The notes under the pieces: model-generated
Databases searched by the model: none
Told to the model about the DNA's origin: nothing
Seen by the model: the letters and a program-made list of their open reading frames with translations, nothing else
Assembly: GCA_050239825.1 (NCBI GenBank)
Contig: JBFXGO010000040.1
Coordinates: 1 to 19,674 of the forward strand
Source: a bacterium
Lineage (GTDB): Bacteria > Hydrothermota > 32-111
Length of the DNA stretch: 19,674 nt
Direction: 5' to 3'
Made by a program: the position numbers and the translations under genes
Shown here: in pieces, positions 1 through 19,674 of the stretch
How positions within the stretch are numbered: the stretch's first letter is position 1
Layout: each line of letters begins with the position of its first letter

Positions 1-8
1 TATGAATA

Positions 9-101
9 CTAATCCCTCTTTACACAACTTCCTTGACAAGTCTCACATTTACACTTTTTGCATTTTCCATTAAGCCAACTACAAACTCGACAGCCTATCA
101 T
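9..101 (-). CDS. Putative 30-aa cysteine-rich small protein (metallothionein-like Cys spacing)
   Basis: ATG at 101 to TAG at 11-9 gives MIGCRVCSWLNGKCKKCKCETCQGSCVKRD (7 Cys). A G-rich AGGGGGGG lies immediately upstream but the SD spacing is short. No homology evidence. Confidence 0.3.
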   Translation of the reverse strand: MIGCRVCSWLNGKCKKCKCETCQGSCVKRD

Positions 102-111
102 TCCCCCCCTA

Positions 112-161
112 TTGACTTTATTTAAAAAAGTATATAGAATATAGAAAATAAAAAAAGGAGG
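112..161 (+). promoter_or_regulatory. Sigma70-type promoter and RBS of the lipoprotein gene
   Basis: TTGACT (112-117), 17-bp spacer, TAGAAT (135-140); AGGAGG at 156-161 before ATG 166. Confidence 0.7.
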
Positions 162-165
162 ACAC

Positions 166-1221
166 ATGAAAGTTAGGTATCTTATATCAATTCTTGTCAT
201 CTTGATTTTTTCAGTAATGATGACATCCTGCTTTCTCTTCCCAAAGGTAGAAATAGAGGACACAAAGAGTTTCATCAATGATTTTGAAGAGACAGTCAAT
301 GACCCGACATCAGTCATCGAGGGCGAAAACGGCACACTCGCCATGGGCGCCACACAGGACTTCTTCAGCAAAGGCGGAACATCCAAGGGAGGCATTTCGC
401 TTAATTTCCTTGATTTATCCAACTTCCTCAGACCCACAGTGAAGACGCCTCAGCTTCTTCTTGACACGGCATACGGCACATATACATTTGACACTATAGA
501 GGACCCCTATTACACATACTATGATTTCGTTCTTACAAACCCGAATGACCCTGCAAACGGGTACCTCTTCAAGTGGAACTATACAGACACGACAACTATT
601 CCTTCAGAGGATTACCTCATAGGACTCAGAATTGATTCTCTCCTCTACTATGCAGGAGATGAGTATGAGGAGACACCCACAAGAATGTATATCGCTATGG
701 AAGCAAACGGTTCTCCGTTGATGTTTTTGAACATGCATGCCACATACACAACTCTCTCCGACGAATACGGCGATTGGTTCTCACCCATTACGCTTGAGAC
801 GCACCTTGAAGTGACAGACGAGAGCGCAGTCGAAGTTGACTATGTAGGCCACAATGACGGAGATACAATCGTAATCATTGACTCTCTCAGAGCAAAGATG
901 GAAGACAAAATCAATGACGAATGGGTTGAATACACTGTAAAAATGAATGATGATGAGACGACCGACTTTACAATGGAGAACAATGAGGGCTGGTTTATGG
1001 CAATCAATGCAGAGGATCCCACTGAGATTGACTCTACATATACAAGAGTTGATTTTACGGGAGAGGTCCAGAAGGACGGCACTCATGCCGCAGACCTTCT
1101 CGGCGTTATATGGCAGCCTACCGATTATTACACCCATTTAAGCGTCATGTATGTGACATATCCCGACGGAACAGCTGACACGGTAGATTTGAACACCACA
1201 TTCGTGCCAGAAACAAAGTAA
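166..1221 (+). CDS. Hypothetical acidic lipoprotein (351 aa)
   Basis: Strong RBS; signal peptide MKVRYLISILVILIFSVMMTS-C with lipobox-like Cys22. The mature part is rich in Asp/Glu/Thr/Tyr. No family recognised. Confidence 0.85.
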   Translation: MKVRYLISILVILIFSVMMTSCFLFPKVEIEDTKSFINDFEETVNDPTSVIEGENGTLAMGATQDFFSKGGTSKGGISLNFLDLSNFLRPTVKTPQLLLDTAYGTYTFDTIEDPYYTYYDFVLTNPNDPANGYLFKWNYTDTTTIPSEDYLIGLRIDSLLYYAGDEYEETPTRMYIAMEANGSPLMFLNMHATYTTLSDEYGDWFSPITLETHLEVTDESAVEVDYVGHNDGDTIVIIDSLRAKMEDKINDEWVEYTVKMNDDETTDFTMENNEGWFMAINAEDPTEIDSTYTRVDFTGEVQKDGTHAADLLGVIWQPTDYYTHLSVMYVTYPDGTADTVDLNTTFVPETK

Positions 1222-1236
1222 AGGAAAAAATACCTG

Positions 1237-1263
1237 AGGGGGAGTAAAAACTCCCCCTTTTTT
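1237..1263 (+). terminator. Rho-independent terminator
   Basis: Perfect 9-bp stem AGGGGGAGT (1237-1245) / ACTCCCCCT (1250-1258), AAAA loop, then a T-run to 1263; 15 nt after the lipoprotein stop. Confidence 0.8.
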
Positions 1264-4200
1264 ATGACAAGAAACCTTATACCGACATTCATTTTAGAGA
1301 ATCTGAAAAACTCCAACAAAAGCGGAAGTTTTTTCGGATATGTGATAAGCGGAGACATAGTCAATTTCACCCCGGCAGTTGAAAATCTGATGAAAGAGGG
1401 CAAGGGCGGAGCCGAATACATGGGCAGGATGCTCAATTCAACATTCGGAAAAGTGACGGACATTGTCTATTCCCAAAAAGGATTTATAACCAATTTTGCG
1501 GGAGATGCTTTCACTGCAATTTTTTTCAATGAAAATTCCGCAGACGATGTTTTAAAAATAGCACAGACTCTCATAAATGTCTTTTCTGATTATAAAGACA
1601 GCAAGAAGATAAAACTCCACATCAGACTTGGAATTTCAAGCGGAGTTATAGATTGGGGAATTGTGGGAAGAGAAAATGAAAAATCTGGATACTATTTTAA
1701 GGGCGAAGGAATAAATTCAGCAGTCAGAATACAGCAGAATGGCGAATGCGACACAATTCAGTTTGACAAAAGGTTTAGGTCGCAGTTGTCCAAAGATGTA
1801 AAAGTAAAAGAAAGCAATTCATTTTTTTATATAGACCCGATAAAAACAGATAAATTCATCTGTGAAAAGATACACAGAACAAGGAATGAAAACAACAGGT
1901 TCTTTCCTGAAATTTTGAGCGGACTTGCTTCTGACGGAGAATTCAGGCAGGTTATTCCCATCTTTGTAAGATTCCCTTTTGACACAGGCAAAACAGACAT
2001 TGAAAAAATAGCGGAAAATCTCATAGAGAATGCAAGAAAGTTTGAAGCATATCTGAACAAAATTGATTTCGGAGACAAGGGAGGCATAGCCCTTGTGATT
2101 TTCGGAGCTCCCTATGCCCATGAGGATATGATAGACAGAGCAGTTCAATTTTCTCTTGCAGTCAAAGAGGAATTGAAAGAGTATACAATTTCAGTTGGTA
2201 TAGACTACGGAGTCTCCTATGCAGGATTCATAGGCAGTTCATTCTGGCATGAATATACTGTTATCGGAGACATTGTCAACACTTCTGCGCGGCTGGCGAC
2301 CCTGACAGATGACAGAATTTCCGTATCGTCGAGGATAAAGGAGGAGAGCAGGGATTTCGCCTTCAAGAAGGTTGACTCAATAAAACTCAAGGGAAAGACC
2401 GAGAGCGTTGATGTTTTTTCTGTTTCAAAATCCAAGGAGAGATTCAAGGGCGATTTCATATCCCCGTTTGTCGGCAGGGAGAAGGAGACATCCGATATCT
2501 CAAAATTCATAGCAAAGTGCATGAAGAATTCTTCTCACTGCATGATAAATATAATCGGAGAGAGCGGCACAGGAAAGACAAGGCTTGCCTTTGAATCCGT
2601 CAATATGCTGAATATGAAATACTTTTACTCCAATTCCGACCCAATCATCAAAGAATCAATGTTTCCCTTCAAGGTCTTTCTGTCCTCTATGATGCTTTTC
2701 AACCTGTTTGATACCGATTCCGTAAAGAGGGAGATGATAGAAAAATTCTGCGAAAAGAACTTCACTGAAAACTGCGCAAGATTTTCAGCATTTTTAAAAT
2801 ATTTTTTCATTCAGGAGGAAGACTCATCCCTTAAAAACCTTTCCGGAAAAGAGAAGCTTGAGGGAATATTCTTTGTTATAAAGGAAGTGCTCATAATAAA
2901 TGGCAGACAAAAGCGCATAACATACATATTTGATGATGCCATGTGGCTGGATGACGAAAGCGCAGAGTTCATAAAATTTTTAATAAGGGAAAAAGAGCTC
3001 TCATCCTCCATATTCATGTTCCTTTTCAGAGAGGAAAGCCGAGCGACAAAAAAACTTGAATCCGCAGAAGCCGAGAAATTCACAGTCAAGCTCGTTAATT
3101 TTCAGGAGAACGGAGCGAAAGATTTCGTCGAACAGTTTTTCGGAAAATCCGTCTCAACCCCTCTGGTATCCCTCCTTTGGAAGAAGAGCGAGGGGAATCC
3201 GCTCTTTCTTGAACAGCTCTCGCTTCACCTTGTCGACAACAACATGATAACATCGGACGGAGAATTCCTGATTTTGAAGAGCGATGATTACGAGATTCCT
3301 TCAAACATCGACAGACTGATTGTCTCGCGTTTAGATTCGCTTTCCGCCATAACGCGCGACGGGATACAAAAAGCATCAGTCATAGGAAAAGAATTTGAAG
3401 TGGTGCTTCTGAAAAATCTTCTCAACAGCAAGAAGCTTCAAATAGTGCTTAACGAAGGAGAGAAAAACAAGATAATATCGCTTCTCTCAAATCAAACCGC
3501 ATTTTTCAGGCATATACTTTTGCATGAAATTGCGTACAAAATGCAGTTTGAAAACACTCTGGTAAGGCTTCACGGAAGAATCGCACAACTTTATGAAAAG
3601 CTCTTCGCAGAAAACCTCCTTCCTTACTATGAAACACTCTACCACCATTACAGGAAGAGCAAAAATAAGAAGAAAACACTCTATTACCTGAAGAAGACAA
3701 TTGAAAAAGACATAAAGGGATACTCAAATGAGAATGCCCTCTCTCTGATGGATGAACTTCTTGAACTAAATATATCGCAGTCAGACAGAAAGGAGTACTC
3801 TCTCAAAAAGGGAGAGATACTGAGACACATAGGCAGATATGAACAGGCGCTCAAACTCTACAAGAGCATGCTGAAAGAGCGCGGCAACAGAAAATATGAG
3901 GGAGAGATAAGAAAGGGAACCGGAGAGGCATTGTGGGCTATGGGCAAATATGAGGATGCCTTAAAGGAGTATGATAAAGCCCTCCTTCTGCATTCAAAGA
4001 CAAAAAATGAAAGGGGAACAGCGGAGATACTTGAGAAGAAAGGAATGGTATTCTACAACAGGGGCGACTACAAGCAGGCAACCTCCGAGTTTAAGAGTGC
4101 CCTTCACTACTCTAAAAAGAATAAGAAGATGACAAGCTCAATTCTCTCCAATCTCGGCCTCGTTTTATACAGACAGGGAGAGTATGACAAGGCAATGACA

Positions 4201-4911
4201 TTTTATACGAGGTCACTCAAAAATGCCCGGTCAACGGAGAATCTTAATGACCAGGCGCTCTTTCTTTTGAGAATCGGTCTTATTCATTTTGAAAAACAGG
4301 ATTACAAAAAGGCTTTGGAATGCTATTTCAAATCTTTGGAAATAAACAGCAGAATCGGAAACAGGAGAAATGAAGGTGTGACTCTGGGAAACATAGGCAC
4401 TGTCTACAATGACATGGGAGAAGGCGAAAAGGCGCTTGAATACCTGCATAGAGCCATTAAAATAGATAGAGAGATAAACAATCTGGACAATGAATCCATA
4501 GTGCTCGGGAATCTCGCCAACATTTATGCTGTCAGGGGAGATTATATGATGTCTCTGACCTATTATATGGAGGCCCTTGAGGTTGATAAAAAAATCGGCA
4601 GTAAGTGGTCTGAAGCCATAGACCTCGGCAACATAGGACAAATGTATAAACTGCAGAAAAATTACGCAATGAGCGACAAACACTTCAAACTCTGCATAGG
4701 AATAATCAGGGAGATGAATGCCAGATATCCTCTTTCGCACTTTCTTCTGCAGAGGGCGCAACTTCAGCATGACATGAAGAATTTTTCCCTATCAATGAAA
4801 CTTGCCGATGAGGCGCTTGAGATAGCAAAGGAATTAAAGAAAGAGAAGATGATAAAGAACGCAGAAGACCTTATAAAGGTTCTGAAAAAGAAGATCGGAA
4901 AAAACAAATAA
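1264..4911 (+). CDS. Tandem class III adenylate/guanylate cyclase + STAND (AAA_16-like) ATPase + TPR protein (ADCY10/sAC-like)
   Basis: Cyclase 1: SGDIVNFT, FAGDA, IRLGISSG. Cyclase 2: NKIDFGDKG, FGAP, HEYTVIGDIVNTSARL, KLKGK. ATPase: FVGREKE, Walker A GESGTGKT (from 2557), Walker B-like YIFDDAMWLD, SEGNPLF. Many C-terminal TPR-like repeats (LSNLGLV, LGNIGTV, LGNLANI, LGNIGQM). Confidence 0.92.
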   Translation: MTRNLIPTFILENLKNSNKSGSFFGYVISGDIVNFTPAVENLMKEGKGGAEYMGRMLNSTFGKVTDIVYSQKGFITNFAGDAFTAIFFNENSADDVLKIAQTLINVFSDYKDSKKIKLHIRLGISSGVIDWGIVGRENEKSGYYFKGEGINSAVRIQQNGECDTIQFDKRFRSQLSKDVKVKESNSFFYIDPIKTDKFICEKIHRTRNENNRFFPEILSGLASDGEFRQVIPIFVRFPFDTGKTDIEKIAENLIENARKFEAYLNKIDFGDKGGIALVIFGAPYAHEDMIDRAVQFSLAVKEELKEYTISVGIDYGVSYAGFIGSSFWHEYTVIGDIVNTSARLATLTDDRISVSSRIKEESRDFAFKKVDSIKLKGKTESVDVFSVSKSKERFKGDFISPFVGREKETSDISKFIAKCMKNSSHCMINIIGESGTGKTRLAFESVNMLNMKYFYSNSDPIIKESMFPFKVFLSSMMLFNLFDTDSVKREMIEKFCEKNFTENCARFSAFLKYFFIQEEDSSLKNLSGKEKLEGIFFVIKEVLIINGRQKRITYIFDDAMWLDDESAEFIKFLIREKELSSSIFMFLFREESRATKKLESAEAEKFTVKLVNFQENGAKDFVEQFFGKSVSTPLVSLLWKKSEGNPLFLEQLSLHLVDNNMITSDGEFLILKSDDYEIPSNIDRLIVSRLDSLSAITRDGIQKASVIGKEFEVVLLKNLLNSKKLQIVLNEGEKNKIISLLSNQTAFFRHILLHEIAYKMQFENTLVRLHGRIAQLYEKLFAENLLPYYETLYHHYRKSKNKKKTLYYLKKTIEKDIKGYSNENALSLMDELLELNISQSDRKEYSLKKGEILRHIGRYEQALKLYKSMLKERGNRKYEGEIRKGTGEALWAMGKYEDALKEYDKALLLHSKTKNERGTAEILEKKGMVFYNRGDYKQATSEFKSALHYSKKNKKMTSSILSNLGLVLYRQGEYDKAMTFYTRSLKNARSTENLNDQALFLLRIGLIHFEKQDYKKALECYFKSLEINSRIGNRRNEGVTLGNIGTVYNDMGEGEKALEYLHRAIKIDREINNLDNESIVLGNLANIYAVRGDYMMSLTYYMEALEVDKKIGSKWSEAIDLGNIGQMYKLQKNYAMSDKHFKLCIGIIREMNARYPLSHFLLQRAQLQHDMKNFSLSMKLADEALEIAKELKKEKMIKNAEDLIKVLKKKIGKNK

Positions 4912-4924
4912 ATCAGGAAGTCAT

Positions 4925-5644
4925 TTGCGAGATTACATTGACCATTACATAAAAGACAATGAGATGATGGATTACTCAAAAGAATCGTCTTTTTTTGCGG
5001 ATATTGACAATTACAGGTTCCGTCTGATAAAAAAGTATGTGGGAAAAAACAAGGGAAGGATTCTTGACATTGGTAGCGGAAGCGGAAAACTCAATGTTTC
5101 ACACAGTTCAAAAATGTTCTCTCTTGATATTTCTCAAATGCACAATTTTTCATCATCTCTGAAGACAGAGGGAGATGCGAATAAAATTCCATTCAAAGAT
5201 AAATCATTCGACCTGATAGTTTTATCTGAAGTTCTGGAACACATTGATGATATCAAAAGCGCAGTTGATGAAACTGCAAGAGTTCTTAAAGACGGAGGAA
5301 CGGTGATAGCGACTGTTCCATATATGGAAAAGATTAAGACCCACCTCTGCATTCACTGCAACAAACCTACTCCGGAAAATGCGCACTTGCATTCTTTTGA
5401 TGAAAAAACTTTGACAGACCTCTTTGCAAAAGCCGGTCTGCATGTCATAAAAATAAAATTGTTTGAAAACAGAATTCTTTTTATGCTTCATTTTTTCTCA
5501 AAATTTAGCAAGTTTCCTATTGATTTTATTGATTATATTGATATTATTGTTGGTACTTGGTGCAGTAAATATAATAAAATTATGTTAGTCGCAGAGAAAA
5601 GGGCCAGTGGCTCAGTTGGGAGAGCGCATCCTTCGCAAGGATGA
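4925..5644 (+). CDS. Class I SAM-dependent methyltransferase (Methyltransf_11-like)
   Basis: TTG start after AGGA (4915-4918); ILDIGSGSG motif I, GDANKIPF, FDLIVLSEVLEH, RVLKDGG. The 3' end overlaps the tRNA by 44 nt. Confidence 0.88.
   Translation: MRDYIDHYIKDNEMMDYSKESSFFADIDNYRFRLIKKYVGKNKGRILDIGSGSGKLNVSHSSKMFSLDISQMHNFSSSLKTEGDANKIPFKDKSFDLIVLSEVLEHIDDIKSAVDETARVLKDGGTVIATVPYMEKIKTHLCIHCNKPTPENAHLHSFDEKTLTDLFAKAGLHVIKIKLFENRILFMLHFFSKFSKFPIDFIDYIDIIVGTWCSKYNKIMLVAEKRASGSVGRAHPSQG
5547..5575 (+). promoter_or_regulatory. Candidate sigma70 promoter for the tRNA-Ala/pfk transcript, inside the methyltransferase gene
   Basis: TTGTTG (5547-5552), 17-bp spacer, TATAAT (5570-5575), 25 nt upstream of the tRNA 5' end. 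Confidence 0.55.
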
Positions 5645-5673
5645 GGTCGGCGGTTCGATTCCGCTCTGGTCCA
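5601..5673 (+). tRNA. tRNA-Ala (anticodon CGC); CCA not encoded
   Basis: Cloverleaf: acceptor GGGCCAG/CTGGTCC with the G3:U70 Ala identity pair, discriminator A; D arm GCTC-AGTTGGGA-GAGC; anticodon arm CATCC-TTCGCAA-GGATG; T arm GGCGG-TTCGATT-CCGCT. Confidence 0.97.
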
Positions 5674-5691
5674 TTTTATTCAAGGAGAATT

Positions 5692-6780
5692 ATGATAAGA
5701 CGCATCGGGATTCTGACAGGCGGTGGCGACTGCCCCGGTCTCAATGCTGTAATTAGAGCATCAGTAAGGTCGGCTATTTTGCATTACGGGTGGGAAGTGT
5801 TCGGAATAGTTGACGGTTTTGACGGACTTATAAACCCCGAAAAGATGTTTAAAATGGACATATCCTCTGTGAGGGGAATCCTTCCCAGAGGGGGGACCAT
5901 ACTCGGCACTTCCAACAGGGGCAATCCTTTTAAATTCCCTGTAAAAACAGGCAATGAGACAGTCACAAAAGACCTATCGGGAGAGATTCTTAAAAATATT
6001 CTTGAAAAACAGATTGACGGACTTATAGTCATAGGCGGCGACGGCACTCTCAACATTGCTCATCAGCTTTTTAAGAGAGGAGCCAACATAGTCGGAGTTC
6101 CGAAGACCATAGACAATGACCTTTCAATGACTGATTATACATTCGGATTCTTCACTGCCGTAAACACCGCCTCTGAGGCAATAGACAAACTTCATACGAC
6201 TGCCGAGTCCCATCACAGAATTATGATTGTTGAGGTTATGGGGAGGGACGCCGGATGGATAGCATTAAATTCCGGCATAGCAGGAGGAGCAGACATAATA
6301 CTGATTCCCGAAATACCGTTTGATCTTGAAAAGATAGTGAAAAAAATAAATCTGCGAAAAGAGAGGCAGTCTCATTTTTCCATTTTGGTTGTGGCGGAGG
6401 GAGCATTTGAAAAGGATAAGAACAGGCAGTATATTGAGAATGCAAAAAACGATGGAACTCTTCCCAGATACGGAGGTATCGGAAATTATATTGCGTCAAA
6501 ACTCTCGGATATGACCGATATGGAGGTGAGAACAACAGTTCTGGGACATGTGCAGAGGGGAGGCTCCCCCACTCCTTTCGACAGGATACTTGCATCCCGC
6601 TTCGGAGTCGAGGCGTGCGACCTGATAGCCCAGATGAAATTCGGATATATGGTTTCCCTTCAGGGCAAAGAGATAACTTCGGTTCCAATTGAAAAGGCGA
6701 TAAACAATCAGAAACTCGTAGACCCTTACGGACAGCTTGTTGAAACAGCCCGTCGGCTACAGATAGAGATGGGAGACTGA
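5692..6780 (+). CDS. pfkA: 6-phosphofructokinase (PfkA family, group III / mixed-substrate-type signature)
   Basis: The start is best placed at ATG 5692 after AAGGAG; the ORF-track start at 5641 lies inside the tRNA. Motifs: GILTGGGDCPGLNAVIR, RGGTILGTS, IGGDGT, PKTIDND, VEVMGRDAGW, LGHVQRGG. Confidence 0.95.
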   Translation: MIRRIGILTGGGDCPGLNAVIRASVRSAILHYGWEVFGIVDGFDGLINPEKMFKMDISSVRGILPRGGTILGTSNRGNPFKFPVKTGNETVTKDLSGEILKNILEKQIDGLIVIGGDGTLNIAHQLFKRGANIVGVPKTIDNDLSMTDYTFGFFTAVNTASEAIDKLHTTAESHHRIMIVEVMGRDAGWIALNSGIAGGADIILIPEIPFDLEKIVKKINLRKERQSHFSILVVAEGAFEKDKNRQYIENAKNDGTLPRYGGIGNYIASKLSDMTDMEVRTTVLGHVQRGGSPTPFDRILASRFGVEACDLIAQMKFGYMVSLQGKEITSVPIEKAINNQKLVDPYGQLVETARRLQIEMGD

Positions 6781-7967
6781 TGCGGATACTTCTCATAACC
6801 CCTTTTCCGCTGGTGGCATCCCAGAGCGGCATTTACACAAGAGACATAGCGAGATTTTTCTCATCCGCCGGTAATGAAGTTATGGTTGTTAATTTTGACA
6901 ACAAAGAGACTCTGTACACGGAGCCTTTCAGGATACACACGATTCTTTTCGGAAAAGAAGACAGCAAGGTAATGTTCCCCTGTTTTACAACCCACCCCCA
7001 CACGGATTTTACTTTTTCAAAGATTACCAATTCCCAGCTCAACAATTACATACTGTTTGCAAGGGAAAAAATCAAGAATATCATACATGAGTTTGGTCCG
7101 GACATTATACACTCCCAATACCTCTGGGTTTCAACAGAGCTGGCAAGCGAAGCATCAGGCAAGATTCCTCTTATCTGCACCAGCTTCGGAAACGAGAACG
7201 CCGCAATGGCTGAGGATCCAAGATATGCGGATTATGTCAAATATGCGGTTGAAAAATCCCGTTTCATCATAGCTCCTTCAAAGCAGATAGAGCTTCAGCT
7301 GAGAGGAGCTTTCAAGCTTGATGCAATCAAGCTTAAACTCATATATAGAGGATATGATGATGACATTTATAAATTCATTGACGATAATTTTGAAATTTAC
7401 AGGGAATATTTCGGAATAAACGACAAATGCAAGCATATAGTGCTGTTTTCCGATCCGATAAATTACATGAAAGGAATAGATGTATTTCTCAAATCCGCAG
7501 TAAAGATGATTGAAAAGCGCGATGACATCTGTTTTGTAATCGTGGGTAAGGGAGATTTTTCCAAAGAAATTGAAACTCTCTGCGAAACTTACAAACAGAA
7601 CATCCTCTATCTCCCCTCAATCACCGATGAGGAGAAGCCGTCGCTTCTTCATATTTCCGACATAACGGTCATTCCATCGCGCTTTGAACAGTTCGGGACA
7701 AATGCTCTTCAATCTCTTGCTATGGGCACTCCTGTAATATCATCCAATGTGGGCGAACTCCCGTTTTTCGTCAATAATGAGAATGGAAAAGTTCTTGAAG
7801 ATATCTCCGAAGAGTTTCTCTCAACCGCAATAGAAGAGATTCTTGACAAAAATTTAAAATCAAAAGTCAGGTTTTTCTGCCACCAGTACGCAAGCAGAAA
7901 CTACTCAAAAACATCAGGCTTGATGCTACTGCAGAAACTCTACGATTACGCAGTCAGCGAGAAGTGA
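6780..7967 (+). CDS. Glycosyltransferase family 4 (GT-B fold) protein
   Basis: MRILLITP N-terminus, PDIIHSQY, KGID, IVGKG, PSRFEQFG...LAMGTPVISSNVG; TGATG coupling to pfkA. Confidence 0.88.
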   Translation: MRILLITPFPLVASQSGIYTRDIARFFSSAGNEVMVVNFDNKETLYTEPFRIHTILFGKEDSKVMFPCFTTHPHTDFTFSKITNSQLNNYILFAREKIKNIIHEFGPDIIHSQYLWVSTELASEASGKIPLICTSFGNENAAMAEDPRYADYVKYAVEKSRFIIAPSKQIELQLRGAFKLDAIKLKLIYRGYDDDIYKFIDDNFEIYREYFGINDKCKHIVLFSDPINYMKGIDVFLKSAVKMIEKRDDICFVIVGKGDFSKEIETLCETYKQNILYLPSITDEEKPSLLHISDITVIPSRFEQFGTNALQSLAMGTPVISSNVGELPFFVNNENGKVLEDISEEFLSTAIEEILDKNLKSKVRFFCHQYASRNYSKTSGLMLLQKLYDYAVSEK

Positions 7968-7979
7968 AGGAGGAGTTAT

Positions 7980-9152
7980 ATGGAAATTAAAAAAATCGGA
8001 ATTGCAGGGAGCGAAACAAAACAAGATGTACTTGTCAAAGTGGAGCCGGGCCAGAACGGCATTGAAATTAAAATCACTTCCACTCTCGGAATGCTCTATT
8101 ACACCCAGATAGCCTCATCCGTCGATGAAACAGTGAGCAGGTATGGAATTGCAAATGCTTTGATAACAGTCATAGACAGCGGAGCTCTGGACTATGTAAT
8201 CAGAGCGCGCACAGAATCTGCAATCCTGAGGGCATCGCAGGAAATAGAGAAAAAATTCTACGCTGACAAGAAGGATGCGGAGTATAAACTCAGAAGAAGC
8301 AGATTGTATCTTCCGGGGAATAATCCATATCTGATGCAGGGAATAACATACTATGGAGCTGACGGAACAATACTTGACTTGGAGGATTCTGTGCCTCTTG
8401 AAGAGAAAGATTCTTCAAGAATCCTGGTTGCATACGCATTGAAGAACATAGATTTCGGCAGGTCTGAAAAGATGGTGAGAATAAACTCTATTGATGTATG
8501 CGGAGCCGAGGACATTGAAGCTGTTCTTCCTCAGAAGCCTAATATCATTCTTGTTCCGAAGTGCGAGACAGAGTATGATGTTAAAAAGGTTGTTGAAATT
8601 TTGGAGAAAAATGAGAAGAGGTTCAATCTTTTAGGATATCAGGCAAAGATAATACCTATAATTGAATCTGCGAAAGGCGTCGAAAATGCCTATGAGATAG
8701 CCACAGTATCTGAGAGAACCGTTGCCCTGGCATTCGGAGCCGAAGATTATACAGTCTCTCTCGGGGTGAAGAAAACCGCTGGAGAGGAGGAGCTCTTATT
8801 CGCCAGACAATCAATTGTAAATGCCGCGAAGGCCGCAGGAATACAGGCTTCGGATACAGTTTATTCCAACATAGAGGACCTTGAAGGACTTAGAATAAGC
8901 ACGGAAAAATCAAAGGTTCTCGGTTTTGACGGAAGAGGGGTTATTCATCCCTCGCAGATAGAGATTGTTCATCAGGTATTCATACCCTCCGATAAAGAGA
9001 TTGAAGAGGCAAATGAGATAATCGATGTTTTCAACAAAGCAAAAAAAGAGGGCTCCGGAGTTTTGAAACACAAGGGCAAGATGATAGACATGCCTATAGT
9101 ATTGAGGGCTAAACGGATTCTTTCCGTCGCCAAAACAATAAATCAGGAGTAG
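7980..9152 (+). CDS. citE: Fusion of a citrate lyase ACP (CitD/gamma)-like domain with citryl-CoA lyase (CitE/beta, HpcH/HpaI aldolase family)
   Basis: Residues ~1-87 are CitD-like (IAG...DV.V.VEP...GIEIKITS...VIDSGALDYVIRARTESAILRA). Residues ~103-390 are CitE-like (RRSRLYLPGNNP, ILDLEDSV, MVRIN, VPKCE, IIESAKG, FGAEDY, GFDG..IHPSQ, GKMIDMP). AGGAGG RBS. Confidence 0.9.
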   Translation: MEIKKIGIAGSETKQDVLVKVEPGQNGIEIKITSTLGMLYYTQIASSVDETVSRYGIANALITVIDSGALDYVIRARTESAILRASQEIEKKFYADKKDAEYKLRRSRLYLPGNNPYLMQGITYYGADGTILDLEDSVPLEEKDSSRILVAYALKNIDFGRSEKMVRINSIDVCGAEDIEAVLPQKPNIILVPKCETEYDVKKVVEILEKNEKRFNLLGYQAKIIPIIESAKGVENAYEIATVSERTVALAFGAEDYTVSLGVKKTAGEEELLFARQSIVNAAKAAGIQASDTVYSNIEDLEGLRISTEKSKVLGFDGRGVIHPSQIEIVHQVFIPSDKEIEEANEIIDVFNKAKKEGSGVLKHKGKMIDMPIVLRAKRILSVAKTINQE

Positions 9153-9154
9153 AG

Positions 9155-10693
9155 ATGTTTTGCAAGAATAAAGTCAACAGAGAGATTCCGGACAAAATAG
9201 ACGGAAGAGAGCTTAAACCTTTTTCAGGCGCTTTCAGTGTGTCTCCGCAGGGGAAAAAATTTGCTTCAAAACTTTCCGTATCAAAACCTGCCGACGACAA
9301 GCTTTGCAAAAACCTGAGAGAGGCTCTCGAAAGGGCGCATGTCAGGGACGGCGCAACAATCTCCTTCCATCACCATCTGAGAGAGGGAGACGCAGTTGTG
9401 AATATGGTTATTGATGAAATAGCGCGGATGGGCATCAAGAATGTCACGGTCTTCCCGACAGCACTTTTTGCCGTGCATGAGAAACTTATAGAGCATATCA
9501 AATCAGGAGTCATATCGAAAATTGAAGGTTCACTGAACGGACCCATCGGAAGGTTCGTCTCTGCAGGAAATATGAAGAGTGTATGCGTTTTGAGAAGCCA
9601 CGGAGGAAGAGTCAGAGCGGTAGAATCCGGAGATATAAAAATAGATATAGCTGTAATAGCTTCTCCGACAGCCGATGAATACGGCAACTGCTCAGGTCTT
9701 ACAGGAAAATCAGCATGTGGTCCTCTGGCATACGCTGACATTGACTCACGGTATGCTGATAATGTCATTGTAATTACGGACAATCTCGTAAAATATCCTC
9801 TTGTCCCCCATTCAATTCCCTCCACAAGGGTTGACTCTGTAGTCAATGTGGAATCCATCGGAGACCCTTCGCTGATTGTCACCGGCACTATGAGGATAAC
9901 AAAATCCCCCACCCGCCTTCTTATTGCAAAATACTCTGTGGATTTTCTCGACATAATCGGTTATATCAAAAATGACCTCACATTCCAGACCGGAGCCGGA
10001 GGAATCTCTCTGGCAGTTACTAAGTTCATGGCGGATAGGATGAGGGAAAAGCAAGTCAAGGCAAAATTTATAAACGGCGGAATAACAAAATTCGCAGTCG
10101 ATATGCTTAAAGAGGGACTGACTGATTCTCTTATAGATGTCCAGTCCTTCGACCTTGAAGCAATAAAATCAATGAGCGAAGATAAGAGGCACTTTGAATG
10201 TTCAGTTGACGAATATGCAAATTACTTTTCAAAGGGATGCTTAGTAAACAAGCTTGATGTGGGCTTTCTCGGAGCCACTGAGGTTGACATCGACTTCAAT
10301 GTGAATGTGAATACTCACACAGACGGACTACTGCTTCACGGAATAGGCGGACATCAGGATGTGGCGGCGGGATGCGACATAACTATGATAACAATACCGG
10401 CTTTCAGAAACAGGCTTCCGATAATTCTTGATTCCGTCACCACCGTCACCACCCCGGGCGAGACTGTCGATGTTGTGGTGACTGAGATGGGAATCGCCAT
10501 AAATCCTCTGAGAAAAGATATTATCGAAAAAGCAAAGAGCATCAGATCAATTCCTATCATGGAAATAAACGAAATGAAGGATAAAATCGAAAAGATCACA
10601 GGAAAGCCCGACAGACCCAAGAGGAAGGAAAGAACGGTTGCTTTAATCGAATACAGGGATGGCACAATAATAGACACAGTAAGAGAGGTTTGA
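9155..10693 (+). CDS. citF: Citrate lyase alpha subunit / citrate CoA-transferase
   Basis: TISFHHHLREGD, LRSHGGRVRAVESG, GKSACGPL.YA, FQTGAGG, DVQSFD, LGATEVD.DFNVNV, GIGGHQD, TTPGETVDVVVTE, EYRDGTIID; directly after citD-citE. Confidence 0.95.
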   Translation: MFCKNKVNREIPDKIDGRELKPFSGAFSVSPQGKKFASKLSVSKPADDKLCKNLREALERAHVRDGATISFHHHLREGDAVVNMVIDEIARMGIKNVTVFPTALFAVHEKLIEHIKSGVISKIEGSLNGPIGRFVSAGNMKSVCVLRSHGGRVRAVESGDIKIDIAVIASPTADEYGNCSGLTGKSACGPLAYADIDSRYADNVIVITDNLVKYPLVPHSIPSTRVDSVVNVESIGDPSLIVTGTMRITKSPTRLLIAKYSVDFLDIIGYIKNDLTFQTGAGGISLAVTKFMADRMREKQVKAKFINGGITKFAVDMLKEGLTDSLIDVQSFDLEAIKSMSEDKRHFECSVDEYANYFSKGCLVNKLDVGFLGATEVDIDFNVNVNTHTDGLLLHGIGGHQDVAAGCDITMITIPAFRNRLPIILDSVTTVTTPGETVDVVVTEMGIAINPLRKDIIEKAKSIRSIPIMEINEMKDKIEKITGKPDRPKRKERTVALIEYRDGTIIDTVREV

Positions 10694-10694
10694 T

Positions 10695-11756
10695 ATGGCA
10701 AAAATTCTCGCTATAAACCCGGGAGCCACTTCAACAAAGGTTGGGCTCTACGAAAATGACAGAGAAATTTTCAACGAGGCTGTGCGTCACTATAAGGATG
10801 ACATACAGAAGTTTTCCAAAACAATTGACCAGCTTGACATGAGAGTCTCCCTGATAGAAAAATTCCTCAGTGATAAAAACATACCCCTTGATTCTATAGA
10901 TATTTTCGTAGCGAGAGGCGGACCTTTCAAGGCAATGAAGTCAGGCACCTATGCGGTAAATGCAAAAATGATCAATGATGTTAAAAACGAGAGGGTTCTC
11001 GCCGACCATGTGTCAAATCTCGCTTGCCTGATAGCCGATAAACTTGCAAGAAAAGGACAGCCCAAGTATATTGTAGACCCTGTATCTGTAGACGAGTTTG
11101 ACGATATAGCTAGGGTGTCCGGACTCAAAGAGCTTGAAAGAAAATCACTTTCACATGCATTGAATATGAAGATGGTCGCAAAGAGATGGGCAAAGGAGAA
11201 CAATGTGGATTATTTGAAATCATCCCTTATAGTAATCCATCTCGGAACCGGAATATCGGTTTCCGCTCATAAAGACGGAAGGATGATAGATGTCAACAAT
11301 GCCAATGATGAGGGCCCCTTTTCTCCTCAGAGATGCGGCACTTTGCCGGTTACACAACTTGCGAAATTAGCATCAAGCGGCAAATATGACTATAGCGCAT
11401 TAAAAAAGATGCTCACCTTTCAGGGCGGATTGTTCTCTTATATGGAGACAGACAGTGTTCCGGAAGTTATAAATCTGATGGAACAGGGTGACAGCAAGGC
11501 AAAACTGATACTTGAAGCCATGATGTATCAGGTTTCAAAAGAGACGGGAGCAATGGCGACAGTTCTCTATGGCAGAGTTCATGCGATTATTATCACAGGC
11601 GGCATCGCATATAACAGAGTGCTCACAGAGATGATTAAAAAGAGAACATCATTTATTGCCCCCGTATTCATTTACCCCGGCGAAGACGAAATTCTTGCCC
11701 TTGTCACCGGAGTGTTGAGAGTGATTAACAATGAAGAGAAGGAGCTTGAGTACTAA
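10695..11756 (+). CDS. buk: Butyrate (branched-chain carboxylate) kinase
   Basis: ILAINPGATSTKVG, ARGG, HVSNL, IVDPVSVDE, HALN, HLGTGISV, DVNNA..EGPFSPQRCG, IIITGGIA, YPGEDE. Confidence 0.95.
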   Translation: MAKILAINPGATSTKVGLYENDREIFNEAVRHYKDDIQKFSKTIDQLDMRVSLIEKFLSDKNIPLDSIDIFVARGGPFKAMKSGTYAVNAKMINDVKNERVLADHVSNLACLIADKLARKGQPKYIVDPVSVDEFDDIARVSGLKELERKSLSHALNMKMVAKRWAKENNVDYLKSSLIVIHLGTGISVSAHKDGRMIDVNNANDEGPFSPQRCGTLPVTQLAKLASSGKYDYSALKKMLTFQGGLFSYMETDSVPEVINLMEQGDSKAKLILEAMMYQVSKETGAMATVLYGRVHAIIITGGIAYNRVLTEMIKKRTSFIAPVFIYPGEDEILALVTGVLRVINNEEKELEY

Positions 11757-12814
11757 TGAAATTCAGATTTGGGTTTTTAATTATTCTGCTCTCTCTATCT
11801 ACGGCCGCTGAGCAGATACCCATTCCGCCTCTCTATCCGACTTCAACTCCATCTGCAAGGATAAAAGGCCTCGGCGGAGCAGGCACATCTCTGTATCCGG
11901 ATGCTTCGGCCCCCTATTGGAATCCTGCTATGCTCGGCGGGCTTGAAGCCGCGGCGATCACAATGACTTTTGCCGAAGAGGACAGCTCTTCCTTTGCCCG
12001 GATCATCGAAAGAGAGCCTTCGGTTCTCGGCAAGCATATTTCATTTTTCTCCCTTGTCACATATCAGGGAGGATTTACATATCATCCGCTCTATATGATT
12101 TCTTACAGGGACTCTTTCAGCGATTCCCTCGGATTTGAGAGGGATTTCGAACTCAAATTGGATGAATATGTTTTTACTGTGACGACATTCACGGGTTCAA
12201 ACGCAAAATATGACACCCCATTTCTTCTGGGATTCAATATAAAATACCTGAACGGCCGCTTTGCAGAAACCCGCATCTACAAGGATTCCGACACTTCCGA
12301 TGTCACTGACGGACATGCTGATATTGCATACGGAAACGGATATGGTTTGGATGCAGGCATCGCATTTGTTTTGCCGCGTTTCACAATGGGGCTTATGGCG
12401 CGTGACATTATCACTCATGTTTACTGGGGCGGTTATGATAGACAGATTATACCGATTTACGCATCATTCGGCATCTCCTTCAACCCTGCATCAACATTCA
12501 TACTGTGCGCGGATGTAAACAGAATATTCAAATCAGACCTGCCATTTTTTTACAGAGTTGGCGCAGAGTACACTTATACAAGAGAGATTTCGGATTCTTC
12601 ATTCCTGGCTAACCTTGCAGGAGGCTCGCCTTCTTTCAGAGTGGGAACTTCATTCAAGGAATTAGATCAGATCGGCTTCATGGATATCGCGCTGGGAGTG
12701 GGATACTCTTCAAATATGTTCAGAATAGACATAGGAACAGAAGGCAAATTTGAGAATTACCTCTATGGAGGTTTTACATACCAGTTGTCGTTAACTTTAC
12801 CATTTAATATGTAG
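11756..12814 (+). CDS. Outer-membrane beta-barrel protein, PorV/UPF0164/FadL-like
   Basis: Signal peptide; SARIKGLGGA...DASAPYWNPAML N-terminal hatch signature; amphipathic strands such as LGFNIKY, GYGLDAGI, FRVG, LGVGY; TAATG coupling to buk. Confidence 0.75.
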   Translation: MKFRFGFLIILLSLSTAAEQIPIPPLYPTSTPSARIKGLGGAGTSLYPDASAPYWNPAMLGGLEAAAITMTFAEEDSSSFARIIEREPSVLGKHISFFSLVTYQGGFTYHPLYMISYRDSFSDSLGFERDFELKLDEYVFTVTTFTGSNAKYDTPFLLGFNIKYLNGRFAETRIYKDSDTSDVTDGHADIAYGNGYGLDAGIAFVLPRFTMGLMARDIITHVYWGGYDRQIIPIYASFGISFNPASTFILCADVNRIFKSDLPFFYRVGAEYTYTREISDSSFLANLAGGSPSFRVGTSFKELDQIGFMDIALGVGYSSNMFRIDIGTEGKFENYLYGGFTYQLSLTLPFNM

Positions 12815-12823
12815 GAGGCCTAA

Positions 12824-13294
12824 ATGAACATCTCCGGATTTTTAAAGAAAGAGAATATAATTCTCAACATAAAGAGCAAGACAAAAGACAAGGCTCTTGA
12901 GGAAATTGTCAACCGAATCGACCTGCCCAAGGAGAAAAAGGAGCTGGTGCTTCTCTCTCTTAAGCAGAGAGAGGTTTTAGGAACGACTGGAATAGGAAGC
13001 GGAATAGCCATTCCCCATGCCCGCTCAGTGGTGCTGAATAAGCTCTGCCTATATGTGGGTCTCTCTGCGGCTGGAATCGAATACGACTCTATGGACGGAA
13101 AGACCGTACATATTCTGTTTCTTATAATCGCGCCTCCGCTTGATACATCAAATCAGTATCTGATTCTTCTCGGCAAAATAGCATCTCTTTCAAAGAAGCT
13201 GGTGAAAAAGAAGGATTATCTTAAAGTGAGCACAGAGGATGAGCTAATCTCTTTAATCAAAAAGTATGAATCGGATATGGAGGATGAACTATGA
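12824..13294 (+). CDS. ptsN: PTS IIA domain protein (fructose/nitrogen-regulatory PtsN-like)
   Basis: REVLGTTGIGSGIAIPHAR with the phospho-His; GIEYDSMDGKTVHILFLI; AGGAGG RBS. No IIB/IIC domains are adjacent. Confidence 0.85.
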   Translation: MNISGFLKKENIILNIKSKTKDKALEEIVNRIDLPKEKKELVLLSLKQREVLGTTGIGSGIAIPHARSVVLNKLCLYVGLSAAGIEYDSMDGKTVHILFLIIAPPLDTSNQYLILLGKIASLSKKLVKKKDYLKVSTEDELISLIKKYESDMEDEL

Positions 13295-13647
13295 ACAATC
13301 AACTTCAGATACTGATACAGCTTTCAGACCTTGATACTCAGCTTGAAGAGCTGAAGAATGACAGAATACGGAGCAAGGAGGAATCTCTCGGCTTTAAGGT
13401 TCATGCCAAAGAAACCGAGATAAAGAAATTCCGCGACACACTAAGAAATAAAATAGACAGAGACCTTCTGACCCAATACGACAGAATTATAAAAAGATAT
13501 AAAATAAGAGCAGTGGCGCAGGTCAATGACGGAGTGTGCTACGGCTGTTTCATGGCTCTACCCACAAGCTATGTTTCCGAGAGTGATAGAAACAATAAAA
13601 TAATCACCTGCCCAAACTGCGGAAGGATCCTTTTTTGGATAGAATAG
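13291..13647 (+). CDS. C4-type zinc-ribbon domain protein (DUF164/zf-RING_7-like), short form
   Basis: LIQLSDLDTQL coiled-coil start; LLTQYDRI, AVAQV.DGVCYGCFMALP, CPNCGRILF; ATGA overlap with the PTS IIA gene. Confidence 0.88.
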   Translation: MNNQLQILIQLSDLDTQLEELKNDRIRSKEESLGFKVHAKETEIKKFRDTLRNKIDRDLLTQYDRIIKRYKIRAVAQVNDGVCYGCFMALPTSYVSESDRNNKIITCPNCGRILFWIE

Positions 13648-14249
13648 TAGAAAAGACTCTTAAAAATCTTGAAAAGCATCATTTTGATGCGCATCTCTTT
13701 GCATCGGCGGAAGACGCAAAAAAAGATATTCTGAACCTCCTTGAAGAATATGATTCCTTCTCTTTCGGAGGGTCAATGACTCTCGCGGAGAGCGGATTGA
13801 AAGATTTCATAATAGCAAACGGAAAGAGGCATATAGAGAGGAGAACAGCAGGCACAGAGGATGAAAAAATAGAAAGCGAGAGGCAGTCATTGCTATCTGA
13901 CATCTACTTCTGCTCTGCCAACGCCATCTCTGCCGAAGGGGCTCTGATAAACATAGACAAGAGGGGCAACAGAATCGGAGCTATGGTCTTCGGGCCGAGA
14001 AAGGTTGTAATAGTAGCGGGGGTTAACAAACTTGCTGATACTACTGAAGATGCAATTATCAGGGCAAAGAATGTCGCCTCTGTCAGGAATTGCATGAGAT
14101 TCAATCTCGATACGCCGTGCGTCAAGGTTCAAAGGTGTGTTGACTGCGAGAATGAAAATAATATCTGCTATACTACTGTCATAATGAAAAGATCTTTCCC
14201 CCACAAAAGAATTTCCGTCTTTCTGATTGAAAAGGATTATGGATTCTAA
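13635..14249 (+). CDS. LUD-domain (lactate utilization protein-like, DUF1121-type) protein
   Basis: TTG start after GGAAGGA; FGGSMTL, SANAIS.EGALINIDKRGNR, FGPRKVVIVAGVNK, PC...CVDC...IC, C-terminal YGF. Confidence 0.88.
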   Translation: MDRIVEKTLKNLEKHHFDAHLFASAEDAKKDILNLLEEYDSFSFGGSMTLAESGLKDFIIANGKRHIERRTAGTEDEKIESERQSLLSDIYFCSANAISAEGALINIDKRGNRIGAMVFGPRKVVIVAGVNKLADTTEDAIIRAKNVASVRNCMRFNLDTPCVKVQRCVDCENENNICYTTVIMKRSFPHKRISVFLIEKDYGF

Positions 14250-15495
14250 GAGCGTTCCTCTTGCAGAGCAGCTTCGGCCGCAGGAGATTAAGGATTTCAT
14301 AGGACAGAGCCATCTTCTCGGGGAAGGAAAGATTCTTGACATCTTAATGAAGAAGAACTCCCCCGTATCTCTGCTCTTCTACGGCCCTCCCGGATGCGGA
14401 AAGACAACTCTTGCAAACATAATAGCAAAAAGGCTTTCAATCCCATTCCTTGTGATAAACGGAGTCTCATTTTCAACAACTCAGTTTAAAAAGATTGTTG
14501 AGGAGGCAAACAAGGAACCGCTCCTGATAATTATTGATGAAATCCACAGAATGAACAAGGCACAGCAGGATGCACTTCTTCCCTATGTAGAGAATGGGAG
14601 CATCTTCATAATAGGAACCACAACTGAAAATCCGTCCTATGAGGTCAATAAAGCTCTTCTCTCCCGTCTGACAGCCGCTGAGTTCGAAAGACTTTCAAGA
14701 GAGGAGATGGAAAAAGTCATCATCAACGGTTTTATGAAACTCAATGTCAAGTTAAAAAACAAATCTTTGATAGATTTTGTGGTTGATTTTTCAAATTACG
14801 ACGCCAGACAGGCTCTAAGCATTGTCAGCACAATAAAGGATGCCGCGGAGAATATAAACTCCTTAGAGGATTTTAAAAAAATAATAAATAGAAAGTTTGT
14901 TCCGCACGATAAGAATGGAGAGGAGCACTTCAACCTCATTTCCGCTTTCCATAAATCCGTGCGCGGAAGCGACGCGGATGCCTCTATCTATTACTTTGCC
15001 AGAATGATAGCAGGCGGAGAGGACCCTCTTTACATTGCCAGAAGAATGATACGGATTGCATCAGAGGACATAGGGAATGCAGACCCGCAGGCAATGGTGA
15101 TTGCTGTTTCGGCTTATGATGCATTTGAAAGACTTGGACCGCCAGAAGGCGAGCTCTCACTTTTGCAGTGCGCGATTTATCTGGCCCTTTCTCCGAAATC
15201 AACAGCTGTGTATAAAGCATTTCAGGATGCCGTAGAAGACGCAAGGAATACTGCCAACCTGCCGGTTCCTTTGAAATTCAGAAACGCCTCGACAGAATTT
15301 GACAAGGAGCGCGGCTATGGGAAAGATTATACATATCCTCCTGAAAAGAAAGAAAGCTACATTGACGAGAAATATTTCCCTGACAATATGAGCGAAAGAA
15401 AATACTATAAACCGGTTGAAAGGGGATTTGAAAGAGAGATGATAAAGAGAATTGATTATTACAGAAAACTCAGAGAGGAGTTGAAAAAAAGATGA
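14239..15495 (+). CDS. rarA: Replication-associated recombination protein A (MgsA/RarA AAA+ ATPase)
   Basis: PLAEQLRP, IGQSHL, GPPGCGKTT, IDEIHRMNKAQQDALLP, TTENPSY, ISAFHKSVRGSD, ASEDIGNADP. Start is ATG 14239, or TTG 14227 as an alternative. Confidence 0.95.
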   Translation: MDSKSVPLAEQLRPQEIKDFIGQSHLLGEGKILDILMKKNSPVSLLFYGPPGCGKTTLANIIAKRLSIPFLVINGVSFSTTQFKKIVEEANKEPLLIIIDEIHRMNKAQQDALLPYVENGSIFIIGTTTENPSYEVNKALLSRLTAAEFERLSREEMEKVIINGFMKLNVKLKNKSLIDFVVDFSNYDARQALSIVSTIKDAAENINSLEDFKKIINRKFVPHDKNGEEHFNLISAFHKSVRGSDADASIYYFARMIAGGEDPLYIARRMIRIASEDIGNADPQAMVIAVSAYDAFERLGPPEGELSLLQCAIYLALSPKSTAVYKAFQDAVEDARNTANLPVPLKFRNASTEFDKERGYGKDYTYPPEKKESYIDEKYFPDNMSERKYYKPVERGFEREMIKRIDYYRKLREELKKR

Positions 15496-16310
15496 GAAAA
15501 ATATTCACTTGTTTTGTAATTTTACTTTTAGCATTCACTGCATGCACAGAGAGAGAATCGACCAAAACAATTATCACATCTTCAATAGAGCCTATCTCAT
15601 TCATAGTAAAGTTTATTCTTTCGGGAAAGGGAGAGTCTATATCTCTCCTGGGTGAAAATCAGGATGCGCATTCATCGGAAATCAAGGCGCTGAGCATGAA
15701 AGCAATTGAGAAAAGCAGTGTAATAATACTACTCGGATCTAGAATCGAGTTTGAGGAAAAGAGCATTGGATGGATTACAGAGAATGCAAAGAATTCTCAT
15801 CTGGTATTCCTCTTTGACACGACTGCGCCGCGCAGCGACCCGCACGCATGGATTTCCTTGTCTAATCTCAAAATGATTTCGGACAGTATTTGCGGAATTC
15901 TTTCAGCCTATGATGAAACAAACAGAAGTTTTTACTCTGCCAATAGCGCAATATACAATTCAAGAGTTGATTCGATAGAACAGAGATTGAAAAAATCATT
16001 TGCAGAAAAAAATATAAAAAAAATCTTCACAGATCATACTGCTTTTTATTATTTTGCATCTGAGATGACAATCTCTCAGACTGAAATATTCGATGAGGGC
16101 AAAGAGCCCTCTCTATCGGATATGGCAGAGATAATCGATTCTTTGAAAGCCGACTCTTTCGGGCTCCTGTTCATCACATCAACAGGTTCAATGAAGTACG
16201 CCGAAGTGCTTGAAAAAGAAGCAAACGCAAAGATTTTTAAATTCAATCCTCTGGCTCCGGATATTGCCGGTGAATTCGAAAAACTCGCGATATTCCTTGA
16301 AAAAAAATGA
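15492..16310 (+). CDS. znuA: Zn/Mn ABC transporter substrate-binding lipoprotein
   Basis: Lipobox-like AFTA-C; DAHSSE, DPHAWIS and DHTAFYYFA metal-ligand His motifs; first gene of an ABC trio. Confidence 0.85.
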   Translation: MRKIFTCFVILLLAFTACTERESTKTIITSSIEPISFIVKFILSGKGESISLLGENQDAHSSEIKALSMKAIEKSSVIILLGSRIEFEEKSIGWITENAKNSHLVFLFDTTAPRSDPHAWISLSNLKMISDSICGILSAYDETNRSFYSANSAIYNSRVDSIEQRLKKSFAEKNIKKIFTDHTAFYYFASEMTISQTEIFDEGKEPSLSDMAEIIDSLKADSFGLLFITSTGSMKYAEVLEKEANAKIFKFNPLAPDIAGEFEKLAIFLEKK

Positions 16311-17041
16311 ATAGAGCCCTATCTGTCAGTAATTTGAATGTAACACTGAATGGAAAGAGAATTCTCGAAGATGTGAATTTTGAGGTGATGGATAATGAAA
16401 TAATTTCAATACTCGGACCAAACGGAAGCGGAAAGACAACACTTCTTAGGGCTATACTGGGTCTTGAAGCAATTGAATCAGGAAGCATACAATTTTTCGG
16501 AGGGAACATTAGTCAAAGCAGAAGAAAGATCGGTTATGTGCCTCAGTTTATCGACAGGGTCTTGGATTTTCCAATAACCGTTAGCGAAGCGGTTCTCTCC
16601 GGAAGATACTCTGCCCCATTCAGAAGATATTCAAAAGAAGATTATAAAATTACAAATGAGCACCTTAAAAGATTCTCTCTTTACGACATGAGAGAGAAGA
16701 GACTGCAACAGCTTTCCGGAGGAGAGGTGCAGAGAGTTATGATGGCAAGGGCCATTGTGGGAGAACCCAAGCTTCTGCTTCTCGACGAACCTACATCCTC
16801 AGTCGACAGCAAATCTCAGACCGGATTTTACGGACTTCTAAAAGAACTCAGAAAGAGTATGGCTATAATTCTTGTGACACATGACCTTGGAGCAGTTTCG
16901 ACAAACATAGAAAGAATAATCTGCCTAAACAAAAAAATAAACTATGACGGTCCGGCAGAGAATGGACTTTCACGGCTCAATGAAACATACAAAGGCAGTA
17001 TAAACATCATAAATCACAACCACCACAACGAAGATGTTTGA
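16307..17041 (+). CDS. znuC: Metal ABC transporter ATP-binding protein
   Basis: GPNGSGKTT, IGYVPQ, DFPITV, LSGGEVQR, LLLLDEPT, VTHD; His-rich C-terminal tail NHNHHN. Confidence 0.92.
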   Translation: MNRALSVSNLNVTLNGKRILEDVNFEVMDNEIISILGPNGSGKTTLLRAILGLEAIESGSIQFFGGNISQSRRKIGYVPQFIDRVLDFPITVSEAVLSGRYSAPFRRYSKEDYKITNEHLKRFSLYDMREKRLQQLSGGEVQRVMMARAIVGEPKLLLLDEPTSSVDSKSQTGFYGLLKELRKSMAIILVTHDLGAVSTNIERIICLNKKINYDGPAENGLSRLNETYKGSINIINHNHHNEDV

Positions 17042-17819
17042 TTACAGATTCATTCAACTCTCATTCATGGCATCCCTGCTTGTAAGCATAATAAGCTCGA
17101 TAATCGGAACTTTCATTGTATTGAGGAAAATGACTTCTGTCACAGGCTCCATTTCACATTCGGCTTTTGGAGGATTAGGAATAGGCCTTCTGCTGGGAAT
17201 AAATCCACTGTATGCGGCGATTCCCTTCACGATTGCGGTAGCCGGCATCTTTGCATGGTTTAAAAAATCTCTGAAGATAGGCGAAGAATCATTGCTGTCT
17301 ATAATCTGGGCATTTGGAATGTCTCTCGGCATAATTTTGATGAATTTCAAAAAAGGATATACAGGGGAAGTTCTCGGTTATCTATTCGGCTCAATCCTTG
17401 CAGTAACCCTATCAGATATTTTTCTTATGGCTTCGATAGCCCTATTGACTGCAATTCTCTTCTTTATTTTTTTCAGAGAGTTCGTTCTTCTCTCCTTTGA
17501 TGAGGAGTTTGCCCTCCTAAAGGGTATAAATACAAAGCTTCTTGACCTTCTCTTCTATTCTCTCACCGCCCTTGCGGTGGTCTCTTTGATAAAAGCCGCA
17601 GGCGTCCTCGTAGTGATAGCATTTATATCAGTTCCGCCTCTAATAGCGCGCAGATTTACCGATAATATAAAACTCATCATTCTTATATCATTTATTTTGA
17701 ATATATTGTTTTCAACTGCAGGAATCATTCTTTCATTTTATCTGGATTTTCCGACAGGACCATCGATGGTGATGACATCCCTTATAATCTTTTTTGCCGT
17801 CTCGCTTATCAAAAGATAA
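17034..17819 (+). CDS. znuB: Metal ABC transporter permease
   Basis: IGTFIVLRKM...SISHSAFGG, YLFGSIL, SFDEEFA, DFPTGPS; multiple transmembrane segments. Confidence 0.92.
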   Translation: MFDYRFIQLSFMASLLVSIISSIIGTFIVLRKMTSVTGSISHSAFGGLGIGLLLGINPLYAAIPFTIAVAGIFAWFKKSLKIGEESLLSIIWAFGMSLGIILMNFKKGYTGEVLGYLFGSILAVTLSDIFLMASIALLTAILFFIFFREFVLLSFDEEFALLKGINTKLLDLLFYSLTALAVVSLIKAAGVLVVIAFISVPPLIARRFTDNIKLIILISFILNILFSTAGIILSFYLDFPTGPSMVMTSLIIFFAVSLIKR

Positions 17820-17825
17820 TTTGAT

Positions 17826-18187
17826 TCACTGCTTTACCAGATAATCAATCGCCTCTTCATAGGTTTCAAAAAGCGCAATGTGTCTTCCTGACATACGCAG
17901 AATGTTGTTGAAGAGAATTCTCTTTATACCGGTGACACCCAAAACAGCGCTTGCTTTTACATTGGGTGTTATGTCCTTGGAAAATCTTTTCACTGCATCA
18001 GCCGCCTTTATGTCATAGTGGGTATTCGTGAAGTCAGAGAGAAGAAGCATGCTCTTTTCCGGCATCTTCATTATTCTCTCTCTCGATTCATTCACAACAG
18101 AGATATTAAACTCGCTGTCTCTTGAGTCTTTGAGGTCCTGAAAGAATATCTTTTTGCCTTTGTGTTCAATAATTTTGTGTTATCCAT
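17826..18187 (-). pseudogene. STAS/SEC14 (SpoIIAA-like) small protein with an apparent 1-nt frameshift at codon 3
   Basis: GGAGGT RBS, then ATG (18187) GAT AA|CAC AAA ATT. The ATG frame stops after 31 codons. The -1 frame reads HKIIEHKGKKIFFQDL...KASAVLGVTGIKRILFN...FETYEEAIDYLVKQ. Adding one base gives an intact 120-aa ORF. Confidence 0.7.
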
Positions 18188-18217
18188 TATTACCTCCGTT
18201 TATAGACTTGATTGGTA

Positions 18218-18246
18218 AGTTTTACTTTTAATATGTGAATTGTCAA
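18218..18246 (-). promoter_or_regulatory. Candidate promoter for the STAS/SEC14-like gene
   Basis: Perfect TTGACA on the minus strand (18246-18241) with a weak -10 (TAAAACT) 16-17 bp downstream. Confidence 0.4.
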
Positions 18247-18272
18247 TAGATATTTCCCTGCTTTTAAGTCGG

Positions 18273-18330
18273 AAAAATAAAAAAACAATACTGAGAGGTT
18301 TGAGAAAAAGCGTGAAACCCCGTCGTCAGT
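18273..18330 (-). terminator. Possible terminator after the minus-strand methyltransferase
   Basis: Minus-strand interrupted stem ACTGA-cgac-GGGGTTT/AAACCTC-TCAGT with a 13-nt loop, followed by ATTGTTTTTTTATTTTT. The loop and bulge are atypical. Confidence 0.35.
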
Positions 18331-18335
18331 TGAAG

Positions 18336-19082
18336 CTATATCTTCTTAAATACAAGAGAGAGGTAAGACTTTTTATTTTCGCTCTTTTCAAGAGCAAATC
18401 CGCTTATTTTAGCAATTTTTACGAAATGCGCGATTGTTTGTCCGCCCTTTGCAAGTATTGACCCATAGCCGGTTGATACCACATCCGAATTTACCTTTAT
18501 TTTCAGATTCACTGTCAAAAGAGTTATAGGTTTGTAATTTCCGCATATTATCCTCGGTTCGAAAATATAAAGTCTTCCCTTATTTCTCAAAACTCTGTAA
18601 AGTTCTTTCATCACTTCAATTCTTGTTTTTACAGGCATATACATAAATGCGAAGAAAGCAGTGCCATTATCAAATGATTCATTTCTGAAGGGCAGAAATC
18701 TTCCGTCTGAAACTGTCTTCAATGATATGTTCTTCGTCTCTTCAAGCTCTCTTAACGATTTATCCACCGCAATTACATTTTTACCGAACTTTTTTTCTAT
18801 AACCCCAGCGCCGCCGCCGCCAATGTCTATGATGCTTCCTTTAATTTTCGTTTTATTCAAATCAAGATAATCAATTCTCATCTCGATTTTGCTTGCATAT
18901 GAAAAATCTCTGACGAAAAGCATCCTTCTCAATGACTCAAAATCAGATTCTGCCAAATAGAATTTTCCTTTTGATTCTTTTCCGTTAATGTCCCCTCCGA
19001 TTATTCTGTGAGTCAGGTAATCCTTACTCACGATATTATTCAGAAGCACTGACGCATCAGCCACATGAACAAAATATTTCAT
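18336..19082 (-). CDS. Class I SAM-dependent methyltransferase with a ~67-aa N-terminal extension
   Basis: IIDIGGGGAGVI motif I, IAVD, SDGRFLPFRNESFD, FFAFMYM, ELYRVLRNKGRLYIFE. Alternative start is ATG 18881. Confidence 0.85.
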   Translation of the reverse strand: MKYFVHVADASVLLNNIVSKDYLTHRIIGGDINGKESKGKFYLAESDFESLRRMLFVRDFSYASKIEMRIDYLDLNKTKIKGSIIDIGGGGAGVIEKKFGKNVIAVDKSLRELEETKNISLKTVSDGRFLPFRNESFDNGTAFFAFMYMPVKTRIEVMKELYRVLRNKGRLYIFEPRIICGNYKPITLLTVNLKIKVNSDVVSTGYGSILAKGGQTIAHFVKIAKISGFALEKSENKKSYLSLVFKKI

Positions 19083-19088
19083 AATCTC

Positions 19089-19117
19089 ATTTTACACCAA
19101 ATCGTTGCTTTTCTCAA
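19089..19117 (-). promoter_or_regulatory. Sigma70 promoter positioned for leaderless transcription of the methyltransferase
   Basis: TTGAGA (19117-19112), 17 bp, TAAAAT (19094-19089), 6 nt, then ATG at 19082; no SD. Confidence 0.55.
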
Positions 19118-19131
19118 TGAATTTCTCTCTA

Positions 19132-19180
19132 TTGACTTTAATTTTGTAAAGATATAATATAAAAGGTGGTAAAAAAGGAG
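19132..19180 (+). promoter_or_regulatory. Sigma70 promoter and RBS of the 19185 gene
   Basis: TTGACT (19132-19137) with TATAAT at 19153-19158 (15-bp spacer) or TAATAT at 19155-19160 (17-bp spacer); AAGGAG before ATG 19185. Confidence 0.6.
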
Positions 19181-19184
19181 TAGT

Positions 19185-19568
19185 ATGAAAAAAGTTGCAT
19201 TTTTCGTGGCAGTTTTACTGCTGGTCATTTTAGGAATTTATGCAGATTCTCCTCTTGGGGGAGGAATAAACAAAAATCCGTTGAATTCTATAAATCTTTT
19301 CAAGCCTGATTCACAATCCTATTCTTTTTCGACTGGTTTTCTTTCAACCGGAAAGGCGTATCAGTCCTACTCACTTTTCAACGCCGCTTATACAACAAGT
19401 ATAAGCAGAAATCTCACACTTTACTATGATCTATCCTACCTTAATTCGAATCTCAAACAGAACTACATCAGGGGCGGACTTGGATTATCCTACGGAAAGG
19501 ATAATTTCAGATTTTCTCTTTATATGAACAGAGTCTTTGATAAGGACGATTATGACATACTTCACTGA
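19185..19568 (+). CDS. Hypothetical exported protein (127 aa, beta-strand rich)
   Basis: AAGGAG RBS; signal peptide MKKVAFFVAVLLLVILGIYA; alternating aromatic/polar strands. Confidence 0.8.
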   Translation: MKKVAFFVAVLLLVILGIYADSPLGGGINKNPLNSINLFKPDSQSYSFSTGFLSTGKAYQSYSLFNAAYTTSISRNLTLYYDLSYLNSNLKQNYIRGGLGLSYGKDNFRFSLYMNRVFDKDDYDILH

Positions 19569-19638
19569 ATTGACTCTCTTTTACAACGGTTTTTTAACAA
19601 TTGATGTGTAAAATGAATGAAAATAATCAGGAGGATAT

Positions 19639-19674
19639 ATGAAAAAGTTTCTTCTCTTGATGCTGATAATTGCA
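19639..19674 (+). CDS. 5' end of an exported protein (runs off the window)
   Basis: AGGAGG RBS, then ATG 19639: MKKFLLLMLIIA..., the start of a signal peptide. Confidence 0.7.
   Translation, partial: MKKFLLLMLIIA

Follow-up and report, generated by a model that had tools for sequence, protein, structure and literature searches.

Textbook accounts describe citrate lyase as an enzyme that needs a covalently attached CoA-like arm and three accessory enzymes dedicated to it. In CitD of Klebsiella and E. coli, the residue to which this prosthetic group, 2'-(5''-phosphoribosyl)-3'-dephospho-CoA, is attached is Ser14, and the isolated alpha and beta subunits of the Klebsiella enzyme reportedly accept acetyl-CoA and citryl-CoA, an observation attributed to Dimroth and Eggerer in 1975. 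In the citryl-CoA synthetase/citryl-CoA lyase (CCS/CCL) route of Hydrogenobacter, citrate is activated by ATP, and the proteins involved belong to the citrate-synthase and succinyl-CoA-synthetase families.

The passages of PMC10798043 that describe the canonical mechanism name CitC, CitX, and CitG as its three accessory proteins. A two-gene arrangement is reported for Ignavibacterium album, in which IALB_1147/IALB_1146, a CitE–CitD fusion together with CitF, are called an ATP-independent citrate lyase and raised as a possible part of a reverse TCA cycle (PMC3362086); the passages of that paper on this enzyme also name the CCS/CCL route, and mention neither a missing serine nor missing citC, citX, and citG genes. 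CitE-like lyases such as human CLYBL, the malyl-CoA/beta-methylmalyl-CoA lyases, and RipC/Ccl act on free CoA thioesters, according to the sections of PMC3832036 devoted to them. A literature search, whose coverage took in few subscription journals, found no paper on a citrate lyase lacking the serine or lacking citC, citX, and citG.

The window analyzed here, a 19,674-nucleotide stretch of contig JBFXGO010000040.1 from a Hydrothermota bacterium (assembly GCA_050239825.1), encodes the same two-gene architecture as I. album, with all features on the plus strand. The open reading frame listing, its translation, and Pfam and NCBIfam searches define a CitD-like/CitE fusion gene of 390 codons (7980–9152), and direct reading of the sequence places a Shine-Dalgarno-like GGAGGAG at about 7969–7975, 5' of the ATG at 7980. 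The start of CitF, the citrate lyase alpha subunit or citrate CoA-transferase (512 residues, 9155–10693), lies 3 bases past the fusion stop, and CitF adjoins the fusion in 72 of 81 clustered sources. A butyrate kinase gene (10695–11756; TIGR02707, 434.9 bits against a cut-off of 289.1) follows CitF directly after a 1-base spacer. A same-size reading frame occupies this slot only in the closest relative, L006, and is not a conserved neighbor elsewhere, and whether butyrate kinase is part of the citrate lyase system is uncertain.

The classical, ATP-independent CitDEF enzymes (EC 4.1.3.6; the E. coli citCDEFXG system, Klebsiella pneumoniae, and lactic acid bacteria) are built from the same CitD-like, CitE-like, and CitF modules. 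They share with the window residues G10 and D16, the GALD motif, R77 and E79 of the CitD-like domain, and, in E. coli, the arginines of CitF at the predicted docking site described below. In contrast to these enzymes, the window has a lysine in place of the prosthetic-group serine, its CitD-like domain is fused to CitE, and citC, citX, and citG are absent from its genome.

Residue 14 and the genes for the prosthetic group

The fusion protein begins M-E-I-K-K-I-G-I-A-G-S-E-T-K-Q-D-V, with codons counted from the ATG. Its ACP-like domain (residues 1–88; 7980–8243), supported by PF06857, an AF2 model, and dN/dS, matches the ACP family PF06857 over residues 8–85 (E = 1.6e-18; 67.2 bits, cut-off 25.1). 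The citD profile TIGR01608 scores 83.6 bits on the fusion (cut-off 63.5), with residues 1–90 matching profile positions 1–91, and 87.3 bits on residues 1–97 alone, in agreement with the CitD assignment made in an earlier note on this DNA.

MAFFT was used to align the fusion with the CitD encoded in the annotated citCDEFXG region of E. coli K-12; A9-G10-T-L-E-S14-G-D16 of the reference pairs with A9-G10-S-E-T-K14-Q-D16 of the window without gaps. Codon 14 (AAA, 8019–8021) thus encodes a lysine at the canonical Ser14 position, and the earlier note's placement of lysine on the attachment site is borne out. The five closest relatives (80–85% identical; P0002–P0005 and L006) all have K-Q-D. In the probable source read run, positions 7700–10581 are covered at a word depth of 22 with zero differences; the sole independent read run begins at 8070, past codon 14. 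In view of the K-Q-D motif of the relatives and the full agreement of the probable source run, a sequencing error at 8019–8021 was rejected. The earlier note had also considered Ser11 or Thr13 as the attachment site. Among close relatives, position 11 is S, A, Q, K, R, T, or N and position 13 is T, S, A, G, N, or D, and both residues are ruled out as alternatives by this lack of conservation.

The replacement extends well beyond the window. Across 227 fusion rows, position 14 is Arg in 155, Lys in 70, His in 1, Ala in 1, and Ser in none, and D16 is present in all 227. The serine-less form was found in uncultured lineages labeled WOR-3, Bacteroidota, Ignavibacteria, Acidobacteriota, Gemmatimonadota, Cloacimonadota, Planctomycetota, and others. 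The first five stand-alone CitDs examined all read E-S-[SG]-D; an exhaustive search recovered stand-alone CitDs with Lys or Arg at position 14 as well as a fused form with Ser14, and the trait is therefore not specific to fusions.

The genome from which the window derives (2.1 Mb, 98.97% complete) was searched with profiles for CitD, CitG, CitX, and CitC. Its single PF06857 match is the fusion, with no second citD. No match to CitG or CitX (PF01874, PF03802) was obtained at E ≤ 1, with an E. coli control positive for both, and the best CitC match (PF08218) reached 17.2 bits, under the cut-off of 20.9. The wider genome thus holds no separate route to an intact carrier of the kind that the earlier note had entertained. 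Of 80 fusion-bearing genomes, 50 were searched for CitG, CitX, and CitC, and 48 of these had none of the three over cut-off; genome completeness was not given, so that single absences are weak and it is the pattern that counts. In both positive genomes, citXG and citC are clustered beside a second, stand-alone citD-citE-citF set whose CitD is canonical (AGSFESSD or AGTFESSD); TIGR00124 (CitC) exceeded its cut-off in 2 of the 50 related genomes. An even sample of 401 genomes from one phylum yielded CitG in 0 of 32 fused-only genomes, again with completeness not given and single absences weak. CitG, CitX, and CitC were likewise missing from all four genomes checked that have Lys14 without Ser15 (the window's own, G001, G011, and G042).

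With no second citD copy, CitG, CitX, or CitC in its genome, the organism should be unable to make or load the known prosthetic group, and the use of free CoA thioesters is then the most economical inference. The enzyme therefore probably runs on free coenzyme A, as judged from sequence.

Proposed mechanism and predicted docking of the ACP-like domain

We consider it likely that the fusion and CitF form a two-polypeptide citrate lyase without a covalent prosthetic group, which acts on free acetyl-CoA and citryl-CoA and retains the carrier-like domain as a docking module. CitF would move CoA from free acetyl-CoA onto citrate, yielding citryl-CoA and acetate, and the CitE domain would split citryl-CoA into oxaloacetate and acetyl-CoA. 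Acetyl-CoA would be recycled, making free acetyl-CoA catalytic, and CitG and CitX, which synthesize and load the arm, and CitC, which re-acetylates it, would be dispensable. The overall conversion, in which citrate yields acetate and oxaloacetate, would probably be the same as in classical CitDEF. Cleavage would proceed in two steps via free citryl-CoA, as in Hydrogenobacter CCS/CCL, but activation would be a CoA transfer requiring no ATP. CLYBL, the malyl-CoA lyases, and RipC/Ccl belong to the same TIM-barrel family and use free CoA, as proposed here for the window, but they have neither a CitF partner nor an ACP-like domain.

The earlier note described the ACP domain as vestigial or structural, and vestigial does not hold: the domain is under purifying selection, and Lys or Arg at position 14 is itself conserved in 225 of 227 relatives. 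Its pN is 0.099, compared with 0.107 for the CitE part, and its dN/dS relative to L006 is about 0.07, an approximate value given a saturated dS of 1.46. Mean pairwise identity is 0.38 in the ACP part, 0.51 in the CitE part, and 0.16 in the flexible linker (residues ~89–102; 8244–8285), which is defined by low identity and low pLDDT. The alignment including E. coli CitD is invariant, in window numbering, at G10, D16, S34 (S35 in E. coli), G68-A69, R77, and E79, and the fusion architecture is kept across many phyla. In the AF2 model, pLDDT is 83–91 for residues 1–80, 74 for residues 81–90, and below 50 for residues 89–100, and Lys14 lies in a loop between strands 7–9 and 17–23. A phmmer search of the ACP part against the PDB found no relative, only four weak matches (E at least 0.07) to unrelated proteins, and a PDB profile search that included this part returned CitE-like chains only, with no solved CitD or holo-complex for comparison.

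A complex of CitF with ACP residues 1–95 and a riding CoA was modeled. The ipSAE was 0.64 (runs of 0.62, 0.64, and 0.66), compared with 0.00 for the best control; in a calibration performed without a riding ligand or user alignments, 116 of 157 solved complexes came up to that mark, as did 2 of 215 mismatched pairs. The runs have at least 88% of contacts in common, with partner pLDDT of at least 85. ACP residues 14–15, 35–43, and 67–71 contact CitF residues 389–390, 419–421, and 481–489. Lys14 contacts residue 419, flanked by R418 and R420, which are invariant in 14 fusion-type CitFs and present in E. coli CitF too. The model thus predicts that the Lys14 loop and the GALD motif dock on conserved CitF residues, although the docking signal may reflect family likeness and the model is uninformative on CoA. 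On the free-CoA mechanism, the ACP-like domain on its flexible linker would serve as a docking or assembly module, whose Lys14 hairpin, GALD motif, and the loop following Ser34 would sit on the C-terminal portion of CitF that binds CoA. Where the earlier note spoke of an ACP-independent architecture, prosthetic-group-independent is probably the better description, since the loop of the ACP-like domain docks on CitF in the model.

The same features would also suit a swinging carrier that holds free CoA or dephospho-CoA non-covalently, an alternative that we consider unlikely. In such an enzyme, Lys or Arg14 at the tip of the hairpin would take the place of the phosphodiester by pairing, as a salt bridge, with a phosphate of the cofactor; this residue and the two CitF arginines that are invariant would jointly keep the cofactor enzyme-bound while it shuttles between the sites of CitF and CitE. 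Position 14 is positively charged in 225 of the 227 relatives, with Lys and Arg freely interchanged, which suggests an electrostatic rather than a covalent role; the linker that carries the domain is poorly conserved and modeled with low confidence, and the predicted contact of Lys14 falls between R418 and R420. However, the complex model provides no position for CoA, and the presence of the two arginines in E. coli CitF means that they are not specific to this clade. If true, this would be a carrier protein without a prosthetic group, with an electrostatic in place of a covalent tether, and CitG, CitX, and CitC would be dispensable across a clade of many phyla.

Substrate, genome context, and other explanations

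The CitF of the window matches PF04223 (E = 3e-161), PDB entries 2HJ0 and 1XR4, and TIGR01584 (598.4 bits, cut-off 501.45); the CitF of a distant relative is likewise over the citF equivalog cut-off. The TIM-barrel domain of the fusion, of the citryl-CoA/citryl-ACP lyase (CitE) type (8286–9152), matches HpcH_HpaI over residues 106–324 (E = 2.1e-57), and its best family is citE (TIGR01588; residues 103–386, 294.8 bits), under the cut-off of 443.4. Scores for RipC (166.8 bits, cut-off 375) and haloarchaeal malyl-CoA lyase (65.6 bits, cut-off 500) are lower. L132-D133-L134-E135-D136, E229, E255, and other residues in CitE motif columns are invariant in 16 fusions, and PDB profile matches of the lyase part include CLYBL, malyl-CoA lyases, and CitE-like proteins (5VXC, 5UGR, 4L9Y).

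Because the CitE part is under the citE equivalog cut-off, a related acid may be what the pair acts on. The pair might act on citramalate, malate, or itaconate-derived or methylcitrate-type CoA esters, or run mainly in the condensing direction; both seem rather improbable. The match to RipC and a PrpD-like gene that neighbors the fusion in 23 of 81 clustered sources speak for these readings, as does the window's own genome, in which no citrate synthase was found, the sole HMGL-type match is an OadA/PycB-like protein and not a LeuA-type synthase, and one Iso_dh and two aconitase-family pairs are nevertheless kept. In this genome, the fusion/CitF pair may be the only link of citrate to C4 and C2 units. 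Against these readings stand the CitF scores, the rank of citE as the top-scoring family for the lyase part, and the clustering of aconitase and isocitrate-type dehydrogenase genes with the fusion in 35 of 81 sources, which fits citrate. The equilibrium of citrate lyase, moreover, favors cleavage at physiological concentrations. Citrate synthase is present in 40 of 50 fusion genomes, which rules out its replacement by the pair as a general explanation.

It is an improbable alternative that an enzyme not related to CitX and CitG nevertheless loads the domain covalently, at a different residue or with a different cofactor. Non-homologous enzymes are invisible to family searches, and candidates include a phosphopantetheinyl transferase, a lysine-modifying ligase, and the pathway of a conserved HDIG protein that in 27 of 81 clustered sources lies near the fusion and CitF, and that has a homologue, 41–42% identical, in the window's own genome; an atlas comparison placed the HDIG protein in generic HD-domain clusters only. 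However, no hairpin Ser or Thr is conserved among the Lys-type relatives, and lysine at position 14 swaps with arginine, which lipoate and biotin ligases cannot use. Position 15 is Ser in 171 of the 227 fusion rows and G, A, Q, C, or R in the other 56; this serine is optional, with at least 8 state changes of position 15 on the tree. In the R-S-D lineages (171 of 227), to which the Ignavibacteria-type relatives in the set belong, Ser15 could be modified; the window, with K-Q-D, lacks Ser15, so such a modification would not occur there.

A decaying ACP-like remnant, or an inactive gene, is scarcely credible, since the loss of the defining serine and of all accessory genes is set against a dN/dS near 0.07 with the ACP and CitE parts equal in pN, the residues invariant through to E. 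coli CitD, an architecture kept across many phyla, and the predicted docking to CitF.

Implications for citrate cleavage

If these enzymes do run on free CoA, pathway predictions in which a functional citrate lyase must come with citC, citX, and citG would be wrong in these groups, and what the ACP-like domain does would have to be reconsidered. The ATP-independent cleavage of citrate in unconventional reverse-TCA schemes, as raised for I. album, would then become directly testable.

A lysine at the carrier attachment site

The open reading frame at 7980-9152 (forward strand), preceded just upstream of its ATG by the ribosome-binding site GGAGGAG, encodes a 390-residue protein in which a CitD/MdcC-family acyl carrier (ACP) domain (PF06857, residues 8-85) is fused to an HpcH_HpaI domain (residues 106-324; Pfam). 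Against the NCBIfam models, the fusion scores 83.6 bits for citD (cut-off 63.5) and 294.8 bits for citE, its best family, yet under the equivalog cut-off of 443.4; the neighboring frame at 9155-10693 is CitF (598.4 bits, cut-off 501.45). Read directly from 7980, the window has ATG GAA ATT AAA AAA ATC GGA ATT GCA GGG AGC GAA ACA AAA CAA GAT GTA, which translates to M-E-I-K-K-I-G-I-A-G-S-E-T-K-Q-D-V, codon 14 being AAA at 8019-8021. In a MAFFT alignment with E. coli K-12 CitD, taken from the annotated citCDEFXG region, A-G-T-L-E-S-G-D pairs with A-G-S-E-T-K-Q-D without gaps, which confirms the earlier note's placement of lysine over Ser14, the residue to which the prosthetic group is attached in canonical CitD. 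In the linker, a low-depth contig from a second study (word depth 3.44) has one extra A after 8249, within the A-run, as well as three substitutions relative to the window across 8070-8587; misassembly or strain variation is the likely cause.

Of 8000 candidates from a word-seeded protein search, 7071 scored E<=1e-10, and the best 120 of these all contain PF06857 and PF03328. Scanning one genome per species gave at least 593 relatives of the query, of which perhaps fewer are fusions, the search patterns being located in the CitE part. Among the best 80 of these loci, 78 have an ACP-like N-terminus and the other two are cut by contig ends; by record labels, they span WOR-3, Bacteroidota, Ignavibacteria, Acidobacteriota/Terriglobia, Gemmatimonadota, Cloacimonadota, Planctomycetota, and other groups. 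An alignment of 230 rows (121 proteins, the 80 loci, and 29 loci from an even phylum sample), some of them probably duplicates, was reduced to 227 by leaving out three without an N-terminus. Position 14 is Arg in 155 rows, Lys in 70, and His and Ala in one each, and serine in none; position 15 is Ser (171), Gly (36), Ala (12), Gln (6), Cys (1), or Arg (1), and position 16 is Asp in 227 of 227. On a FastTree phylogeny of these rows, built without the hairpin columns, the presence or absence of Ser15 switches at least eight times, seven of the switches being forced by well-supported branches. The residue counts and the tree thus point to a positive charge, conserved where the serine once stood, with the adjacent serine optional. 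Covalent modification of a lysine at position 14 was also considered; the free exchange of Lys and Arg argues against it.

E-S-[SG]-D was present in all five stand-alone CitDs first looked at (E. coli, the copies in the fusion-bearing genomes G034 and G020, and proteins P0122 and P0123). An exhaustive HMMER search with the 97-residue domain returned 451 cluster representatives at E<=0.001, the best 150 of which, a query-biased set, include 127 stand-alone proteins (135 residues or fewer). In these CitD-size nearest representatives, position 14 is Ser in 76, Lys or Arg in 39, another residue in 10, and gapped in 2. Conversely, at least one N-terminally fused protein, P0125, reads S-N-D and so keeps Ser at position 14, which together with the Lys/Arg14 stand-alone CitDs indicates that the Lys/Arg14 state and fusion are separable, independent traits.

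Distribution of the loading genes

The assembly holding the window (2.1 Mb, 67 contigs, of which the window is C65) is rated 98.97% complete. A whole-genome profile search identified one PF06857 match, the fusion itself. CitG and CitX, which synthesize and load the prosthetic group, gave no match at E<=1 in this whole-genome search, and CitC, responsible for re-acetylation, gave only nucleotidyltransferase-like matches below cut-off (top, 17.2 bits); the E. coli control was positive in the same searches. A separate intact citD with citCGX was likewise not found elsewhere in this genome. Based on these data, the claim that this domain cannot receive the known prosthetic group is largely right.

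Whole genomes were searched for 50 of the 80 loci, hand-picked for long contigs and with rows other than R-S-D retained. CitG, CitX, and above-cut-off CitC are all absent from 48 of these 50 genomes, and eight further genomes have CitC matches of just 17-24 bits. In the two positives, G020 and G034, citXG and citC share one cluster, with a second, stand-alone citD (93 and 96 residues), followed by citE and citF, about 3 kb upstream, while the fusion is on a different contig. Within one genome, therefore, the serine-bearing CitD goes with the loaders and the fusion does not. In an unselected sample of 401 genomes drawn evenly from the phylum of G034, PF06857 occurs in 33, in 32 of them only as a fusion (reading frames of 397-455 residues), and CitG in none of those 32. 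The comparison genomes come without reported completeness, so single absences are weak; the overall pattern is not.

Constraint and predicted docking of the carrier domain

Between the window and L006, the locus of the closest genome relative, pN is 0.099 for the ACP part and 0.107 for the CitE part, with a dN/dS for the former of ~0.07, an approximate ratio given saturated dS. Across the aligned sequences, E. coli CitD among them, G10, D16, S34 (E. coli S35), G68-A69, R77, and E79 (window numbering) do not vary. An AlphaFold2 model of the fusion (mean pLDDT 88.5, pTM 0.70) predicts the ACP fold with block pLDDT of 83-91 for residues 1-80 and 74 for 81-90, and places Lys14 in the loop that connects strand 7-9 to strand 17-23; for residues 89-100 pLDDT falls below 50, which fits a flexible linker.

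A complex was predicted from CitF (14-row alignment), fusion residues 1-95 (16-row alignment), and a riding CoA. The CitF/ACP pair reached an ipSAE of 0.64 (0.62, 0.64, and 0.66 across runs), compared to 0.00 for the best control. In the calibration, which involved neither user alignments nor a riding ligand, 116 of 157 solved complexes reached this mark, as did 2 of 215 mismatched pairs. At least 88% of contacts are common to the runs, with partner pLDDT of at least 85. In the model, the confident interface comprises ACP residues 14-15, 35-43, and 67-71 (GALD motif) and CitF residues 389-390, 419-421, and 481-489. CitF R418 and R420 are invariant in 14 of 14 fusion-type CitFs, and E. coli CitF has both. 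Since sequence and profile searches of the PDB found no CitD chain, memory of a solved complex is unlikely to explain the score. The model supports binding of the ACP part to CitF.

The earlier interpretation, an unloadable domain that is vestigial or structural in an enzyme working on free CoA thioesters, largely holds with regard to loading of the known group. In contrast, the low dN/dS, a pN near that of the CitE part, the invariant residues, and the predicted docking argue against a vestigial domain and for a conserved one that probably has a function.

The pair is most economically explained as a citrate lyase in which free acetyl-CoA would play a catalytic role. CitF would produce citryl-CoA and acetate, the CitE domain would split citryl-CoA into oxaloacetate and acetyl-CoA, and the ACP-like domain would serve in docking or assembly. 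More boldly, Lys/Arg14 might bind free CoA without a covalent link. In 1975, Dimroth and Eggerer reportedly found that the alpha and beta subunits, once isolated, accept acetyl-CoA and citryl-CoA. The canonical citrate lyase cycle, with what CitX, CitG, and CitC each contribute, is described in PMC10798043, and CitE-like relatives working on free CoA esters in PMC3832036.

Gene neighborhood and metabolic setting

The fusion and CitF belong to a long same-strand gene run of the window, with phosphofructokinase and a GT4 glycosyltransferase upstream and butyrate kinase and a PorV-like protein downstream (Pfam/NCBIfam). The butyrate kinase gene (10695-11756; TIGR02707, 434.9 bits) starts two bases past the CitF stop; an equal-size frame occupies its place in L006 and not elsewhere, and two PTA_PTB genes are on other contigs of the genome. 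The window also encodes a 1215-residue protein (1264-4911) in which an adenylate/guanylate cyclase domain occurs together with an AAA_16 ATPase and a long array of TPRs, and two frames, 166-1221 (351 residues) and 19185-19568 (127 residues), with no Pfam family and no NCBIfam match near curated cut-offs.

When neighboring frames from 81 sources (the 80 loci and the window) were clustered, CitF accompanied the fusion in 72, an isocitrate/homoisocitrate-type dehydrogenase (Iso_dh) in 35, a fused IPMI-type aconitase in 35, an HDIG protein of roughly 180 residues in 27, and a PrpD-like protein in 23. The last four form a conserved cluster with the fusion and CitF in many phyla (for example, L029:1-12517, L066, L051, and L010). 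None of the four is in the window; elsewhere in its genome are an Iso_dh homologue (51-54% identity), an HDIG protein (41-42% identity), and two aconitase-family large/small pairs. Citrate synthase (PF00285) was not found in this 98.97% complete genome, and its sole HMGL-like match is OadA/PycB-like (597 residues) rather than a LeuA-type synthase (loci concerned: C12:662-1777, C12:60312-62113, C22:46480-48252, and C10:1806-3599). The genome has a CitMHS-family transporter and none of the DASS family. With neither synthase, the CitDE-CitF lyase may be this genome's only link of citrate to C4 and C2 units; the reading is not general, as 40 of the 50 fusion genomes have citrate synthase.

The genome paper on Ignavibacterium album describes a CitE-CitD fusion adjoining CitF and speculates that citrate might be fermented or a reverse TCA cycle run in an unconventional form; the missing serine and accessory genes go unmentioned in the relevant passages (PMC3362086). 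Full-text literature searches, mostly outside subscription journals, turned up no description of a serine-less or citCXG-less citrate lyase. New here are the whole-genome co-occurrence counts, the within-genome control (G020 and G034), the residue counts for positions 14-16 with their tree, the selection estimate, and the CitF docking model. Judged from sequence, the serine-less CitD-like/CitE protein and CitF would represent a new form of a known kind of enzyme.
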